DNA from: Candidatus Woesearchaeota archaeon | GTDB taxonomy: Archaea > Nanobdellota > Nanobdellia > Woesearchaeales > JAZDKJ01 | Direction: 5' to 3' | Assembly (NCBI GenBank): GCA_043803105.1 | Contig: JAZDKJ010000008.1 | Location: forward strand, 106,787-170,786 | Length of the DNA stretch: 64,000 nucleotides | Shown: in pieces, positions 1 to 64,000 of the stretch | How the letters are laid out: each line of letters opens with the position of its first letter | How positions within the stretch are numbered: the first letter of the stretch is position 1 | Position numbers and translations under genes: made by a program | Notes under the pieces: model-generated | The model's database searches: none | Seen by the model: the letters and a program-made list of their open reading frames with translations, nothing else | What the model was told of the DNA's origin: nothing

Positions 1-380
1 ATGAAGCGGTGGGCATCAAAGATTCTTGTTGAAGGCTCAGCGCATTTAGGCGCAGGGCTCATCAGATTGCTTACTTTCTCTTGAAGGGCCTGGTCAACTA
101 ATTGAAGCTTCTGCACAAAATCCCTCTCAGTGAGAATCCCGGCAATACGATTGGCTCTTGTTACCACGACACAAGACAAGGGTTCTCTGCGCATTGTTGC
201 AGCTGCCTGCCATAATGAGTCATTGACATCAACAGTGATGACCTTCCTGGTCATGATATTATTAACTGGCTGAAATAGGATCCTGTTGATTTCCTCCTGA
301 AGAAGGCGAAGATTTCTTTTTTCTGCCAAGTCCTTAAAAAACGACAAGAATCTCTTAAAGAAGCTCAATTGCTCCGCCAT
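1..380 (-). CDS. CBS-domain protein (3' end runs off window)
   Basis: Manual translation from ATG at 380: MAEQLSFFKRF...VNNIMTRKVITVDVNDSLWQAAATMRREPLSCVVVT...GILTERDF; classic CBS motifs; absent from ORF track because truncated. Confidence 0.85.
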   Translation of the reverse strand, partial: MAEQLSFFKRFLSFFKDLAEKRNLRLLQEEINRILFQPVNNIMTRKVITVDVNDSLWQAAATMRREPLSCVVVTRANRIAGILTERDFVQKLQLVDQALQEKVSNLMSPAPKCAEPSTRIFDAHRF

Positions 381-471
381 TCATGACTCTTTATGTGAGC
401 AAATATTTAAACCTGCCTCAAAGAATGTTAGTGTAATCCTTTGGTACCACAATAGAATGTCAAATTAGAAT

Positions 472-873
472 TCAGGCAAATTTCTTTACGGCAGTGCTAC
501 AGTAAGGGCAGTTGCTGGGCATGTTCTTCTCAACATTGATCTTGAACTGGTAAGCGCACTTCTGGCAGATGTATTTTACAGTGTTCTTGTCAATCCATTG
601 CACTCTAACCAGGTCATCCATCTTCTGCTTGTGGATGCGCTGAAGATACTCGTCCTCGCGGTCCCAGCCAGCAGGGGAATCTTTCTTTGTATCCTTAGCA
701 GCCTGGCTCTGGGCCTTGACCTCAGCGTGCACCTGTTCCCGCTGCTTGCGGTCATTGACACAGTTCTGGCAGACCATCTTCCTGTAGACAGGATCGAGAA
801 CAAGTTCGTCTGTTCTAACCTGCTTTCCACAAACCCTGCACTTTACCCTAATACTTTCCATTGACAAGGACAT
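472..873 (-). CDS. Zn-finger hypothetical protein
   Basis: Four CxxC pairs (CRVC, CQNC, CQKC, CPYC). Confidence 0.7.
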   Translation of the reverse strand: MSLSMESIRVKCRVCGKQVRTDELVLDPVYRKMVCQNCVNDRKQREQVHAEVKAQSQAAKDTKKDSPAGWDREDEYLQRIHKQKMDDLVRVQWIDKNTVKYICQKCAYQFKINVEKNMPSNCPYCSTAVKKFA

Positions 874-942
874 ATTTTGCCTTCATATTTAAATTTTGTT
901 TTTTTGACAAGACTTTTAAACATTGAAGGTTACTTAAAGCAA

Positions 943-2469
943 ATGGAATATGATATCATATTTGTTGTTGGAGAACGATATTTTGATCATCCCTTATGCG
1001 GAACTGCCATCCTGAAGAGGCTTCTTGAGAAGGAAGGTTTTTCTGTGGGTTTGATCGAAATGCCTCAAAACGACACTGATATAGCAAAACTTGGCAAGCC
1101 CAGATTGTTCTTTGGAGTGAGTTCTGGAAGCATTGACTCAATGGTCAGAAACTATACTCCGCTAAAGAAAAGACGGGATGAAGACAAGAACCTTGATTAT
1201 AATGAGAAAGTGCCTGATAGGGCAGTAATAGTGTACTGCAATTGGATCAAAAAGCACTACAAAGATTCTGTCATAGTGATAGGGGGAACCGAGGCAACTT
1301 TAAGGCGGTTTACCCATTATGATTACTGGGACAACAAACTAAGAAGGTCAATCTTGCTTGATTCGAGGGCAAACATCCTGGTTTTTGGCATGGCAGAAAA
1401 GCAGACAGTGGAAATAGCCAAAAGGCTAAAGCAAGGAAAAGGGCTTGAAGGCATCGAAGGAACTTGTGGGCTGGGAAAACAAATGCCTGCAGGATTTATA
1501 GAGCTTGCAAGCCATGAAGAGGTATTAAATTCAAAAGAAAAATTCTGTGATATGCAGAACCTTCTAACCAACAGAAAGAGCCTGGCACAAAAAGTAGGGC
1601 CTTCTTATGTGCTCCAATACAAATCTCCAAAATACAGTAGCAAAGACCTTGATGAATACTATGGAATGCAATTCTTACGGACCACTCCAAAGGAGCTCAG
1701 AGGCTTCCAGTTCAGCATAGTAACGCACAGGGGCTGCGTGGGAAACTGCAACTTCTGCTCACTAAAATTAACGCAAGGGGATAGGATAATCTCACGGTCA
1801 GAAGAATCAATACTGAAAGAGATCAAAGGACTTACAAAGCTGGCTTTCTTCAAGGGAAATGTGGATGACTTTACAGGTCCTAGCGCAGATATGTATGGTA
1901 TGGACTGCAGTGGCTGCCAAGAAGGGGAATGCCTTAACTGCAACAGACTGGACAAAAGCAATGAAAGGCTGATAAACCTGCTCAGGAAGGCAAGGCAAAT
2001 CCCTGGAATAAAAAAAGTGAACCTGAAAAGCGGAATAAGATTTGACTTGGCGAGCGCAGAACTTGTAAAAGAGCTGGCAGAGCACCACATATACGATTTC
2101 CTGCGCATAGCTCCAGAGCATGTAAACAAAGAAGTGCTAAGCTTAATGAACAAAGAAAAAGGCGACCTTGATAAGTTCATTAAAGAATTTAAGAAGGATG
2201 CTTCAACAAAAAAACTGTCGTTTTATTTCATGACTGCACACCCTGGTTCAACAATCAAGGAAGCAAGGGAATTGGCAGAGAAGATGTGTTTCCTGGAGAA
2301 CAGCGAGAGCGTGCAGGTGTTTACACCAACGCCTATGACTGTGTCAACATGCATGTACTATGCAGGAATGGAGCCAAAGACAAAGAAAAAGATCCACGTG
2401 CCTTACACTTATTCTGAGAAAAAAGAGCAGAAACGAGTTCTGATGAAAAATTATTCAAAGACCTTCTGA
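943..2469 (+). CDS. YgiQ/UPF0313-family radical SAM protein
   Basis: DHP motif, FFGVSSGSIDSMVRNYT, HRGCVGNCNFC, APEH, FTPTPMT; probable start ATG 943. Confidence 0.9.
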   Translation: MEYDIIFVVGERYFDHPLCGTAILKRLLEKEGFSVGLIEMPQNDTDIAKLGKPRLFFGVSSGSIDSMVRNYTPLKKRRDEDKNLDYNEKVPDRAVIVYCNWIKKHYKDSVIVIGGTEATLRRFTHYDYWDNKLRRSILLDSRANILVFGMAEKQTVEIAKRLKQGKGLEGIEGTCGLGKQMPAGFIELASHEEVLNSKEKFCDMQNLLTNRKSLAQKVGPSYVLQYKSPKYSSKDLDEYYGMQFLRTTPKELRGFQFSIVTHRGCVGNCNFCSLKLTQGDRIISRSEESILKEIKGLTKLAFFKGNVDDFTGPSADMYGMDCSGCQEGECLNCNRLDKSNERLINLLRKARQIPGIKKVNLKSGIRFDLASAELVKELAEHHIYDFLRIAPEHVNKEVLSLMNKEKGDLDKFIKEFKKDASTKKLSFYFMTAHPGSTIKEARELAEKMCFLENSESVQVFTPTPMTVSTCMYYAGMEPKTKKKIHVPYTYSEKKEQKRVLMKNYSKTF

Positions 2470-2942
2470 ATTGCGAGTTCTGCAGGGACAGTCTCGTTAG
2501 TGCAGCCTGAGGCACTCACAAAGACAGAGCAACCTTGAGTATTGTAAGTGGGTTCTCTCAAGGTGCAACCTGCAGCAATAGGGGTATCTTTTATCGCTTT
2601 CTCACATGCGTCGAAAGTCTGCCGTGCGTTATTGTAATCAATCAAGCTCCATCGCTTGGAGAACGCTAGGGCGACAGAGGGATTAATAGTCTCGTTAAAG
2701 GGCTGCAATCCATGATATTTCCTCACCACGTTGTACATAGTGCAATTTCGCTCAGAACTTAGACGATATTGCGCTATGAATGTGGGTGGGGCAGCAGAGG
2801 TCTCAAAGGACCATCCGTTAGGCAGGAGTTGTCTTATTTGCCCGACTTTTTCCTCCACTTCGCTTTGGCAGCCAATCGAGAGCTTCTGGTCTGTACAGCC
2901 AACCAATAAGATACAAACAAACACAGCAAAGGCAGGTCTCAT
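2451..2942 (-). CDS. Putative lipoprotein
   Basis: Hydrophobic N-terminus with LVGC lipobox; Cys-rich. Confidence 0.6.
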   Translation of the reverse strand: MRPAFAVFVCILLVGCTDQKLSIGCQSEVEEKVGQIRQLLPNGWSFETSAAPPTFIAQYRLSSERNCTMYNVVRKYHGLQPFNETINPSVALAFSKRWSLIDYNNARQTFDACEKAIKDTPIAAGCTLREPTYNTQGCSVFVSASGCTNETVPAELAIQKVFE

Positions 2943-3157
2943 AGAGCAAGCTTTGTTGAAGATGTTTATAAATTTGTCGAAGCATTGAATATTTTATGTG
3001 GCATGGAAATGCGCCCTCGCCGCCTGATGTTTTCCAGGTTCGCAAAACTTGCTTCGGACGAGCTATTTTGCTTGAAATGAACCCTTGAAAACTGCGCAGT
3101 AGTAACATTCACGAAATGTTTATAAATACACAAGGCACAACATTTCTCGGTCACTAA

Positions 3158-6064
3158 ATGCAAGAGCTAATAATAAAGGTTGGAGGGAGTTCTGTAAGCA
3201 CAGCCAAAAACATCTGGAATGTTGCAGGCCTGATTGCAAATGAATACCTAAGGAATCCCAACACTGGACTGACGGTTGTGGGCTCTGCCATAGGCACACC
3301 GCCTGGAAAAAAACAACCCAAAGTAACTGACGTGTTGCTTAGGATTGCGAAAAACATCATTTCTGGCAGACAAAAAGAAGCAGTCGAGGATACAGAATAC
3401 GTAACCAAACTACATCTTAATGTAATAGACACATTGGATTTTGATACAGTCCTTGTGGAAGATAATCTGTCAAGCCTTGAATCGATAGTACATACTGCAA
3501 TCGGCGAAGTCGAAAGTGGAAAACAAGTTGATGAATACATGCTGATGGATGCAACTGCAACCTTTGGAGAATTGACACTGAACCCTATTTTGGCTGCGGC
3601 TGTTCAAAGAAGGTTGGCAAACGACCTCAGTTCGATAGAAAAGCTCCTAGATCGAGGAACAAATCTCACTTCACAACAACAAAGACTGTACGAAAAGCTG
3701 AAATCCTGCGACGGCAGATATGTTCATGTTGTTGATCCAGCAAATTATGGGTTTGTGACTGACTCCAACTTCACTAAAGCAAAACTTTTGCCTCAGAGCC
3801 TTAATACAGAAATCGCAAAGCACCATATGAAATTGAGGCAAGGGCATCCTTACAAGGTGCTTTTTTATCCTGGTTTCATAGGTGGAGATGAAAAAGGCCA
3901 CAGGACAACACTGGGAAGAGACGGTTCAAATGTGACAGCAGTAGCACTTGCAACTTCAATCAAAGCAAGCGAGATTATCATATACACTGACACAGACGGG
4001 GTTCTGGCAATACCTCCAACAGTCCTACCAAACGCACAAACAGTGAGGTTCCTTTCCTACAAAGAGGTTGTGAGCATGGCAGACTGGGGCGGAATGAAGG
4101 TAATGCAAGAGCCAGCACTTGAAATCCTGAACAGGAAGGGAGTAAACATTCCGATATATGTCAAAAACTCATTCAATCCAAAGGAGCCAGGCACATTAAT
4201 CACGACAGCCTCAACCGCGAGCCATACCCTGATGAAGGGAATCGGGGTGTTGAGGGACTTGAGCTACAGAGAATTTCCGGTTCAGACAGCGAGCGATCAT
4301 GAGGCAATCGCCAGCATAATCAAGGGATACAAGGGAGCCAAAATAATCTGGGAAGAATTCTCTTCCAAAGGGAATCCAACGAGGGCAAAGTTCTTGGTTC
4401 AAAGAGATGCAAAGATGGAAATGGACAAAGGACCAGAGTACTTTAGGGAAGCATTATACTGGCTAATAAAAAATCAGGTTTACAAAGGTAAATCAGTAAA
4501 GGGAGGATTCCATTACCATGATGCATCACTTGTCACTGTGTTTGGCAAGGGAATTGGGAACTCTCACATTGAGATAGGAAAAATCCATGAAATATTGAGC
4601 AAGATTGAGCTTTCAGATAAACTTGAAGGCAAGGAATACATGTTCCCTGTCGAGGTCAAGGAGGATATGCTCCACCTTGTTGTGCGGGAGAAAGACACAA
4701 GCCCGGTTGCCAATGGCATTTACAATGAGCTGAAAAAGATAAACATTGTGCTTTACGGTCTTGGCAAAGTAGGGCAAAGGTTTCTCGAACAAGCCATGTC
4801 AAGGTATCAACAGCTTGGAATCAACATTGTTGGGGTGGCTGACAGCCTTGGCGTGATCACCAAGCCTGATGGTCTGAGCATAAAAGAATTATCCATGATT
4901 AAGGGCATGAAGGCAGATGGCATAAAGCTTAAAGACATTTCAGTCGGTGAATACCTGCATAGACAAGAGGCTTTGGACCTTAGCAAGATTTTCAGATATG
5001 CCAAAGGCGACATGGTATTGATAGATGCGACTCCTGAGCCGCAAATGCTCTCAACGATTTCCCAGGCATTGAAATTGGGTGCTAGTGTCATATCAGTAAA
5101 CAAGACTCCTTACGCAACAAAACCCCAGGCATGTAATGACAGGTCCACCAAACGCAAGATAAGAAAATTGTTCGAAGGTGTGCTGTCAGAAAGAGTTCTC
5201 AACCGCGGTACGGTAGGTGCAGACCTGGGCATACCTGGCACATTGTTAGGGGTTCTGGCCACAAACCCAGAATATGTGACTGTAAGAGGATGCATGAGTG
5301 CTACGTGCGGATACACAGCAGCTTCACTTAGTACAATGCGTTTTTCAGAAGCCATACAAAGTTCCATATCCAAGGGATATACAGAACCTACTCCTTTTGA
5401 TGACTACTCAGGAAATGATATACTTCGCAAGACCATAATACTGTGGAGAATGATTGCCAGCAAATATGGCCTTGACATGTTCAACATAGACATCAAGCAT
5501 GAAAGCTTCATCGAGCCGATGATAAGGCTCTTTGAGAAGAAGGGAGGCAACCGAGCAGAATTTGCAGACATTAGCCAACTTGACGCAGTTCAATTTGTAG
5601 AAAAAATGAAGGTTTTAGATCGTTATTTTATAGAGCTCCAATCAGAGCTTGGAAAAGATTATGTGTTCAGATACGTTGCAGAAATAAGGTATAACCCTAT
5701 GGCCTTGAACACTATCGCCAACAAATATGAAATCTCAGTTGGATTAAAAAAATTACATAAGGACAGCATTCTTGGCGGGCTCGATGGACCTGAAAATCTG
5801 GTTGTATTTGGCGCAGGCGAAGAGCCGAAGAAGACTTATGGTCTTCAGCCAGGGCCTGGTGGAGGGCACGAGGTCACTGCAAGCGCGATAATGCACGACC
5901 TGGAAAAGATCATTGAAAGAGCCCGGGGAAGAAGAAAGGGGCAGGTTATCGAGGTATTCAAACAGAACGAAACAACAAAAACTCCTAAATACACTACTTT
6001 CTTTTTTAGCCATACACAACAACGATTGAGGGATTATGTCTCGAAAGGGACACTGCATCCTTAA
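3158..6064 (+). CDS. Divergent bifunctional aspartokinase/homoserine dehydrogenase
   Basis: KVGGSS, TTLGRDGS, TDTDGV (aspartokinase); GLGKVG Rossmann fold, GYTEPTPFDDYSGNDILRK, GPGGGHEVTASA (homoserine dehydrogenase). Confidence 0.8.
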   Translation: MQELIIKVGGSSVSTAKNIWNVAGLIANEYLRNPNTGLTVVGSAIGTPPGKKQPKVTDVLLRIAKNIISGRQKEAVEDTEYVTKLHLNVIDTLDFDTVLVEDNLSSLESIVHTAIGEVESGKQVDEYMLMDATATFGELTLNPILAAAVQRRLANDLSSIEKLLDRGTNLTSQQQRLYEKLKSCDGRYVHVVDPANYGFVTDSNFTKAKLLPQSLNTEIAKHHMKLRQGHPYKVLFYPGFIGGDEKGHRTTLGRDGSNVTAVALATSIKASEIIIYTDTDGVLAIPPTVLPNAQTVRFLSYKEVVSMADWGGMKVMQEPALEILNRKGVNIPIYVKNSFNPKEPGTLITTASTASHTLMKGIGVLRDLSYREFPVQTASDHEAIASIIKGYKGAKIIWEEFSSKGNPTRAKFLVQRDAKMEMDKGPEYFREALYWLIKNQVYKGKSVKGGFHYHDASLVTVFGKGIGNSHIEIGKIHEILSKIELSDKLEGKEYMFPVEVKEDMLHLVVREKDTSPVANGIYNELKKINIVLYGLGKVGQRFLEQAMSRYQQLGINIVGVADSLGVITKPDGLSIKELSMIKGMKADGIKLKDISVGEYLHRQEALDLSKIFRYAKGDMVLIDATPEPQMLSTISQALKLGASVISVNKTPYATKPQACNDRSTKRKIRKLFEGVLSERVLNRGTVGADLGIPGTLLGVLATNPEYVTVRGCMSATCGYTAASLSTMRFSEAIQSSISKGYTEPTPFDDYSGNDILRKTIILWRMIASKYGLDMFNIDIKHESFIEPMIRLFEKKGGNRAEFADISQLDAVQFVEKMKVLDRYFIELQSELGKDYVFRYVAEIRYNPMALNTIANKYEISVGLKKLHKDSILGGLDGPENLVVFGAGEEPKKTYGLQPGPGGGHEVTASAIMHDLEKIIERARGRRKGQVIEVFKQNETTKTPKYTTFFFSHTQQRLRDYVSKGTLHP

Positions 6065-6066
6065 TC

Positions 6067-6687
6067 TTGGCAAAGCTTCGAAAAGGATGTGCATACTTGA
6101 GAAAAAGTAGACTTGCAAGAAAATACAATGCAAGGCCCGCAATAGCTTTTGAACACCCTTACTGGGTTTTCTCTGTTGCGAAGCGTGTTGATATTCATGA
6201 TAGTAACGAAAAAACTCTTGTTAAGGATTTGAGCGACCTTATGACTGAAGCCAGGGATCTATATGGGTGGGTAGGGATAAGTTCTAACAACTTGATGTGG
6301 AATGCCACAAAGATGCCAATCAGAGTAATCCAGGTGCTTGCTCCAGAAGGGGGAGACTACTTAACTCTTACGAATCCTGAGCTAAAGGAGATTTGTGGAG
6401 AGAAATTCGAATCGCATGAAGGTTGCGGTTCATTTCCCGGAAGAATGTATTGGGTACAAAGGTATCCCTATGTGCGCCTGGTTGGAATCCAACTTTATCA
6501 TGCCAAATTCGAGCAAATAGAACTAATATACGGAGCAAAAGACGTGAAATTAGAGTGGCCAGAATGTTGTGTTAATGAAAAGCTCCAGCCAGTTCGTGTA
6601 GTGCAGCACGAATGCGATCATTTAGAAGCCATAGTCATACCTAAACTTGCTTATTCAATGAACAGGAACCAAAACAAATATAAATGA
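6067..6687 (+). CDS. Peptide deformylase-like metalloprotein
   Basis: Three PDF motifs in order: GWVGISSN, EGCGS, QHECDHL. Confidence 0.75.
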   Translation: MAKLRKGCAYLRKSRLARKYNARPAIAFEHPYWVFSVAKRVDIHDSNEKTLVKDLSDLMTEARDLYGWVGISSNNLMWNATKMPIRVIQVLAPEGGDYLTLTNPELKEICGEKFESHEGCGSFPGRMYWVQRYPYVRLVGIQLYHAKFEQIELIYGAKDVKLEWPECCVNEKLQPVRVVQHECDHLEAIVIPKLAYSMNRNQNKYK

Positions 6688-6709
6688 ATTTGGAACCATC
6701 AAGACAGAT

Positions 6710-6915
6710 GCCCCGTTGGTGTAGCCCGGCGCAATGGAACTTCAGTTAGAGGTTCCATGCGGGAACAATCATTCGGCCCTCTCGAGGCCGAGACTCGGGT
6801 TCAAACAGCCTTTTTCCATAGGAAAAAGCCTGGGGAAAGGCTTTTTTGCCTTCGGCAAAAAAGTGTGTTTCAAAGGTTTCAAATGTGGGAGGGTTAGAAA
6901 ATCCCGAACGGGGCA
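6710..6915 (+). tRNA. tRNA-Glu(CTC) with D-loop intron (~6730-6765) and T-loop 59/60 intron (6806-6901)
   Basis: GCCCCGT/ACGGGGC acceptor stem; CGGCC-CT CTC GA-GGCCG anticodon arm; cloverleaf restored by removing two inserts with BHB-like junctions. Confidence 0.92.
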
Positions 6916-6960
6916 TTAATTTCTTAACACCATATAACAGAATTCAACGAGTTCGCAACA

Positions 6961-6968
6961 TATTTAAG
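6961..6968 (+). promoter_or_regulatory. Putative TATA box for the tRNA-Ser leader
   Basis: TATTTAAG ~25 nt upstream of the hairpin at 6994. Confidence 0.45.
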
Positions 6969-6993
6969 GGGAAACTAGTTTTTATGTCAGCAA

Positions 6994-7045
6994 GCCGCGG
7001 TCGCATACTCACAGAACAAGTTCTGTGGTCGCGACCTTGTGTGGC
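6994..7045 (+). repeat. Hairpin beginning with an exact 14-nt copy of the tRNA-Ser 5' end
   Basis: GCCGCGGTCGCATA at 6994-7007 equals 7088-7101; folds GCCGC/GTGGC, GGTCGC/GCGACC, CACAGAAC/GTTCTGTG. Confidence 0.8.
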
Positions 7046-7087
7046 AATCTTCAAGCTAAATAGCTTGATGGCAATAAGATCAATTTT

Positions 7088-7229
7088 GCCGCGGTCGCAT
7101 AATCCGGTACGCGCTGGATTCCTCCGGAATCCGCTGGTGTCCCGTGCGCGGAACATTGCGGCAGTCTCGAACCAATGCAAGAGAACTGCTGTCCGTAAGG
7201 GCATCTCGGTTCAAATCCGAGCCGCGGCG
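7088..7229 (+). tRNA. tRNA-Ser(CGA) with D-loop intron (7109-7154) and 12-nt anticodon intron (7172-7183)
   Basis: GCCGCGG/CCGCGGC stem, G73, long variable arm TGTCCGTAAGGGCA, anticodon CGA 7168-7170; BHB TCCG/CGGA at the D-loop. Confidence 0.9.
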
Positions 7230-7237
7230 TTTACACA

Positions 7238-7546
7238 ATGTATATCCCAAAGCGTTACGGCCAGAGCAAGATTGACAAGTGCCCTTTCTGCGGAAAACAG
7301 GCCATCGCACTTAACAAGCAGAAGGTTCCAGTCTGTGAAGCGCACAAATGGAACAATCTGGATGAGATGAAATGCAGCTGCGGAAGCTACCTGGAGATGA
7401 AACATGGGAAATTTGGGGTATTCTTCGTTTGCTTCAAGTGTGGAAACAAGAACCTAAAGCAGGTGCTTGAGATAAATGAGCCCAAAGATAAGAGCAGCAG
7501 TCAGAATGAAATAACTGTAAGGTCTGATGACCCAAGGTACTTCTAA
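7238..7546 (+). CDS. Small Zn-ribbon protein
   Basis: CPFC, CEAH, CSCG, CFKC; GKFGVFFVC resembles topoisomerase Zn ribbon. Confidence 0.7.
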   Translation: MYIPKRYGQSKIDKCPFCGKQAIALNKQKVPVCEAHKWNNLDEMKCSCGSYLEMKHGKFGVFFVCFKCGNKNLKQVLEINEPKDKSSSQNEITVRSDDPRYF

Positions 7547-7605
7547 AATAAAAAGATTTAAAAAGAGGGGTTTCCTCATATTAACAAAATTGATATTTTT
7601 GGGAG

Positions 7606-7980
7606 GTGAATAAATTGGCAAAAGAGGTAAAAACAGCGAGTAGTAGCATGACACAGACAATAGGAGGCTGGGCATTCATCATCGGTGTCATCATTGCAGT
7701 AATTTCTGGATTTTTTATGCTCAGCGCAACGCTTGTCTCAGTACTTGTATTGCTGGGATTAATAGTCGGCTTCTTGAACATAACAGGCAAAGAGACAATG
7801 GGGTTTTTGATGGCAACCGTGTCTTTGGTAATTGTTAGCTATTTCGGAGGCCAAGCCTTAAGCGAAATCGCTTTTGTTGGCACGGTGCTTGCAGGCATCA
7901 TGAATGCAATAATGATATTTGTGGTACCAGCAACAATTGTCGTGGCCCTGAAGTCAATATTTGCAATGGCACACGATTAG
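7606..7980 (+). CDS. Small multi-pass membrane protein
   Basis: Four hydrophobic segments; GGAGGTG SD near 7601 (true start may be TTG 7615); T-rich tract downstream. Confidence 0.75.
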   Translation: MNKLAKEVKTASSSMTQTIGGWAFIIGVIIAVISGFFMLSATLVSVLVLLGLIVGFLNITGKETMGFLMATVSLVIVSYFGGQALSEIAFVGTVLAGIMNAIMIFVVPATIVVALKSIFAMAHD

Positions 7981-8001
7981 GTTTTTTATTTTTTTTTATT
8001 T
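7981..8001 (+). terminator. Poly-T archaeal terminator
   Basis: GTTTTTTATTTTTTTTTATTT directly after the stop codon. Confidence 0.55.
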
Positions 8002-8022
8002 TAGAATTCTTTGAAGGCAAAT

Positions 8023-8679
8023 TTAGAATAGTCTGTTGGCAAAAGCACTGAATCTTGTATCCATCTGTATTTCGGTTGTTTTAGGTGCACCTTGCCTGTA
8101 TCCAGATGCGAATAGGTCAACAACCAAATCAATAAATGGTTTTGGTTTTGCAGCCCATTTAGCGCTTTGCACATCTGCCTTTACCTGTATTATATAATCG
8201 AGACCTTTGTCTCCGAAAATGGCTCCGCTTAGCATTGCCTCGATGATATCAGCCTTCGTAACATTATAGTTCGCAGGGACACATCTCCTCCGTGTCATAA
8301 CATCTGCAATACCTTGAACAATTCCTTCCTGCACTCCCTTAACAAAAGCCAGACTCACCGGATGATTATGGAAAGCGAAAGCTGCAATCGGCACCTGGGA
8401 GGCATACAAATTTGCCTTATCCCGGTTTAGATCCATCAACATCCAGACTGGATCCTTGGAGTTGCTAATGGTCCTCTTGAGGTACTCAAACTCCCTGTAA
8501 CCAATATGAGAAGGAGGAGCACTGACATAGTGGCCTCCAAGAATTGGAAATCGAAATTCTGTGGTATCATAAGTACTTTCATAGTTGAATGAAGCATTCC
8601 TAAGTATTGTAACAAGAAGTTTAACATCTTTCCGTGAACAACGCATTTTCTTGGAAGTTGGAATTCGTTCGCCTATCAT
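8023..8679 (-). CDS. Hypothetical protein
   Basis: 218-aa ORF, ATG start, TATA-like motif upstream. Confidence 0.55.
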   Translation of the reverse strand: MIGERIPTSKKMRCSRKDVKLLVTILRNASFNYESTYDTTEFRFPILGGHYVSAPPSHIGYREFEYLKRTISNSKDPVWMLMDLNRDKANLYASQVPIAAFAFHNHPVSLAFVKGVQEGIVQGIADVMTRRRCVPANYNVTKADIIEAMLSGAIFGDKGLDYIIQVKADVQSAKWAAKPKPFIDLVVDLFASGYRQGAPKTTEIQMDTRFSAFANRLF

Positions 8680-8848
8680 AACAGAACCTATTGTTCTCTG
8701 AGGATTTATAAAGATTTGCCCACCAAAGCGCAGCTTGTGATGATGGTTGCTTTACCGAGACCTCGATTCTGACTTGGTCCTTTCATGTCTCAAGGCGCAT
8801 CCCAAAAAAACGTCAGCTTTAAAAGAGGACAAGGCATTCTCCTTGTTA

Positions 8849-9502
8849 ATGATAAGCAAGGCTTTTTTGGATTGGAATGGGGTACTGCTAGCGGATGGTT
8901 CGGCTTGCTTTGATACTGACAACCATATGCTGAAAACATTTGGTGGTAACCTAGTCGATTTCAAGACCTTCAGAGACACTATAGTTATCCCTTCAATAGA
9001 CTTCTACGTAATGCATGGTTGCAATCGGGAACAATTGGAGAGAGATTCAAAAGAAGTTTCAAAGGTTTTTCATGCTTATTTTGAGAAAAGAGAATCGAAG
9101 TGCAGGACAAGGAAGGGGGCAAGGGAGGTTTTGTACTGGCTAAGGGAGAATTCAATCGAGACCATAATCGTGACGAATCACACTGTCGCAGGGCTTGAAC
9201 TTCAACTATCAAGACTTAAACTCAAAGAATACTTCTCCGCAGTTGAAGCCAATCCAGACGGAAATACGTCGATGCACACAACGAGCAAGCTGGAAAAGGT
9301 TTGCCGGCACTACAGCAGGAATGAGGGGGCATTGATCCTTGGAGATTCGCCCGAAGAAGTCAAAATTGGAAAAGAGCTAGGCATTCCAACTGTTGCAATA
9401 ACCGGCGGATATTATTCCACAAAGAGGCTTAGACAAAGCCAGCCTGATTACCTGATTAACAATTGGAAAGAACTGATTGGAGTAATAAAGGAAATCAGAT
9501 AA
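8849..9502 (+). CDS. HAD-superfamily hydrolase
   Basis: FLDWNGVL motif I, VTN motif II, LGDS motif IV, PDYLINN. Confidence 0.88.
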   Translation: MISKAFLDWNGVLLADGSACFDTDNHMLKTFGGNLVDFKTFRDTIVIPSIDFYVMHGCNREQLERDSKEVSKVFHAYFEKRESKCRTRKGAREVLYWLRENSIETIIVTNHTVAGLELQLSRLKLKEYFSAVEANPDGNTSMHTTSKLEKVCRHYSRNEGALILGDSPEEVKIGKELGIPTVAITGGYYSTKRLRQSQPDYLINNWKELIGVIKEIR

Positions 9503-9566
9503 GAACCAGAGATAATTTTTTTGATCTATTGCAGCTTTAGCACATAATCCTTTAAGGTTGAAGTTC

Positions 9567-10781
9567 TTAAGACAGAGCAATTCCTTCAAGATATTTTTCG
9601 CTTTTCAGGTCTAATGAATAGAATGTCTTGTCATAGTTTGCGAAGTATGCCACATCTCCTTTCTGGAGTAGAAAGGCAGGATAGGATATCTTGCCAGTGT
9701 TGCTGATGGCCAATTTGCCACTCTCCACATCATACAAAGTATCTCCATCCTCCAAAGAAAACAACCTGCCGCCAAGAGTAAGTAATGCGGCCGGAATGAA
9801 CGGCACCAGTCCTTTCTCGAAATTTTCCAGAGGATATTCTATTTTTGAGAATGGCTTTCCTGGGTGGCGTAGGTCATAGCAGGTATGGTGGTCTCTTCCA
9901 AGCACCAATAATGGCAAATCTGTTCGATGGGTTTGGTGACTCCAAAATCTACAGCTGCTTATGCAGTCTGCTTGGGAGGAGAACCAGGATATGGTCATCA
10001 ATTCATTGTTTATGTCTTTTTTTGGTACATACTTAGCGATGTATGGGGCAACTTGTTGCTCAAGTTCGACTGTTTCTTTAAATGGTCGGACTATCTTTTT
10101 TCCATCCCTGGAAAGATAGCTTACCTGTCCATCTATCTCAAAGTGCCCAGGTATTATTTTACAAGGCAGTTTTACTTCTCCGATTTCTTTGGAAAAACTT
10201 AGCAAAGTGTTACGGTCAGCCGATAGTGCGATTAGCTGGCCTTTGATTTCTTCAACACTGACTATTTCATTGTTGCTTACTAATTCTTTGCCTGACATCA
10301 GATCGACTGTCTTATACTCTCTGCTAGATAAATGGAGGCTTTCTGCAAGAATTAGATGCTCTTCGGTGGCCAACCTGGCATTGCAGTCAGCCAAAGGACA
10401 GACCATAGTTTTGATTGTCCCGTTAGGGTTGATTTTTATATACTCTTGCCTCTTTTTGACTCTGAAATAGTGTCCTGAGTCTGAATCCACTGTCCAGACA
10501 GTGTCTGGCAACCTGTAAGTTCCCTGCGATAAGTTGAACAGATTCCTGCTGTCATTTTTTGATTGGAAATATGGCATTCCTTTGATTATTATCGGTTTTG
10601 TTCTTACAGGTTCACTAAATTTCGTGACTAGTCTTCCTTTTTCAAAAAGACTATAAACACTTTGGCGATCGACTCCTAGAAGATACGCAAAATCAGCGTC
10701 GTTCCAGAGCAGGAATGCCTCTTGCGGTAATTGGAATAACTCTTTGACACCTTTTCCGATAAGGTTCTCAAGGTTTAGCAT
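9567..10781 (-). CDS. Hypothetical protein (beta-rich)
   Basis: 404-aa ORF with no recognisable motif. Confidence 0.6.
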   Translation of the reverse strand: MLNLENLIGKGVKELFQLPQEAFLLWNDADFAYLLGVDRQSVYSLFEKGRLVTKFSEPVRTKPIIIKGMPYFQSKNDSRNLFNLSQGTYRLPDTVWTVDSDSGHYFRVKKRQEYIKINPNGTIKTMVCPLADCNARLATEEHLILAESLHLSSREYKTVDLMSGKELVSNNEIVSVEEIKGQLIALSADRNTLLSFSKEIGEVKLPCKIIPGHFEIDGQVSYLSRDGKKIVRPFKETVELEQQVAPYIAKYVPKKDINNELMTISWFSSQADCISSCRFWSHQTHRTDLPLLVLGRDHHTCYDLRHPGKPFSKIEYPLENFEKGLVPFIPAALLTLGGRLFSLEDGDTLYDVESGKLAISNTGKISYPAFLLQKGDVAYFANYDKTFYSLDLKSEKYLEGIALS

Positions 10782-10899
10782 AGTCGAGAAGAGTGACCCT
10801 TTGTTTATATTGATTATTGTGCTTTATTGCAGCTAACCGCAAGGTATCATGGCCAATGTGCTTGAGGCTGTCAGCTGATGAACAACCTGTAAAGAAAGA

Positions 10900-10913
10900 G
10901 TGGCGGTGCGGAG
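10900..10913 (-). repeat. Degenerate copy of the tRNA-Met 3' end (att-like)
   Basis: GTGGCGGTGCgGAG vs GTGGCGGTGCcGAG at 12727-12740 (13/14). Confidence 0.5.
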
Positions 10914-10938
10914 TTCTATAACAAGTGCGATTTCAGGC

Positions 10939-12426
10939 CTAGCAATTCATCGTCCTCTGAGCAAATTTTTCAAAATGCAGACCATATATCGCTAATTCTA
11001 TTGCGACAGGAACTGCCTTTATCTTTGTGAAGAAGGTCCTTGTCAACAGCCTCCAGTATAAGAACCTGGAATTGGAAAGAATGCCAATCTTCCAAAAGCT
11101 CTTGAAAAGCGCATGAAGATCTCTTTTGGTGAATCTTGAACGCACAGTTGGTTTGTAATGCTTAATAAAAGTATTGATTCTTTGATAATAATTCTTGGGC
11201 GTGTAAATTGTGGAAATGATTTCCTTGTAACCCTGGATAAGTTTTGCTTCTTTCATTTTGGGCACAAAGTTAATGGTACCATCTGTGTTTTCTCCTGTTG
11301 CTGCATGCAGCAATCTTCCCTCAGCCTTGAGCCTGTGCCAAAGCCTTGTCTGTGGAAGCACATTCAAAAGCCCGACCATGGCTGTCACTACACCAATCTC
11401 TTGAATGAACTTTATCTGGGTTTTGAAAATATTTGAAGGATCGTTATCAAATCCGACAATAAAACCTGCTGCCACCTGCAAGCCATTCTGGTGTATTATC
11501 TTCACGGATTCAGACAGATTTCTCAAGTTGTTCAGTTTGCCGCACTCCCTCAAGCTTTTTGCGCTTGGAGTCTCAATGCCAAGAAACACTGTACCAAAAT
11601 TTGCCCTTGACATGAGCTGCATAAGCTCGAGGTCATCTGCAAGGTTAATACTGGCCTCAGCGGAAAGGGTAAAAGGATATTTACGGCTCTTCTGCCAGTC
11701 TATCAATAGGGGAAGCAATCTCTTCACCTTCTCCTTGTTACCAATGAAATTGTCATCAACAATGAAAACACGACCTCTCCAGCCATAATCAAAAATCTGC
11801 TGGAACTCCCTTATGACCTGGTCTGGGTCTTTTGTCCGGGGGCTTCTGCCATTCATCACGACAATGTCACAGAATTCGCAATCAAAAGGGCAGCCCCTAG
11901 AATATTGTATCGGCATGCTTGCATAGTCTTTCAGGCTTATCAAAGACCACATAGGCACAGGAGTTTTTCTTATATCAGGCCGTACCTTTGAGGAGTATAC
12001 CTTTTTTGGAGTTCCTTTTTCAAGGTCATTCAAGAATCTTGGCAGGGTGACTTCTGCCTCGTTCAAAACAAAATGGTCCACATCCTTAAACCGCATATAG
12101 GTTGTTGTAAAGCATGGGCCGCCAGCAACGATAGTCTTTCCAAGGGCTTTGCATCTCTTGATTATTTCCTTGACACTTTCAGTCTGAACAATCATTGCGC
12201 TAATCAATACCATGTCTGGCCAACTAAGCTGTTGGTCTGTCAGTTCGGATACATTCATATCCAGAAGCTTTTTCTCCCATCTTTTAGGAAGCATAGACGC
12301 CACTGTCAATAAACCTAGTGGCGGAGAGGAAGCCTTTTTCTTGATAAAACCCAGAGCATGACCAAAACTCCAAAAGGTGTCAGGACACTTTGGATAGACC
12401 AGAAGAACTTTCACCGCTTTTTTCAT
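10939..12426 (-). CDS. B12-binding radical SAM protein (DUF4070 type)
   Basis: PPLGLLTVA cobalamin-binding N-terminus, SRGCPFDCEFC, DDNFIG, GFIVGFDND. Confidence 0.92.
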   Translation of the reverse strand: MKKAVKVLLVYPKCPDTFWSFGHALGFIKKKASSPPLGLLTVASMLPKRWEKKLLDMNVSELTDQQLSWPDMVLISAMIVQTESVKEIIKRCKALGKTIVAGGPCFTTTYMRFKDVDHFVLNEAEVTLPRFLNDLEKGTPKKVYSSKVRPDIRKTPVPMWSLISLKDYASMPIQYSRGCPFDCEFCDIVVMNGRSPRTKDPDQVIREFQQIFDYGWRGRVFIVDDNFIGNKEKVKRLLPLLIDWQKSRKYPFTLSAEASINLADDLELMQLMSRANFGTVFLGIETPSAKSLRECGKLNNLRNLSESVKIIHQNGLQVAAGFIVGFDNDPSNIFKTQIKFIQEIGVVTAMVGLLNVLPQTRLWHRLKAEGRLLHAATGENTDGTINFVPKMKEAKLIQGYKEIISTIYTPKNYYQRINTFIKHYKPTVRSRFTKRDLHALFKSFWKIGILSNSRFLYWRLLTRTFFTKIKAVPVAIELAIYGLHFEKFAQRTMNC

Positions 12427-12727
12427 CTATTGCAACTTTTGTTGGGGTTATATAAAGGTATTCTTTGACGAATGTTGGGCTCGTGATGTTATGTTCTTTT
12501 CCTGCGCAGGTTCCAAGCCCCTATCAATCCTGCGGCAATTGCAGCAAATCCTCCCAGTGCAAGAGTTACGGTCAGAAGAAGAAATTGTGATAGAACGTCC
12601 ACCTTCAGCGTGGCAAAAGTTTCCTAAACACGTTGACAGGATTTCTTAAAGCAACACGTAGGTTATGGCATGTTCTCTTGTGCATTCGGAGGGGGTGTTT
12701 ACCTGAGGTAAATATATAAAGAAAATG

Positions 12728-12876
12728 TGGCGGTGCCGAGACTTCCGCATCCTTTTGGGATATTCGGACTCGGGACCTTTACGTCACCCATGGTTTAGCT
12801 TGAGTATATCATCGGCATCTGCCTCATCGCTCAAGAATATGAGCGTAACGCTATAACCAGGCTAAGCTACACCGCC
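12728..12876 (-). tRNA. tRNA-Met(CAT), elongator type, with 53-nt anticodon intron (12785-12837) and 21-nt T-loop intron (12742-12762)
   Basis: GGCGGTG/CACCGCC stem, TTACG-CT CAT A|A-CGTAA; BHB helices CTCA/TGGG and TCCG/CGGA; Ile2 identity not fully excluded. Confidence 0.88.
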
Positions 12877-13010
12877 AGCTTTTTTTGTCCCAAAAAAACC
12901 TGGGAAAAGGGTTTTTGGCTGGTGCCAAAAACGCAGCCTCTACGGCTGCAAAAGTTGCCAGCTGACTTTTCAGCTGAGCAGCACCGCCAGCTTTTTTGCT
13001 GATGCAAAAC
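12870..13010 (+). repeat. Multi-hairpin element upstream of tRNA-Met bounded by a 16-bp direct repeat
   Basis: CACCGCCAGCTTTTTT at 12870-12885 and 12982-12997; interior homologous to the tRNA-Glu T-loop introns. Confidence 0.8.
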
Positions 13011-13033
13011 TTAGACCAGAGAACAACAGGACT

Positions 13034-13441
13034 TTATAAAAAACTAACTATTTTCTTCTGGTAATCCTGCATCTCACTGCCTTCATACTTCTGCTGTGGC
13101 CAGTGCTTCAAGCCATCAGTTGAGAAACGAGGTATCACATGGAAGTGGAAGTGCGGGACAACCTGGCCTGCTGCCCTGAAATTGCTCTGTGAGACGCTGA
13201 TGCCATCAGCCTGAGTAGATTTCTTCACTGCAATGGAGATTTTCTTCAGCACTGAAGCCAATTCTTTTAGCAAAGGCTCTGGGATATCAAGAATCGTCTC
13301 GAAATGCTGCTTTGGAATAATCAAGGTATGGCCTTTATTCACAGGGAAAAGGTCGAGGAATGCGACAACATGCTCGTTCTCGAAAACCCTACTGCTTGGG
13401 GCTTCACCCTTCGCAATCTTGCAGAAAATACAATCATTCAC
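13034..13441 (-). CDS. HIT family nucleotide hydrolase
   Basis: CIFC, GHTLIIPK, GQVVPHFHFHVIPR. Confidence 0.95.
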   Translation of the reverse strand: MNDCIFCKIAKGEAPSSRVFENEHVVAFLDLFPVNKGHTLIIPKQHFETILDIPEPLLKELASVLKKISIAVKKSTQADGISVSQSNFRAAGQVVPHFHFHVIPRFSTDGLKHWPQQKYEGSEMQDYQKKIVSFL

Positions 13442-13626
13442 TTTTTGCGCACCTTTGGATAAGGGTCAATAGTTCCCCACCACATCATGCAGTCAGTGCA
13501 GTAATAGCCCCAGACACCGAGCTTCTTGACTGCCAATAGTTTCTTGCACTTAGGGCAGGGCCTGGAAATAAACTCGATTATCTCCTGCGATTCTTTGGAT
13601 TCGCTTGGCTTTTGCATAAGCATCAC
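13438..13626 (-). CDS. Small Zn-ribbon protein
   Basis: CPKC...CTDC; 4-nt overlaps with both neighbours. Confidence 0.65.
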   Translation of the reverse strand: MMLMQKPSESKESQEIIEFISRPCPKCKKLLAVKKLGVWGYYCTDCMMWWGTIDPYPKVRKK

Positions 13627-14144
13627 AACTTAGACTTGACAGCCTTATCAGAAATTATTGCGCTGTTGCCTGAAGGGTCTTCTATTATCATCTTCAAAGA
13701 GTCCTGGCCCCACATTACGCGCTGAAGCTTTTTCAGGAGATTCTTTGCCTTCTTTCTGTCTTCATCTTCCTCTGCGGTGTCGCGCAGCACCTCGATCTCG
13801 TGCTTGATGCGGTTCAGTATGCCTTCAACGTTGGTTACATAACCGTTAGAGGCAGGACCTGGGGTAATTGTGGTTATGTGGGGAATCTTCACAGTGGCCT
13901 GGCTGGATTTCACGACGCGGATCGTAAGGTCCTGCTCACCTGAGATATCAATCGTGTACTTGCTTGGCTCGTGGGTCTCGACAGACTCGATATCAGCCTT
14001 GTGATACTTGCACTCGCTGCAGGTCATGGAGAAAATAAGGACTTTGCCGAAATAAGGCACTTCTTTTTCAGCTTCGGTAAGGCTTAATGCCAACGCTTTG
14101 CATATTGGGCATGGTTGACCGGTCAATTCGCTCATTTCAGGCAT
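13623..14144 (-). CDS. ZPR1 zinc-finger protein
   Basis: CPIC...VPYFG...CSEC, TNVEGIL, IEDPSGNS. Confidence 0.93.
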   Translation of the reverse strand: MPEMSELTGQPCPICKALALSLTEAEKEVPYFGKVLIFSMTCSECKYHKADIESVETHEPSKYTIDISGEQDLTIRVVKSSQATVKIPHITTITPGPASNGYVTNVEGILNRIKHEIEVLRDTAEEDEDRKKAKNLLKKLQRVMWGQDSLKMIIEDPSGNSAIISDKAVKSKL

Positions 14145-14193
14145 GAAAAAAAAGAGAGAAGAAGGGTATATATTTTTTTTGGTATTGGAAAGG

Positions 14194-14604
14194 CTATTCG
14201 TCCTCCTTTCCATGTTCAGCCTTGTAGTCTTCCTTTATGTCTTCCATCTGCTTTGTCCTGTAGATGGTGGCAAACGAAGGAGTGACAACAATCCAATCCT
14301 CGCCAAAACCAGCGATCTCACCCTCGATGGCATCACAAGTCTTCTTCAACTTGTTAATTGCCCTTTTCAACTCAATCAAGTCCTTGTCTTTCAATGGGCG
14401 AATGTTAATCAAAGCGATAGTCTGGCCTGCCCTTAATGCATCAAGGATCTCCTTTACATCCTCAAAATCCTTCATCATGAAGGGGCGCACAACTATCTTT
14501 GTTTTTGTCTCTTCTGATTCGGTCTCGATCTCAACATAACCTTCTTCAGAATCTGGCTTGTCTTTCTTGACCTTTGAGCTTAATCGCGAGAAAAATTTCC
14601 TCAT
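14194..14604 (-). CDS. sepF: Cell division protein SepF (archaeal)
   Basis: DVKEILDALRAG..ALINI..LKRAINKLK...GEIAG...IVVTP. Confidence 0.85.
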   Translation of the reverse strand: MRKFFSRLSSKVKKDKPDSEEGYVEIETESEETKTKIVVRPFMMKDFEDVKEILDALRAGQTIALINIRPLKDKDLIELKRAINKLKKTCDAIEGEIAGFGEDWIVVTPSFATIYRTKQMEDIKEDYKAEHGKEDE

Positions 14605-14722
14605 CTTGGTTCCTCCATCGAGTAATCTATAAGAACTAACATCTTATGACAGATATATAAAACTTGCGTTTTTGACGTGGGCCACCTAAAACTTTTTATA
14701 ATACTGCACCATCTCTACTATC

Positions 14723-16630
14723 ATGTCGAAAATAACCATTACAATAGATAATCACAAGCACAGCCTTGAATCAGGCATAACAGCAAAAGAGATAACGAAG
14801 GAACTCAAGCTTGACAAGAGGATTCTTGCGGCAAAATTCAACGATGAGTTGATTGACCTTGCAGCAAAATTGGCGAAAGATGGCATTTTGTCTTTTGTCA
14901 CATTCGATTCTCCTGAGGGAAAAGAGATATTCAGGCATTCAAGCGCACATATCTTGGCACAAGCAGTAACTTCGCTATATCCTGAGGCATTGCCGACAAT
15001 CGGGCCTGCAGTTGAAGAGGGATTCTATTATGACTTTGACCTTGACAAGACGTTTGCTCCTGAGGACCTTGCAAAGATAGAAAAGAAAATGAAGGACATA
15101 ATCAAGCAGAACCTCAAGATAGAGAGGGAGCAAATTCCAAAGAATGAAGCTCTCAAGCTGTTCAAGAATAACAAGTACAAACAAGAGATGATTGAGGAGC
15201 TAGACGAGCCGACGATCACAGTGTATCAGCAGGGAGAATATGCAGAGTTCTGCAGGGGGCCGCACGTCCCTTCAACGGGCTATATTGGGGCGGTTAAGCT
15301 GACGAAGATAGCCGGAGCATACTGGAAAGGGGACAACAAGAACAAGATGCTCCAAAGGCTTTATGGAATAAGCTTCCCAAGCCAACAGGAGCTTGATGAT
15401 CATGTAAAACGCATAGAGGAAGCAGAGAAAAGAGACCACAGAAAGCTGGGAAAACAGCTGGACCTATTTTCAATGCATGATGAAGGGCCTGGATTCCCGT
15501 TCTTCCACCCAAGTGGGATGGTCATAATCAACCAGCTAAAGCAATTCTGGAGAGAAGAACATGCAAAGGCTGGCTATGACGAGATACAGACCCCTATTAT
15601 ACTCTCAAGAACACTCTGGGAGCAAAGCGGGCATTGGGACCATTACAAGAACAGCATGTACTTTACCAAGATAGATGGATTGGATTTTGCAGTAAAGCCA
15701 ATGAACTGCCCAGGCGGAATACTGGTTTACAAGGAACATCTGCATTCTTACAAAGAATTGCCGATGAGGCTTGCAGAGATGGGAATAGTGCATAGGCACG
15801 AGCTATCAGGTGTGCTTGCAGGTTTGTTCAGGGTAAGGACCTTTACTCAAGATGATGCTCACATCTTCATGACAGAAGAACAGATAAGAGAGGAAATAAT
15901 CGGGGTAATAAACCTAGTTGACAAATTCTACAAGACCTTCAATTTTGACTATCAGGTGGAATTAAGCACTAGGCCAAAAGACAAGATGGGCACTGATGCG
16001 ATGTGGGAGGTTGCAGAAAAAGGGCTTGAAGAAGCGCTGAAAACGAGAAAGATGAATTACAAGATAAACCCTGGGGACGGGGCTTTTTACGGGCCAAAAA
16101 TCGACTTTCACATAAAGGACTGCATAGGAAGAACCTGGCAGTGCGCAACAATACAACTTGACTTCCAGATGCCTGAGAAATTTGACCTAACCTATGAAGG
16201 CCAGGATGGAAAGAAGCATCGGCCAGTGATGATACATAGGGTCATTTACGGAGCAATAGAAAGGTTCCTGGGAATACTCATAGAAAACTATGCAGGAAAA
16301 TTCCCATTATGGCTGAGCCCTGTGCAGATAAGGATAATGACTGTCTCAGAAAAATTCAATGATCATGCAGAAGAGCTAAGAAAAAAGCTGCTGGAACAAG
16401 GATACAGGGTTGAGCTCGATGTGCGCTCGGAGAGCATACCTAAGAAAGTGAGGGATGCGCAGGCAATGAAGATACCATTGATGCTTACAATCGGAGAAAA
16501 GGAAGTAAGCAACAATACTGTTGCGATAAGGACAGCTGACGGAAAAGTCTATTTTGGGATGCAGGTTGAAGAGTTTATCAGGAAAGCTGCTGATAATATT
16601 GCGAAAAGAGAGAATGCGATAACCTTCTAG
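14723..16630 (+). CDS. thrS: Threonine-tRNA ligase, bacterial type
   Basis: TGS domain, RHSSAH and CRGPH editing motifs, KPMNCP, FTQDDAH, AFYGPKID. Confidence 0.97.
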   Translation: MSKITITIDNHKHSLESGITAKEITKELKLDKRILAAKFNDELIDLAAKLAKDGILSFVTFDSPEGKEIFRHSSAHILAQAVTSLYPEALPTIGPAVEEGFYYDFDLDKTFAPEDLAKIEKKMKDIIKQNLKIEREQIPKNEALKLFKNNKYKQEMIEELDEPTITVYQQGEYAEFCRGPHVPSTGYIGAVKLTKIAGAYWKGDNKNKMLQRLYGISFPSQQELDDHVKRIEEAEKRDHRKLGKQLDLFSMHDEGPGFPFFHPSGMVIINQLKQFWREEHAKAGYDEIQTPIILSRTLWEQSGHWDHYKNSMYFTKIDGLDFAVKPMNCPGGILVYKEHLHSYKELPMRLAEMGIVHRHELSGVLAGLFRVRTFTQDDAHIFMTEEQIREEIIGVINLVDKFYKTFNFDYQVELSTRPKDKMGTDAMWEVAEKGLEEALKTRKMNYKINPGDGAFYGPKIDFHIKDCIGRTWQCATIQLDFQMPEKFDLTYEGQDGKKHRPVMIHRVIYGAIERFLGILIENYAGKFPLWLSPVQIRIMTVSEKFNDHAEELRKKLLEQGYRVELDVRSESIPKKVRDAQAMKIPLMLTIGEKEVSNNTVAIRTADGKVYFGMQVEEFIRKAADNIAKRENAITF

Positions 16631-17226
16631 ATGTTTTTATATTCCGGGTGATGCAGCAATCTGTCCATACCTTGCTCTTTCAAGAAAGCCAACGCTTGAC
16701 GGTAATACATTTTAGGTCTTAATTGAGTGGGAGTGTCGGCTACAGATAGATATCTGATTTTATGCTCAAAAATATACTTAAGCAAGCTCTCAGCCTCTTT
16801 TTTATCGATCAGACCTGATTGTATGAAAAGGCTAAATTCGGTGGTGGAAACCACAGTATGTTTTACGCGATTTTCAATCATGCTACGTATCACTTTACCC
16901 GTGTGAGCAAGGTCCTCCGGATAATCCCTCTTGAGCAGATCCTCAAGCTTGAGATATGACTTTGCCATTGTAGTCACTGTAGAGTTTGGTCCCAGGGGAA
17001 GAACTGCTTTGCTAAGATCCTTAAGTAAATCAACAGACTGAAGATAATTGTCTAAGCCGCTTCGCAGCACTTTATCTGTTATGGGCTTCATCAACCTGTA
17101 TTCAGGCTTTTCAAAGCAAGCAGCTAACCTGGACTCAAGTTCAGCTGGAGAGCTGGTTCTCGCTTGTTCAAGAAATGGCGTATAGAAAAGATTGGACTTG
17201 AGTTCGTACCAACGGACATCTGGCAT
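16627..17226 (-). CDS. Hypothetical protein
   Basis: 199-aa ORF with ATG start. Confidence 0.6.
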   Translation of the reverse strand: MPDVRWYELKSNLFYTPFLEQARTSSPAELESRLAACFEKPEYRLMKPITDKVLRSGLDNYLQSVDLLKDLSKAVLPLGPNSTVTTMAKSYLKLEDLLKRDYPEDLAHTGKVIRSMIENRVKHTVVSTTEFSLFIQSGLIDKKEAESLLKYIFEHKIRYLSVADTPTQLRPKMYYRQALAFLKEQGMDRLLHHPEYKNI

Positions 17227-17310
17227 AGCGAAGGAAAATCACATAAACCTTTTAAAACTTAAGGTCGGCGCTCGAAAAAATTATATACAGGACCACTTTA
17301 CCTACAGGAT

Positions 17311-17538
17311 GTGAGGGATTACATAATCGGTCTTCTGGAGCTGGCAAAAGAGGACAAGTGCAAAAGCTGCATAAGGATCCAGCAGGAGCTTAGGAGGGCA
17401 TCAAAAGAGACTGAAGACAGCCTTCTGAAGGGCAAGATCAACTCAGCGTTGATTGACCATGACCTTCACTATTCGCTTGGATGCAAACCGTGCGAACCAC
17501 AAGCAAGGATAAAGGAATTCTCAAAAAGACCATTGTAA
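17311..17538 (+). CDS. Small hypothetical protein
   Basis: 75 aa, two CxxC, fills intergenic gap. Confidence 0.5.
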   Translation: MRDYIIGLLELAKEDKCKSCIRIQQELRRASKETEDSLLKGKINSALIDHDLHYSLGCKPCEPQARIKEFSKRPL

Positions 17539-17585
17539 AGGTTCACAATAAGGTTTAAATAGGGATTAACCTAATCGCAAAAACA

Positions 17586-18494
17586 ATGTATGACCTAATA
17601 ATAATCGGAGGAGGGCCTGCGGGGTTGAGTGCAGCAATCTATGCAGGAAGATATAAGCTCAAGGCACTTCTTTTAACCAAGATAATCGGCGGAATGATGA
17701 GCGAAGCGCACCTCATAGAAAACTATCCTGGGGTAGAAAGCGTAACAGGAATGGACTTAGCTGAGAAAATGAAAAAACAGGTAGAACACCTTGGGGTGAA
17801 GATAGAGGAGGAAGAGGTTGTCAGGCTTGAAAAGACACCAAATGGATTCCTGGCAAACAAAAAGCATGAGGCAAAGTACATCCTCCTGGCATTGGGAACT
17901 GAAAGAAAGAAGCTAAACCTTGCAAAGGAAAAGGAGTTTGCAGGAAAGGGAGTATCTTACTGTGCAACATGCGATGCACCATTATTCAAGGACAAGGAGG
18001 TTGCTGTTGTAGGGGGAAAAGATTCTGCTGTAATGGCTGCTGAACTACTGGCAAGCTATGCGAGAAAAGTCTATGTGATATACAGGGGAGAACAACTTCA
18101 GGCCCAACCAGTTGCGAGGGAGAGACTGCTTGCAAACCCAAAGGTTGAGGCAATATACAAGGCAAACGTTTCTGACCTTCAAGGAAAATCCATGCTGGAA
18201 TCAATCAAGCTTGACAACGGAAGAGAAATCAAGGTGGACGGACTGTTTGTTGAGATCGGAAGCACGCCTTCTGTCATACTTGCAAAGGAACTAGGAATAA
18301 AGCTTGACCATGATGATTGCATCACAGTTGACCAGCACCTGTGCACGAGTATGCCTCATGTGTACGCAGCAGGCGATATAACAAGCCACAACGCCAAATG
18401 GAGGCAGGTTGTCATCGCGTGCGCTGAAGGGGCGCTTGCAGCAAGAAGCATATATGAAGATTTCAAGCGCAAGGCAACAAGCGAGCACGTATGA
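17586..18494 (+). CDS. trxB: Thioredoxin reductase
   Basis: GGGPAG, GVSYCATCD, YAAGD. Confidence 0.93.
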   Translation: MYDLIIIGGGPAGLSAAIYAGRYKLKALLLTKIIGGMMSEAHLIENYPGVESVTGMDLAEKMKKQVEHLGVKIEEEEVVRLEKTPNGFLANKKHEAKYILLALGTERKKLNLAKEKEFAGKGVSYCATCDAPLFKDKEVAVVGGKDSAVMAAELLASYARKVYVIYRGEQLQAQPVARERLLANPKVEAIYKANVSDLQGKSMLESIKLDNGREIKVDGLFVEIGSTPSVILAKELGIKLDHDDCITVDQHLCTSMPHVYAAGDITSHNAKWRQVVIACAEGALAARSIYEDFKRKATSEHV

Positions 18495-18841
18495 AAGCGC
18501 AGACAATTCCCAAGGGATGCCCGATATGCAGTAGCGACGTAAAGGGAGATGAAACCCACAAGTACTACTGCAAAAAGTGCAATCTTCTGTTTGAAGCAAG
18601 GGACGTGCACAAAGAAGAGAAAAAACCCGAGGTTCAATCTGAGGTCTCAAAGCAACAGGAAAAGCCCAAGCAAGTTGTGCAAGCCAAAGAAGCAGGCCTT
18701 ACGGCATCTTCACAATCAAACAAGTATCATAAGAAAGGGTGCAGGTACATAAGGCAGATAGAAAACAAGAACCTTATATACTACAAGGACAAAAAGGAGG
18801 CAGAACGGCAGGGACGAAGGCCGTGCAAATGCAACAAATGA
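18491..18841 (+). CDS. Zn-ribbon plus Ada-type metal-binding protein
   Basis: CPIC/CKKC; SNKYHKKGC...AERQGRRPCKC. Confidence 0.75.
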   Translation: MKAQTIPKGCPICSSDVKGDETHKYYCKKCNLLFEARDVHKEEKKPEVQSEVSKQQEKPKQVVQAKEAGLTASSQSNKYHKKGCRYIRQIENKNLIYYKDKKEAERQGRRPCKCNK

Positions 18842-19353
18842 TGCAACACAAAAACCAGAGGGTAGGAGTGTTTGTGGACATACAGAATATGTACTACTCA
18901 GCAAAGCACCTCTACAGCACAAAGCTCAACTACAAGGAATTATTGAGATTGGCATTGCAGCAAAGAAGCCTGATAAGGGCAATAGCCTACGTGATAAGGG
19001 CTGAGGTCAAGGAAGAAGAAACATTTTTTGATGCTCTCAAGAACCAGGGTTATGAGGTAAAGAGCAAAGACCTGCAGGTTTTCTATGGCGGGGCAAAAAA
19101 AGGGGATTGGGACATAGGAATAGCAATGGACATGATAGAGCTTGCCCCAAAGCTTGACACATTAGTCCTTGTGAGTGGTGATGGAGACTTTGTGCCTCTT
19201 CTAAGGCATCTTAGACATGCATTGGGATGCAGGGTTGAGGTAGTGGCGTTTGGCAGGAGCTCAGCAGCAAAGCTTATAGAGGAAGCGGATGATTTCTACG
19301 ACTTAGACAAGCACCAGTTTGTGCTAATAAAACCCAGGAAAGAACATGGATGA
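18838..19353 (+). CDS. NYN-domain (LabA/DUF88) protein
   Basis: FVDIQNMY, KGDWD, LVSGDGDF; start ATG 18838. Confidence 0.92.
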   Translation: MMQHKNQRVGVFVDIQNMYYSAKHLYSTKLNYKELLRLALQQRSLIRAIAYVIRAEVKEEETFFDALKNQGYEVKSKDLQVFYGGAKKGDWDIGIAMDMIELAPKLDTLVLVSGDGDFVPLLRHLRHALGCRVEVVAFGRSSAAKLIEEADDFYDLDKHQFVLIKPRKEHG

Positions 19354-19609
19354 GATAAACTTTTGCCCGTTCTGCAGCGCTTCCCAACACAAGATATTCA
19401 CAGTAAAGGAAGACCAGTATTTCTGCAAGGAATGCAACAGGTTCTTCAAGGCAGACCATCTCTTTTACAACTGTCCTAAATGCAATTCAAAAAAGATAGT
19501 TGACTCAGACTTCCCAAGCCCTGACGGCCAGGTGGTTTTCCAGTGCCAGTCGTGCAAGAAAATGTTGTCAGCAAAAGACTTTTTTTCCAAGAGCCAGACC
19601 AGCTCTTAA
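19346..19609 (+). CDS. Small multi-Zn-ribbon protein
   Basis: CPFC, CKEC, CPKC, CQSC. Confidence 0.7.
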   Translation: MDEINFCPFCSASQHKIFTVKEDQYFCKECNRFFKADHLFYNCPKCNSKKIVDSDFPSPDGQVVFQCQSCKKMLSAKDFFSKSQTSS

Positions 19610-19883
19610 GAGACTCTGATAATTTAACCAAGGCTTCTATCAAATCCCGAATCCTCTCAGCTGTCTCTTCAAAGGCGCGGCTGCTGTTGAATACCTCCTG
19701 CACAGCTCGGACCTGTGATTATTAAGGGAAAAAGAAAAGATTTATAAATATGTTTTTCCAGAAATACACAAAAAAGAAGAGAAAACTGGTTTTTGATATT
19801 TTCCAGTTTTGTTCTATAGTGATTTCGGAGTAACAAAAAATACACAAAGGCTTAAATATAAGTTTTGCCAAAGGAGACTGCCC

Positions 19884-20384
19884 GTGGCTGTAACAAACGA
19901 CAAGCTGTACAAGACCATATCTGAATTGGTTGGCGAGGATGTGATTCCATTGGTTAAATTCCTAAGGAACAGGAAAAACATCTCGGAATTCAAGATAGCT
20001 GAAAAGATAAACATCGAGGTAAACCAGACCAGGAACATGCTCTACAGGCTGCATGACCACAACTTGGTAACTTACCACAGGAAAAAAGACCGTATCAAGG
20101 GATGGTACATAAGCTACTGGACATTCAACATCAAAAGACTAAAACAGCTGGTGCATAGCCTTCAAAAACAGAAAATAACGCAACTCAAGGACAAACTGAA
20201 GAAAGAGGAAGAGAACCAGAACTCCTATTTCATCTGCCCAAACCTGTGCGTGAGGCTGGACTTTGACCAATCAACAGACTTTGAGTTCAAGTGCCCTGAG
20301 TGCGGATCGCTCCTGGTGCATCAGGACAACACGAAAACAATAATCAACCTTAAGGAAAAAATAAAGGTGCTTGAAGCAGCTTAA
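19884..20384 (+). CDS. tfe: Transcription factor E (TFE alpha)
   Basis: Winged helix RNMLYRL...KGWYISYW plus Zn ribbon FKCPECG; GTG start after AAGGAG. Confidence 0.93.
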   Translation: MAVTNDKLYKTISELVGEDVIPLVKFLRNRKNISEFKIAEKINIEVNQTRNMLYRLHDHNLVTYHRKKDRIKGWYISYWTFNIKRLKQLVHSLQKQKITQLKDKLKKEEENQNSYFICPNLCVRLDFDQSTDFEFKCPECGSLLVHQDNTKTIINLKEKIKVLEAA

Positions 20385-20614
20385 GAAACAAGTTCTTTTC
20401 TGTGCTCCATCTGGACCAATGAAACAAGGGCCCTGACAATGGCAGCAATGCTTAGCAACATAACTGTGATATCCTCTACCTTAACTGGAATTCCAATATT
20501 GAACATTGCCTTGTTGTTGCCCAGATTAAACAAAGCAGATATGAAAATCAGTGCGAAAACAACCAGGATTACCAAAAGCAGATAGATGGTGCGCCTGTGA
20601 TACTTGTGCAGCAT
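20381..20614 (-). CDS. Small membrane protein
   Basis: Two hydrophobic helices. Confidence 0.55.
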   Translation of the reverse strand: MLHKYHRRTIYLLLVILVVFALIFISALFNLGNNKAMFNIGIPVKVEDITVMLLSIAAIVRALVSLVQMEHRKELVS

Positions 20615-20692
20615 TATGGGTGGGGGTCTCTTGAATTATTTAAAGGTAAGCACAAGAAGATATTTAAGGCTCGGACTCATTCTTTGCATGCG

Positions 20693-21736
20693 ATGAACTT
20701 TACAGAATCATTGTCCAGGAATAAGAGAGAGATAGACCATGAGCTGGAAAGATTCTTTGATGCACGGATGAAAAAAGCAAAGGGAATATCGCCTGAAGCA
20801 TACGAGGCGTTCCAAATACTAAAGGAGTTCAACCTCAGGGGAGGCAAGCGTATAAGACCAATGCTAACCATATCCAGCTACAGAGGATTTGGCGGAAAGA
20901 ACAAGGAGATAACAAGGGCTGCGCTTGCGGTTGAGTTGATGGAGTCATTCCTTCTAATACACGATGACATCATGGACAAGGACGCGATGCGAAGGGGCGG
21001 GCCAACTGTGCACAAAATCTATGAGACAAAATTCAAGGGTGCAGAGCATTATGGCAACTCGCTAGCCATAGTGGTGGGAGATATAGCATCTGCATTAGGA
21101 AGCGAGGCAATTGCGGAAACTGGGTTTGACGCAAGACGCAGGATTGAGGCAATAGAGAAATTCAACAAGGTAATAATCAACACATGCTTTGGCCAGATAC
21201 TGGACCTAAAGTCAGAGATGTGCTATCCGAAGGAAAGAGACATTGTGCAGATACATACGCTGAAGACTGCAATCTACACAATAGAAGGGCCGCTTCACAT
21301 AGGAGCAATCCTTGCAGGGGCAAGCAGGGAACAGCTCAGGCAACTGACCAGGTTTGCAATACCGCTTGGAAAGGCATTCCAGCTAAAGGATGACATACTT
21401 GGGGTTTTTGGGAGCGCAAAGAGGATAGGAAAGCCTGTTGGAAGCGACATAAGGCAAGGGAAGAGGACTTTGTTAATACTTAAGGCAATGGAAAAAGGCA
21501 ACGAAGAAGACAGAAAGTTACTGAAAAGATGCCTTGGAAAAAAATCGCTAAGCTCAAGGGAGATAAACAAAGTAAGGATAATTTTACGGTCCACAGGGTC
21601 ACTGCAATACTCTGAACAGTTGGTGAAGGAGAATATATCACTGGCAAAATCTGCACTCAACGAGATAAGAATGGAGAAAGAGAGCAAGGAGTTCTTGAAA
21701 GGAATAGCTGATTATGTGATGGAGAGAGACAAGTGA
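20693..21736 (+). CDS. Trans-polyprenyl diphosphate synthase (IdsA/GGPPS family)
   Basis: GGKRIRP, HDDIMD..RRG, FQLKDDILG. Confidence 0.93.
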   Translation: MNFTESLSRNKREIDHELERFFDARMKKAKGISPEAYEAFQILKEFNLRGGKRIRPMLTISSYRGFGGKNKEITRAALAVELMESFLLIHDDIMDKDAMRRGGPTVHKIYETKFKGAEHYGNSLAIVVGDIASALGSEAIAETGFDARRRIEAIEKFNKVIINTCFGQILDLKSEMCYPKERDIVQIHTLKTAIYTIEGPLHIGAILAGASREQLRQLTRFAIPLGKAFQLKDDILGVFGSAKRIGKPVGSDIRQGKRTLLILKAMEKGNEEDRKLLKRCLGKKSLSSREINKVRIILRSTGSLQYSEQLVKENISLAKSALNEIRMEKESKEFLKGIADYVMERDK

Positions 21737-22566
21737 TAATTGTTGCAAAACACGCCGGCTTCTGTTCAGGAGTCAAAAGAGCAGTAAGCACAGCATTTTC
21801 TGTAGCGGACCATAATAAAGAGAGCAGGATATTCACGTATGGAGAGCTCATCCACAATCCGCAGGTGCTAAAGCAGCTAAAAGACAAGAAAGTCAAGATT
21901 ACAAAAAGCCTAACTGGGTTAAAAAAAGGTGATATCCTAATAATCAGGTCACACGGGGCAAGCCCTGAAGTGTACAGGAAAGCGAGAGAAAAAGGGCTTA
22001 GGGTTATCGATGCAACATGCCCCTTTGTCAAGGTGGCACATGAAAAGATACAAATGCTTGAGAAAGAGGGATTTCTGCCATTAATTGTTGGAGAGGCAAA
22101 GCACCCGGAAGTGATGGCTTTAAGAAAATTTGTGAGAAAGGCAATAGTTGTGGCTGACGCAAGCAAGGTACCTCTAAGCATCAAAGGTAAGAGAATAGGG
22201 GTTATTTCGCAGACAACTCAACCAGTAGAGAATTTCAATACAGTGACTGAAGAAGCAAGAAAGCTTGCCAAGGAAATCAAAGTCTTCAACACAATATGCA
22301 GCGCAACAACAATAAGGCAGGAAGAGGCAAAAAGGCTTGCAGGAAAGGTAGACATCATGATTGTTGTGGGAGGATATTCAAGCGCAAACACAAAGAAGCT
22401 TGCTGAGCTGTGCAGCAGGATAGTTGAAACACATCAGATAGAAACAGCAGAAGAACTCAAGATTAGCTGGCTCAAAGGAAAAAAGAGAATAGGAATAACA
22501 GCAGGGGCTTCAACTCCAAGCGAAGCAATACAGGATGTTGAAAGTGCAATCAGGAGTTCTGCTTAA
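21733..22566 (+). CDS. ispH: 4-hydroxy-3-methylbut-2-enyl diphosphate reductase
   Basis: GFCSGV, DATCPFV, HPEV, SQTT, NTICSAT, SSANT, TAGASTP. Confidence 0.96.
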   Translation: MIIVAKHAGFCSGVKRAVSTAFSVADHNKESRIFTYGELIHNPQVLKQLKDKKVKITKSLTGLKKGDILIIRSHGASPEVYRKAREKGLRVIDATCPFVKVAHEKIQMLEKEGFLPLIVGEAKHPEVMALRKFVRKAIVVADASKVPLSIKGKRIGVISQTTQPVENFNTVTEEARKLAKEIKVFNTICSATTIRQEEAKRLAGKVDIMIVVGGYSSANTKKLAELCSRIVETHQIETAEELKISWLKGKKRIGITAGASTPSEAIQDVESAIRSSA

Positions 22567-22567
22567 G

Positions 22568-22846
22568 CTACTTCTCTACGGATAATTGGTATGTTTTCTC
22601 GATGCCTGCCATATAACGTTCTCCTACTGCTATGAGATCGTTCAAGCATTGATTGCCTGGAGCCTGTAGTTCCAGATATTTTGTTAATGCTTCTGACTCA
22701 GGCATTGTCGATGCTACTCGCTCCACAGTTACCTTACTTGCCTTCAGCAAAGCCATGTGTTGCTTGGCTAATTCCATCAATTGTTCAAATTCCATTGAAA
22801 ACACCTCAGGAATTACAGTGTTTCTGAGGAATAAAATAGTTGACAA
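22568..22846 (-). CDS. Hypothetical protein
   Basis: Short helical ORF; real start probably at MEFEQ. Confidence 0.45.
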   Translation of the reverse strand: MSTILFLRNTVIPEVFSMEFEQLMELAKQHMALLKASKVTVERVASTMPESEALTKYLELQAPGNQCLNDLIAVGERYMAGIEKTYQLSVEK

Positions 22847-22885
22847 AGAAAAACTGAAGGTTTTACGAGTTAGCTGAAAATATTC

Positions 22886-23242
22886 TCAAGACTTAGACAA
22901 TGTCAGCTGTTCCATCTGTTTCTTTGCAGCTTCTACTGCAGGACCATAAGGAACTACTGTAGGGTCTTTCTTGTGCTGTTCATACAACTTAACCACTTGA
23001 TAAACAAAGCCTTTGAGCTCAGCAATCTTCACTTTTCCTATAGCGTCGGTAAGTTTATTGAGATTCATTTCCATGCTCGTTATAACATCATCTACACTAG
23101 AAACTTCATTGCATGTATTGTCGGATTTTGACCTCTCGTTTGCTTCTATTTCCCTTGCTTTATCAAGATAACACTTGACAGCGTTGTGAGTAACCTTTGT
23201 ACGGTCGAGCAAAGCTTTTATCTTGTCAGCAGTTTCATACAT
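22886..23242 (-). CDS. Hypothetical coiled-coil protein
   Basis: 118 aa with GGAGG SD upstream. Confidence 0.6.
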   Translation of the reverse strand: MYETADKIKALLDRTKVTHNAVKCYLDKAREIEANERSKSDNTCNEVSSVDDVITSMEMNLNKLTDAIGKVKIAELKGFVYQVVKLYEQHKKDPTVVPYGPAVEAAKKQMEQLTLSKS

Positions 23243-23365
23243 TGTTATTCGCCTCCGAAATATGTTACTATGTAGTAGTAACGCTAGTATTTAAGGCTTT
23301 CTATTGATTTTCTGAAAGATTTTCAGGCTTAAAAAGATGACTTTTGAATACAGAATCAAGAATGG

Positions 23366-24067
23366 CTATTTACCAAAACGCCTGTCTCTTTGCTTGTACT
23401 CTTCAATAACCTTAATCAGGTCTTCCTTCTCAAACTCAGGCCACATCTTCTCAAGAAAGAACCATTCTGAATAGCTTGCCTGCCAGATAAGAAAGTTAGA
23501 TGTGCGTTTTTCCCCTCCTGTGCGGATTATTAGGTCAGGCTCGTCAGGTGTGTAAAGATTTTCCTTGAAGGTCTCCTCGTTAATAGCATCAACGTCAAGC
23601 TTTCCAGACTTTATCTGCTCTGCAATCTTCTTGACAGCATCAATAACCTCTGAACGGCCACCATAACCCATTGCAAAATTGATTATGGAACCATCATAGC
23701 CTTTGGTCTGTTGCATGAGTGAATGCATCTGTTCCTGTATGTCTTGCGGGAACATGTTAAGCCTGCCTATGAAATTGATCCTTATCATGTTCTTATGCAG
23801 CCTCTCATCATCCTTTATGCGATCGAACTCTGAGCGAAAAAGGTTCATCAGGTAATCAAACTCCTCTTTAGGCCGGCTGAAATTCTCAACAGAGAAGGTG
23901 TACAAAGTGAGCTCTTTGATGCCCAGGTCTGCACACCAATCAAGCAGCTTCTCCACTTTCTGTGCTCCCCATTCATGGCCTTTCCAGGGCTTCATCATCA
24001 GGCGCCTTGAAAAGCGCCTGTTGCCGTCAAGGATTATCGCAATGTGCTTTGGTACTTTGGATGTCAT
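23366..24067 (-). CDS. uppS: Cis-prenyltransferase (undecaprenyl diphosphate synthase family)
   Basis: HIAIILDGNRR, FSVENFSR, IRTGGEKRTSNFL. Confidence 0.95.
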   Translation of the reverse strand: MTSKVPKHIAIILDGNRRFSRRLMMKPWKGHEWGAQKVEKLLDWCADLGIKELTLYTFSVENFSRPKEEFDYLMNLFRSEFDRIKDDERLHKNMIRINFIGRLNMFPQDIQEQMHSLMQQTKGYDGSIINFAMGYGGRSEVIDAVKKIAEQIKSGKLDVDAINEETFKENLYTPDEPDLIIRTGGEKRTSNFLIWQASYSEWFFLEKMWPEFEKEDLIKVIEEYKQRDRRFGK

Positions 24068-24113
24068 TCTAACAAGGTTAGTGATAAGTAAATGGTTTAA
24101 AAACTTTACGGAA

Positions 24114-25283
24114 TCACGGCTTAGAAAATTCTTGGTCAATTACGCAGCATTCGTTCTCAAGGGTTGCAAGGAGCTGTTTCCTTAAATTCGCGGCAAGAGC
24201 TTCAGGTGGAATAACACCAGGCTCCTTAACCTTGGGAATAATCCCTGCAAAGGCTGCTGCTGCCAAGCCAGTCGGATATGATATATAGGTTGCACCTGGA
24301 AATTTTTTTGATATAAACTTCAGGTCTGGGAACTTTGCCACAACCTTGACTTTAATTGGTTTTCCTGAATCTTTTCCAACTATTTCCATAACGCATAGGT
24401 AGACACCGTTCTCAACAAGGCCTTTTTTCATAAGTGAAAGCATTTCTTTTGGGGTTGGAACAGGTGGTATAATCTTTGAAAAGAAGTCCAGAGGGACAAT
24501 CTTCTTGCCATTGACAGACACAGGCTTTTCGCTGAACAAACCGCACCTGAAGAAGGTGTTGGCAGTGTCTATGTCAGTTCCTGATGCCTTAAAGCTACAG
24601 TGCTTAAGCTTAATGTACCTGGGAATGGTGCAGACCTCATCACCATAAAGAAGAAAGGCAAACCTGCTGCAGTAAGGTGCAGGATAACAATATTCTTCAG
24701 GATCATCAAAGGTTTTTTTGTACAAATATTTTCCGTTGCCGTAAATAGGCGGATTGTCAGTGAGGGTGTCAAAGGCTGCTTCCTTGGACCAGGCAGAAAC
24801 CAGCACTGCTGCCTGCTGGTCTTCAAAAGAGTAGAATTTTACAGAATCCACAGAATCAAGCCTGTCAGCCACGTCTTTGACGAGAAGGTTTGTTATCCCT
24901 GGCGCAATACCTGTGCAAAACAGCCCAACCAGACCTTGCTTTCTAAAGGCCTTATCGTACTTCAACTGTTCAGGTGGGTTATGCATCAAGGCTAAATCCT
25001 GATAGTTGGCATTTGCCTTCAAAGCAGCCTGCATAAGAGAATCGTTAAAGAAATTACAGCATGCATTGATAATCAGGTCATAACCCTTGGCAAGCTTGGC
25101 AATCTGATTAGTGTTGGCAGCGTCTGCAGTCACAAGATGAATCTTATTGTGCGGGGCTATAAACTGCCTGTCCCTCTTAATATTGTTCGAGGCAATCTTA
25201 ATCTCTGAAACATGTGAGTCATGCGCAAGAAGCTTTGACATGACAGAGGAGACACCACCCATGCCGACGATAAATATCTTCAT
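24114..25283 (-). CDS. Saccharopine dehydrogenase / carboxynorspermidine dehydrogenase family protein
   Basis: GMGGV Rossmann, NYQDLA, GIAPGITN, PGVIPPE. Confidence 0.8.
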   Translation of the reverse strand: MKIFIVGMGGVSSVMSKLLAHDSHVSEIKIASNNIKRDRQFIAPHNKIHLVTADAANTNQIAKLAKGYDLIINACCNFFNDSLMQAALKANANYQDLALMHNPPEQLKYDKAFRKQGLVGLFCTGIAPGITNLLVKDVADRLDSVDSVKFYSFEDQQAAVLVSAWSKEAAFDTLTDNPPIYGNGKYLYKKTFDDPEEYCYPAPYCSRFAFLLYGDEVCTIPRYIKLKHCSFKASGTDIDTANTFFRCGLFSEKPVSVNGKKIVPLDFFSKIIPPVPTPKEMLSLMKKGLVENGVYLCVMEIVGKDSGKPIKVKVVAKFPDLKFISKKFPGATYISYPTGLAAAAFAGIIPKVKEPGVIPPEALAANLRKQLLATLENECCVIDQEFSKP

Positions 25284-25371
25284 CTGTAAGATGGCTCAAA
25301 AATCCTACTATAAATAGGTTTCGTCGGTGAGAATCGCAAAATATAAGAGGAGGAACCAGTTAGGTCTTGTC

Positions 25372-25815
25372 ATGAAGCAAAAAAACTACTATATCATAAT
25401 GGCTTCGATAGCGCTAATTGCAGTCATAGTTTCAATCACAGCAGAAATAGAGCACGTTACACAGCAAAGTTCTCTGCAAGGCTTCTGCAACGCTTTTGGG
25501 AAGAGCAGCTGCCAGACAGTCCAAGACAGTGTCTACGGAAAAATCTTTGGGATGGACACAGCGATTTATGGAATAGTTGGCTTTAGTTTGCTCTTGATTG
25601 TGTCAGCATTGTTCTATTTTACAAAGAAGAAGCTTTTCCAAAACCTAACGATTATAGGCACTTTGATCGGAGGATTAATGGCACTTCGCTTCCTGTATCT
25701 GCAGGCATTTGTGCTGCACCTTTTCTGCATCTTCTGCGTTGTTGTTGACACGCTCGGAGTCATACTGCTAGGAATAGGAATATTCCTAGCAGCAAAGACT
25801 ATGAAAAAACGCTGA
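25372..25815 (+). CDS. Vitamin K epoxide reductase (VKOR) family protein
   Basis: C..(6)..C..V..S.YGKIFG loop and CIFC redox motif in a membrane protein. Confidence 0.9.
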   Translation: MKQKNYYIIMASIALIAVIVSITAEIEHVTQQSSLQGFCNAFGKSSCQTVQDSVYGKIFGMDTAIYGIVGFSLLLIVSALFYFTKKKLFQNLTIIGTLIGGLMALRFLYLQAFVLHLFCIFCVVVDTLGVILLGIGIFLAAKTMKKR

Positions 25816-25871
25816 TGCAATCTCTCAAACAGAAACAAATATAAATCAAATACTAACTTGTTCTCGGTAAT

Positions 25872-26127
25872 GCCCCGTTGGTGTAGTCCGGTGACGGTCT
25901 TGTCCGTCAACACCGAAGGCGGCTCCTAGTGACTTCGTCACCGGAGCCCCCTGTGTTATTGGCGGCACGTCAGGACAATCAATCATCCGGCACTTTCGAT
26001 GCCGGGACTCGGGTTCAAAGAGCTTTTTTCCATGGGAAAAAACCTCGGAAAAGGCTTTTTGGCTTCGCCAAAAAGTTTGTTTCAAGGAGTTCAATTGTGG
26101 AAAAACTAGAAAATCCCGAACGGGGCA
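25872..26127 (+). tRNA. tRNA-Glu(TTC) with D-loop intron (~25892-25978) and T-loop intron (26020-26113)
   Basis: Exons near-identical to tRNA-Glu(CTC); CGGCA-CT TTC GA-TGCCG; BHB helix GTCC/GGAC. Confidence 0.92.
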
Positions 26128-26226
26128 TTTTTTCTCCATTGGTGTCTACAAATAAATTATCGTTTGAATCAAAAAATGACAAGAAGGTCCGCACATGGTT
26201 TTCAATGGTTCACTACAAAATTCAAA

Positions 26227-27207
26227 CTATTTTTTCAAGAACTCATGAGACTTAATTCCCTTAAATTTGGACAGGTAGCCACGAAAGTCACCAGGTATTT
26301 TTGTTGAGTCATCATAAGTGTACATTTTGACCTTTAACGCTTCAAAAGAGCATTCTGCTATTCGTGCACCATCAAGATTCAAAACGTCTCTTATATGTGA
26401 ATCGGTTAAATTGAGCCTATGGATTCTGGCGTCACCCAAGTCGAGGTGTTTGGTTCTTAGCCCTTTCATATTCAATTCTACACATGTAATATCCGAAAAA
26501 TCTGCATTTTCCTTTATTACCATGTTCTGCATGTAGGCAGTCCCACCTATTTTCATGAGCTGGCAAAAGGCACTGCCAATTCTGGCGCCAGTCATGTATG
26601 CGTTACCTTTGATACGAATACCGTATAGGCAAAGTTCATTTTCAACCTTGGCTTTCGAGGCAATAAGATCTCCTTTTAATTTGCAATCTGACAAGTCAAG
26701 CCCATAGGGTGAATAGGACGGTAATTCATAATCATCAAGTAGTTTGTGCCTTGGATTTACAATATTAATCTTGGGAAGTTTCGGGTTGTTCCTCCTGAAG
26801 CGCTGCAACTTGGGAACATAAGTATCTATTTTCACATGCATTTGATCAAAATTAATCACACTGAAATCATATTCTTCTGTCCCAATACTTCTCTCATATT
26901 TTAGGTCATACCTCTGCTTGCCTTCAACCAGAAGGGCTTCTGATGAGATAAGCTTACCATCCAGGTCGAAGGAATCCCAAACTGTAATGTGATGCCCAGC
27001 CTTAACCTGGTCCCCCTGGATAATATGACCGCTTGTTTCTAGAAGCGAATCATCGAAAATGCGTGCCTCAATAGACTCTATAGCTTCTGGACGCAGGTTT
27101 TGCGGGCTGCCAATTATGTCAAAGAGTCTTTTATCCCTATGCGAAAAGGAGCGCCGCTTAAATATTGATTTGAAGCCTTCCTTTGACAATTTGTTGTACA
27201 TAGCCAA
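26227..27207 (-). CDS. Hypothetical protein with C-terminal pentapeptide-like repeats
   Basis: Recurrent LxLxxAxI/ADFSDI ~10-aa periodic units. Confidence 0.65.
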   Translation of the reverse strand: MAMYNKLSKEGFKSIFKRRSFSHRDKRLFDIIGSPQNLRPEAIESIEARIFDDSLLETSGHIIQGDQVKAGHHITVWDSFDLDGKLISSEALLVEGKQRYDLKYERSIGTEEYDFSVINFDQMHVKIDTYVPKLQRFRRNNPKLPKINIVNPRHKLLDDYELPSYSPYGLDLSDCKLKGDLIASKAKVENELCLYGIRIKGNAYMTGARIGSAFCQLMKIGGTAYMQNMVIKENADFSDITCVELNMKGLRTKHLDLGDARIHRLNLTDSHIRDVLNLDGARIAECSFEALKVKMYTYDDSTKIPGDFRGYLSKFKGIKSHEFLKK

Positions 27208-27258
27208 AGTGAATACATAAAGAACATAAAAAGGTTTCCGGTATGAAGCAAACTACTC

Positions 27259-27307
27259 TAATGCCCTAAATCTTCACAAAAAGGTCTTATGACCGAACGG
27301 GGCACTT
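27259..27307 (+). repeat. 49-bp cassette-boundary repeat, copy 1
   Basis: TAATGCCCTAAATCTTCACAAAAAGGTCTTATGACCGAACGGGGCACTT; 45/49 identical to 30137-30185. Confidence 0.92.
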
Positions 27308-27870
27308 CACATCTCTTCCAGAATGTTCTTTTTGTGAAATGCAACCTTATTTGCCTTGAGGATCTCTTCAAAACTCAGTGAATTCTGAATAGGAATTTTT
27401 GCTGCTCCACTGCTGATACGCTCACCACCTATTTCCTTTAGGACTCCGTTAGATCCCCTCCCTGCGAGGATGTAGTTGAACCGGATCTTTTCGGAGTGTG
27501 TCAGGCCGTTGAGGCTCCACGAGAACAGGGTGTAGGATTTGAACCCCAGATTCTCGCAAAAGTGCTTTCCGCTCAGCACACTGATCCCTTCGAGGAACAA
27601 TCCTGTTCTTGCGAAGAAACCTGGTGAAAAAAGCTCTTTCAGCAATATCTGTTTTACGTCTAGATTTTGATGGAGAATTTTTTTCAGACCTATTTTGATA
27701 TTTTGGGCCTTGTCGAGCCTCTCGCGGAGCGACCCTTCAAGGAATATGACCAACACATCGATGTCCCCCGGAGACAGCTTCCCCTTTACCGATGACCCAT
27801 ACAGGACAATGTCAAATACGCCTGTGGGACCTATTTCAGACTCTAAGTGCTTTCTTAAGATGTTCAGCAT
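27307..27870 (-). CDS. Nucleotidyltransferase (MNT) domain protein
   Basis: LYGSSVKG....GDIDVLV. Confidence 0.88.
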   Translation of the reverse strand: MLNILRKHLESEIGPTGVFDIVLYGSSVKGKLSPGDIDVLVIFLEGSLRERLDKAQNIKIGLKKILHQNLDVKQILLKELFSPGFFARTGLFLEGISVLSGKHFCENLGFKSYTLFSWSLNGLTHSEKIRFNYILAGRGSNGVLKEIGGERISSGAAKIPIQNSLSFEEILKANKVAFHKKNILEEM

Positions 27871-28174
27871 CTTCCTTCAGTAGTTCTGCAGATTCCTTGT
27901 CCATCCTTTTTGTATAGCTTTCTTGATAGTATGGGAAATCGCGGTCAGCAATCCTGTACATCTCAGGATATTTTTCTTCCAGGACTCTGAAACGGTTGGA
28001 GTGCGAGGAGGGGGCTTCTCCCTCTTTTCTCAGAAGGAAGAGGTCGCAGAGTGCCGCGATAGCTTTGAAAAAGAGTGTTGTCGCTGAGTTGTATTTTTGC
28101 TTCTTGAAGGCATCAAGCCCGAATTCGTAATATTCCCTGAAATTCTCAATGAGAATTTTCTCCTTTTCCTCCAT
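27836..28174 (-). CDS. HEPN-domain protein (HEPN-MNT module)
   Basis: Helical, YNSATTLFFKA...PSSHSNRF; overlaps the MNT gene. Confidence 0.7.
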   Translation of the reverse strand: MEEKEKILIENFREYYEFGLDAFKKQKYNSATTLFFKAIAALCDLFLLRKEGEAPSSHSNRFRVLEEKYPEMYRIADRDFPYYQESYTKRMDKESAELLKEDAEHLKKALRV

Positions 28175-28298
28175 TTTGTATAATACAACAGTAGACAACT
28201 ATTTAAGCCTTTTGGTTGTACTATACAATTTGTTGTATTATACAATTAATAAGTGCAAGAATCGATTTTATGTTGTATCATATAACATCTGTCCACAT

Positions 28299-28345
28299 CA
28301 ATGTGTGAATTTTCACAAAAAGACGTAATACCTAACTGGGCAATT
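28299..28345 (+). repeat. Degenerate cassette-boundary repeat
   Basis: CAATGTGTGAATTTTCACAAAAAGACGTAATACCTAACTGGGCAATT keeps AATG, TTCACAAAAAG and ACCnAACnGGGCA. Confidence 0.7.
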
Positions 28346-28527
28346 TTTTTGTCTCTTAAAAGTAGTTATAAAATGAAAGATTTTTATATTAGAGCGTCTT
28401 ATGAGATAACTAGAACCACTAGTGTGGAAATAAGGCATATAAACTGGAAAAAGAGTTCAGGTAGCTTTTGACAAAAATCCATTTATATATAAATGTTGTA
28501 AATAATAGGCGATAGGAAGGACAAAGA

Positions 28528-29928
28528 ATGAACACACAATATATTAATCAACATACAAACAGTAACCAAAAAATTGATAACAAAGAGGAATTTGAAATTT
28601 TGCTGATTGATCCAGGAATTCAACTCAAAACGAGATCTAATGTAAAATATGTTAATAGGGGACTACTAAGTATAGCTACTTTTTTGAGAAGCAAGGGATT
28701 TAGAACAAATTATTTTTCACTTGATTATTATATTAACGCGGGAATGAATGAGGAGCAGGTTTTTTCTGAAATAGAAAAAATCATTAAGGAAAAAGATGTA
28801 AAAATATCGGCTATAAGCAATCTCTTTATAGCTGAAACTGACAATGTTCTAAGAATCGCCAAATTTATTAAAGAAAGATTTCCAGAGAATATCACTGTAA
28901 TCGGCGGATATAATCCTACTATTACAAATCAGGAATTAATAAAAAGAGAGGAAATAGATTTTATTATAAGGGGCGAGGGAGAATGGGCGTTGCTTGACCT
29001 AGTATCTGCAATAAAGAATGGAGTGTCAACCAAAGACATTGCCGGATTAGTAACAAAGGAGCATATTGGGGCCGAAAGAAAACACGGCGACCTTAGAGAG
29101 CTTCCACCTATTGATTACTCAATTTTACCGAGAGCATACTTACTAAGCGATAATCCACCGCGCGTAAATCTTGAAATAAGTCGCGGATGTTATCATAACT
29201 GTACCTTTTGCAGCGTGAGTCAATTTTGGCACGAGACGATACGCTCTCACAACCCGGACAAGTTAATTCATGAATTTGAGGAACTCAAAAAAATAGGTTA
29301 TAAGGGGTCAATAAGTCTTGAAGAGTCTATGGTAAATCTTAAATCAGAGAAGATAAAAGAGTTTCTCAGTAATGCGAAGAGATTCAAAGACGAATTTGAA
29401 TTTGATTTTATTGCTTCGAGATATGACTTTGTTGATGACGAAAGCATAAGTCTTTTGGATGAGATTGGTTTTCAAAACTTGATGCTGGGTCTTGAATCAG
29501 CCTCTAAGAAAGTTTTAGACAAAATAAACAAACATATAGACTTAGAAGCGTTCATAGAGACTTGCAAGATCGTTAAACAACATAAAATAAGATTGAATGT
29601 CTATATGATAGTGGGACTCCCAGGTGAAACAAAAGAAACGAACAAAGAAACCTACGAGTTTCTGACTAAGATGATGAATGAAGAACTAATAGACACTGTT
29701 TTCCCATGCTATTTTCAACCTTACCATGGCACCAGAGCAAGGGAAGATATAAAAGAGTTTGGAGGAAAAATCTTGGCTGATGAAAAAGACTATTTCAAGT
29801 GGTTAATGCGTGATGAACCATTGGTAGAGTATGAAGGATTAAATAAGAAAGAGTTAAAGGAAATGATGAACAAGATGTTGTATCTTAACAAAGAAGTGAA
29901 AAATCCAGTTATTGATAAATTAATGTAG
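28528..29928 (+). CDS. B12-binding radical SAM protein
   Basis: GLLSIA, IIRGEGE, SRGCYHNCTFC, LGLES, IVGLPGET; visibly AT-rich. Confidence 0.9.
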   Translation: MNTQYINQHTNSNQKIDNKEEFEILLIDPGIQLKTRSNVKYVNRGLLSIATFLRSKGFRTNYFSLDYYINAGMNEEQVFSEIEKIIKEKDVKISAISNLFIAETDNVLRIAKFIKERFPENITVIGGYNPTITNQELIKREEIDFIIRGEGEWALLDLVSAIKNGVSTKDIAGLVTKEHIGAERKHGDLRELPPIDYSILPRAYLLSDNPPRVNLEISRGCYHNCTFCSVSQFWHETIRSHNPDKLIHEFEELKKIGYKGSISLEESMVNLKSEKIKEFLSNAKRFKDEFEFDFIASRYDFVDDESISLLDEIGFQNLMLGLESASKKVLDKINKHIDLEAFIETCKIVKQHKIRLNVYMIVGLPGETKETNKETYEFLTKMMNEELIDTVFPCYFQPYHGTRAREDIKEFGGKILADEKDYFKWLMRDEPLVEYEGLNKKELKEMMNKMLYLNKEVKNPVIDKLM

Positions 29929-30136
29929 GAAAACAATCTAATGCTCAAAATTCAAAAACTACAATCGAGTTATGGAAATCCTCTACGGGATTGATATTGA
30001 AATAGGAACTATCAAAGCGATTGTTAACCCCAATGGGAGCGGTAATTCCACAATTCTTAGGAGTGGTGCATGAAAGAAAGAGTCCTTGTAGAACCTTAAA
30101 AAGATTTCAATTCCCAACTTGTTTTTATGGTTACAA

Positions 30137-30185
30137 TAATGCCCCAATTATTCACAAAAAGGTATTATGACCGAACGGGGCACTT
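30137..30185 (+). repeat. 49-bp cassette-boundary repeat, copy 2
   Basis: TAATGCCCCAATTATTCACAAAAAGGTATTATGACCGAACGGGGCACTT. Confidence 0.92.
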
Positions 30186-30241
30186 ATTTTTCTCGAAACG
30201 ATTAGCAATGTTTATATAGAAATAAATGTTATGGTGTCATA

Positions 30242-30451
30242 ATGACCACGAAGTATACAATAATAATTGAGAAGGATGAGGATGGCTGGCTAGTGTCTGA
30301 GGTAGTGGGTTTGCCGGGTTGCCATACTCAGGCTAAAACCATTGAGGAGCTTTTAAAGAGAACAAAGGAAGCAATAAAGGCATATCTGGAAGATGAAGAC
30401 ACACCTGAGATTTCTGGAGAGTTTGTAGGAGTGCAGCAAATAGAGGTGTAG
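30242..30451 (+). CDS. hicB: HicB family antitoxin
   Basis: IEKDEDGW...LPGCHTQAKT.EEL....EAI. Confidence 0.92.
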   Translation: MTTKYTIIIEKDEDGWLVSEVVGLPGCHTQAKTIEELLKRTKEAIKAYLEDEDTPEISGEFVGVQQIEV

Positions 30452-30454
30452 TTC

Positions 30455-30688
30455 GTGAACAAACTGCCTAAGCTGACAGGCAAAGAATTGGGCAAAATTA
30501 TTGAACGGTTTGGTTTTACCTACAGCCACACGACTGGAAGCCATATGGTTTACAAGCATCTTGATGGAAGGAAAACAACAATACCCCATCATTCAGGCGA
30601 AGAGATTGGCCCTGGGCTTTTGAACAAGATTATAAAGAGAGATTTGCAGATAACAAGAGAGAAATTTATTTCTAAGGTGGATGAATAA
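30455..30688 (+). CDS. hicA: HicA family mRNA interferase toxin
   Basis: GF......GSHMVYKH.DGRKTTIPHH...IGPGLL. Confidence 0.92.
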   Translation: MNKLPKLTGKELGKIIERFGFTYSHTTGSHMVYKHLDGRKTTIPHHSGEEIGPGLLNKIIKRDLQITREKFISKVDE

Positions 30689-30705
30689 AAATCCCGAACG
30701 GGGCA
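30688..30705 (+). repeat. Exact copy of the tRNA-Glu 3' end (attR-like)
   Basis: AAAATCCCGAACGGGGCA identical to 26110-26127 and 6898-6915. Confidence 0.9.
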
Positions 30706-30838
30706 CTTTCTTTTCTCGTAATATTTGAACCATAATTTTGACGTGCATTAACCTTTTGCTCAAGTGATATTCTATAATAGTTATCTTGCAGAAGCGAAAT
30801 TGTTATCAATAAGAAGTAACTACCTACACCACGCTAAA

Positions 30839-32392
30839 ATGGCAAAGGATATCGCAAACAACCTTGGCGCTGCGTTGACACAGCTGGGCATCGAAGATAA
30901 GTTTCTTTCCAATGGCGAGCTAACCAGCTTTCCGCTCGTTGACAGGGGGAGAATTGCGAACGGCATCATAGAAGAGAAACTAGGATCTGGAAAATGGACT
31001 ACAGTAGTCCACCTCTTATTTGGCAGCAACGCACATGCCCATGCACTCTATGAAGGAGACTACGAGCAGCTGAAAAAAGACATTTTGCAGTCTGCGCTAA
31101 GCAGCAGCAGAGAATATTATGACATGGACAAGGTGGCCAAGGACCTGGCAGACAGCAAAGAGTTTGACCTGTTGTTTAAGATTGCCTGTAGTATCCCAAT
31201 CAATTATGATGAATTCAACAAACTTACTTACCACTTTCCAAAAGGATTTTTTGATGGCCAAAACTTGCAAATGTTGCACAATGTGGCAGGGAAAAAAGCA
31301 TTAGAAGAAAATAAGCCTGACTCTGCTGCTTATCACTTCACAGAAAGCGGCGACAAAGAGAATCTGAAGGCTGCTTTTGAAGCGATGCTGACGCATTCAG
31401 CTCAAAGACATACGGACAGTCTGGAAAAGATTGCACTTTTTTTCCCAAAAGAACAAGCAGAAATGCTAAAGAGAATTATCCTCTCGACTTGCTCAGAAAA
31501 AAGTGGTACGGTAAGTGCCCTCAAACTCTATTGGAAGTATGTGGGGACAAATTTAACCCTTCCTGAACATGATGTAAACAAGCTTTATTCCAATGCTGCT
31601 TCTGAAGCAGTTAGATTTGACGTGACCAGACTGCCCTTTTTGAAGGATGCTAGACTATGCTTGCTGTGGGCAAAAAAGCATGCCAAATCAGAACCACAGG
31701 CATCATACAGAATATTCAATGCTCTGGGTTATAAAGGCAAAGAAGTTCAAACTGCTGTTCTTTCAGGCCTTGAAATTGAAAGGTACCAGCATGAAGACCA
31801 GGTTCTCACACCGCAAGACATTCAAAAGGAACATTTAGAATCAGCGTATAAACTTGCTTCATTCAAAGTTAAGGTTGTGATTGCAAAACATCAAAAGAAT
31901 AACAGAAGACTGCAAAAGTTGAGCAAGCAGGCAGAACAAAAAGAGGACTTGAGGGAAGCCTATTGGTTGTGGACTGCTGGCAATGGCAACTTTGAAAGCA
32001 AATACCTTACCAACATTAGGAAACGGCTCATCGAAAAGGAGATAAAAAAAGGTTCTTGTTGGATGTCCTTTATAGAAAAGAATGACAGGCCTGGCAAGCT
32101 GCAGGCTTATGATGCTCTCATGCAGGAACGCCAACAGCAGAGATATCGGTTTGTTGAAGTTGCTTACGAACTGGCAAGAAGTTTGTCAGACCAAGAAAGA
32201 ATGCAAAGAGCACGCGAGCAAATGGTAAATTTGAACGCTCAGCGAGCCCTGGAAGCATTTGTTAAGGATAAAAAGGAGCCAGACAAAACTGGAATTGAAT
32301 ATCTTGTAAATGTCATGGCACAACGGTTTAAGGTGGAAGCGCCAACCCTTGCAAGAATAGTAGAAAAATATGCTTCAGGCTTGTCAATTTGA
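30839..32392 (+). CDS. Hypothetical alpha-helical repeat protein
   Basis: >500-aa ORF; probable start MAKDIA. Confidence 0.65.
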   Translation: MAKDIANNLGAALTQLGIEDKFLSNGELTSFPLVDRGRIANGIIEEKLGSGKWTTVVHLLFGSNAHAHALYEGDYEQLKKDILQSALSSSREYYDMDKVAKDLADSKEFDLLFKIACSIPINYDEFNKLTYHFPKGFFDGQNLQMLHNVAGKKALEENKPDSAAYHFTESGDKENLKAAFEAMLTHSAQRHTDSLEKIALFFPKEQAEMLKRIILSTCSEKSGTVSALKLYWKYVGTNLTLPEHDVNKLYSNAASEAVRFDVTRLPFLKDARLCLLWAKKHAKSEPQASYRIFNALGYKGKEVQTAVLSGLEIERYQHEDQVLTPQDIQKEHLESAYKLASFKVKVVIAKHQKNNRRLQKLSKQAEQKEDLREAYWLWTAGNGNFESKYLTNIRKRLIEKEIKKGSCWMSFIEKNDRPGKLQAYDALMQERQQQRYRFVEVAYELARSLSDQERMQRAREQMVNLNAQRALEAFVKDKKEPDKTGIEYLVNVMAQRFKVEAPTLARIVEKYASGLSI

Positions 32393-32401
32393 ATTCTTGA
32401 C

Positions 32402-34525
32402 TTAGGCGGTGGGGTTTTCCTGCAGCACCTTAATTACATCCTGCTCCTTCGAGATAGGGTAATATTGCAATGGATTGATAGACCTTGGGAAGAGGGTGCC
32501 TACACCGAGCGGCTTGATGTCTTTATACATCTCGGTAAATCGCTCTTGTATTACTTTGGGCTCAAGGCTTGTTTTTTCAGTCCAATAATCGATTCTTTCC
32601 AACAGAAAATAATTCCTGGAAGCAACAAAGAAAAACTCCGCAACAATCTCCCCCTTGATCACCTTCTCGAGACTTGTGCTAAGGGTCTGCCATTTTTCTT
32701 GACTGTAGCTTTTCCCAAGTGCACTCTGCCAGAGGTTCCTGATATATTTCTTCGCATGGAATGCACCCAGGCCAATTGACTCGCCTGCCACATGGAGGAA
32801 TCCATCCCGCTGAGTGCAGGCGAACCTGCAACCTTCATTGGAGCTTGGATCCTGAGCATAGACATCAGGCTGGTTTAGTGCCTGGTAGAAAGCAGACAAA
32901 GCCTCGCGTTTGGTCACATGATGGTGGTCCAATTTTTTAATCAGGACTACCCTGGCATCACCTTTGGAGAGCACCCTGACCAGCGAACCTTTGCATTTAT
33001 CAGCAGCCTTAACAAGATCCTCTGTCTGGCAGTCAAGCTCGCGTGCTATCTGTTGCGGGGCGAAAGGGGAATAACCCTTAATCATTTCAAAAATAAAGTC
33101 AACAGACTGCTTGGAAAAAGTTTTTGGCGAGGTTGTTTGAGCCCAATTGCCAATAAGCGGCTCAATGCCAGATGCGTTAGCGGGAATACCATCTCGGAGA
33201 AATCTGGTGATGATATCTTCATAGAAATAGTCTCCGTTCATTGCATACTGGCTCAGGGATTGATATATACCTATAAGGGCATCCATCTCCATGTCCTTTG
33301 GCATCAGCATGGCAATCTGACTCTTGCCATCAGTGTATTTGGCAGAGTAGACTGTAATACGCTCGTCAAAGCATTCCTTCATGACATTAATCACTGAAGT
33401 CAAATCACCTGGGCCTGTGCCTTTGCCAAGTTTCTCACAAAGGATTTTGATTGGAAGGGCCTTTTTGACCTGAAGCTCATAGTCTATTTTCTCCAAACCC
33501 CCAGTTATTTTATCGTTTGGGTCAAGGGAGCATAAGGCTCGGATCATTGTCTCTGCAAATTTTTCGGAAACTGGATAGGTTGTGTTGAACCTGGCGATTG
33601 CTGCTTGCAGGCTTGTAGGATACTCATACTCAAACTCTTGAATGGGCGGAGCATTTTTCACAATCTCAGACAATTTAGGAGCAGGCTTAGGAACCTCAAC
33701 AGACTTTTGTGGCGCTTCCAATGCATTCAACCTGTCTGACAAATCTGGAACCGGGCCATGCTCTGGTTCTGAGTCTTTGGCCAAGGGAGTATCCTGCGTC
33801 TTTTCCAGAAAAGGTTTGTTTATCTTAGCGATTCTGTTTTGCATCTCACGCAGATATATACCTGCAAGATCTTCAATTTTCATATCTTGGGGAATGAGCA
33901 TAGCCACTCGCCTGGGTCCTGTAGAGCCCGGCGCAGCATACACAGTTATCCGTTTGTCTTCGCAATGCTTCATAATATTAATCAAAGAAGCAGGATCGCT
34001 TTCGCCTTTACTGTCGGCAATGTACCTGGATAGCAATGTGATGGGCAAAGGCCTCTTAGCCTGCAGTTCATAATCTATTTTTTCAAGACCTTCTGCTATG
34101 CAGCCATCAAGGTCAAGGCGGCAGACTGCACGAATCATGGTCTCGGCAAATCTTTCATCAACACCGTATAGGATATTGAAACGGTCAATTGCATCTTGGA
34201 CACCTACAGGGTAAATATATGCCAATTCCTCCGTAGGCTGCAAATCGATGTTCAAATGGTTGGCCACTTCTCGGATTGTTTCACGCTCGGAATGCGCAGG
34301 ATGTTCTTTGTCCCCTCCCAAAGGAGGAGGATTCAAAATCTGTTCTAGAAGAGATTTCTTTTCAATGACCCTGCGGAGGAGCATTATTCTGCGCCGGAGA
34401 TATGATTTCTCATCAGGTGATTCGGCTGAGGCAGAGAGCTTGTCAAGCCTTCTTGGTATGAAGGTGAGATAGTGCTGTGTCTCCTTAAAGACTGAATCTA
34501 TCTGTTCTTTGAATTCGGGTCTCAT
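32402..34525 (-). CDS. Hypothetical protein with duplicated ~125-aa domain
   Basis: FAETMIRA.C.LD....I..GLEKIDYELQ occurs twice. Confidence 0.75.
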   Translation of the reverse strand: MRPEFKEQIDSVFKETQHYLTFIPRRLDKLSASAESPDEKSYLRRRIMLLRRVIEKKSLLEQILNPPPLGGDKEHPAHSERETIREVANHLNIDLQPTEELAYIYPVGVQDAIDRFNILYGVDERFAETMIRAVCRLDLDGCIAEGLEKIDYELQAKRPLPITLLSRYIADSKGESDPASLINIMKHCEDKRITVYAAPGSTGPRRVAMLIPQDMKIEDLAGIYLREMQNRIAKINKPFLEKTQDTPLAKDSEPEHGPVPDLSDRLNALEAPQKSVEVPKPAPKLSEIVKNAPPIQEFEYEYPTSLQAAIARFNTTYPVSEKFAETMIRALCSLDPNDKITGGLEKIDYELQVKKALPIKILCEKLGKGTGPGDLTSVINVMKECFDERITVYSAKYTDGKSQIAMLMPKDMEMDALIGIYQSLSQYAMNGDYFYEDIITRFLRDGIPANASGIEPLIGNWAQTTSPKTFSKQSVDFIFEMIKGYSPFAPQQIARELDCQTEDLVKAADKCKGSLVRVLSKGDARVVLIKKLDHHHVTKREALSAFYQALNQPDVYAQDPSSNEGCRFACTQRDGFLHVAGESIGLGAFHAKKYIRNLWQSALGKSYSQEKWQTLSTSLEKVIKGEIVAEFFFVASRNYFLLERIDYWTEKTSLEPKVIQERFTEMYKDIKPLGVGTLFPRSINPLQYYPISKEQDVIKVLQENPTA

Positions 34526-34657
34526 AATCCAGCCCCCAAGAAGACTTGAGGATTTTGCACCTCTCAACACATGTTGTGCTGGGCTGATTTAAAAAGTTTT
34601 CGAGGATTAATCATAGAGCTTGCTTTCTCCTGCTTGTCATTGGCAGTATTCCGGGAA

Positions 34658-35692
34658 TCACTGAACAATGGTGCGCTCATCGTGACGCTCCAAAGGCCAT
34701 AGAGACCTATAGCTCTGAACAGATTCAAATCTCGGCATACCTCTATGGATTTCTGTGAATATTTCTCTTGCATTGAGATAGTATTCCAGATCCTGCAGGG
34801 GCAAGGGACTTTTGGCGCTTGTAGGCTGGTAATTAGGTCCTGTCGGCGCAATTGAGATAACATCCTTTAGCAAGAAAAATCCTTTTTTCATTTCTGGGAG
34901 TTCGTCAATTCCAAAGATATACAGATAATTTGTCTCCATTCCTGACTCCCTAGCGCTTCCCAGTATACTTCGTATTTCTTCTAAAGTGATTCTACCTTTT
35001 TCTCTGGGCATTACTTTTGTCCTATTTGTGAAACACTCAACAGTAAAAGCAAGGATAACATCTCCATAAGTCGAAAGCTCCTTTAGTGAGTTTCTGCTCC
35101 GTAATTCATGAGAGGCAACATAGAATTTACCGCGAAAATTTCTTTTAATCGCTTCTTCAATATATCCTTCAAATAGTTTCAGGGCATCGCTCTCATTTCC
35201 AGCACAACTTGTAAGAACAGAGATTTGCCTCAGGTGCTCGAGATTACGCAATTCGTAATCCTGCATGACCTTACCAAACAACTGCTGTTTGGATAATTGA
35301 ATTGAGTATCTGCTGTTTCCACGTTTAGCTGTATCCTCACAAAATAAACATTTCTGATCACAAGCCTCCATAAAAGTTGAATTGATAACCAGAATATCCT
35401 TGCCACGAAAATAATATGGTTCTCCTAAGTCTTCCATAATAGAGTCCACAGTAAATCCCGTCTCACTACCCTTATAATAGACAATGTTTTGCTGTACCTG
35501 ATATGGACTATTCTTATTATTCCAGAAGGGTTTATCATGGCGAGTTTTATCTGGAGCTGTAAAAAAAGCCTTCAATTTGAAAATAGTTCCGTCCAAACTT
35601 GTGGAAAGTCCTACTCGCATTATGTTCAACAGGTGTAAAGACGCAAGGGGCTCATTATACTTCATAGCGAGTGCTGCCAACTCATCAGTCAT
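34658..35692 (-). CDS. Radical SAM protein of unknown function
   Basis: CDQKCLFC motif; FTVECF; YIFGID. Confidence 0.75.
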   Translation of the reverse strand: MTDELAALAMKYNEPLASLHLLNIMRVGLSTSLDGTIFKLKAFFTAPDKTRHDKPFWNNKNSPYQVQQNIVYYKGSETGFTVDSIMEDLGEPYYFRGKDILVINSTFMEACDQKCLFCEDTAKRGNSRYSIQLSKQQLFGKVMQDYELRNLEHLRQISVLTSCAGNESDALKLFEGYIEEAIKRNFRGKFYVASHELRSRNSLKELSTYGDVILAFTVECFTNRTKVMPREKGRITLEEIRSILGSARESGMETNYLYIFGIDELPEMKKGFFLLKDVISIAPTGPNYQPTSAKSPLPLQDLEYYLNAREIFTEIHRGMPRFESVQSYRSLWPLERHDERTIVQ

Positions 35693-35729
35693 AAGACAAA
35701 GAATGGCTATAACACTTTTAAAGTTTGCC

Positions 35730-36179
35730 TCAAGCAGGACTCGATATTTCAACAACCTTTATCTTGAAGGTAAGGTGCTTGCCTGCCAAGGGATGGTTAA
35801 GATCAATGGTGATAATCTTGTCGTCTACATCAGTGATAAGCGCAGGAAACTTCTGACCCGTGTTTGTGGAAATTGCAAGCATCATACCTGGCTTGATCTC
35901 TTGTTCGCTTGGAAGACGCTCCCTAGGCACCTGCTTGATAAGTTTTGCGTCATGATCTCCATATGCCTCAATGGTAGGGATGTGAACAGTCTTTTCCTCT
36001 TGAAGCTTCATGCCAAGCACAGCCTGGTCAAAGCCCTTAATCATCATGCCTGCACCAACCTCAAACTCAAGAGGCTGGCCATGCTGAGCGGAGCTGTCAA
36101 AGACAGAGCCATCATCAAAAGTGCCAGTATAGTCAACCTTTATTGTATCTCCTTTTCTTACGCGTGGTTGATTTGCCAT
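35730..36179 (-). CDS. FKBP-type peptidyl-prolyl isomerase (SlyD-like)
   Basis: GSVFDSS, EAYG, DLNHPLAGK. Confidence 0.95.
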   Translation of the reverse strand: MANQPRVRKGDTIKVDYTGTFDDGSVFDSSAQHGQPLEFEVGAGMMIKGFDQAVLGMKLQEEKTVHIPTIEAYGDHDAKLIKQVPRERLPSEQEIKPGMMLAISTNTGQKFPALITDVDDKIITIDLNHPLAGKHLTFKIKVVEISSPA

Positions 36180-36387
36180 AATCCTGTAGGGCTTTGCCTT
36201 GATTTATAAATGTTTTGGGGTCACTCAAGCTCCTGAGAAGCATGTATAAGATGCAGGACAACCTCAAAAAGATTGACCACCACAAGCTTAATAAAGCGCT
36301 CAGGTCTTCCTTAAAGCATGAAGACTTACAGGGAAGTATTCTCACCATAATTCTGTTTGACAGTCTTCATTTTACAGGGTGATTCTG

Positions 36388-37359
36388 ATGAAGAAAATAA
36401 TGCACTACAAGGATATCAAGCCAAGAATGGACATGTCAAGGTTTGCTGAGGTAAAGGGCTATGATTTTGAGAAGGAGTTTGACTTTTCCAAGTTCCTTTC
36501 TTCATACTCGACAACAGGATTCCAGGCGACAGCAGTCAGCCAAGCGATAGCGGTAATTAACCTGATGAGGAAAGAAAAAGCTACAATCTTCTTTGCGTAC
36601 ACTTCCAACATGGTGAGCAGCGGAATACGAGAGATAATCAAATACCTTGTAAAGAACAAGATGGTTGATGTTTTGGTAACCTCAGCAGGAGGGATAGAAG
36701 AAGACATAATGAAATGCTTAAGGCCATTTCACATAGGTAGCTTTGACATACCTGGAAAATACCTTCTCGAAAGGGGAGTGCACAGGACAGGAAACCTGCT
36801 TGTGCCAACAGACTGCTACACATACCTTGAGGAATTCATGGAACAGGTGTTCAAGAACCTGGAAGGAAAGACAGTGTGCACAACAGAACTGATAATGGAA
36901 ATGGGAAAATTGGTCAATGACGAAAGCTCTATCCTTTACTGGGCTAACAAGAACAACATACCGGTTTTCTGCCCAGGGATAACTGACGGCTCGATAGGGG
37001 ACCTCATCTTCTTTGAGAAACAGAGAAACAGCAAATTTGTCCTTGACGTTGCAGAGGACATGACGCGGATAGTCAAAATAGTGCTTGACAGCCAGAAGAC
37101 AGGGGCGATAATCCTTGGAGGCGGCATAGCAAAGCACTTCACGCTTAACGCAAACGTATTCAGGGATGGATTCGATTATGCAGTCTATGTAAACACTGCG
37201 CAAGAGTTTGACGGGTCTGATTCAGGGGCACGGGTTGATGAAGCAATAACGTGGGCGAAAGTGAAACCGAATGCTCCCAACGCAAAGGTGTTTGCTGATG
37301 CCACGATAGTTTTTCCGCTGATTGTGGCAGGAAGCTTTGCCAAAACCGATGCCAAATAG
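36388..37359 (+). CDS. dys: Deoxyhypusine synthase
   Basis: YTSNMVSSG, AGGIEED, GGGIAKH, DGSDSGA..DEAITWAK. Confidence 0.95.
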   Translation: MKKIMHYKDIKPRMDMSRFAEVKGYDFEKEFDFSKFLSSYSTTGFQATAVSQAIAVINLMRKEKATIFFAYTSNMVSSGIREIIKYLVKNKMVDVLVTSAGGIEEDIMKCLRPFHIGSFDIPGKYLLERGVHRTGNLLVPTDCYTYLEEFMEQVFKNLEGKTVCTTELIMEMGKLVNDESSILYWANKNNIPVFCPGITDGSIGDLIFFEKQRNSKFVLDVAEDMTRIVKIVLDSQKTGAIILGGGIAKHFTLNANVFRDGFDYAVYVNTAQEFDGSDSGARVDEAITWAKVKPNAPNAKVFADATIVFPLIVAGSFAKTDAK

Positions 37360-37547
37360 GCTTATTTCACATTAAGTGTTTTGCAGAAAGGGCTGTCATC
37401 TCCCAGGTTGGAATAATGAGCCTGGTTGTCACCTGAATTTCCTAAAGCTTATGTTTTGACTAGGAAGGTGTCAGAAAAATCCTTGCAATCTATCCACCTA
37501 TAATTGATGTCGTACGCAGACAGAAAGCAGACCAGCGCAATTAACAA

Positions 37548-38237
37548 TCATCCAGATGTCTTTTCGATAGGAGGCGTTGCCTTCTTTTTTATTACCAACA
37601 TAAAGTTGAACCCCAAATACTTTGTTAGTAAAAACCTGCTTAGGGATTCTTCTATCCTTGAATTGAATCTGAAAGGTAGGTATGCTACATACCCAGAATA
37701 CAAAACATCAGCATTGCTTAGCCTCTTTGCGTATTTTGGTAAAAAAATATATTTGTGTTTTCCTTCCTTGACTTTTAAGTGGAGCTTTTCAGCAAGCCAC
37801 ATTACTGGGGCCCACAATGGGTTTGGGGTGCTTAAGAAAGCTAACCCCCTATTTTTCAAAACTCTTATTACCTCATTCATTACCTTTAATGGGTCACCAA
37901 CATGTTCGAGTATGTCCATTGAAACAACAAAGTCAAAGCTTTCTGCCTTAAACATAAGGTGCTCTGCATCCCCCACCAGTAGATGGGCTTTTTTTACCTT
38001 GTTCCTTGCAACCCCGACCATGTTTTTTGATAAATCAATTCCATAAGCTTCTTTGAACATGGGCTCAGTCTTTTTTATCAGCTCTCCAGTTCCCACCCCA
38101 ATTTCTAGCATCCTGTTTTTGTTTACCTTGTACTTGTCTATTAACGATAGAATTTTGTTTGTTGCCTTGATCATATACCCGTTGAATCTTTCCTTGTCAT
38201 ATACCAAGGCGTTTTTTTCCAAGAAGTCTTCTTCCAT
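37548..38237 (-). CDS. Class I SAM-dependent methyltransferase
   Basis: LEIGVGTG, GIDLS, FDFVV, LEHV. Confidence 0.9.
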   Translation of the reverse strand: MEEDFLEKNALVYDKERFNGYMIKATNKILSLIDKYKVNKNRMLEIGVGTGELIKKTEPMFKEAYGIDLSKNMVGVARNKVKKAHLLVGDAEHLMFKAESFDFVVSMDILEHVGDPLKVMNEVIRVLKNRGLAFLSTPNPLWAPVMWLAEKLHLKVKEGKHKYIFLPKYAKRLSNADVLYSGYVAYLPFRFNSRIEESLSRFLLTKYLGFNFMLVIKKKATPPIEKTSG

Positions 38238-38238
38238 G

Positions 38239-39636
38239 TTATCCCCTTGTTATTTTTAGCAGTGCCCAAAAGCCCACTATTGTTTTTTTCAGGTCATAGA
38301 TTGATTTTATCCTCGATATCCTCTCAAGTGCGTATTTCGGCCTGTAGTAGAATTTTTTGTACGCCCATTTCATGTATTTCTCTAATTCGTCGTTTGATAG
38401 GTGTTCTGTTTCTATTACTGTTGCCTGTGACTGGTCTAGCGCAGACCATTCCCTTGTAAGTATCAGCTTGCGCCTATTGAAGTCTTCGAATATTTTTGTG
38501 CCCGGGTACGGTGTTAGTATGTTGAAGCTCACAAGTGTTGGGTTAACCTTTTTTGCAAATTCCACTGTCCTCCTTATTGTCTCTGCAGATTCCATTGGTG
38601 CTCCGAACATGAAATGCGCTACAGTCTCTATGTTATATTTGTGTGCTAGCTTGAATGCGTTTTCTATTTGTTCTAGCTTTATTCCTTTTTTGTAGTAATC
38701 AAGTATTTCCTGGCAGCCTGATTCTACTCCGAATAAAATAGTGCGACAGCCAGCTTTTTTCATCAGCCAAATTACTTCATCATCGATTGTGTCTACCCTT
38801 GAGCTGCACACCCACTTCAGGTTGAGTTTTTCCCCTGTTATGCGTTTCATAAGTTCAATGGTTCTTTTGCGGTTTAATGCAAATGTTTCGTCGTTGAAAA
38901 TAACCTCGTTGATGCCCACTGACTTTATAAATTTCAGCTCTTCTACTATCCTTTTTGGGGACTTGTAGCGTACTTTTTTTCCGTTCATTAATCCAGCGTT
39001 GCAGAACGTGCATGGGTAGGGGCATCCCCTGCTTGACTCCACCACTGTGAATAGTCTGTTTTTTACAAATGGTGCCCTGTAAACTGGTTTTAGTAAGTCA
39101 TGTGTTGGTAATGGTAGCTTGTCCAGATCTTCCAGGAGTTTTTCCTTGCCGTAGTATGATATTTCTTTGCCTTTTCTCTTCCACACGCCTTTTATTCTGG
39201 TTTCATTTGCATAGAGTTTTATGAGTGCTGTTTCTGGCTCTCCTTCAATGATGTAGTCAACATTCTGGTATTTCTTCAGTATATTTTCTGCTTCTGCGCT
39301 TGCAAAAGAGCCTATGAACACAACCTTGAAGTCGTATACTTTTTTAATTTCATCTAGTGTCTCTATCTCTTTTTCTAGCAGCGTTGGCAATGGCTCTGAG
39401 ATTGCCAGGTCTGGTCTTATTTCTATGAATCTTTTTTTGAACTCTTTCTCTTTTATGCCCTCGTTATCCCCGTCCAGGAACCAGGTGTTTGAGTAGGTCC
39501 TTGCAACTCCAGCTATCGTGATTAGCTTGACAGGGGGCCATTTCTCACCGCCTTTGGATGAGCCGCCGCACCTTCCTATTCTTGCAAAGTTCTTGTCCGA
39601 AGGAATAGTGTAAACTAGAGTTTTCTTGAAGACCAT
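38239..39636 (-). CDS. B12-binding-type radical SAM protein (HpnJ-like)
   Basis: RxGRC...WPP N-terminus, SRGCPYPCTFC, FGVESG, TPYPGT. Confidence 0.88.
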   Translation of the reverse strand: MVFKKTLVYTIPSDKNFARIGRCGGSSKGGEKWPPVKLITIAGVARTYSNTWFLDGDNEGIKEKEFKKRFIEIRPDLAISEPLPTLLEKEIETLDEIKKVYDFKVVFIGSFASAEAENILKKYQNVDYIIEGEPETALIKLYANETRIKGVWKRKGKEISYYGKEKLLEDLDKLPLPTHDLLKPVYRAPFVKNRLFTVVESSRGCPYPCTFCNAGLMNGKKVRYKSPKRIVEELKFIKSVGINEVIFNDETFALNRKRTIELMKRITGEKLNLKWVCSSRVDTIDDEVIWLMKKAGCRTILFGVESGCQEILDYYKKGIKLEQIENAFKLAHKYNIETVAHFMFGAPMESAETIRRTVEFAKKVNPTLVSFNILTPYPGTKIFEDFNRRKLILTREWSALDQSQATVIETEHLSNDELEKYMKWAYKKFYYRPKYALERISRIKSIYDLKKTIVGFWALLKITRG

Positions 39637-39858
39637 CGCATACCCCTTGAGTATTCTGCTTGTGTGGCTAGTTCTTAAACATTTCTAAAACCCCGGAAAA
39701 ATTTCAAAGGACACACCATATTCGATAATTTGGGATCATCCTTGTGGGGTTCAACACAATCGACTAATTATCCTCAAAAACCTAAAACATTGTACGGTGC
39801 CACATCAGTAAGTTTTTATAGTTGAAAACAAGGACCCTGAATCTGAGGTGGTATAAGA

Positions 39859-40164
39859 ATGGGCATGAAATCTGAGTTCATGGACTTCTTGAAGGAATAC
39901 AAGGTCGTTGCCTTGGCAATTGCTTTCATAATAGGCGTTGCCGCCACATCTTTGATAAAATCGCTTGTGGATAGCATAATAATGCCGATAATCACGCCAT
40001 TCATACCTGGAGGGGCATGGGAGACAGCAACCTTTTCTTTTGGGCCGATTGTCATAGGATGGGGTTCTTTCCTTGGCGAACTGATAAACTTTGTAATCAT
40101 CGCATTTGTTGTTTTTGTGATCGCAAAGAAGGTCATGAAAGAAGGCAAAGTTACCAAGAAGTGA
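39859..40164 (+). CDS. mscL: Large-conductance mechanosensitive channel
   Basis: EF.DFL...VVALAIAFIIG, SLVDSIIMP, GSFL..LINFVII. Confidence 0.9.
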   Translation: MGMKSEFMDFLKEYKVVALAIAFIIGVAATSLIKSLVDSIIMPIITPFIPGGAWETATFSFGPIVIGWGSFLGELINFVIIAFVVFVIAKKVMKEGKVTKK

Positions 40165-40166
40165 AA

Positions 40167-40532
40167 TTATTTTTTTTTCTTGTACCAACCTAAGGCAAAG
40201 AGGATTCCTATAAGAAAGGCTGGCCCGGCAATGGTTACAGACCATGAAAGCATGTACCATTCAAACTGGGGATTCATGAGCAACATGACAATGTAGAAGA
40301 GACCTGCCAGCATAAAAGCAATTGCTCCCACAATCTCATACTTCCAGGAAACGATAAGGATAGCGAGCAGGAACAAGGTCGGAATATTGTGCATAAACAA
40401 TCCAAGCACAATTTGCCAGAAGCTCAATCCTGGAGAAAAAACATCCAATGAGAACATTGCCAGAAATAGAATAAATACTATTGACAAGATTCTTGGGGTC
40501 CAGTAAAGGTATTTGCTGACTTTAGGCTTCAT
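40167..40532 (-). CDS. Four-TM membrane protein
   Basis: WTPRILSI...FSLDVF...MHNIP; hydrophobic. Confidence 0.75.
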   Translation of the reverse strand: MKPKVSKYLYWTPRILSIVFILFLAMFSLDVFSPGLSFWQIVLGLFMHNIPTLFLLAILIVSWKYEIVGAIAFMLAGLFYIVMLLMNPQFEWYMLSWSVTIAGPAFLIGILFALGWYKKKK

Positions 40533-40624
40533 ACATGCGTATTGCAGGGCTGGGTTTAAATAAATTGTTATTTGTTGGTTGCGTACACAAAATAATATAA
40601 GTTACACCTCATTTCTCCAAGAAC

Positions 40625-40954
40625 ATGGAAAATATCTATATGACTGTAAAAAGCGCCCTGGAGGCAAGAGATGGATTATTGTACAAATCGATTGTCTCAG
40701 GGCAGGATTTTCTGCATTATGATGCTGAATGCCTGCTTCAATACATAGCCGAACAAATATTACGGAATGGGAAAAAATATGTTGTGTTCAGAAATAATAT
40801 CCCTTCCGAGGAAACAGCATTAAGAGAGACTCTTGACGACTTAGTTCGTGGCCACAATATGGCACTGAAATTGGGATGTAAAGGAGAGGTTAAGGGACGA
40901 AAAGAGGCAAGAAGAGTCCTAAAAATGGCATCTTGTTACAAACACAAGGTCTGA
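40625..40954 (+). CDS. Hypothetical protein
   Basis: 109-aa ORF, TATA-like upstream. Confidence 0.5.
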   Translation: MENIYMTVKSALEARDGLLYKSIVSGQDFLHYDAECLLQYIAEQILRNGKKYVVFRNNIPSEETALRETLDDLVRGHNMALKLGCKGEVKGRKEARRVLKMASCYKHKV

Positions 40955-40981
40955 TTATTTTTCTCGAAGGTTATGGCACAA

Positions 40982-41794
40982 TCATAACTTTGATAACAGC
41001 ACCTTTCCAAGTTCAGGAGTAGAGGCAGCAATAATAGAATACATTGCATCAAAATCGTATTTTACTCTGTCTAACGGATTTGCGTTTAAATCTGTCAAGA
41101 AACCCCCTGCTTCTTTGATCAACAAATAGCCTGCTCCAAGCTCATGGGCTTTTTGTGAAGGACTTAGATAAGCGTCAAATAAACCACTACTCACTCCGGC
41201 CAAATGCAAAGCTGCAGAGCCAAAATCCTTTACCCAGGAATCCGGATAAATTTTTAGCAATTTTGAAATTTCGCCAGCACCTGCATAGTGATCAATAATC
41301 ACTAATGTTCTCCTATCAAGATTTTTTCTGCCAGATGTGGTTACTCTCAAACCATTCAAATAGCATCCGCCATCTCTTACTGCATGCCATAAATTTTTGG
41401 AATTATGCTCTATTATGCCACCTACCAGCGCATCTTCGAACTTTGGTTCAAGCGAATCAAATATAGTAACAACCGTGCAGTATGGCAGCATGCCCCTACC
41501 TCGGTGATAATTATCTGTTCCATCTATGTCATCAAAGGTAATTGTGTATTTGGGGTTTTTAGTAAGTTCGATGCGTCCAGACTCTTCGCTGTAAAGCACC
41601 GCCGGAATTCTTTGTTCTTCAAGAAATCTTGCTAAGGTTTTAGAAACAGCCATATCCCCTTTGGTGGAGATATCTGTAACATGTGCATCATGGACTTCAT
41701 TGATACCTTGGTCACTAAGGGCTTCCAATACGGAATGTGCTTTTTGCAAACCATTTTTGCAAAGTTGCGTCAATTGTTCAGTATTCCAATCCAT
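40982..41794 (-). CDS. Inositol monophosphatase/FBPase family protein
   Basis: SEE, DDIDGTDNY, GSAAL, KEAGG; canonical DP and WD motifs altered. Confidence 0.85.
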   Translation of the reverse strand: MDWNTEQLTQLCKNGLQKAHSVLEALSDQGINEVHDAHVTDISTKGDMAVSKTLARFLEEQRIPAVLYSEESGRIELTKNPKYTITFDDIDGTDNYHRGRGMLPYCTVVTIFDSLEPKFEDALVGGIIEHNSKNLWHAVRDGGCYLNGLRVTTSGRKNLDRRTLVIIDHYAGAGEISKLLKIYPDSWVKDFGSAALHLAGVSSGLFDAYLSPSQKAHELGAGYLLIKEAGGFLTDLNANPLDRVKYDFDAMYSIIAASTPELGKVLLSKL

Positions 41795-41901
41795 AACCTA
41801 AAAGAATTCAATAAACTACTTAAGTCTTTTCCGAACCCGTTTATTGCTTCAAAAGAGCGACAGTAATACTTTAAAAACAAGAATATAATGGCAAATAAAG
41901 A

Positions 41902-42168
41902 TTACATCTCCAAATAGAAAGTTTTCTGATCCTTAGAAGTAATTTTTATGCCTTGAAATAGATGTTCATAAGGCTTTCCGCTCTCCAACTTTACCGAAAA
42001 CATGCCATCCTTAATGAATCGTCCTGTCCAATATCGAAGTTCGTTTCCAGAAAGTTCAATACTGAGGTACTTAATGATTAATCGATTTGTTCCGTTCCTG
42101 TTACCACTCTGGCTAGAGATAAATGTTATGCTATGCTTTCCATCAACTAGTTCATAGGTATTAGCCAT
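41902..42168 (-). CDS. Hypothetical protein
   Basis: 88 aa with AGGTGA SD. Confidence 0.5.
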   Translation of the reverse strand: MANTYELVDGKHSITFISSQSGNRNGTNRLIIKYLSIELSGNELRYWTGRFIKDGMFSVKLESGKPYEHLFQGIKITSKDQKTFYLEM

Positions 42169-42300
42169 TTATATCACCTTTGCTTATCACATGAGTATCA
42201 TAATTAAATCTTTCTATTCTAAGGCTGGCGTCAAATTCTTAGGGTCTTTGAGAGCCAAACCTAGAAAGGTTTTTAAAACAAAGCACTTTTGCAGTCCCAA

Positions 42301-42402
42301 ATGAAAAGAAGCTCGAGACGCTGGAAGAAGAAGCGGCAGATGCGCTGGAAATGGCAGAGAAAGCGCATGAATAAAGAGAAAAGGCGAAGGGCAGCCAAGT
42401 AG
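42301..42402 (+). CDS. rpl41e: Ribosomal protein eL41 (L41e)
   Basis: Manual translation MKRSSRRWKKKRQMRWKWQRKRMNKEKRRRAAK; 33 aa, below the ORF-track cutoff. Confidence 0.9.
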   Translation: MKRSSRRWKKKRQMRWKWQRKRMNKEKRRRAAK

Positions 42403-42471
42403 ACCTAGTTTCTAGAACAATTGCATTGCACATCAGAAATACTTTTAAAAGCTGGAGGAACAACATCTGGA

Positions 42472-43023
42472 ATGAACACCGAACAAATAAACAGGACATT
42501 AGAAGAAGAATTTAGAGCACGAAACAGCGGCAACGGACGATTTTTCATGCCTGAGCAAATCTTTTGTAGGGCATACTTCACCATATCACCACAAGAAAAA
42601 CCAGTGAAACTGGACACAGGGATATGCGGCCTTGTGCAAATAGTTGATGGTTCAAAATCAAACAGAAAAACGAACAACCAATGCAATCTGCTGGTTATAC
42701 AGCAACAATATGCACCTATAACAGACAGGTTTGTCGGGACTGACTTTGATATCGAGCGGTATTCAAGCAACTGGCACAAGCAGCTCGGAGCAGCTGAATG
42801 CGTGCTGGCAATATGGCCAGGAAAAGAGTTAAGAACTCATGGGAATCTGCTGGTGAGGACCGACAAAAACCAGGTGACCGACGTTGCAGCAAACTTCACA
42901 ACAAAGCAATTGTGCGGAAAGGGTTGCGAGGATGATATCAATGCACTACCTGGAATGCCCATACACTATGCAATCCCTGCAGTTGTTGAGATCTATCTGA
43001 AATGTGTCAATGGGCATAAGTGA
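42472..43023 (+). CDS. Hypothetical protein
   Basis: ORF with GGAGG upstream of ATG 42472. Confidence 0.55.
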   Translation: MNTEQINRTLEEEFRARNSGNGRFFMPEQIFCRAYFTISPQEKPVKLDTGICGLVQIVDGSKSNRKTNNQCNLLVIQQQYAPITDRFVGTDFDIERYSSNWHKQLGAAECVLAIWPGKELRTHGNLLVRTDKNQVTDVAANFTTKQLCGKGCEDDINALPGMPIHYAIPAVVEIYLKCVNGHK

Positions 43024-43172
43024 AACTGATTAAATCATAAAATCTAATGTTTTTTCTTCCGCAAAATTTATTAAGTTGAGGCACTATTTTGTACGTAAAC
43101 GGACAGGGAATTTAGTGATTTCTTGGTTGTTGAGATATTTAAAGTGCTTTCACACGGTATTTCCCCGATAGA

Positions 43173-43180
43173 TTTATAAA
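43173..43180 (+). promoter_or_regulatory. Probable rRNA operon TATA box
   Basis: TTTATAAA ~140 nt upstream of 16S, ahead of the processing stem. Confidence 0.55.
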
Positions 43181-43262
43181 TAACCCATAAATCCAAAGTG
43201 ATGCTTCGAAATCGCCTCCATTTTTCTTGTCAACGTGACTACTCAAATCGAATTTGAGTACG

Positions 43263-43290
43263 AGAGAGTAACTCTGAATTGTGCTTGAGA
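43263..43290 (+). other. 5' strand of the 16S pre-rRNA processing stem (partner 45806-45830)
   Basis: GAGAGTAACTCTGAATT..CTTGAGA pairs with TCTCAAG..AGTTTAGGGTTACTCTC. Confidence 0.8.
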
Positions 43291-44043
43291 GCCAATTTCC
43301 AATTGCGACCGAAAAATAATACCCGTTGATCCTGCGGGAGGTTGCTGCTATTAGGGTTCGACTAAGCCATGCAAGTCCTGGCCTCGCAAGAGACCGGCAA
43401 ACTGCTCAGTAACACGTTGATAACCTACCTTAAGGTTCGGGATAACCTTGGAAAACTGAGGACAACACCGGATATGGGTTAAATTCTGGAACGATTTTAC
43501 CTTGAAACGCAAGGCCTTAAGATGGGTCAGCGGCGGATTAGGTAGTTGGTGGGGTAACGGCCCACCAAGCCGAAGATCCGTAGGGGCCATGAAAGTGGGA
43601 GCCCCGAGAAGGACACTGAGATACAGGTCCTAGCCCCACGGGGTGCAGCAGGCGCGAAAATTCTACAATGCACGAAAGTGTGATAGAGGAACCCTAAGTG
43701 CTTTACTTTGTAAGGCTTTTGCCAAGTGTAAAAAGCTTGGCGAATAAGTGGTGGGCAAGACTGGTGCCAGCCGCCGCGGTAACACCAGCGCCACTAGTGG
43801 GAGCCACATTTATTTGGCCTAAAGCGTTCGTAGCCGGTTCAGTAAATCCTTTGTGAAATCATTGCGCTTAACGCAATGGCTGGCGAAGGACACTTCTGAA
43901 CTAGGAACCGGGAGGAGTCAGAGGTATGGGTAGGGGAGCGGTAAAATGCTATAATCCTGCTTAGACCACCTGTGGCGTAGGCGTCTGACTAGAACGGATT
44001 CGACGGTGAGGGACGAAAGCTAGGGGAGCGATCCGGATTAGAT

Positions 44044-44195
44044 ACAGCTTTTTTTGGTCGAGCGAACCTCGACACAAAAAAACCTGGGAAAATGTATACA
44101 CTCAAGTGCCATCTTCGATGGCACGGACTAGTAGATCGCAAAAATCTGCTGCTAGTCGAGAAAACCAGGTTCATCATCATAAAAAGCTGCTAATG
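44044..44195 (+). other. BHB intron in 16S (~E. coli 793), 152 nt, no ORF
   Basis: Splits GGATTAGAT|ACCCG; TTAG/CTAA helix with ATA and TGA bulges, CAGC/GCTG closing stem. Confidence 0.9.
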
Positions 44196-44282
44196 ACCCG
44201 AGTAGTCCTAGCTGTAAACGCTGTGAGTTAGGTGTTGCGTATTCCTCGTGAATACGCAGTGTCGTAGTGAAGACGTTAAACT

Positions 44283-44314
<32 letters not shown>

Positions 44315-44347
44315 TGCTGAAGAGCGGAAAGTTTCTTCGGACAGTAT
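44315..44347 (+). other. BHB intron in 16S (~E. coli 908), 33 nt
   Basis: Splits GACTGAA|ACTTAAAGG; ACTG/CAGT helix. Confidence 0.9.
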
Positions 44348-44512
44348 ACTTAAAGGAATTGGCGGGGGAGCACTACAAGGGGTGCGGCGTGCGGTTTAAT
44401 CTAACTCAACGCAGAGAATCTCACCAGGAGCGACGGCAGAATGAAAGTCAGTCTTAAGGGCTTACTTGACGAGCCGAGAGGTAGTGCATGGCCGTCGTCA
44501 GCTCGTGCCGTG

Positions 44513-44540
44513 TAACTTTTGGAACACAAAAGTTCGGCAA
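44513..44540 (+). other. BHB intron in 16S (~E. coli 1079), 28 nt
   Basis: Splits GCCGTG|AGGTGTC; GCCG/CGGC helix, AACTTTT/AAAAGTT stem. Confidence 0.9.
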
Positions 44541-44837
44541 AGGTGTCCTGTTAAGTCAGGCAACGAGCGAGACCTGTGCTCATACTTGCCAGCAACTCAG
44601 CAATGAGGATTGGGTACATTATGAGAACTGCCCTGGAAACAGGGAGGAAGGCGCAGGCTACGGTAGGTCTGTATGCTCCGAATCTTCTGGGCAACACGCG
44701 CGCAACAATGGTAGGGACAATGGGATACAACTCCGAAAGGAGAAGTTAAACCTCTAAACCCTACCCTAGTACAGATCGAGGATTGTAACTCATCCTCGTG
44801 ACGCTGGAATCCCTAGTAATCGGGTGTTATCATCGCC

Positions 44838-45662
<825 letters not shown>

Positions 45663-45750
45663 GCCCGTCAAACCACTCGAGCAGGGTTTAGGTGAGCATC
45701 AATTTTTTGATTGCTGCGAATCTAAGCCCAGTGAGATGGGTTAAGTCGTC

Positions 45751-45793
<43 letters not shown>

Positions 45794-45844
45794 TTTTTAT
45801 TATTGTCTCAAGAAGTTTAGGGTTACTCTCTTTTCATTATCACA

Positions 45845-45992
45845 GGGCCCGTAGCTCAGCGGTACTTTTCGCGCGAAAGAGCACCGCCCCTGCACACGCT
45901 GGAACCCAGTTCTGCTGGGTCCAAACCGGCGTTTGGACAGGCGGTGGCCTCGGGTTCAAACAGCAGATTGCTGGAAAATCCCGACGGGTCCA
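45845..45992 (+). tRNA. tRNA-Ala(TGC) with three introns (~45864-45877, 45895-45938, 45961-45978)
   Basis: GGGCCCG/CGGGTCC stem with G3-U70; located in the 16S-23S spacer. Confidence 0.92.
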
Positions 45993-48051
45993 TTCAAACT
46001 CACACACAAATGAGAAACAAAGTCCACATGTGAAACATGCGGACTGGCTGGCTTAGATTTAACAATCAATGATGCCGTGCACTGTAAACAATTGGAAATC
46101 AAAGCTATTAGGTGGATGACTTGGTTCTGAACGCTGATGAAGGATGTGACAAGCAGCATTATGCTCCGGCGAACCGCATGTAGGTTTTGAACCGGAGATT
46201 TCCGAATCTGACTTCAGCATAGAATCCGTAAGGATGGGGAACGCAGGGAATTGAAACATCTTAGTACCTGCAGGAAAAGAAATCAATCGAGATGCCGTTA
46301 TTATCAGCGAGAGAAAGCGGCGTAAGGCAAACTGAATCCCGCCAGGTAACTGGAGGGAGATGTGGTGTTATAAGACCACTGGTATTCCAAGCTGGGGAAC
46401 TCGAAGTTCCTTGGAACAGGACGCTGTAGAGGGTGACAGCCCCGTACAGGCAACTCAGCTGGATTAAGGTGGTATCTTGAGTACTGTTTACTTGATACTA
46501 AACAGGAATTTGGGAGTCATCAACTTCCAACCTTAAATACGTTCAGAGTCCGATAGCGCACAAGTACCGTGAGGGAAAGTTGAAAAGAACCCTTGACAGG
46601 GAGTTAAAAGATCCTGAAACCTAATAGCGATAGTGGGGTACTGCTCTTAGGAGTTGTACCGTGCGTTTTGAATAACGTACCAGGGAGTTTATTTATGTGG
46701 CGAGGATAAGTCTAACGACGGATCCAAAGCGAAAGCAACAAGCTCGCAAGCAATCAGGAGCGCCGTATGAAAGTGCGGGGAGTCACATGAATATGACCCG
46801 AAGCCAGATGAACTAGCCGTGGGTAAGGTGAAGCGCGGGTAAAACTGCGTGGAGGCCTGCAGAGGTTCTACGAGCAAGTGTTCTTCTAACCTGTGGCTAG
46901 GGGTGAAAAGCCAATCGAATCTGGTGATAGCTGGTTCCTGCCGAAGTTGGCCGCAGTCAAGCCTCAGATGAGGGTGCGGTATTTGTAGAGGTACGGATTA
47001 GGGATTTAGGGCTCGAAAGGGCTCGGTCTCTCGTCCAACTCCAAATGATACCGCCCCGTAGACGCTGAGAGACGGGGGTCCGGGGTAAGCTTGGATCCCG
47101 AAAGGGGAACAACCCAGACTGCAGTTAAGGCCCCAAAATACTGACTAAGTGTGAAAGGGTGAAGAGTGTCCTAAGCCTAAGACAGCGAGGAGGTTGGCTC
47201 AGAAGCAGCCACCCTTTAAAAAGTGCGTAACAGCTTACTCGTCAAGGTTTAGGGCCTTGAAGATGGACGGGACTAAGTCAGTTGCCGATACTGCAGACAT
47301 TCTTCGGAATTGTGATAGGCAGGCGTTCTGTTTGGGAAGAATCATTTCCACAAGGAGATGAGGACCGAACAGAAATGAAAATCCTGGTAAAAGTAGGAAC
47401 AGAGTAGAGTAAGAACCTCTACCGCCGAAAGGGCAAGGGTTCCTTGACAATGCAGATCAGTCAAGGGTTAGTTGATCCTAACTAATTTCCTAATAGGAAA
47501 CCATGAGGAAAGGGAAACCGGTTAATATTCCGGTACTGTCCGAGTATGCGCGGCAACGCAAGCCATGTTTCCGACGCTTCCGGTTAGGCCAACACAGCTC
47601 GTCTGCTGTGCTAACCAACATATATCAAGGGAGTATTGTCATGATGAGAACTTGATAAAAGGAGGGAATGGTCTCTCGTATGAGGGATTTGGTCGAGACC
47701 AGGAGCCCGTGAAAAGGGAATGTGGAAAAATCTTGGATAATCATACCCAGAACCAGCACAGGTGCCCCTAGGTAAGTAGCCTAAGGCGTGAAGGTGTAAT
47801 CTAACTGAGGGAACTCGGCAAATTAGCCCCGTGCCTTCGGTATAAGGGGTCCCTGCCACGGTGTCTGTATAGATGCCATGACAGGGCGCAGTAACAAGGT
47901 AGGTCCGACTGTTTAACAAAAACGTAACTGTCTGCCAGCCCGCAAGGGTGAGTATAGGCGGTGACGTCTGCCCAGTGCCAGTACTTGAAATTTGGGTTCA
48001 ACCAATATAAGAGCTGGTAAACGGCGGGAGTAACTATAACTCTCTTAAGGT

Positions 48052-48342
48052 AAGCACAAAGTTGCCTTAACAAAATTTGGCTAAATGCTGGAAAGTCTTG
48101 TAGAAGCAGAATAGGATAACATTGTGGCAACATAATGTCGAACCCTGAAAATTTCTGTGGAAAGACAATCAGCAGGAAAGATTTCTCAAATCGAGAAAAA
48201 TCCTCAGAGACTATACGCCAAACGCTTCCGATGGGAGCGAAGATATAGTCCGACCCTACAAGCGATTGTAGGAGACGCAGCAGAAATGTGCGTCCGCCAT
48301 TTAAAATGGTCAGTACCTGAAAACAGGGAAGCAACAGACGTG
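48052..48342 (+). ncRNA. Group I (IB-like) intron in 23S at ~E. coli 1931, 291 nt, no ORF
   Basis: Splits CTTAAGGT|AGCGAAAT; P1 TTAAGGT/GCCTTAA with U-G pair; P AAATGCTGGAA, Q AATCAGCAGG, R TCAGAGACTA, S AAGATATAGTC; terminal G. Confidence 0.93.
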
Positions 48343-48672
48343 AGCGAAATGCCTTGTCGTTTGAATGACGACCCGCATGAAGGGCGTAACGAGATCTACA
48401 CTGTCCCCAGTTAGAATCCTCCGAAAACTCTTTTCCGGTGCAAAAGCCGGAGATTTCCAGTGGGAAGTGAAGACCCCGTGAAACTTTACTGTAGCCTGTA
48501 GCTGTGATACGAGTTTTGCTGTATAGCGTAAGTGGGAGTCGCCAAAGCTGAGACGCCAGTCTTAGTGTAGACGAAAGTGTAACACCACTCTGTGGAACTT
48601 GTATTGCTTACTTGGAAACAAAGACAACTACTGGTGGACAGTTTGGCTGGGGTGGCACCCTGTTGAAAAGAT

Positions 48673-48715
48673 AACTAGGTCTCACTTCTCAACAGCAGTG
48701 AGACCCAGACTTTAG
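48673..48715 (+). other. BHB intron in 23S (~E. coli 2272), 43 nt
   Basis: AAAG/CTTT helix, ATA and AGA bulges; removal restores CCCTGTTG-AAAAGATAT-CAACAGGG. Confidence 0.85.
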
Positions 48716-48921
48716 ATCAACAGGGCCCAACGGTTGGCTCAACCCGGTCAGAAATCGGGTGTGGAGTGCAAGAGCAAAAGCCAGCCTGATTGGATTTTGA
48801 CCAATAAAAAATCCAAACGCGAAAGCGTGGTCTAGCGAACCTCAATGCCTCCTTGATTGGGGCTTGAGATGACAGAAAAGTTACTCCGGGGATAACAGAG
48901 TTGTCGCGCCCGAGAGCTCAC

Positions 48922-48946
48922 ATGCGCCATTAAAGCGCACGAGCAG
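48922..48946 (+). other. BHB intron in 23S (~E. coli 2477), 25 nt
   Basis: GCTC/GAGC helix, TGCGC/GCGCA stem; removal restores GAGCTCACATCGACGG. Confidence 0.85.
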
Positions 48947-49440
48947 ATCGACGGCGCGGCTTGCTACATCGATGTCGGCTCTTCCTATCCTGGCCGTGCA
49001 GCAGCGGCCAAGGGTGGGGGTGTTCACCCATTAAAAGGGATCGTGAGCTGGGTTCAGAACGCTGTGAGGCAGTTTGTTTGATATCTACTGGATGTGTTGC
49101 GTGTCTGAGGGGAAGGACCACTTAGTACGAGAGGAACGGTGGCTCGACGCCTCTGGTCTAACGGTTATCCGGCAGGGTACGCCGTGCAGCTACGCGTTAC
49201 GGGGATAAGTGCTGAAAGCATCTAAGCACGAAGCCCTCCTCGAAAAGAGACACGAGGACTCCCATAGAAGATGGGGTTGATGGGACGGGGATGTACGCAC
49301 CAAGCTTCGGCGAGGTGTTCAGTCCGCCGTTACCAATTGTCCGTACTACACAGTCTAGTCTTTTCGCGACGTCTTTGCTTCCTCTGTACGGTCTTCCTTG
49401 ATACTTTTCTTATCATCGAAGACGAACTAGCGAGAGCGTT

Positions 49441-49542
49441 GCTGTGTTGCCTTGGAGCAAAATCAGATTTTGACCCGATTCATGCAGGGTCAAAATCGCA
49501 ATATCTCGGACCGGAGGGAGAACAAAATCTCCGCAACACAGC
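49441..49542 (+). repeat. ~100-nt palindromic repeat, copy A
   Basis: 53-bp core 49450-49502 is the exact reverse complement of 52716-52768; terminal stem GCTGTGTTGC/GCAACACAGC. Confidence 0.9.
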
Positions 49543-49666
49543 AGGAAAAGGATTTCTATGAGAACTAATAATTCTTCTATTCTTCTCGAAAAATATTTCT
49601 TAGAACTAAAAAATCTCCAAACTGCCTCACAGAACGTTAATTAAGGAGAAACGCAGCTCACAATCC

Positions 49667-50077
49667 ATGGGTCGCGACTTCAAGAAGCTGGAGATCTGGA
49701 CGCAGGCGTACAACCTCGTCATGGACATCTATCCGCTGCTGGAATCGTATCCGGAGTACGAGCACCGGAACATCGTCGACCAGATCCGGCGCGCAGTCAC
49801 GAGCTTGCCGATGAACATCGCCGAAGGCGCTGGCTCGCACTCGAACAAAGTCTTCTTGACCTATCTCGGCTACGCCTACAAGTCTGCGAAGGAATTGGAC
49901 GTTTTGCTTCTCCTCTCGCGGGATCTCGGCTATCTCGCCGAGGACGTCTACGACTTCCTCCAGAAGAAGCTCGAGGAGTTCAAAGCGAGATTGTACAAGT
50001 TCATGATGAAGGTCGAGCAGGAAGTTGTCGAAGGACAGCAATCGAAAGCTAAAAATCTTTATAAACACGCGTTCTAA
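49667..50077 (+). CDS. Four-helix bundle protein (23S rRNA intervening-sequence protein family)
   Basis: FKKLEIW, DQIRRAVTSLPMNIAEG, F..YL..A..S..E. Confidence 0.92.
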   Translation: MGRDFKKLEIWTQAYNLVMDIYPLLESYPEYEHRNIVDQIRRAVTSLPMNIAEGAGSHSNKVFLTYLGYAYKSAKELDVLLLLSRDLGYLAEDVYDFLQKKLEEFKARLYKFMMKVEQEVVEGQQSKAKNLYKHAF

Positions 50078-50121
50078 AATTGCTCCTGATGTTTTACGAG
50101 AACAGTTCGAGGTTGCCATAG

Positions 50122-51606
50122 ATGGAGCTCGACGAAGCGATGCAGATACTTGTCAATCTCGGCTTGCCGGAGGCCTACGACCCGAAGAGTTGGCATTGGG
50201 TCGTCGATGAGAAGACGGGGTGGTTCGTCCATAAACATCGGCCTGGGAATGTAGAGATGGAGCACATCCGTTTCATCCGTGAGAAGCTCTCTTCCGAGGA
50301 ACGAAATAAACTTGATGAAGCGCTTTTCGTTCTAGTCCATGAGTGGCGAGATATCAAGCACGATGATTATCGGCGTGCAGTCGGCGCGATAGAACTCTTC
50401 TTTGGTCAACGTGGTGAACCAACATTCATCAAAAACGATGAGAACCAATTGATTGAGGTCGTAATGAAAAAAGTCATCGACATAAATCTTCCCGGCACAG
50501 GCATACAAGGATTGCTTATATTGGAAGATGGCGGTGTGTTTTCTCGTTACGCAATAGCTCGTGGTGAGATACGAATATCCGCACTCAAGATTGCTTTGAA
50601 CAGGGGGTTGGGCGGTCATTTCAATGTCATAGGACGTTCAGTTATGGGATTGAACTATGATCACGAGAAAACGACCGATTACGGAAAGATTGTATCTAAA
50701 GTTTCCGACGCGATGTACTCGACAGGCTTAGTGGTGGTTTTTGATACTGACATAGTTTTACGTCATATGCTTGAATATGGGGGGAGAATAAACATTATGA
50801 ATTTGTATCCTCCCAGCGATGACCACTATAATCTTTACCCCTCCACGTGGAAAGAATTGGATTATGCATGCGATAATGGAGGTTATGATGTTCGTTATGA
50901 CACGGAGGTGATGTATAGATTACCTGTTGAATCATTTAAAGGAATAGTTCTGAGCATGGGGAAGCTCATGATTCCACCCGGGCAATTACCTAAAGTTGAA
51001 CAAATAGACAGATTGTTTCGATTGATTATCGAAGATTTCAAACCATGTTGTACTCTCATAAGTGCCATGATACAGGATTACGAGCGACTAGGTAAACAAA
51101 TCAAGAATGGTCCATCACGCTATGAATTCTACGATCACCATGTGACCGAAGAAGACTCAATCAGGTTTATGTTCTATGAATCTGTTTCTAAATCAATACA
51201 CGAATATTTTCTAACGTTTCAATATTATCCTGATTGGTTTCCAGGTGTCGTGGAAAGAAGGAGGCTCTCTTATGAAAAGCTGGAGGAGTACTTGGTGGCC
51301 AACAATAACCTCCGAAAAGAATATAATATTTACAAGCTTGTCAAGCAATTCAACGCGCTAGAATTAGAGCTGTATAATAATCGCATTCTCCGATCGGGCC
51401 CCGGAAGAATAGACTCCGTATTAACGGATGACATAACTGCCGAGGATGATCCGGAGATCGTGAATTTTTGGCTGCAAAAAATGGTCTCCGCCATGCTCGA
51501 TAATGCGAAAGGCAATCTAAAAAAAATATTCCCTATCTACGATATAAACGGCAACTTGCTCTGGCCGAAGCGCATACCCTATGAAGAGATTCGCCATCAA
51601 AAATGA
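50122..51606 (+). CDS. Hypothetical protein
   Basis: 494-aa ORF, more AT-rich than its neighbours. Confidence 0.65.
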   Translation: MELDEAMQILVNLGLPEAYDPKSWHWVVDEKTGWFVHKHRPGNVEMEHIRFIREKLSSEERNKLDEALFVLVHEWRDIKHDDYRRAVGAIELFFGQRGEPTFIKNDENQLIEVVMKKVIDINLPGTGIQGLLILEDGGVFSRYAIARGEIRISALKIALNRGLGGHFNVIGRSVMGLNYDHEKTTDYGKIVSKVSDAMYSTGLVVVFDTDIVLRHMLEYGGRINIMNLYPPSDDHYNLYPSTWKELDYACDNGGYDVRYDTEVMYRLPVESFKGIVLSMGKLMIPPGQLPKVEQIDRLFRLIIEDFKPCCTLISAMIQDYERLGKQIKNGPSRYEFYDHHVTEEDSIRFMFYESVSKSIHEYFLTFQYYPDWFPGVVERRRLSYEKLEEYLVANNNLRKEYNIYKLVKQFNALELELYNNRILRSGPGRIDSVLTDDITAEDDPEIVNFWLQKMVSAMLDNAKGNLKKIFPIYDINGNLLWPKRIPYEEIRHQK

Positions 51607-51657
51607 AGGGCTCGTTGACTGCTATATTTTTAAAGGAACACTCGTTCTTTTTTTGTC

Positions 51658-52653
51658 ATGATCGTCCTCGGGATCGAAACGACCGCGCACACGTTCGGCG
51701 TGGCGCTGCTCGACGTGAAGAGCTTCTCAGAGAAGAGGGTGCTCTGCAACCTCCGCGACCTCTATACGACAGAGAAGGGTGGCCTGATCCCGAACAAGCT
51801 CGCGGAGCACCACGAGGAGGTCTGCGACGGCCTGTTGAAGAAGGCGTTCGAGCAGACTGGTTTGTCGATGAAGGACGTCGACCTAATCGCGCTCAGTAAC
51901 GCTCCGGGGCTTGGTCACGCGCTGAAGGTCGGTTCCTTGTTCGCTCGGAGCTTGGCTTTAGTTCATAAAAAACCGATAATTGGAGTTAATCATTGTATCG
52001 CTCATCTTGAGGTCGCTTCCTTGGTCACCGACGCGAAAGATCCCGTCCTCTTGTATTGTTCCGGCGCGAACACGCAGGTGATCGCGTACGACGGCGGCAA
52101 ATATAGGATTTTTGGCGAGACTCTCGATACCGGCATCGGGAATTTCCTCGACACGTTCGCCCGGGATCTCGAGCTCGGATTCCCTGGCGGGCCGAAAATA
52201 GAGAAACTTGCCCTCGACGGCAAAAAGTACATTCCTTTGCCGTATAGTGTGAAGGGGATGGACGTCGCGTTCTCAGGGATATTGACGCATCTCGAGCGGA
52301 AGCTCATCGGCAAGGAGAAGAACGAGGATATTTGCTTCTCTGTCCAGGAGACCGTCTTCGCGATGCTCGTCGAAGTGGCGGAGCGCGCGATGGCGCACTG
52401 CGACAAAAAGGAGCTCGTCCTCGGCGGCGGCGTTGCGTGCAACAAGCGGCTCCAGGAGATGTGCCGCCTCATGTGCGACGCGCGCGGCGCGACGTGCTAT
52501 GTGCCCGCGAACGAGTTCCTCGTCGACAATGCGGCGATGATTGCCTGGACTGGCTGGGTGATGCACGTCAAAGGAGGAATTTCTCACGACGCTGCGTCGC
52601 TCGAGATCCTGCCGTACGAGCGGACGGATGACGTTGACGTGACGTGGCGCTAG
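51658..52653 (+). CDS. kae1: tRNA N6-adenosine threonylcarbamoyltransferase Kae1
   Basis: LGIETTAHT, VNHCIAHLE, SGANTQ, GETLD, GFPGGP, VDNAAMIAW. Confidence 0.96.
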   Translation: MIVLGIETTAHTFGVALLDVKSFSEKRVLCNLRDLYTTEKGGLIPNKLAEHHEEVCDGLLKKAFEQTGLSMKDVDLIALSNAPGLGHALKVGSLFARSLALVHKKPIIGVNHCIAHLEVASLVTDAKDPVLLYCSGANTQVIAYDGGKYRIFGETLDTGIGNFLDTFARDLELGFPGGPKIEKLALDGKKYIPLPYSVKGMDVAFSGILTHLERKLIGKEKNEDICFSVQETVFAMLVEVAERAMAHCDKKELVLGGGVACNKRLQEMCRLMCDARGATCYVPANEFLVDNAAMIAWTGWVMHVKGGISHDAASLEILPYERTDDVDVTWR

Positions 52654-52676
52654 TTCTTGCGCGTTCTTTCTCTGTT

Positions 52677-52777
52677 CTGGCGTCACGGAGACTTACTGCT
52701 CCTTCGTCGCAGCAAATTGCGATTTTGACCCTGCATGAATCGGGTCAAAATCTGATTTTGCTCCAAGGTGACGCCAG
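52677..52777 (-). repeat. ~100-nt palindromic repeat, copy B (inverted)
   Basis: Same core; terminal stem CTGGCGTCAC/GTGACGCCAG. Confidence 0.9.
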
Positions 52778-52787
52778 TGAATGGTGT

Positions 52788-53033
52788 TCATGTCTGTTTC
52801 GGGAGGTCGCGTTCTTCCCTGAACGTCCCGACGGGCGTGTAGATGGTCACTTCTCGCGGCGTGTAGTTTGTTCCTCTGCGTTCGAGCAGGACATCGAGGC
52901 CACCGTTCGGGTTCTTGGCGCCGCGGACCATGACGAGCAGGCCTCCACCGTCGTCCATCGAGATGTCGTACTGTGCGTGGCGCAGATAGTCGATAATCAT
53001 CGGGAGCAACGTCCCGGGCTTCTTTTCAGTCAT
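52788..53033 (-). CDS. Small hypothetical protein
   Basis: MTEKKPG... with GGAG SD. Confidence 0.5.
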   Translation of the reverse strand: MTEKKPGTLLPMIIDYLRHAQYDISMDDGGGLLVMVRGAKNPNGGLDVLLERRGTNYTPREVTIYTPVGTFREERDLPKQT

Positions 53034-53188
53034 GGTTTTCTCTCCGCGGAAAGCCGCTTCCCTTGCTCGGCAGAACTCCTTAATATGCGTTCGCGAGAAA
53101 ATCTCGGGAGTATTTCGAGAAAAAGAACGAATATTTATTATCACTAGAGATTATTCGAGAACGTTCTTTCTTCTTCCGTTCCTTCTCT

Positions 53189-55264
53189 CTAATCCATCTT
53201 CTTGATTCGCGCGAGGACGTCCTGCTTGCCGGTCCAGTCGAGCGCCTGCTCGAGGACCTGGCTGAGCCGCTCTACGGGGATAATCTTGATCTTCTTCAGC
53301 TTCTCCTCGTTCAGGACGATGTCCTTCATGTTGCTCTGAGGGACGATGACGTACTCGATGCCTGCTTCGATGGCCGCCTCAACCTTTGCGGTGACGCCGC
53401 CAATCGGCAGGACCTCCCCTCTGACGCTGAGACTGCCGGTCATCGCGTAGTTCTGCTTGATCGGCACGTCGTTCAAGGCTGAGATGATGGTCGTCGCGAC
53501 GGCGATGCTTGCGGAGTCGCCCTCGACGCCTTCATACGTTTGGAGGAACTGGATGTAGATGTCGTGCTTCCCCTGCAGGTCTTCGCCAAAGATCTTCTTG
53601 ACGATGGCGCTCACGTTCGTGATCGCCTCCTTCGCGATCTCGCCGAGCTTTCCTGTCGCGACTATCTGGCTCTCCTTGCCGCCTGGCGTCACCTGGCTCT
53701 CGATCGGGAGGATGATGCCGCTGTACGTTGAGCCGCTGCCCAATACCGCCAGGCCGTTGACGCGCCCCACCTTCTTCCCTTTCGTGACTATGACATTGTA
53801 CTCGCGCTTCTGCTCGATGAACTTGTCGGCTATCTGCTGCTCCAGGCTGCGCGCGAGCTTCATGGCGCGCTCGACGTGACTGCGCGTCACGTACTCGCCA
53901 TTCTCCTCGACTGCGAGGTCGCCTGCCGCACGGACGATACCGCCAAGCTCGCGGAACCGGAGCGTGAGGCGTTGCTTCCTGTTCGCCCGCTTCCGCGCCT
54001 CCTCGATAATGGCTTCCACCGCCTCTCTCTTGAAATGCGGGATCTTGCCGTCCTTCTTGATCTCCTGCGCTATGAATCGGGCGATCTTCATCCTGTTCTC
54101 GGCGGTGTCAGGCATCGTCTCCTGCATATACACCTCGTAGCCGTAGCCGCGGATCCTGCTCCGCAGGGCGGGATGCATCCCCTTGACAGTCTCGAGATTC
54201 CCAGCCGCTACAAGGATGAAGTTGCACGGCACCGGCTCGGTCCTGACCATCGCTCCGGCGCTCCGCTCGGACTGGCCAGTTATCGCGTACTTCCCCTCTT
54301 GGAGGGCAGTGAGGAGTTCCTGCTGCGTGTGGGGTTGGAGTGTCGCGATCTCGTCGACAAAGAGTACCCCCATGTGCGCCTTGTGAATCATCCCCGCCAC
54401 TACGCGCTCGTGCGCCGGAGTGCCGAGGCCGCCTGACTGGAACGGGTCGTGGAGGACGTCGCCAAGCAGGGCTCCGGCGTGCGCTCCGGTCGCGTCGTGG
54501 AACGGCGCCTGCTTCCGGCCATAGTTGTCCACGATGATCTTCGGCGGGCTCACTCTTCCTTGGGTTCCCATCCGCTTGCTTAGGTTGACGCCCATCCCGA
54601 GGATGCTCAGCAAGAGTATCATGCCGAGCCCCGTGGAAGAGGACATGATGGCGCCTACGACTGCGCCGTATTTTTCGGTGAAGTGGGTGAACGTCCATAT
54701 CGTGATGATGCTGCCGAGGATGGCGAAGATGATGAATAGTATCGCGTTCTGGTTGGTGAAGACCGTGCCTGCACCGAGCTTCGACTGGAATACTATCTGG
54801 CGCCCATCTCCCGCTTTCACCGGCCGGATGAGTGGCTCGTTCTCGTCGTTCGGGTTCGGAAACGCCAAGAGGTCCACGAGCTTCTCCTTCGGAAGCATCT
54901 CCGCGAGCGCGAGTCCGAGCATCGACTTGCCTGTGCCTGGCTCGCCGATGAGGAGGACGTGCCTGCGCTGCCTGGAGGCCTTCTTGATTAACTCGACCGC
55001 CTCTTCCTGGCCGATCACCTGTCCTATGATGGCCTGCGGGACGTCGATCTCCTTCGTCGTGGAGAACATTGAGATGTCTGTTATAGCCTTCTTGGCCGAT
55101 AGCTTCGATTGTACCGGCACTCTTTTCGCGACCGTTTTCGTGACAGTCTTGACGACGGCCGTCTTCGTAGGCTTGCCGCTCTTCTGCCGAGAAGCCGCTT
55201 TTCTCTTAATCGTCTTCACGCTCTTTTTTGTCGCCACGCCCGTCACCAGTCCGTCGAAGAACAA
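53189..55264 (-). CDS. lonB: Archaeal membrane-bound Lon protease LonB
   Basis: GEPGTGKS, two TM helices, LFVDE, EGDSAS, GGVTAK; start uncertain. Confidence 0.96.
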
Positions 55265-55377
55265 GCGGTCATTTTTAAAGGTAATGGAGGGAACTATCGG
55301 AAAATGACTGCCTGAACCGGAAGATTCACATAATTAACAGGGGCATGGTTATTAGACTGTTCATTCTCTTCTTACCT

Positions 55378-55743
55378 ATGCTCTCAGACAAGCATCTCAT
55401 CATCGTCGCGTTGACGCTCGCTCTTCTAGGTACGGGGGTGCTGTATATCCTTCTCTTGACCACAGAACTGCCTATCTCTGATCTGACTCTTGTGGATAAG
55501 AGCCACGAGACCGAAACAGTGCGTGTCGTCGGCCGCATCGAATCGGTCAGGCACGGCAAGAACAGCACCGTCACGATCCTGACAATCTCACAGCAGGTAG
55601 AGCGTACCGCCATCATCTTCGACGAGATAAACGTGACAAAAGGCCAAGTGATTGACACCGAGGGTGAGGTCCAAATGTATGAGGGCGAGCCGGAGCTGAT
55701 CATCCGACGTCTTGGCCCCGCGGATACAGGTGGTCCTTCGTGA
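55378..55743 (+). CDS. Membrane-anchored OB-fold protein
   Basis: N-terminal TM; VRVVGRI...EGEVQMYEGEPELII. Confidence 0.75.
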   Translation: MLSDKHLIIVALTLALLGTGVLYILLLTTELPISDLTLVDKSHETETVRVVGRIESVRHGKNSTVTILTISQQVERTAIIFDEINVTKGQVIDTEGEVQMYEGEPELIIRRLGPADTGGPS

Positions 55744-56951
55744 TTCCTATCATTCCCGTACTGCTCGCCTGCCTCCTCGGCTGCCTCGCCGGCATCGTCA
55801 CTGGGTTGTCGCCAGGAATCCACATCAACCTGGTGTCGGTGTTGGTCGTGGCGCTAGCGCCGGCGCTGCTGCAATATTTTCCGCTATTGGGCCTGGCATG
55901 TTTTATCATAACGATGAGCGTGACGCACACATTCCTCGACACGATCCCGTCCATATTCTTGGGCGCGCCGGACGACGCGACTGCGCTGGGAGTGTTGCCG
56001 GGTCATCGTTATCTGCTGAAAGGATGGGGCCTCATGGCGGTGAAATTAAGCGTGATTGGCTCGTTGGTGGCAGTGGTTTTGAGTGTTGTTCTGTTCCCTT
56101 TATTCGTTCTTATCATTCGTTTTAGTTATCCATTCTTCCAAGCGGTGATGGGCTGGCTCTTGCTCGCGATCATCCTATACATGGTGCTCCGCGACCGGTT
56201 GCGATGGTGGGCCGCGCTCGTCTTCATACTATCGGGCGTTCTGGGATTGGTGGTACTTAATATTCCTGGGCTCAAGAACCCGTTATTCCCTCTATTATCT
56301 GGACTTTTCGGCATCGCGACCTTGCTCTTCTCGTTGAACGAGACCTCGACCATCCCGCCCCAACAGGAGTCGCCTGACATCAAGGTGAAGACCGGAGTTG
56401 CTGTGAAGGCGCTCTCCGCAGGACAGATATCAGGGTTCCTGACCGCGATGCTGCCCGGTGTCGGGCCATCCATGGCCGCAGTGTTGTCATTGCAGGTCTT
56501 CAAGGACCTCGGCGACCACGGCTATATGCTGCTTCAGGGCTCAATCAATACGGTCAATTTTGTCTTGTCTCTCGCGGCGCTGCTCGTCCTGGACAAGGCG
56601 CGGAACGGCTCCATCATCGCGGTCCAACAGTTGCTTGAGAGCATCACGCTCGGTCACATCATGGTCTTCCTGGCCGTGACTGTGCTCTCTGCTGGCATCG
56701 CGCTGCTCCTGACGCTTTGGTTCGCCAGGATCTTCTGCCGACTGGTTTCTCTTGTCAATTATAGAGTATTAGTGCTAACAATCATTATTTTTATCATAGT
56801 GCTGACTCCTATTCTTTCAGGCTGGACAGGCCTCCTCATCCTCCTGACATCCACTTCCGTCGGCCTAATCCCGGCGACTGTCAAGTGCGCCCGCGTCCAC
56901 GCGATGGGATGCCTGCTGCTGCCGGTGCTGCTCTACTTCCTCGGAGGCTGA
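55740..56951 (+). CDS. TctA-family (DUF112) membrane protein
   Basis: TGLSPGIHINL, THTFLDTIPSIFLGAPD, VLPGH, ARNG. Confidence 0.9.
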   Translation: MIPIIPVLLACLLGCLAGIVTGLSPGIHINLVSVLVVALAPALLQYFPLLGLACFIITMSVTHTFLDTIPSIFLGAPDDATALGVLPGHRYLLKGWGLMAVKLSVIGSLVAVVLSVVLFPLFVLIIRFSYPFFQAVMGWLLLAIILYMVLRDRLRWWAALVFILSGVLGLVVLNIPGLKNPLFPLLSGLFGIATLLFSLNETSTIPPQQESPDIKVKTGVAVKALSAGQISGFLTAMLPGVGPSMAAVLSLQVFKDLGDHGYMLLQGSINTVNFVLSLAALLVLDKARNGSIIAVQQLLESITLGHIMVFLAVTVLSAGIALLLTLWFARIFCRLVSLVNYRVLVLTIIIFIIVLTPILSGWTGLLILLTSTSVGLIPATVKCARVHAMGCLLLPVLLYFLGG

Positions 56952-57006
56952 AAAATGAATAAATTTATATATTTGCACATATTACACTTGTTTTCGAGGT
57001 GTTCCT

Positions 57007-57282
57007 ATGGTGACGATGACCTTGGCGGTACCGCCAGAGTTGAAGACGCGGATGGATGCTCGTCCGGAGATCAACTGGAGCGCGGTCGCGCGGCAGGCGT
57101 TCGAGCGGCAGCTCCAGGATATGTCGGACCTAGAGTTCTTCCGCAAGCTCCAGGAGAAGAGCACCATGACGGAGCAGGATGCCTTGGAACTCGGCAAGTT
57201 AGTCAACAAAGGGATGGCGGAACGCTATCGTGCGTTATCGACGCAAATGTCCTCTTCGCGGCGCTCATTCGGCAAGGGCTGA
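57007..57282 (+). CDS. RHH-type antitoxin (VapB-like)
   Basis: MVTMTLAVPPELK.RM...PEINWSAVARQA; GAGGTG SD. Confidence 0.8.
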   Translation: MVTMTLAVPPELKTRMDARPEINWSAVARQAFERQLQDMSDLEFFRKLQEKSTMTEQDALELGKLVNKGMAERYRALSTQMSSSRRSFGKG

Positions 57283-57638
57283 CGACGGGCTTGTTGGGTG
57301 ATGAGCGTCTCTCGTTGTATGCGCCGGAATATCTTGTGGAAGAGTTCCAGCGCCATTATGCGCTCATCCTCAAGAAAAGCGGCCTTACTGATGATGAGTT
57401 CTCAGCGCTCCTTTCACGAATCAACACGCGGATACGGTTCGTGCCCGCACGAGAGATAGTCTCCTGGATGCCTCTTGCCGAGCAGATCTGCCCTGATTAC
57501 GATGATGTCCATTACTTCGCGCTCTGCCTCGCCAAACGTCTGCCGCTCTGGTCGAACGACACGGCCTTGAAGAGACAGGATGCGGTGACTGTCCTGACCA
57601 CGGACGAAATCTCGGTGCTGTTGACCTCTCTGGAGTGA
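57231..57638 (+). pseudogene. PIN-domain toxin (VapC-like) lacking a proximal start codon
   Basis: VIDANVLFAAL, EE, DYDD.HY.AL, LWSND; no ATG/GTG/TTG in frame near the domain start. Confidence 0.6.
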
Positions 57639-57688
57639 GGACGTAATGGAAAGCAATATAAGGCGGTCGCGCGTTCCCTTCTTTTTTA

Positions 57689-59284
57689 ATGAGACCCATT
57701 CTTGAAGGACGGACCCTCGCTGTCATCAACGACCTGAGCCTGGACGAGATTGTCTGGCTTCACGGTAAGACTCGAGAACTGAAAGAGGCTCGGGAGCGCA
57801 AAGATGCCCCTGCTCTCGCCCGTTTCCGGATTGACGACCTTTTCTACGGCCTCTACGAGGTCTTTCTCGAGGACAGCACACGGACGAAGGAGAGCTTCAA
57901 GAACGCTGCGGCTTTCCACGGCATCAAGCATCAGCTCTTGGATGTCGGCAGTTCCAGCATCAACAAGAACGAGAGCTACGCCGACACGTTCCGGACGCTC
58001 ATCGGCTACGACAATCAGGTCTTCGTAGTCCGGTCGAAGCTCGAAGGGGTCTGCCGCTGGCTGCAACAGGTCGGTGAGGAGTACGCAGCGTTCCACGGTC
58101 TCGGATTCGTCCCTGTCTTCCTCAATGCAGGTGACGGAAAGCACGAGCATCCGACGCAAGAGCTGCTGGATGAGTTCACCTTGCTAGAGGACCAGTCCTG
58201 GGATCGGTCGCATCTCCATGTCGCGCTCGTCGGCGATCTGCTGAACGGCCGGACCGTGCACAGCAAGGCAGACGGCCTCAGGATCTTCAAAGAGGTGAAG
58301 GTCGATCTCGTGGCGCCATCTGACTTGGCGATGCCCACCGCATATGTCGAACGGATGCGCGAGAACGGATTCGAAGTCCGGCTCTTCGAGTCAATCCAGG
58401 AGTATCTTGCTTGCGACGACAAGGCTGCCCGATGGTACTTCACCCGCGATCAATTGGAACGGATGCCGGACGAGATGAAATCAAAAGTGGCCCGTTTGCG
58501 GGAGATGACGAAGTTCAAGGAAGAGTATGCTTCTCGCTTGGCTTACGGAACGCGGTTCTACCATCCCTTGCCGATGAACAAGGAGTGGCCCGAAATCCCG
58601 GTTTCCTTGGGCAGGACGCCGTTGAACGGCTGGGAACGCCAGAGTCACAACGGCTACCTGAAGAGGATAGTGTTGCTCGCCGCCGTCGCCGGGAAGATTG
58701 GTCACGATTTCGACGGAGAATCGTTCACGTCACCCACCTTCGACTACAGCTTCGTCAAAGAGGTCGCTGCTGGCGGCACGCCGAAGGATTATTCGAAAGA
58801 GGAGGACTCGGAAGGGATTAAGGAAATCCGTGACGGCATCGTGCTGGACAAGATCTGTGTCGACGAACCGAAACGAGCAATCACGGCGTACGTCAACCGT
58901 GTCGTCCGGATTATGGGATTCGACGACATGACACACTTTAGCGGCCCGACGAACAGCAAGAAGACCGGAAAGACTAAGGGATACATATCCATTCCCAACC
59001 ATGCGCCGCTCTCGCCGGAGAGCAGCGAGGTCCATAAGCTCGCGGCCCTGGCGCTCGGATGCACAGTCAATGTCATCAAGGATGGCCGGGTCGTCACCAA
59101 GATCCGGCTCTCTCAGCCCCCGCGCATCTACGACTTCGATGAGCTCGCCTGTCCGAACGAAGCCTGCATTTCGCATCCGGACAATCATGAAGGGATTAAG
59201 GCCGAATTCCTCCGTCGTGGAGAGGGCTTCGACTGCAAGTATTGCGACACGCACCACTCCTACCAGCAGCTCTGGCGACGGTGA
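57689..59284 (+). CDS. pyrBI: Fused aspartate carbamoyltransferase catalytic/regulatory subunit
   Basis: EDSTRTKESF, HEHPTQELLD, GDLLNGRTVHS, YHPLP; C-terminal CPNEAC and CKYCD. Confidence 0.93.
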   Translation: MRPILEGRTLAVINDLSLDEIVWLHGKTRELKEARERKDAPALARFRIDDLFYGLYEVFLEDSTRTKESFKNAAAFHGIKHQLLDVGSSSINKNESYADTFRTLIGYDNQVFVVRSKLEGVCRWLQQVGEEYAAFHGLGFVPVFLNAGDGKHEHPTQELLDEFTLLEDQSWDRSHLHVALVGDLLNGRTVHSKADGLRIFKEVKVDLVAPSDLAMPTAYVERMRENGFEVRLFESIQEYLACDDKAARWYFTRDQLERMPDEMKSKVARLREMTKFKEEYASRLAYGTRFYHPLPMNKEWPEIPVSLGRTPLNGWERQSHNGYLKRIVLLAAVAGKIGHDFDGESFTSPTFDYSFVKEVAAGGTPKDYSKEEDSEGIKEIRDGIVLDKICVDEPKRAITAYVNRVVRIMGFDDMTHFSGPTNSKKTGKTKGYISIPNHAPLSPESSEVHKLAALALGCTVNVIKDGRVVTKIRLSQPPRIYDFDELACPNEACISHPDNHEGIKAEFLRRGEGFDCKYCDTHHSYQQLWRR

Positions 59285-59361
59285 TGGGAAGACAGAAGGT
59301 ATATCACTTCTAAGTGGTAAAAATAGAAAGGTTTATAAATTATCATTCTCTACCATCCTAA

Positions 59362-59877
59362 ATGGGAAAGATACGGACAGCGTTGGGTGTTAGTGCTTTA
59401 TCGGCCTTCCTACTCACTTGTGCACCTCAGCCCCCTGTTCAACGTGAGGCGACCATCGAGCAACGCGTCAAAGACGAGCTAAATCTTTCAGACTATCTCC
59501 AGAAGGAGCTCGATACAGTCAAGAAAGGCCAGGCGGCGCTCTATTTCGGCGCCAACTGGTGCAAATCCTGCAAGGAATTCGGCCCTACAATCAAAGAGTC
59601 TGCCCGTCTTCTTGGCATCGACCTTCTGGTTGCGGATTACAGCGAACTTCCGCGGATCTTCGAGCCATATTCCGCGACGCTGAAGAAGAACGGAATCGAC
59701 CCTGCCAAAGTCGTCTTTCCAGCCATCCTAATCAGGACTAAGATGAAAGGGTATGAATTGTATATCGGCGGTGGATTCGAAGACAGTGACCCATACATGG
59801 TCGCTTCAGACGGACGGCATACTCCGCTCCGCGAGATCTTCGGCCGCGTCAGCAAGTCGCGACCATCTGGTCGATAG
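59362..59877 (+). CDS. Exported thioredoxin-like protein
   Basis: Signal/lipobox LLTC; FGANWCKSC; VFP cis-Pro. Confidence 0.75.
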   Translation: MGKIRTALGVSALSAFLLTCAPQPPVQREATIEQRVKDELNLSDYLQKELDTVKKGQAALYFGANWCKSCKEFGPTIKESARLLGIDLLVADYSELPRIFEPYSATLKKNGIDPAKVVFPAILIRTKMKGYELYIGGGFEDSDPYMVASDGRHTPLREIFGRVSKSRPSGR

Positions 59878-62800
59878 TCGGCCCTTTTGCCATATCGATA
59901 CGGCCATACTCGGCTTCGCACGGGACCTGGCTGTAATAATCCGTTGAAAAAGTGGCCCTTATTTTCTGGTCTGTCATCCCGGCTTTGGTGATGAGATCCG
60001 ACTGCAAAGAACATAACTCGAACGCCTCATTATCTGTTAAGTCCTTCATGATAGAGGGCGTGGTGCCGGATTCGCCATCCACGCACCTCTTGCAGACCGG
60101 ACCGCAGGGCGCGAAGGCGATGTCAGTCGGGGTCTGGTCGCTCGTCGTCCCTATTTTGCTCTTCGGCCGCAGGACGAGGAGATATTTGTGTTTGTCAGAC
60201 TCTCCATTCTCGAGTTCAGTCATATCGATAAGCGCAGTCACATCGAAATATATGTGCTCGGGACTTGTGAGTTTGGGATTGATGTCGCCAGTCCACAAAT
60301 CCACTGTTCCGAGAGCCCCTTGGCCTTTTGACCAGCTGATTCCGACATTCTCTTTCGCTGCGAGCATCGTATTTTGATCCGCCAACAAGACGCTTCGGCG
60401 CAGCTCCTCTGGCGTCTTTGACGTCTCATAGGTGGCGAACGCACGATATTCAGAAATTGCATATGCAGCATCTACATTTTTCTTGCTGGAGTAGGCACTA
60501 ACGAGACGCATCGGCTGCTGGTCCGGCTTAGTCGACTCAAAAACAATCGTGACGACCTGGTTCGCCGGCGTTGTCACCGTCGTGCTGTCGACGGCATTCC
60601 CTGTAATCGTCGCTCCGCCGACCTTGTTCGTTGATTGCTGTGTCGACGTCTTGTTGGGAGCCGTCGCCTTCTTTTCCTTGACCGTGATGCTGTGGTATGG
60701 GCCGTGGCCTCTTGTTGCGTGTGTGGCGTCGAAGTCTATCACGAGATCGCCGTCAGGGTAGTAACTGTTGAGTACGAAGCCTTCAGTGAACTTGTTCGGC
60801 ACGGAGAGCAGCTTGACAGTCCATTTCGAGTTGTTATATACAGTCTTGAATCGGCTTATCACTTTTCCATCATGGGTCGTCGAGTATTCCCTTTCGAACG
60901 CTCCTGCTGGCTTCGTGAGAGTGATGGAGGAAGCGAAGGTTTCGTCCGACCTGACCACAACATCCGCGGTGAATCCTTGGTTCGTACGGCCTTTAGAGCT
61001 GCTGCCGATAATCTCGAACGGTGCAGTCGCCGTCGGACTAAGTGCTAACGTTATGAATGCTGGCTCCACAATCGTTGTCTTGAGCGCGGTGCTCGAGATG
61101 AATTTCGTCCCTTTCACGTATGCGAGCGTCTTGTTGGGGAAGAGCGTGCTAATCTCTCCGGCTGCGCTGCAGTACGCGAAGTCGGCTGGGCCGAGGAATG
61201 CGCGCGTCGGCTGGAGCGAGTCGCTGATCTCTAACTTCGTGCTTTCGCGGAAGTCCGCACTCAATAGCTGGATACTGCCGGCGGCGCACGCAGCGACCGG
61301 AATGGTTCGTGTGGCGTCGGACGCGTAGCTGAGCGAGACCGTGACGGGTTTCCCTGCTTGCGGGATTGTTGTCGTCCAGAAACCATACTGGAGCATCTCC
61401 GCAGCCTCGTTGTATGGGAGGTGTTGTGTCATGATGCGTGTCGCGCCCGTCACCTCGAGCGAGAGGATGGTCTCCTTGTTCGTGCCTGCACTCGTTTTCT
61501 TGTAGAGATTGATGGTGCCGGTCGTTCCTTTCGGGAAGAACAGGTAGGCGCCGCATTTTCCGAGCGAGTTTGAGTATTCGTAGTTGATTGCCGCATCACC
61601 CGAGAGGGTGCCTGCGAGCTTGTTCGTCGTGGCTTGCCGTAGGCAATAGACATCGTAGCTCTTGATTTCGGTGAACCCGTTCTGCGGAACTGACTTTCCG
61701 CCATTGAGATAATACCACTGCATGTAGTTGATGACGGGGTAGTTGTTGAAGAGGCGTGCTTGCAGCTCGAACATTCTGCTAAGATGTCCTCCAGGAGGGA
61801 TTTCGGCTTTCTGTATCTCGTCCGTGATTTTCAGCAGAACGAAGCCCGTGTTGGTCTCGCCGTCCTTGATGTTGTAGACCACGCCGTCCTTTATTTTGTC
61901 GAACGGGGCCTCGCCGAGGTTCTTGCCGAGACTCTGCGCGGGAGTGGTTGATTGTCCTTGCTTTGGTGTTCCGCCGGATGATGTCGCGATTGTTGGTATG
62001 TTGATGGGTTGTGATGCGCCGCCATGAGTGCTGTCGCACTGGCCTTCGTTGCTCATGCTCGTCAGCGCGGCCGTCTGGTAGCCGTCGCTGGTCGCGATTG
62101 CTTTGACGAAGTTGTCGTACTCGGTCTTGTTCGAGTTATTTAGCCTGACGAGATAGTTCTCCACGATGTTCGGTTGGAATGGGAATAGGAAGACCTTCGG
62201 ATGTTGCGCGTCCTCCGGAAGCGTCATCGACAGCTTCTTCCCGCTCGCCAGCTTGTCGCACGTGATGATCCAGCGGAGCGGCTCCTCGACATCTTTCCCG
62301 TCGACCTTCTTCGTGTAGGTGAGGATGCTTCCGGAATCGATGAAGCCGATGAGGCAGTATTTCGGCAGCTCTGTCGTCCCTTTCGTTACTGTGAAGGTGA
62401 ATTCGCACGTTCCGCCCGGCTTGCACTGCGCCGCCTGCGTGATCTTGCTGTTGGTGCCGCACTGGTAGTCCTTGTCGGGGGCGGGAGTCGTAGTCGTCGG
62501 CAGGGCTATCGGAGCCGTTGCAGGGCTGGGCTGTCCGCAGTAGACCTGGATGAAGCGAGGCTGGTCGTCCTGGGAATATCCGATTGCGTAGTATTGCTCT
62601 GGCCCGTCGGCGCAGGACGGCTCAGAAACGTAGGTGACCTTGAGCAAGGCTGCTCCAGCTTCGGAACCACTGGTTGTCATGTATAGATTGTCCTTCCCAA
62701 ACTTCTTGCCGCAGAGCGTCCAGGCGTCAGTGGTCTCAGTCGCTAGAATCGCGGGATTCCCCTCTTCGCCGACCAACTCCAATGTCTTGGCGTTGGCGCT

Positions 62801-63676
62801 CTGCTCCCGCGGCTCGAGGACATATTTGGAGAAAGGTTGTTGCGGCCCTGTAGCTCCAACCACCGATCCGCTCTTCTCTTTGAACGTGAAGAGGGTCGTG
62901 CCGACGGGGTTCGGCTCGCCGGGCGCTGGTTGCAGCGTCGTCACGGTCTTCGTCTTCTGGTTCTGGACGGTGATTTTATCTTTGCTCACGCTCGTCACTT
63001 GGTACTCATTGATCTCATCGTTCGTGGTCGCGCCCGCCTTGAATGCCGTGATGCTGCCTTTTGGGTCCCTGATGAACTGGATCGCGAAGACTCCGGCGTT
63101 GGTCGGCTCGATGCTGCTGACACCATAATACTGCTCGTCCACGTAGAAGTCGAATTGCCTCAGGAGGAACTCGTCCGACGACGGGTCGACCTGGCGCGCA
63201 GAAGCGCCGATCGCCGTGTAAGGATAGTTGTACTGGACGTCGCGATGCATCGGCCGGTAGTTCGGTCCGGTCGTCGGCGCGAGCCGAATATTCTTAGAAT
63301 GGCTCCACGGACAATAGAGAATGAGGAAGAGCTTCGTCCCTTTCGCGACGTCTGTGTATGTCACGCTCATGACGCCCTGGGCGTAGCAAGTCTGGAAGAG
63401 GTACTCGACCGCTTTCGGATAATCGTTTGGGAGCGGCTCTTCGAGCTTGACGCTCGCGACATTGCCGCCCGGATTCGGCAACGCGTTTATTGCCATCGTG
63501 TTCGGCGGATTGAATTGCGTCTGTTTCGCGGATTGGTCGAGGTATGTGTAGGGCTCTCCTGCCACTGTGAAGATGACGCCTGGCCGCGGATACTCCTTCC
63601 CGCCGAGGTTCGCGGAGACGAGCGGTATAACAAGGAAACAAATGATGATTAATGTTAGGGTGAGTGACTTGTTCAT
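59849..63676 (-). CDS. Large secreted/surface protein
   Basis: Signal peptide, Thr/Pro-rich linkers, paired Cys, ITGNAV motif. Confidence 0.75.
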   Translation of the reverse strand: MNKSLTLTLIIICFLVIPLVSANLGGKEYPRPGVIFTVAGEPYTYLDQSAKQTQFNPPNTMAINALPNPGGNVASVKLEEPLPNDYPKAVEYLFQTCYAQGVMSVTYTDVAKGTKLFLILYCPWSHSKNIRLAPTTGPNYRPMHRDVQYNYPYTAIGASARQVDPSSDEFLLRQFDFYVDEQYYGVSSIEPTNAGVFAIQFIRDPKGSITAFKAGATTNDEINEYQVTSVSKDKITVQNQKTKTVTTLQPAPGEPNPVGTTLFTFKEKSGSVVGATGPQQPFSKYVLEPREQSANAKTLELVGEEGNPAILATETTDAWTLCGKKFGKDNLYMTTSGSEAGAALLKVTYVSEPSCADGPEQYYAIGYSQDDQPRFIQVYCGQPSPATAPIALPTTTTPAPDKDYQCGTNSKITQAAQCKPGGTCEFTFTVTKGTTELPKYCLIGFIDSGSILTYTKKVDGKDVEEPLRWIITCDKLASGKKLSMTLPEDAQHPKVFLFPFQPNIVENYLVRLNNSNKTEYDNFVKAIATSDGYQTAALTSMSNEGQCDSTHGGASQPINIPTIATSSGGTPKQGQSTTPAQSLGKNLGEAPFDKIKDGVVYNIKDGETNTGFVLLKITDEIQKAEIPPGGHLSRMFELQARLFNNYPVINYMQWYYLNGGKSVPQNGFTEIKSYDVYCLRQATTNKLAGTLSGDAAINYEYSNSLGKCGAYLFFPKGTTGTINLYKKTSAGTNKETILSLEVTGATRIMTQHLPYNEAAEMLQYGFWTTTIPQAGKPVTVSLSYASDATRTIPVAACAAGSIQLLSADFRESTKLEISDSLQPTRAFLGPADFAYCSAAGEISTLFPNKTLAYVKGTKFISSTALKTTIVEPAFITLALSPTATAPFEIIGSSSKGRTNQGFTADVVVRSDETFASSITLTKPAGAFEREYSTTHDGKVISRFKTVYNNSKWTVKLLSVPNKFTEGFVLNSYYPDGDLVIDFDATHATRGHGPYHSITVKEKKATAPNKTSTQQSTNKVGGATITGNAVDSTTVTTPANQVVTIVFESTKPDQQPMRLVSAYSSKKNVDAAYAISEYRAFATYETSKTPEELRRSVLLADQNTMLAAKENVGISWSKGQGALGTVDLWTGDINPKLTSPEHIYFDVTALIDMTELENGESDKHKYLLVLRPKSKIGTTSDQTPTDIAFAPCGPVCKRCVDGESGTTPSIMKDLTDNEAFELCSLQSDLITKAGMTDQKIRATFSTDYYSQVPCEAEYGRIDMAKGPTIDQMVATC

Positions 63677-64000
63677 CAGGTATTCACCTCAGTAGCAGTC
63701 TCACCCTTAGGACTACATTTAGGAATATTATCAACGATAATCGGTTTCGGTGGTTCAGAAGTCAGGCCTTGGTTGTAATCGTTGTAGTCGTAGAAGTATG
63801 CTATCATCGTCCCGTCATCGTTCACCGTGAGGTCAGTATACCAGCCCTGGTCCTCGTACGCGTAGAGGTTGACATAGCAGTTCTCGTCGATGAACTCGGT
63901 GCCGGGCGTCAATGAGTCGCGCTTGGCGGTGAGCGAATCCCTGATGGTGAACGCCCGTTCGAGGATCGGCCGCAGGGTCGTCGGCGCGCTCCCAACATAT
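63676..64000 (-). CDS. Hypothetical protein, C-terminal part (start beyond window)
   Basis: Frame stays open to the window edge; stop overlaps next ATG. Confidence 0.6.
   Translation of the reverse strand, partial: YVGSAPTTLRPILERAFTIRDSLTAKRDSLTPGTEFIDENCYVNLYAYEDQGWYTDLTVNDDGTMIAYFYDYNDYNQGLTSEPPKPIIVDNIPKCSPKGETATEVNT

Follow-up and report, generated by a model that had tools for sequence, protein, structure and literature searches.

A short hairpin motif of tRNA and 16S rRNA introns as the probable core of a tiny insertion element in DPANN archaea

How bulge-helix-bulge (BHB) introns enter the tRNA and rRNA genes of archaea is an open question, and a 2026 preprint on Asgard tRNAs likewise leaves the route of intron arrival open (10.64898/2026.10.13.758758). 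The question is raised in concrete form by a tRNA-Glu(CTC) gene (6710..6915, + strand) of the window, the 64,000-nt stretch of DNA analyzed herein, which stems from a DPANN genome of 1.56 Mb and 96.5% completeness. The gene, read by eye, carries a D-loop insert and a T-loop intron, and the intron opens with a hairpin motif that recurs at other tRNA and rRNA loci. This motif is shown to be multi-copy and sharply bounded at its 5' end, to be flanked by target duplications where it lies outside introns, and to be missing from two empty sites in relatives. It is probably the core of a tiny, non-coding, non-autonomous insertion element of DPANN archaea whose enzyme is unidentified, a reading that rests on comparative sequence evidence only and that offers a concrete, searchable candidate vehicle for the entry of BHB introns.

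The motif in the window and in its source genome

The tRNA-Glu(CTC) gene is recognized by its acceptor (GCCCCGT/ACGGGGC), anticodon loop (CTCTCGA) and T stem (TCGGG/CCCGA). Its 96-nt T-loop intron (6806..6901, + strand) lies at site 59/60, which is ambiguous inside the A run, and separates TTCAAA from T; it consists of a core, termed core E, followed by a second hairpin and a 38-nt tail that is similar to the upstream exon (GGGTTAGAAAA vs GGGTTCAAA). Core E (6806..6838, + strand) reads CAGC-CTTTTTCC-ATA-GGAAAAAG-CCTGGGGAAA and is matched at 6804-6838 by a covariance model, R1 (E 3.8e-8), while hairpin 2 (6841..6863, + strand), delimited by sequence, reads CTTTTTTGCC-TTC-GGCAAAAAAG. The general layout of core E is CAGC, T5-7, a short Watson-Crick-perfect stem-loop, A5-7 and CCTGGGAAAA, with a core size of 35-50 nt and composite forms of up to ~90-120 nt.

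Three further sites in the window carry the motif. The T-loop intron of tRNA-Glu(TTC) (26020..26113, + strand) contains core E at 26020-26052 (R1 match 26018-26052, E 2.0e-8) and hairpin 2 at 26055-26075. The leader of an intron-bearing tRNA-Met gene (12728..12876, - strand, by eye) holds a long composite element (12876..12981, + strand, antisense to the tRNA; R1 match and reading), the first C of whose CAGC is also the first base of the tRNA; core E (12876-12908) is followed by hairpin 2, hairpin 3, AAAAGTTGCC and hairpin 4 (AGCTGACTTTTCAGCT), and the composite can be aligned over ~115 nt to a second copy adjoining another tRNA. The third site is a 152-nt 16S rRNA intron (44045..44196, + strand), placed between GGATTAGATA and CCC by the Rfam SSU alignment, which opens with a core E of longer hairpin (44045..44092, + strand; R1 match 44043-44092, E 8.4e-7) and has, by eye, a degenerate inverted core E at its 3' end (44161..44189, - strand; AAAACCAGGTTCATCATCATAAAAAGCTG on the + strand). 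A related form is found in the spacer tRNA-Ala (gene 45845-45992), whose 18-nt T-loop mini-intron (45961..45978, + strand), found by reading, is CAGCAGATTGCTGGAAAA; its ends are those of core E (CAGC...GCTGGAAAA), without the T/A hairpin. The sequence-only reading had placed the motif at 6806-6901, 26020-26113, 12876-12935 and 44045-44092, had assigned only its first half to the 16S intron, and had found the tRNA-Ala intron to look like an empty version; all three claims held, the 16S intron having in addition the degenerate inverted copy.

All tRNA identities in the window rest on by-eye reading of acceptor, anticodon and T-arm pairing, and the intron-rich tRNAs of the window received no call from ARAGORN or, even with the threshold relaxed to E <= 10 on 241 nt, from Rfam. 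That DPANN archaea have disrupted tRNA genes was suspected earlier (PMC5829648), and tRNA finders fail on such genomes because the element-headed introns disrupt the tRNA genes.

The evidence that the motif is a true repeat is weak inside the window alone and strong genome-wide. A 15-nt linker motif is matched 4 times within the window where 1.47 matches are expected, a count of 4 being attained in 6 of 100 shuffles. Exact AAACCTSGRAAAA sites number 14 in the genome, 11 of them with CAGC and the T-run hairpin and three bare in coding sequence, the latter being chance matches. An alignment of 11 copies over the 35 positions of core E has 124 pair cells, of which 99.2% are paired (122 Watson-Crick, one G-U, one unpaired), with compensatory change at five pairs. 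The covariation score, the paired fraction and the number of cells changed on both sides were each reached by none of 500 shuffles, and the count of five compensatory pairs by two of 500; sliding the partner by one column lowers the pairing to 63-65%. The outer helix changes from CAG/CTG to GAG/CTC in tRNA-Glu(TTC) and to AAG/CTT in two other copies. Covariation of hairpin 2, another claim of the sequence-only reading, held by eye (GCC-TTC-GGC, GGC-TTC-GCC, GGC-TGGT-GCC, GGC-TGAT-GCC, CC-TCAAC-GG), and the automatic alignment, in which the variants are out of register, counted only one compensatory pair. The same hairpin tops occur at unrelated loci (CCATAGG at three, GCAATATGC at four).

The covariance-model scan proposed along with that reading was run on the genome and returned 15 matches at E <= 3.4e-4 and four weak ones, without a shuffled-genome control. 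Two of the weak matches are true copies with large hairpin inserts, bringing the total to 17; the other two, which lie within coding sequence, were excluded as doubtful. With its inverted ends, CAGCT5-7 ... A5-7(C)CTG, the element is short, multi-copy and non-autonomous, and in this respect it fulfils the criterion of a miniature inverted-repeat transposable element (MITE). The 5' boundary is sharp, as the 13 copies of one Undinarchaeota MAG share no common sequence upstream of CAGC.

The proposed check for enrichment at tRNA and rRNA loci gave a clear outcome: 16 of the 17 copies lie within or adjoin such genes by reading. Eight stand at the start of inserts in the T loop or T arm of a tRNA gene and one opens the 16S intron; four lie just upstream of tRNA genes (two sense, two antisense) and three just downstream of tRNA-Ala(CGC) and tRNA-Thr(CGT), both intron-less and both confirmed by ARAGORN. 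The remaining copy is intergenic and distant from tRNA genes. Contexts and duplications were counted by reading outputs, without an automated genome-wide duplication caller.

Introns, splice junctions and the T loop

Removal of the insert restores, by reading, the TTCAAAT T loops of tRNA-Glu and tRNA-Ala. For the 16S gene, the Rfam SSU alignment places a 153-nt insertion after GGAUUAGAUA, which gives the intron 44045-44196, and its removal restores GGAUUAGAUACCCG. At the junction of this intron, TTAG/CTAA stands between ATA and TGA and is followed by the helix CAGCTTTTT/AAAAAGCTG. The decayed inverted core E at the 3' end reads ...AACCAGGTTCATCATCATAAAAAGCTG; folding (z = -5.0) joins its AAAAAGCUG to the 5' CAGCUUUUU, next to the TTAG/CTAA helix. 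A near-canonical version of the bulge-helix-bulge, which is defined by two 3-nt bulges 4 bp apart, can be drawn for this junction, and of this version the minimum-energy fold is a close variant; that the junction is BHB-like is inferred from sequence and fold, in the absence of RNA data. The minimum-energy fold of the tRNA-Glu T arm with its intron (z = -4.4) has a closed T stem and a 7x7 internal loop that allows only a 3-bp TTC/GAA helix, a relaxed BHB motif at best.

Several introns elsewhere in the genome bear on how the element and the intron are related. In one tRNA the intron is exactly core E, ending in CCTGGGAAAA before TCCC. The candidate explanation that the mobile unit is the excised intron itself was dropped: introns ending GGGAAAA and followed by TCC occur in 0 of 172 loci, and the form in which intron and core coincide exactly is therefore rare. 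Another tRNA has an intron whose last bases repeat the T loop with slight changes (TTCCGAAAG, following TTCGAAG). In tRNA-Ser, the intron has at its 3' end a decayed copy of the upstream exon (GCAACGCCCCGGACA vs exon GCAAGGCTTTCCCGGACA), and this exon-like remnant probably reflects a duplication-element-duplication layout inside the intron, as inferred from the sequence.

Processing of these introns is likewise inferred. The genome has just two tRNA-Glu T-arm/acceptor loci, both interrupted by the intron, and no intact copy was detected; it follows that transcription has to pass the T runs and that the intron has to be excised, although no RNA data are at hand. As to the T runs themselves, archaeal RNA polymerase would be expected to stop at T5-7 within these essential tRNA genes, and read-through is only assumed. 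A single splicing endonuclease gene is present, encoding an alpha-type EndA of 203 aa; alpha4-type enzymes with an extra loop have been linked in DPANN archaea to heavily disrupted tRNA genes (PMC5829648).

The T loop may be favored as an intron site by the fit of the element ends to it, a proposal inferred from sequence alone. CAG/CTG of core E would form the intron-side helix against the T arm, GGAA of core E would pair with TTC(A/G) in the T loop, and the 3' bulge would be made up of the final AA and T60. Because TTCGAA is palindromic, a duplicated T loop would also pair with the original, as in one tRNA, where TTCG/CGAA would provide a perfect 4-bp central helix. The element ends and the T stem would thus together yield a bulge-helix-bulge-like substrate for the splicing endonuclease.

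This same fit invites a first rival explanation, namely that the motif is an ancient T-loop intron cassette passed down by vertical descent, the copies of which share constraint and not transposition, their ends being conserved only since BHB formation requires pairing with the universal T loop. In its favor are the suitability of CAG/CTG and GGAA for a T-loop BHB, the tRNA-Ala mini-intron with the same ends and no hairpin, the tRNA intron that is exactly core E, and the conservation of the ends across DPANN phyla. Against it, seven of the 17 copies here, and many elsewhere, lie outside introns; such copies point either way, adjoin the ends of protein genes or stand between genes, and retain GGGAAAA without a pairing partner. 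Flanking duplications, empty sites, a patchy distribution and identical hairpin tops at unrelated loci also speak against a cassette, which is considered very unlikely.

Target duplications and empty sites

Outside introns, the copies of the proposed insertion element share one layout, in which core E and a variable tail, where present, lie between two copies of a local target of 7-64 nt; the lengths seen are 7, 14, 16, 17, 19, 21, 24, 25, 27, 28, 29, 32, 35, 59, 63 and 64 nt. Duplications straddle the element in 10 of 13 regions inspected and in 10 of a further set of 30 loci. Six of these 30 loci have repeats that are 25 nt or longer and no less than 88% identical, versus 0 of 30 control windows displaced by 2 kb from the same loci, 10 of which had only short or low-complexity repeats. 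The 20 further loci without a straddling duplication include several T-loop introns and others in which the element abuts a tRNA end; two of the 13 regions had no duplication of 14 nt or more, and some tRNA-abutting copies likewise lacked one.

In this genome, a 25-nt duplication at tRNA-Met includes the 7-nt tRNA end: the direct repeat GCT.AGC..CACCGCCAGCTTTTTT has its first copy at 12861-12885 and its second at 12973..12997 (+ strand), the latter comprising the duplicated tRNA end CACCGCC and the start of a further, decayed element copy. Other tRNA 5' ends are duplicated over 21 nt (at each of two) and 14 nt (at another), tRNA-Ala has a 28-nt repeat present three times, tRNA-Thr has duplications of 27 and 16 nt, and the intergenic copy has one of 24 nt. 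In other DPANN genomes, tRNA ends are duplicated over 25-32 nt, including 25-29 nt of tRNA 3' ends, and protein genes are targets as well. The last 17 codons and the stop are duplicated in an Altiarchaeales gene (59 nt), while the ribosome-binding site and first codons are duplicated in a Micrarchaeota gene (35 nt), in gatE (63 nt, 98% identical) and in a pilin-like gene (64 nt, 97% identical); another gene start has a three-fold stack of repeats.

Two of these insertions have empty counterparts. The gatE insertion is missing from the orthologues of two relatives (81% and 71% identity), in which the gene start is uninterrupted and unduplicated, and the Altiarchaeales insertion is missing from two relatives, in which the genes end ...NRILK(K) and a stop codon, followed by unrelated DNA. 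These comparisons involve orthologues at 67-81% identity and not population variants. The genome of the same genus was uninformative on orthologous tRNA loci: its DNA similarity to this genome is too low, only a 46-nt repeat was matched, and the tRNA-Glu 5' pattern was not found in it.

The duplications suggest how the element may enter DNA and persist there. Insertion would occur at two nicks a variable distance apart, and fill-in would copy the stretch between them, producing the target duplication. A copy would survive only where the gene still works, either through a duplication that re-creates a complete gene end (the 5' or 3' end of a tRNA, the first or last codons of a protein gene) or through RNA processing that removes the insert (trimming of leaders and trailers by RNase P and RNase Z, or BHB splicing).

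Two rival explanations address the same repeats. The first holds that the hairpin is a two-way terminator or end-processing signal and that the duplications arose by replication slippage at it. A T run is present on both strands, several copies abut tRNA 3' ends in sense with the T run after the discriminator base, and one copy in a relative lies between a stop codon and the next gene, all of which would suit a terminator. Opposed to this are the small number of copies (~17 for ~1,500 genes), the eight copies inside tRNA genes, where termination would be harmful, and the conserved CCTGGGAAAA, which has no termination role; moreover, a plain tandem duplication would require a second element copy at the outer repeat, and at gatE it is missing. 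This explanation is held to be most improbable. The second rival interprets the repeats as attL/attR scars of integrase-type integrative plasmids or viruses, with the hairpin as remnant cargo after deletion. Such events classically leave a partial tRNA copy next to a tRNA gene, as in the model for the tRNA-Thr fragment of Caldiarchaeum (PMC3293823). Between the repeats, however, there are only 35-130 nt of non-coding DNA without integrase or cargo, each repeat is a local target, one and the same core is enclosed by repeats of many different targets, among them the starts and ends of protein genes, and the exact pattern is absent from all 2.9 million viral contigs scanned. Integration scars are hence regarded as a remote possibility. 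A more general point against the mobile-element reading is that ends conserved across phyla could reflect a selected function (fit to the T loop, or a terminator with T runs on two strands), which remains possible.

Movement, precedents and distribution

Which activity might move the proposed insertion element was approached through the gene content of its carriers. A search of this genome found one Y1_Tnp gene and neither TnpB nor RVT_1. The Y1 gene has hairpins of its own on both sides (CCGCACTTTAGTGCGG); they differ from the element, and R1 has no match in the neighborhood. Of the 41 genomes compared (this one and 40 relatives), the element-bearing ones have Y1 in 4 of 5 cases and the element-free ones in 6 of 36 (one-sided Fisher by hand, ~0.009), a suggestive difference among genomes that are kin and not independent. 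Among five other element-bearing genomes, four lack Y1, including one with at least 13 copies and two with duplications that are 97-98% identical; RVT_1 was found in none of the six element-bearing genomes examined, the completeness of the five others not being given. A link to a transposase, integrase or reverse transcriptase is lacking, and the mobility of the element is inferred from comparative anatomy alone.

A fourth rival, and part of the sequence-only reading, is that the hairpin derives from REP or IS200/IS605 sequences and relies for its movement on an HUH (Y1) transposase that works in trans on single-stranded DNA. In favor of this rival, a conserved tetranucleotide precedes a hairpin with perfect pairing at the DNA level, and the genome has a Y1_Tnp gene, which co-occurs with the element among kin genomes. 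The rival is opposed by the different hairpins of the Y1 gene, the lack of an R1 match near it, the four Y1-less carriers, and the target duplications. Insertions of IS200/IS605 and REP elements are not known to make a target duplication. Linkage to HUH transposases is thus not supported, and this rival too is very doubtful.

The analogy to REP and MITE elements is likewise not supported, the duplications being long and variable. Like these elements, the DPANN element is short, non-coding, multi-copy, hairpin-forming and gene-less, with inverted ends; unlike them, it has a core of only 35-50 nt, duplications of 7-64 nt in place of a fixed length (so that the MITE criterion of a fixed-length target duplication is not met), a strong tRNA/rRNA bias, and no parent IS or matching transposase that could be found. 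At none of the 14 exact right-end sites of this genome is there a longer element of the kind expected for a related autonomous IS with the same ends. Some features recall SINE-like retroposons, namely the variable 7-64 nt duplications and the core ending in GGG plus 3-7 A; the reverse transcriptase expected of such retroposons is what is lacking (RVT_1 in 0 of 6 genomes).

A DNA-level process acting on the hairpin or cruciform is favored, with confidence that could tip either way, over retro-insertion of the excised intron RNA, because G-U pairs are nearly absent, both orientations occur and no reverse transcriptase was found. Retro-insertion is an improbable mechanism; the RNA route is kept alive because of the A-rich 3' end and variable duplications, together with ends that suit the logic of splice sites. 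A bolder reading, offered as no more than a possibility, is that the element represents a new class of mobile element without a transposase of its own, moved by host enzymes, be it replication and repair proteins acting on the DNA hairpin or the splicing endonuclease with RtcB ligase acting on the excised intron RNA, which would then be copied back into DNA. If this were true, the element would be a general vehicle of BHB intron gain in DPANN tRNA and rRNA genes, with the splice motif arising in the palindromic T loop from the target duplication itself.

The probable nearest precedent is the "intron transposition" of Thermoproteales, in which near-identical introns lie in different tRNA genes or positions (Fujishima et al. 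2010, via review PMC4090602); the review implies spread at the DNA level and states that the mechanism is unknown (PMC4090602). The DPANN element also places near-identical intron sequences in different tRNA genes and positions. It differs in occurring outside introns as well, in both orientations and at protein-gene ends, and in having target duplications, empty sites and a defined hairpin core. In the introner elements of eukaryotic algae and fungi, an inserted element and its target duplication supply the needs of splicing. As with introners, the DPANN insertion would become an intron through the host splicing machinery, but the host is archaeal, a protein endonuclease and BHB take the place of the spliceosome, and the element is far smaller. 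In Caldiarchaeum subterraneum, a 1.8-kb recombinase-encoding element disrupts a tRNA gene (PMC3293823); there, too, a tRNA 5' fragment lies beside an intact, intron-bearing tRNA gene after insertion, whereas the DPANN element spans tens of bases and encodes nothing.

No description of the element was found in the open-access literature searched, supplements excluded, and absence is unproven. The prokaryote-wide MITE census notes only MITE-dense genomes for DPANN (PMC11602168). The tool used for that census would be expected to overlook repeats of such small size. In a study of direct repeats close to splice sites, four archaeal introns were examined, none of them from DPANN (PMC11782384).

The same 35-50-nt unit is found as a fresh insertion with duplications, as a passenger of leaders and trailers, and at the head of T-loop and 16S introns, and since it occurs in all three states, intron gain could be tested in DPANN co-cultures and long-read metagenomes. 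The sequence-only proposal of a small non-autonomous repeat in BHB introns and RNA leaders, from which processing removes it, is supported by the 17 copies, the duplications and the empty sites, without RNA data; its suggestion that the repeat may drive intron gain is supported in substance as a possibility, the family being found in many DPANN phyla.

With R1, matches were found in 4 of 39 other genomes of the same order and in none for the only genome of the same genus (84% complete), while 13 of 150 sampled genomes of the phylum had 1-4 each versus 15 here, under strict filters. A scan for the exact pattern, using one genome per prokaryotic species, gave at least 106 stretches, nearly all of them from MAGs that belong to several DPANN phyla. 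Prevalence outside this genome is thus rough, given the strict filters and the use of one exact pattern. Eighty of these stretches were itemized, 75 labeled archaea and five bacteria, the latter being likely chance matches; the archaeal labels comprise Woesearchaeota, Micrarchaeota, Undinarchaeota, Iainarchaeota-type, Nanoarchaeia/Nanoarchaeota, Altiarchaeales and bins labeled Methanosarcinales. Proximity to tRNAs called by ARAGORN, computed on the 80 itemized stretches only, placed the element within 151 nt of a tRNA in 17 of the 75 archaea-labeled loci, several of them abutting, and a GTTCRAA T loop lies directly before the element in 16 of 106 fetched stretches. The 13 copies in the Undinarchaeota MAG form a subfamily of their own, with a 57-nt hairpin and a conserved 3' extension.

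Inserts of the rRNA operon

The Rfam match to the 16S rRNA gene ends at position 44916 of the window, and the actual 3' end of the gene (...GGATCACCTCCT) is found at approximately 45746-45793, the two being separated by an insert of roughly 830 nt (44917-45745). The product of an open reading frame within this insert (45192-45695) is a LAGLIDADG endonuclease of 167 aa (Pfam, E = 9.8e-18). The insert represents a second, large intron of the 16S gene, situated close to its 3' end. The 23S rRNA gene is itself interrupted by a group I catalytic intron (48022-48272; Rfam RF00028, 80.3 bits), and, when this is considered alongside the 16S inserts, three kinds of insert are thus present in the operon.

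Other repeats and hairpins, and a context resembling the end of the element

Just downstream of tRNA-Glu(CTC), a 46-nt stretch (window 6994-7039) is 82-96% identical to three places in G001, the only other genome of the genus, while the 2 kb surrounding it has no match there. No second copy was found within window 6900-8200; the stretch may possibly belong to another small repeat family.

The sole IS200-like Y1 transposase gene of the genome (151 aa; contig C6, 210429-210884, or 1447-1902 of the fetched stretch L171) is flanked on both sides by near-identical hairpins, CCGCACTTTAGTGCGG, which are unrelated to the core E element.

The G3A4-5 end of the element is similar to a common leader or ribosome-binding context of these genomes. 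GGGAAAAAGAGGTGAT occurs again at 65-nt spacing, 5' of short frames, in contig C5 (L043, 1589-1669), and a similar GGGGAAAAAAGAGGTGAT stands before a start codon in the relative G014 (L055).

Intron-less tRNA genes and the neighbour of the splicing endonuclease gene

A permuted "tmRNA*" was called by ARAGORN over the stacked, duplicated tRNA-Ala 3' ends of contig C6 (L004, 1386-1829); in all probability this call is false and arose because acceptor and T-arm pieces are repeated in the stack. Unusual T loops are carried by the intron-less tRNA-Ala(CGC) (TGCGACT; L004, contig C6) and tRNA-Thr(CGT) (TGCAACT; L012, contig C12), both having G in place of the expected, near-universal U55. Lastly, the splicing endonuclease gene on contig C4 is adjoined, on the opposite strand, by a gene (L173, 2199-3089) whose product, 296 aa long, contains the motif HWHGDH and, on the strength of this motif alone, looks like RNase Z.

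Follow-up and report, generated by a model that had tools for sequence, protein, structure and literature searches.

A tRNA-anchored stack of integrase-less gene cassettes with an att-like site in a Woesearchaeota genome

Behind the tRNA-Glu(TTC) gene of a Candidatus Woesearchaeota archaeon we found four cassettes with three copies of a ~46-bp site between them and a further copy of the tRNA 3' end closing the array. The repeats are confined to this single locus of the genome, and the locus differs cassette by cassette from that of a second species of the genus. Elsewhere, recombinase genes lie beside copies of the site, and a small integrase-less insertion occurs next to a related integrase gene. 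The cassettes were probably placed site-specifically at tRNA-Glu, serving as attB, by a classical tyrosine integrase acting in trans. The best reading of the locus is an integron-like variant of the tRNA-anchored accretion known from CIMEs and tycheposon islands; this way of building islands is known already, and its form here is unusually tidy and integron-like.

Few routes of gene exchange are recognised in DPANN-type small-genome archaea. A tRNA-anchored stack of one-gene cassettes, with a conserved site that is also found beside an integrase in an unrelated contig, would give a simple, testable route, and it could explain the swapping of toxin-antitoxin, defence and metabolic genes in small-genome archaea.

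The DNA analysed comprises positions 106,787–170,786 of the forward strand of contig JAZDKJ010000008.1 (assembly GCA_043803105.1; 1.56 Mb, hereafter G000). All coordinates given below are positions in this 64,000-nt window.

The tRNA-Glu anchor and the repeat sites

The anchor of the array is a tRNA-Glu(TTC) gene on the plus strand (25872–26127), just before which TAATGCCCCG begins at 25868. The gene contains two inserts (introns), one in the D-loop (~25892–25979) and one in the T-loop (~26020–26112), with bounds good to a few bases only. ARAGORN, which reported 0 tRNA genes on the intact window, missed the gene because of these inserts. When both were cut out by coordinates, the program returned tRNA-Glu(ttc) in 1485 of 3456 boundary combinations, tRNA-Asp in 84, tRNA-Val in 4 and nothing in the rest. 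The paralogous tRNA-Glu(CTC) gene (window ~6711–6915) carries inserts at the same two positions. The last 12–18 nt of tRNA-Glu(TTC) (26110/26116–26127, plus strand) form the attB-like overlap.

A profile built from nine site copies and run against G000 recovered only site A (27259–27304; E 1.8e-15), site C (30137–30182; E 1.4e-16) and site B (28299–28342; E 2.3e-8), the next match having an E value of 0.25. In site A, a left box ATGCCC precedes the core TTCACAAAAAGGTCTTATGACC, behind which 12 nt of the tRNA 3' end are copied. Site C is near-consensus and shares 89% identity over 54 nt with A; the tRNA 3' end is present 12/12 within both. Site B corresponds to the degenerate repeat of the original prediction, with the core TTCACAAAAAG kept and the tRNA-like end decayed to CCTAACTGGGCA. 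The array is closed by site D (30688–30705), which is coreless and attR-like. It had been described as an exact copy of the tRNA 3' end and is indeed an 18/18 direct repeat of 26110–26127. A T-rich flank resembling the tRNA trailer follows site D, and the right flank of C (30183–30198) is T-rich in the same manner. As in a tRNA-targeting island, direct repeats of the tRNA 3' end bound the inserted DNA, and the tRNA itself is intact. With at most one mismatch, CCGAACGGGGCA occurs at six places in the 1.56-Mb genome, namely the two tRNA-Glu genes, sites A, C and D, and one place on another contig that carries a mismatch. Reading frames across the site, read from the sequence, are closed or just 12 aa long. 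The element list and order that had been predicted for the locus, from the tRNA through four repeats and their cargo, were confirmed for every element and its position.

Cassettes and their cargo

The units between the repeats are mutually unrelated. Cassette 1 (26128–27258) holds a 326-aa ORF on the minus strand (26227–27207). It had been called pentapeptide-like, a likeness that proved weak: PF13576 scored 17 bits, below the cut-off of 27, and no NCBIfam model matched. Cassette 2 (27305–28298) carries an MNT nucleotidyltransferase gene (27307–27870, minus) and an overlapping HEPN-like gene (27836–28174/28198, minus). For the HEPN-MNT pair proposed here, the MNT half was supported by Pfam NTP_transf_2 (E 1.3e-5). 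The HEPN half was without a Pfam or NCBIfam match, its sole lead being a language-model match to HEPN/PaREP1 clusters with a score of 0.94. The two genes are likely to form a type VII toxin-antitoxin pair. Cassette 3 (28343–30136) contains a B12-binding radical SAM gene on the plus strand (28528–29928; B12-binding, E 4e-14; Radical_SAM, E 5e-24). It is AT-rich, as anticipated, with a GC content of 0.30–0.38 versus ~0.44 for the genome. Cassette 4 (30183–30687) holds hicB (30242–30451) and hicA (30455–30688) on the plus strand, and Pfam supports both members of this predicted module at the array end (HicB_lk_antitox, E 1e-7; HicA_toxin, E 2.5e-16). Cargo thus lies on the minus strand in cassettes 1 and 2 and on the plus strand in cassettes 3 and 4; the sites, by contrast, are all plus-strand.

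No recombinase gene was detected within 25868–30705, nor was there a PF00589 match among the window ORFs searched; Pfam and NCBIfam revealed no integrase or transfer-gene remnants in the cassettes. Each of the four units has site copies at its bounds and no recombinase gene, which is a feature of CIMEs. The next ORF past the array (542 aa) had no homolog among the 20 relatives searched, and the right-hand limit given for the island is provisional.

Cassette-wise differences between related genomes

G001, the one same-genus genome compared, carries six site copies on four contigs, and the homology blocks between G000 and G001 begin and end at sites. The order in G001 is tRNA 3' end, a cassette with a 705-aa ORF, site A', an MNT/HEPN-like cassette, site B' and DNA other than the radical SAM gene. 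Between the tRNA and site A, G001 has the 705-aa ORF in place of the 326-aa ORF of G000; homology sets in precisely at site A (27261) and extends to 28254. Cassette 2 shares 77% nucleotide identity with contig C149 of G001. Cassette 3 shares 75% with contig C1, where the radical SAM cassette also lies between two site copies, on a different contig and among unrelated neighbour genes. Cassette content at the locus differs between the two genomes. In this comparison, the repeat-bounded units behave like exchangeable cassettes, in support of the original prediction. As several sites are decayed (B in G000, and five of the six in G001, which are without GGGGCA), much of the array may be immobile now.

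Occupancy of the tRNA-Glu site varies among relatives, as expected of an island. In addition to the different content in G001, both loci fetched from two other genera (G033 and G034) have an intronless tRNA-Glu(TTC), the end of which is not repeated within ~9 kb. Thus, the site can be empty.

Tyrosine recombinases next to copies of the site

The site was found in three sources only: G000, G001 and the metagenome contig L020. The latter has nothing but the site in common with the G000 DNA, in the form of a 54-nt match at 89% identity, which is site C, and a 48-nt match at 90%. L020 encodes a tyrosine recombinase of 404 aa (PF00589, E 1.8e-13). Next come ATAATGCCCGAACGGGGCAT and a short site, then an MNT/HEPN-like pair, and after this pair a full site and a glycosyltransferase. 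Its HEPN-like gene recurs together with the site in contig C206 of G001 (301 nt, 78.7%), where the right-hand neighbour differs. In contig C190 of G001, a site copy is followed after 310 nt by an ORF and a gene for a 289-aa tyrosine recombinase on the same strand (PF00589, E 1e-22). Tyrosine recombinase genes thus adjoin site copies in two other sources, and the two enzymes are unrelated to each other.

The original prediction had proposed capture by a trans-acting recombinase using an unrecognised type of site. Its first half agrees with the lack of a recombinase gene in the array and the presence of such genes beside site copies elsewhere. The second half did not hold, since the site reads as an ordinary double-stranded att site, with an arm on the element side, 12 bp that overlap the tRNA 3' end, and a T-rich trailer. 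The family of the recombinase encountered beside the site has att sites of the same layout.

For that family, to which the L020 integrase belongs, 111 protein clusters and 51 genomic loci were found. Of the 51 loci, 12 have a same-strand tRNA gene 137–399 nt upstream, and L047 carries a second copy of a 21-nt tRNA-Lys end 4.1 kb further downstream. The closest relatives have the three-box layout of the site, ATGCCCC ... ATGNCY ... GGGGCAT, a likeness that for L028 and L026 rests on boxes of 6–8 nt. The upstream site of L028 reads ATGCCCCC-N17-ATGTCT-N7-GGGGGCAT and precedes a conserved promoter-like box and the integrase gene. Its counterparts in L026 (ATGCCGGCGAGGGGCAAT) and L020 (ATGCCCCGTTCGGGCAT) are likewise located just upstream of promoter-like box and gene. 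L029 equals L028 plus a 626-bp integrase-less insert that contains two small ORFs and is flanked by 30-bp duplicates of the site. A scar of an SSV-type (self-splitting) integrase, in which pieces of the integrase ORF would flank an att site located within the gene, was also considered and rejected: ~45 nt lie between the site and the start of the L020 integrase ORF, with no overlap.

G001 yielded no relative of the L020 integrase, and the C190-type recombinase is absent from G000 at E 1e-20. The best match to the L020 integrase in G000 shows 23% identity and lies at another tRNA; two integrase genes of G000 directly follow tRNAs on other contigs. To judge from these searches, G000 is without a cognate integrase.

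A model for the assembly of the array

We propose one double-stranded att site per cassette, ~46–60 bp in length. Its element-side arm would consist of a box ATGCCC(C), ~20 nt and a box ATGACC in the conserved core TTCACAAAAAGGTAT.ATGACC, which may function in arm-type or accessory binding. The overlap would be the 12-bp tRNA-Glu 3' end (CCGAACGGGGCA, including the inverted box GGGGCA), followed by the T-rich trailer. A circular cassette would recombine through a crossover in this overlap, either with the tRNA 3' end, thereby regenerating attB, or with a site of the array. Older cassettes would be shifted away from the tRNA. Internal junctions would then be complete element-type sites (A, B and C), and the far end would retain the bare tRNA end (D). 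The most likely candidate for the enzyme is a member of the classical family of the L020 integrase, neither IntI nor XerA, which would act in trans from a visiting element. The best-conserved part of the site copies is the non-tRNA core, above the tRNA-like ends and the presumed crossover region, and the model accounts for this by assumption only.

Alternative explanations

Ordinary decay is the most probable of the alternatives, though we consider it unlikely. Full-size elements, such as plasmids or proviruses with integrases, would have integrated in tandem at tRNA-Glu, each then shrinking to one or two genes while keeping its att ends. The cassettes would never have been mobile as such, and if they are decayed elements only, the locus amounts to an ordinary genomic island. 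Integration in tandem and the loss of integrase genes have been described for archaeal elements (PMC8371274) and for bacterial CIMEs (PMC5704250). Integrase-bearing units within such arrays (L020 and C190 of G001), the many decayed sites and the lack of a cognate integrase in G000 fit in as well. However, at least five cargo units of 0.5–2.2 kb (326-aa ORF, 705-aa ORF, MNT/HEPN-like type 1, radical SAM and MNT/HEPN-like type 2) all terminate in one and the same near-consensus arm. The type 2 pair and its site occur in two genomes with different neighbours, and the 626-bp unit of L029 sits cleanly between its site duplicates. Independent deletions down to the same minimal units would be less parsimonious.

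It is improbable that the repeat, spread with genes by other means, represents punctuation at the RNA or transcriptional level, whether a terminator or insulator working in both directions (A5 within the core, T5 behind the end) or a tRNA-like small RNA. Archaeal terminators are T-rich. The core is conserved best even where the tRNA-like end has decayed, its A5 run gives T5 on the opposite strand, the right flank is T-rich, and the sites lie within 2–60 nt of gene ends. A conserved fold, however, was unsupported. The folds of the sites are unremarkable (z −1.57 to +0.85), and no Rfam family reached its gathering score. The acceptor-stem-like pairing attributed to collapsed tRNAs was not borne out: pairing was kept at 77.4% versus 75.5% in shuffles, and 177 of 500 shuffles scored as high. 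In A and in C, 5–6 bp of stem can form between the two ends, and the suggested dyad TTCACAA-7-TTATGAC is present in A but weak and lost in the other copies. What had been taken for the 'tRNA 5' end' of the site is instead the inverted copy of the GGGGCAT arm. Moreover, the site occurs at one G000 locus and does not follow genes in general. Punctuation also fails to account for the 12–18 nt of exact tRNA-end identity, the recombinase genes beside site copies, the 18/18 repeat flanking the array, and the breaks in homology at the sites.

A true integron array without integrase (CALIN), in which the repeats are attC sites, is very improbable. The array is built of short cassettes, two of the four carry toxin-antitoxin pairs, no integrase lies within it, and archaeal integrons and CALINs exist (PMC9668308). 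Against this, a regular-expression search on both strands of 25800–30800 returned 0 RYYYAAC...GTTRRRY pairs (1.2 ± 1.6 in shuffles), and neither a significant single-strand fold nor conservation of pairing was found. The sites are kept by sequence, not by structure, and the cassette genes lie in both orientations, whereas integron cassettes mostly share one orientation and have the site at the 3' end. IntI is a tyrosine recombinase with an extra domain specific to it. With the IntI model NCBIfam TIGR02249 (cut-off 265 bits), the L020 integrase scored 23.8, the C190 recombinase 63.4, the XerA-type protein of G000 216.7, and the G000 proteins on C7 and C10 37.4 and 34.4, respectively; none reached the cut-off. 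An integron was rejected on both counts, IntI and attC.

One old segmental duplication of the tRNA end without mobility, which would fit the restriction of the repeats to a single G000 locus, can practically be dismissed: the inter-repeat units are mutually unrelated, different cargo accompanies the site in G001 and L020, and the comparative data, with gene content at the locus differing between the two species of the genus, contradict it.

Relation to known systems

The proposed integrase-driven stacking resembles several systems. CIMEs of Firmicutes, related to ICESt1 and ICESt3, have no integration genes, keep their att sites, stack at a tRNA end and use the integrase of a neighbouring or incoming element (PMC5704250). 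The present array likewise consists of integrase-less, att-bearing units stacked at a tRNA end. CIMEs, however, are decayed ICEs or IMEs of many kb, whereas the units here measure 0.5–1.8 kb, with one or two genes and one common arm, and reside in an archaeon, with conjugation genes playing no part. Tycheposon islands of Prochlorococcus are also tRNA-anchored and grow by successive integration. New arrivals push older ones inward, partial tRNAs act as separators, and scattered remnants and extra partial tRNAs occur (10.1101/2020.12.28.424599). Unlike the units of the present array, each tycheposon brings along a tyrosine recombinase and genes for replication, and the separators are partial tRNAs rather than composite sites with a conserved non-tRNA core. 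Archaeal tRNA-integrating elements with tyrosine recombinases share the tRNA targets, tRNA-end direct repeats, tandem integration and integrase loss (PMC8371274), but they are plasmid- or virus-sized, not cassette-sized; the accessible text of that paper contains 0 occurrences of 'DPANN' and mentions neither DPANN archaea nor cassette-sized units. The ssrA-specific islands of Dehalococcoides combine small cargo modules and repeated recombination sites at one target, the tmRNA gene (PMC3146451).

Integrons and CALINs resemble the proposed mechanism in using a tyrosine recombinase, a primary site and gene-sized one-site cassettes; toxin-antitoxin cargo and integrase-less arrays also occur among them (PMC9668308). 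The insertion in L029 adjoins the integrase-proximal site, as in integrons. Unlike integrons, the array has no IntI, no attC R boxes or fold, genes in both orientations, and a tRNA anchor instead of attI.

More tentatively, the locus might belong to a second gene-capture platform that arose independently. Classical tyrosine integrases of a family that is common in DPANN archaea and extends to bacterial MAGs would move promoter-bearing cassettes of 0.5–2 kb between tRNA-Glu ends and integrase-proximal sites. They would use a ~46-bp double-stranded three-box site (ATGCCCC – ~20 nt – ATGNCY – 4–7 nt – GGGGCAT), and the cassettes would circulate among unrelated hosts. If true, this would functionally be an integron on a tRNA-end att site, not on folded attC DNA. 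The L020-type integrase and the 46-bp site provide a concrete pair for asking whether an ordinary integrase can perform integron-like capture on double-stranded sites.

Small cargo bounded by dif-like sites is also found in the pdif/Xer modules of Acinetobacter plasmids. A dif-type site, on which XerA acts, has 28 bp with inverted arms and a spacer of 6–8 bp, and the 46-bp site described here is unlike it. G000 encodes one XerA (249.6 bits; cut-off 220) on another contig, and nothing ties it to the site. Only the coreless L020 site, ATGCCC-GAACG-GGGCAT, has a Xer/dif-like shape, which the 46-bp sites do not have.

Repeats and cargo genes behind tRNA-Glu(TTC)

The genome under study (G000) comprises 1.56 Mb on 13 contigs with ~44% G+C, and the window, which belongs to contig C8, contains an archaeal rRNA operon. 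ARAGORN called no tRNA gene in the 64-kb window because both tRNA-Glu genes bear inserts in the D-loop and the T-loop. The tRNA-Glu(TTC) gene (25872–26127) reads as a tRNA once its two inserts, located in the D-loop (~25892–25979) and the T-loop (~26020–26112), are removed. The inserts were cut out by coordinates over a grid of boundaries, and ARAGORN was rerun. It called tRNA-Glu(ttc) in 1485 of 3456 boundary combinations, so the tRNA postulated in the original prediction is real. The tRNA-Glu(CTC) paralog (~6711–6915) carries its inserts at ~6731–6766 and ~6807–6900, in the D-loop and the T-loop as in the TTC gene. It is directly followed by a probable insert-bearing tRNA gene at ~6986–7232, called by no tool, with the start GCAAGCCGCGG, the end CCGCGGCGT, and the T-loop TTCAAATCC. 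A piece of the T-loop insert recurs at C6:403710, C6:187267, C6:371782, and C7:30614 of the same genome (81–94% identity), one of these four copies sitting within another insert-bearing tRNA. For the D-loop insert, 40 nt match C14:10979–11018 of G001, a second genome of the genus, with 98% identity. Judged by sequence, the tRNA-Glu inserts look like a family of spreading tRNA introns. A group I intron was also detected in the large-subunit rRNA gene (48022–48272; Rfam RF00028, 80 bits).

The repeats that had been reported behind tRNA-Glu(TTC) were all found in place: site A at 27259–27304, the degenerate site B at 28299–28342, site C at 30137–30182, and site D at 30688–30705, which copies the tRNA 3′ region in 18 of 18 positions. 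Sites A and C share 89% identity over 54 nt, and C resembles D in its right flank over 28 nt (89%). With at most one mismatch, the 12-mer at the tRNA end occurs at six places genome-wide, five of which are the two tRNA-Glu genes and sites A, C, and D. A profile of nine site copies retrieved only A, C, and B from the entire genome (E values of 1.8e-15, 1.4e-16, and 2.3e-8, respectively). The next match (7519–7544, E 0.25) was borderline and lies inside a 102-aa ORF; it was dropped. To judge from these matches, the repeats are not chance. The sites follow a three-box plan, consisting of ATGCCCC, about 21 nt, ATGACC, GAAC, and GGGGCA. Their most conserved columns belong to the non-tRNA core (TTCAC, AA, G, T, AT, AC), GGGGCA has no invariant column, and many copies are decayed.

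The cargo was mostly as originally listed. MNT, radical SAM, and HicBA were confirmed, and the pentapeptide and HEPN assignments turned out to be weak. The first cassette encodes a 326-aa ORF with a pentapeptide match below threshold only. In the second, an MNT nucleotidyltransferase gene overlaps a gene of 112–120 aa, which we designate HEPN-like from its operon context and a language-model lead only. The third cassette carries an AT-rich gene (GC 0.30–0.38) for a B12-binding radical SAM protein, and the fourth HicB and HicA. Sequence searches of the PDB produced no usable result for either the HEPN-like or the 326-aa protein, and no recombinase gene was found within the array. To the right of the array follow ORFs of 542 aa (30764–32392) and 722 aa (32402–34570), neither with a Pfam family. 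Since the 542-aa ORF had no homolog among the 20 relatives searched, the island may continue beyond site D.

Cassette content in a second genome of the genus

G001 (84% complete, 240 contigs) was the sole other genome of the genus compared. It contains six copies of the site, distributed over four contigs. Contig C149 begins within the T-loop insert of the tRNA and carries, in tRNA orientation, the tRNA 3′ end, a 705-aa ORF, site A′, the same MNT/HEPN-like pair as in G000, and site B′. The 705-aa ORF, which belongs to no family, occupies the place of the 326-aa ORF, and past B′ comes DNA other than the radical SAM gene, without a match in G000. In G001, the radical SAM gene is found on contig C1, where two more site copies enclose it and its neighbors are an AAA_14/DUF4143 ATPase, a DEAD helicase, and an IS66 transposase. 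In a sensitive pairwise comparison, window positions 27261–28254 matched C149 with 77% identity, the block beginning two bases into site A. Positions 28346–28399 and 28588–29950 matched C1, this block beginning just right of site B, and the remaining matches were confined to the sites themselves. As homology starts and stops at the sites, the alignments indicate that gene content differs between the two species cassette by cassette. The original prediction had named an identical gene order with no turnover as the observation that would speak against it; the cassettes of G000 and G001 differ. No contigs overlapping the G001 ends beside B′ and C1:153 were found, and a look-up of sequencing runs covering window positions 25300–31300 returned none.

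In G033 and G034, which represent two other genera of the order, tRNA-Glu(TTC) is intronless, and no repeat of its end was found in ~9 kb downstream. Among 401 genomes of the order, the 22-mer of the core occurred with 0–1 mismatch only in G000 (2) and G001 (4). Matches were obtained in 31 of the 401 genomes, the other 29 having single matches (two in G382), all with 2–3 mismatches; a reversed-pattern control gave similar scattered single matches. The unpublished genome G207, one of the 401, had one 3-mismatch match, which supports no claim.

Recombinases adjoining the site

A metagenome scan with the core pattern matched two contigs, L020 and L021. L021 matched the 22-mer only, amid unrelated sequence (profile E 3e-4 over 22 positions), and was taken as chance. 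Viral contigs gave no match to the 22-mer pattern, and the 33 viral loci matching a 15-base pattern were likewise attributed to chance, as the profile matched the pattern part only (best 15 bits). L020 (9,998 bp) has only site DNA in common with G000 (54 nt with 89% identity and 48 nt with 90%). Read in site orientation, it encodes a divergently oriented tyrosine recombinase of 404 aa (PF00589, E 1.8e-13). About 45 nt beyond this gene lies ATAATGCCCGAACGGGGCAT, which comprises both "tRNA ends" without the core and amounts to an inverted repeat, ATGCCC / GGGCAT, with GAACG between its arms. It is followed, in order, by a short second site, an MNT/HEPN-like pair, a full 46-bp site, and a family-9 glycosyltransferase gene. 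The HEPN-like gene and its site are repeated on contig C206 of G001 (301 nt, 78.7%), where the neighbor is a trypsin-like peptidase gene.

L020 also encodes a C5 DNA methylase (PF00145, E 2e-125) and, at ~5630–5515 on the minus strand, a tRNA-His-like gene missed by ARAGORN, with the anticodon loop CTGTGGA and a T-loop insert placed as in the G000 tRNAs. On C206, a site copy at ~5666–5547 (minus strand; L019) is split between the left box and the core by an insertion of ~118 nt. The insertion, which has inverted repeats of 13 bp at its termini and a perfect 9-bp hairpin inside, may be a miniature mobile element or else a structured RNA.

The L020 enzyme was rejected as IntI (23.8 bits against an NCBIfam cut-off of 265) and as XerA (76.7 bits against 220). 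Its family comprises 111 clusters, some of them source-labelled Woesearchaeota. Scanning the genome collection with the single integrase found nothing; scanning with an integrase alignment yielded 51 loci. Twelve of these have a tRNA 137–399 nt upstream on the same strand, corresponding to the classical tRNA-then-integrase layout, and locus L047 has a second copy of a 21-nt tRNA-Lys end 4.1 kb downstream. None of the 51 loci contained a G000-type site at E ≤ 1. Loci of the enzymes closest to that of L020 (41–47% identity) share its layout. It lies immediately upstream of a conserved promoter-like box and of the integrase gene and reads ATGCCCCC-N17-ATGTCT-N7-GGGGGCAT at locus L028 and ATGCCGGCGAGGGGCAAT at L026. 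Locus L029 is collinear with L028 apart from an additional 626 bases. This stretch encodes two small ORFs but lacks an integrase gene, and 30-bp duplicates of the L028-type site lie on either side of it. By its sequence, L029 provides a clean example of a small unit, itself without an integrase, inserted at a site of this kind.

A second recombinase was encountered on contig C190 of G001, which carries the right half of the sixth site copy. At a distance of 310 nt and on the same strand follow a 136-aa ORF and a 289-aa tyrosine recombinase, whose kinship with the L020 enzyme does not go beyond the superfamily. Homologs (31–38% identity) were present in 16 other genomes of 151 searched, and the 18 loci outside G001 had neither the site nor a tRNA-Glu-like end. 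Two different recombinases thus adjoin site copies, and both are candidate enzymes.

Tests of folding and proposed origin of the site arms

An SSV-type split integrase was tested against the sequence of the window and L020 and dropped. The original prediction had proposed that the repeat ends can pair like an acceptor stem, which would correspond to a hairpin site of the attC type. A stem of 5–6 bp does form in A and C. The fold energies were, however, ordinary (z −1.57 to +0.85, eight folds), and pairing across nine copies was kept at 77.4% compared to 75.5% in shuffles, 177 of 500 shuffles being as high. No attC-type R boxes were found, with 1.2 expected. The folded reading was therefore abandoned. 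Instead, we read the "tRNA 5′ start" of the repeats as the GGGGCAT arm of an att site, copied in inverted orientation, since the sites of G000 and those of L028 and L026 have the same three-box plan. Such a copy would resemble the tRNA 5′ end because the acceptor stem is self-complementary.

Proposed serial integration at tRNA-Glu

The most economical account of the locus would be serial site-specific integration at an attB formed by the tRNA-Glu 3′ end, with the proposed crossover within CCGAACGGGGCA. Each internal junction would then combine three parts: the left cassette would contribute its element-side arm, followed by the overlap (12 bp identical to the tRNA end), and the right cassette would contribute its arm on the trailer side. 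At the far end, a plain copy of the tRNA end would stand before the original trailer. The difference of A, B, and C from D and the likeness of the C and D flanks match the junctions expected of serial integration. That cassette-sized units themselves move is argued by a near-consensus arm common to at least five unrelated cargo units, by one unit reused in two contexts, and by the L029 insertion. The original observation was confirmed and its interpretation upheld in part, namely for exchangeable cassettes but not for a folded site.

An integron works alike, but the tests for integron membership were negative for this locus. The array appears to fit the known tRNA-anchored accretion of integrase-less, att-bearing units. 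CIMEs are members of this type (PMC5704250), tycheposon islands are likewise tRNA-anchored (bioRxiv 10.1101/2020.12.28.424599), and both tandem integration and integrase loss are reported for archaea (PMC8371274). A limited search of partial texts found no description of cassette-sized arrays of such a kind in DPANN archaea. The locus is best read as an integron-like version of a known, tRNA-anchored type of island.

Three tyrosine recombinases are encoded on other contigs of G000, none of which closely matches either candidate enzyme. One is XerA (249.6 bits against a cut-off of 220). The genes of the other two lie directly behind other insert-bearing tRNAs, at C7:30533–32375 and C10:28480–30073. 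The gap between tRNA and integrase gene on C7 contains several short pieces matching the tRNA 5′ start (GCGCC) and 3′ end (GGCGT), and the 5′ part of the C10 tRNA is duplicated. Both loci may represent the same layout of an arm plus an inverted arm at other tRNAs.
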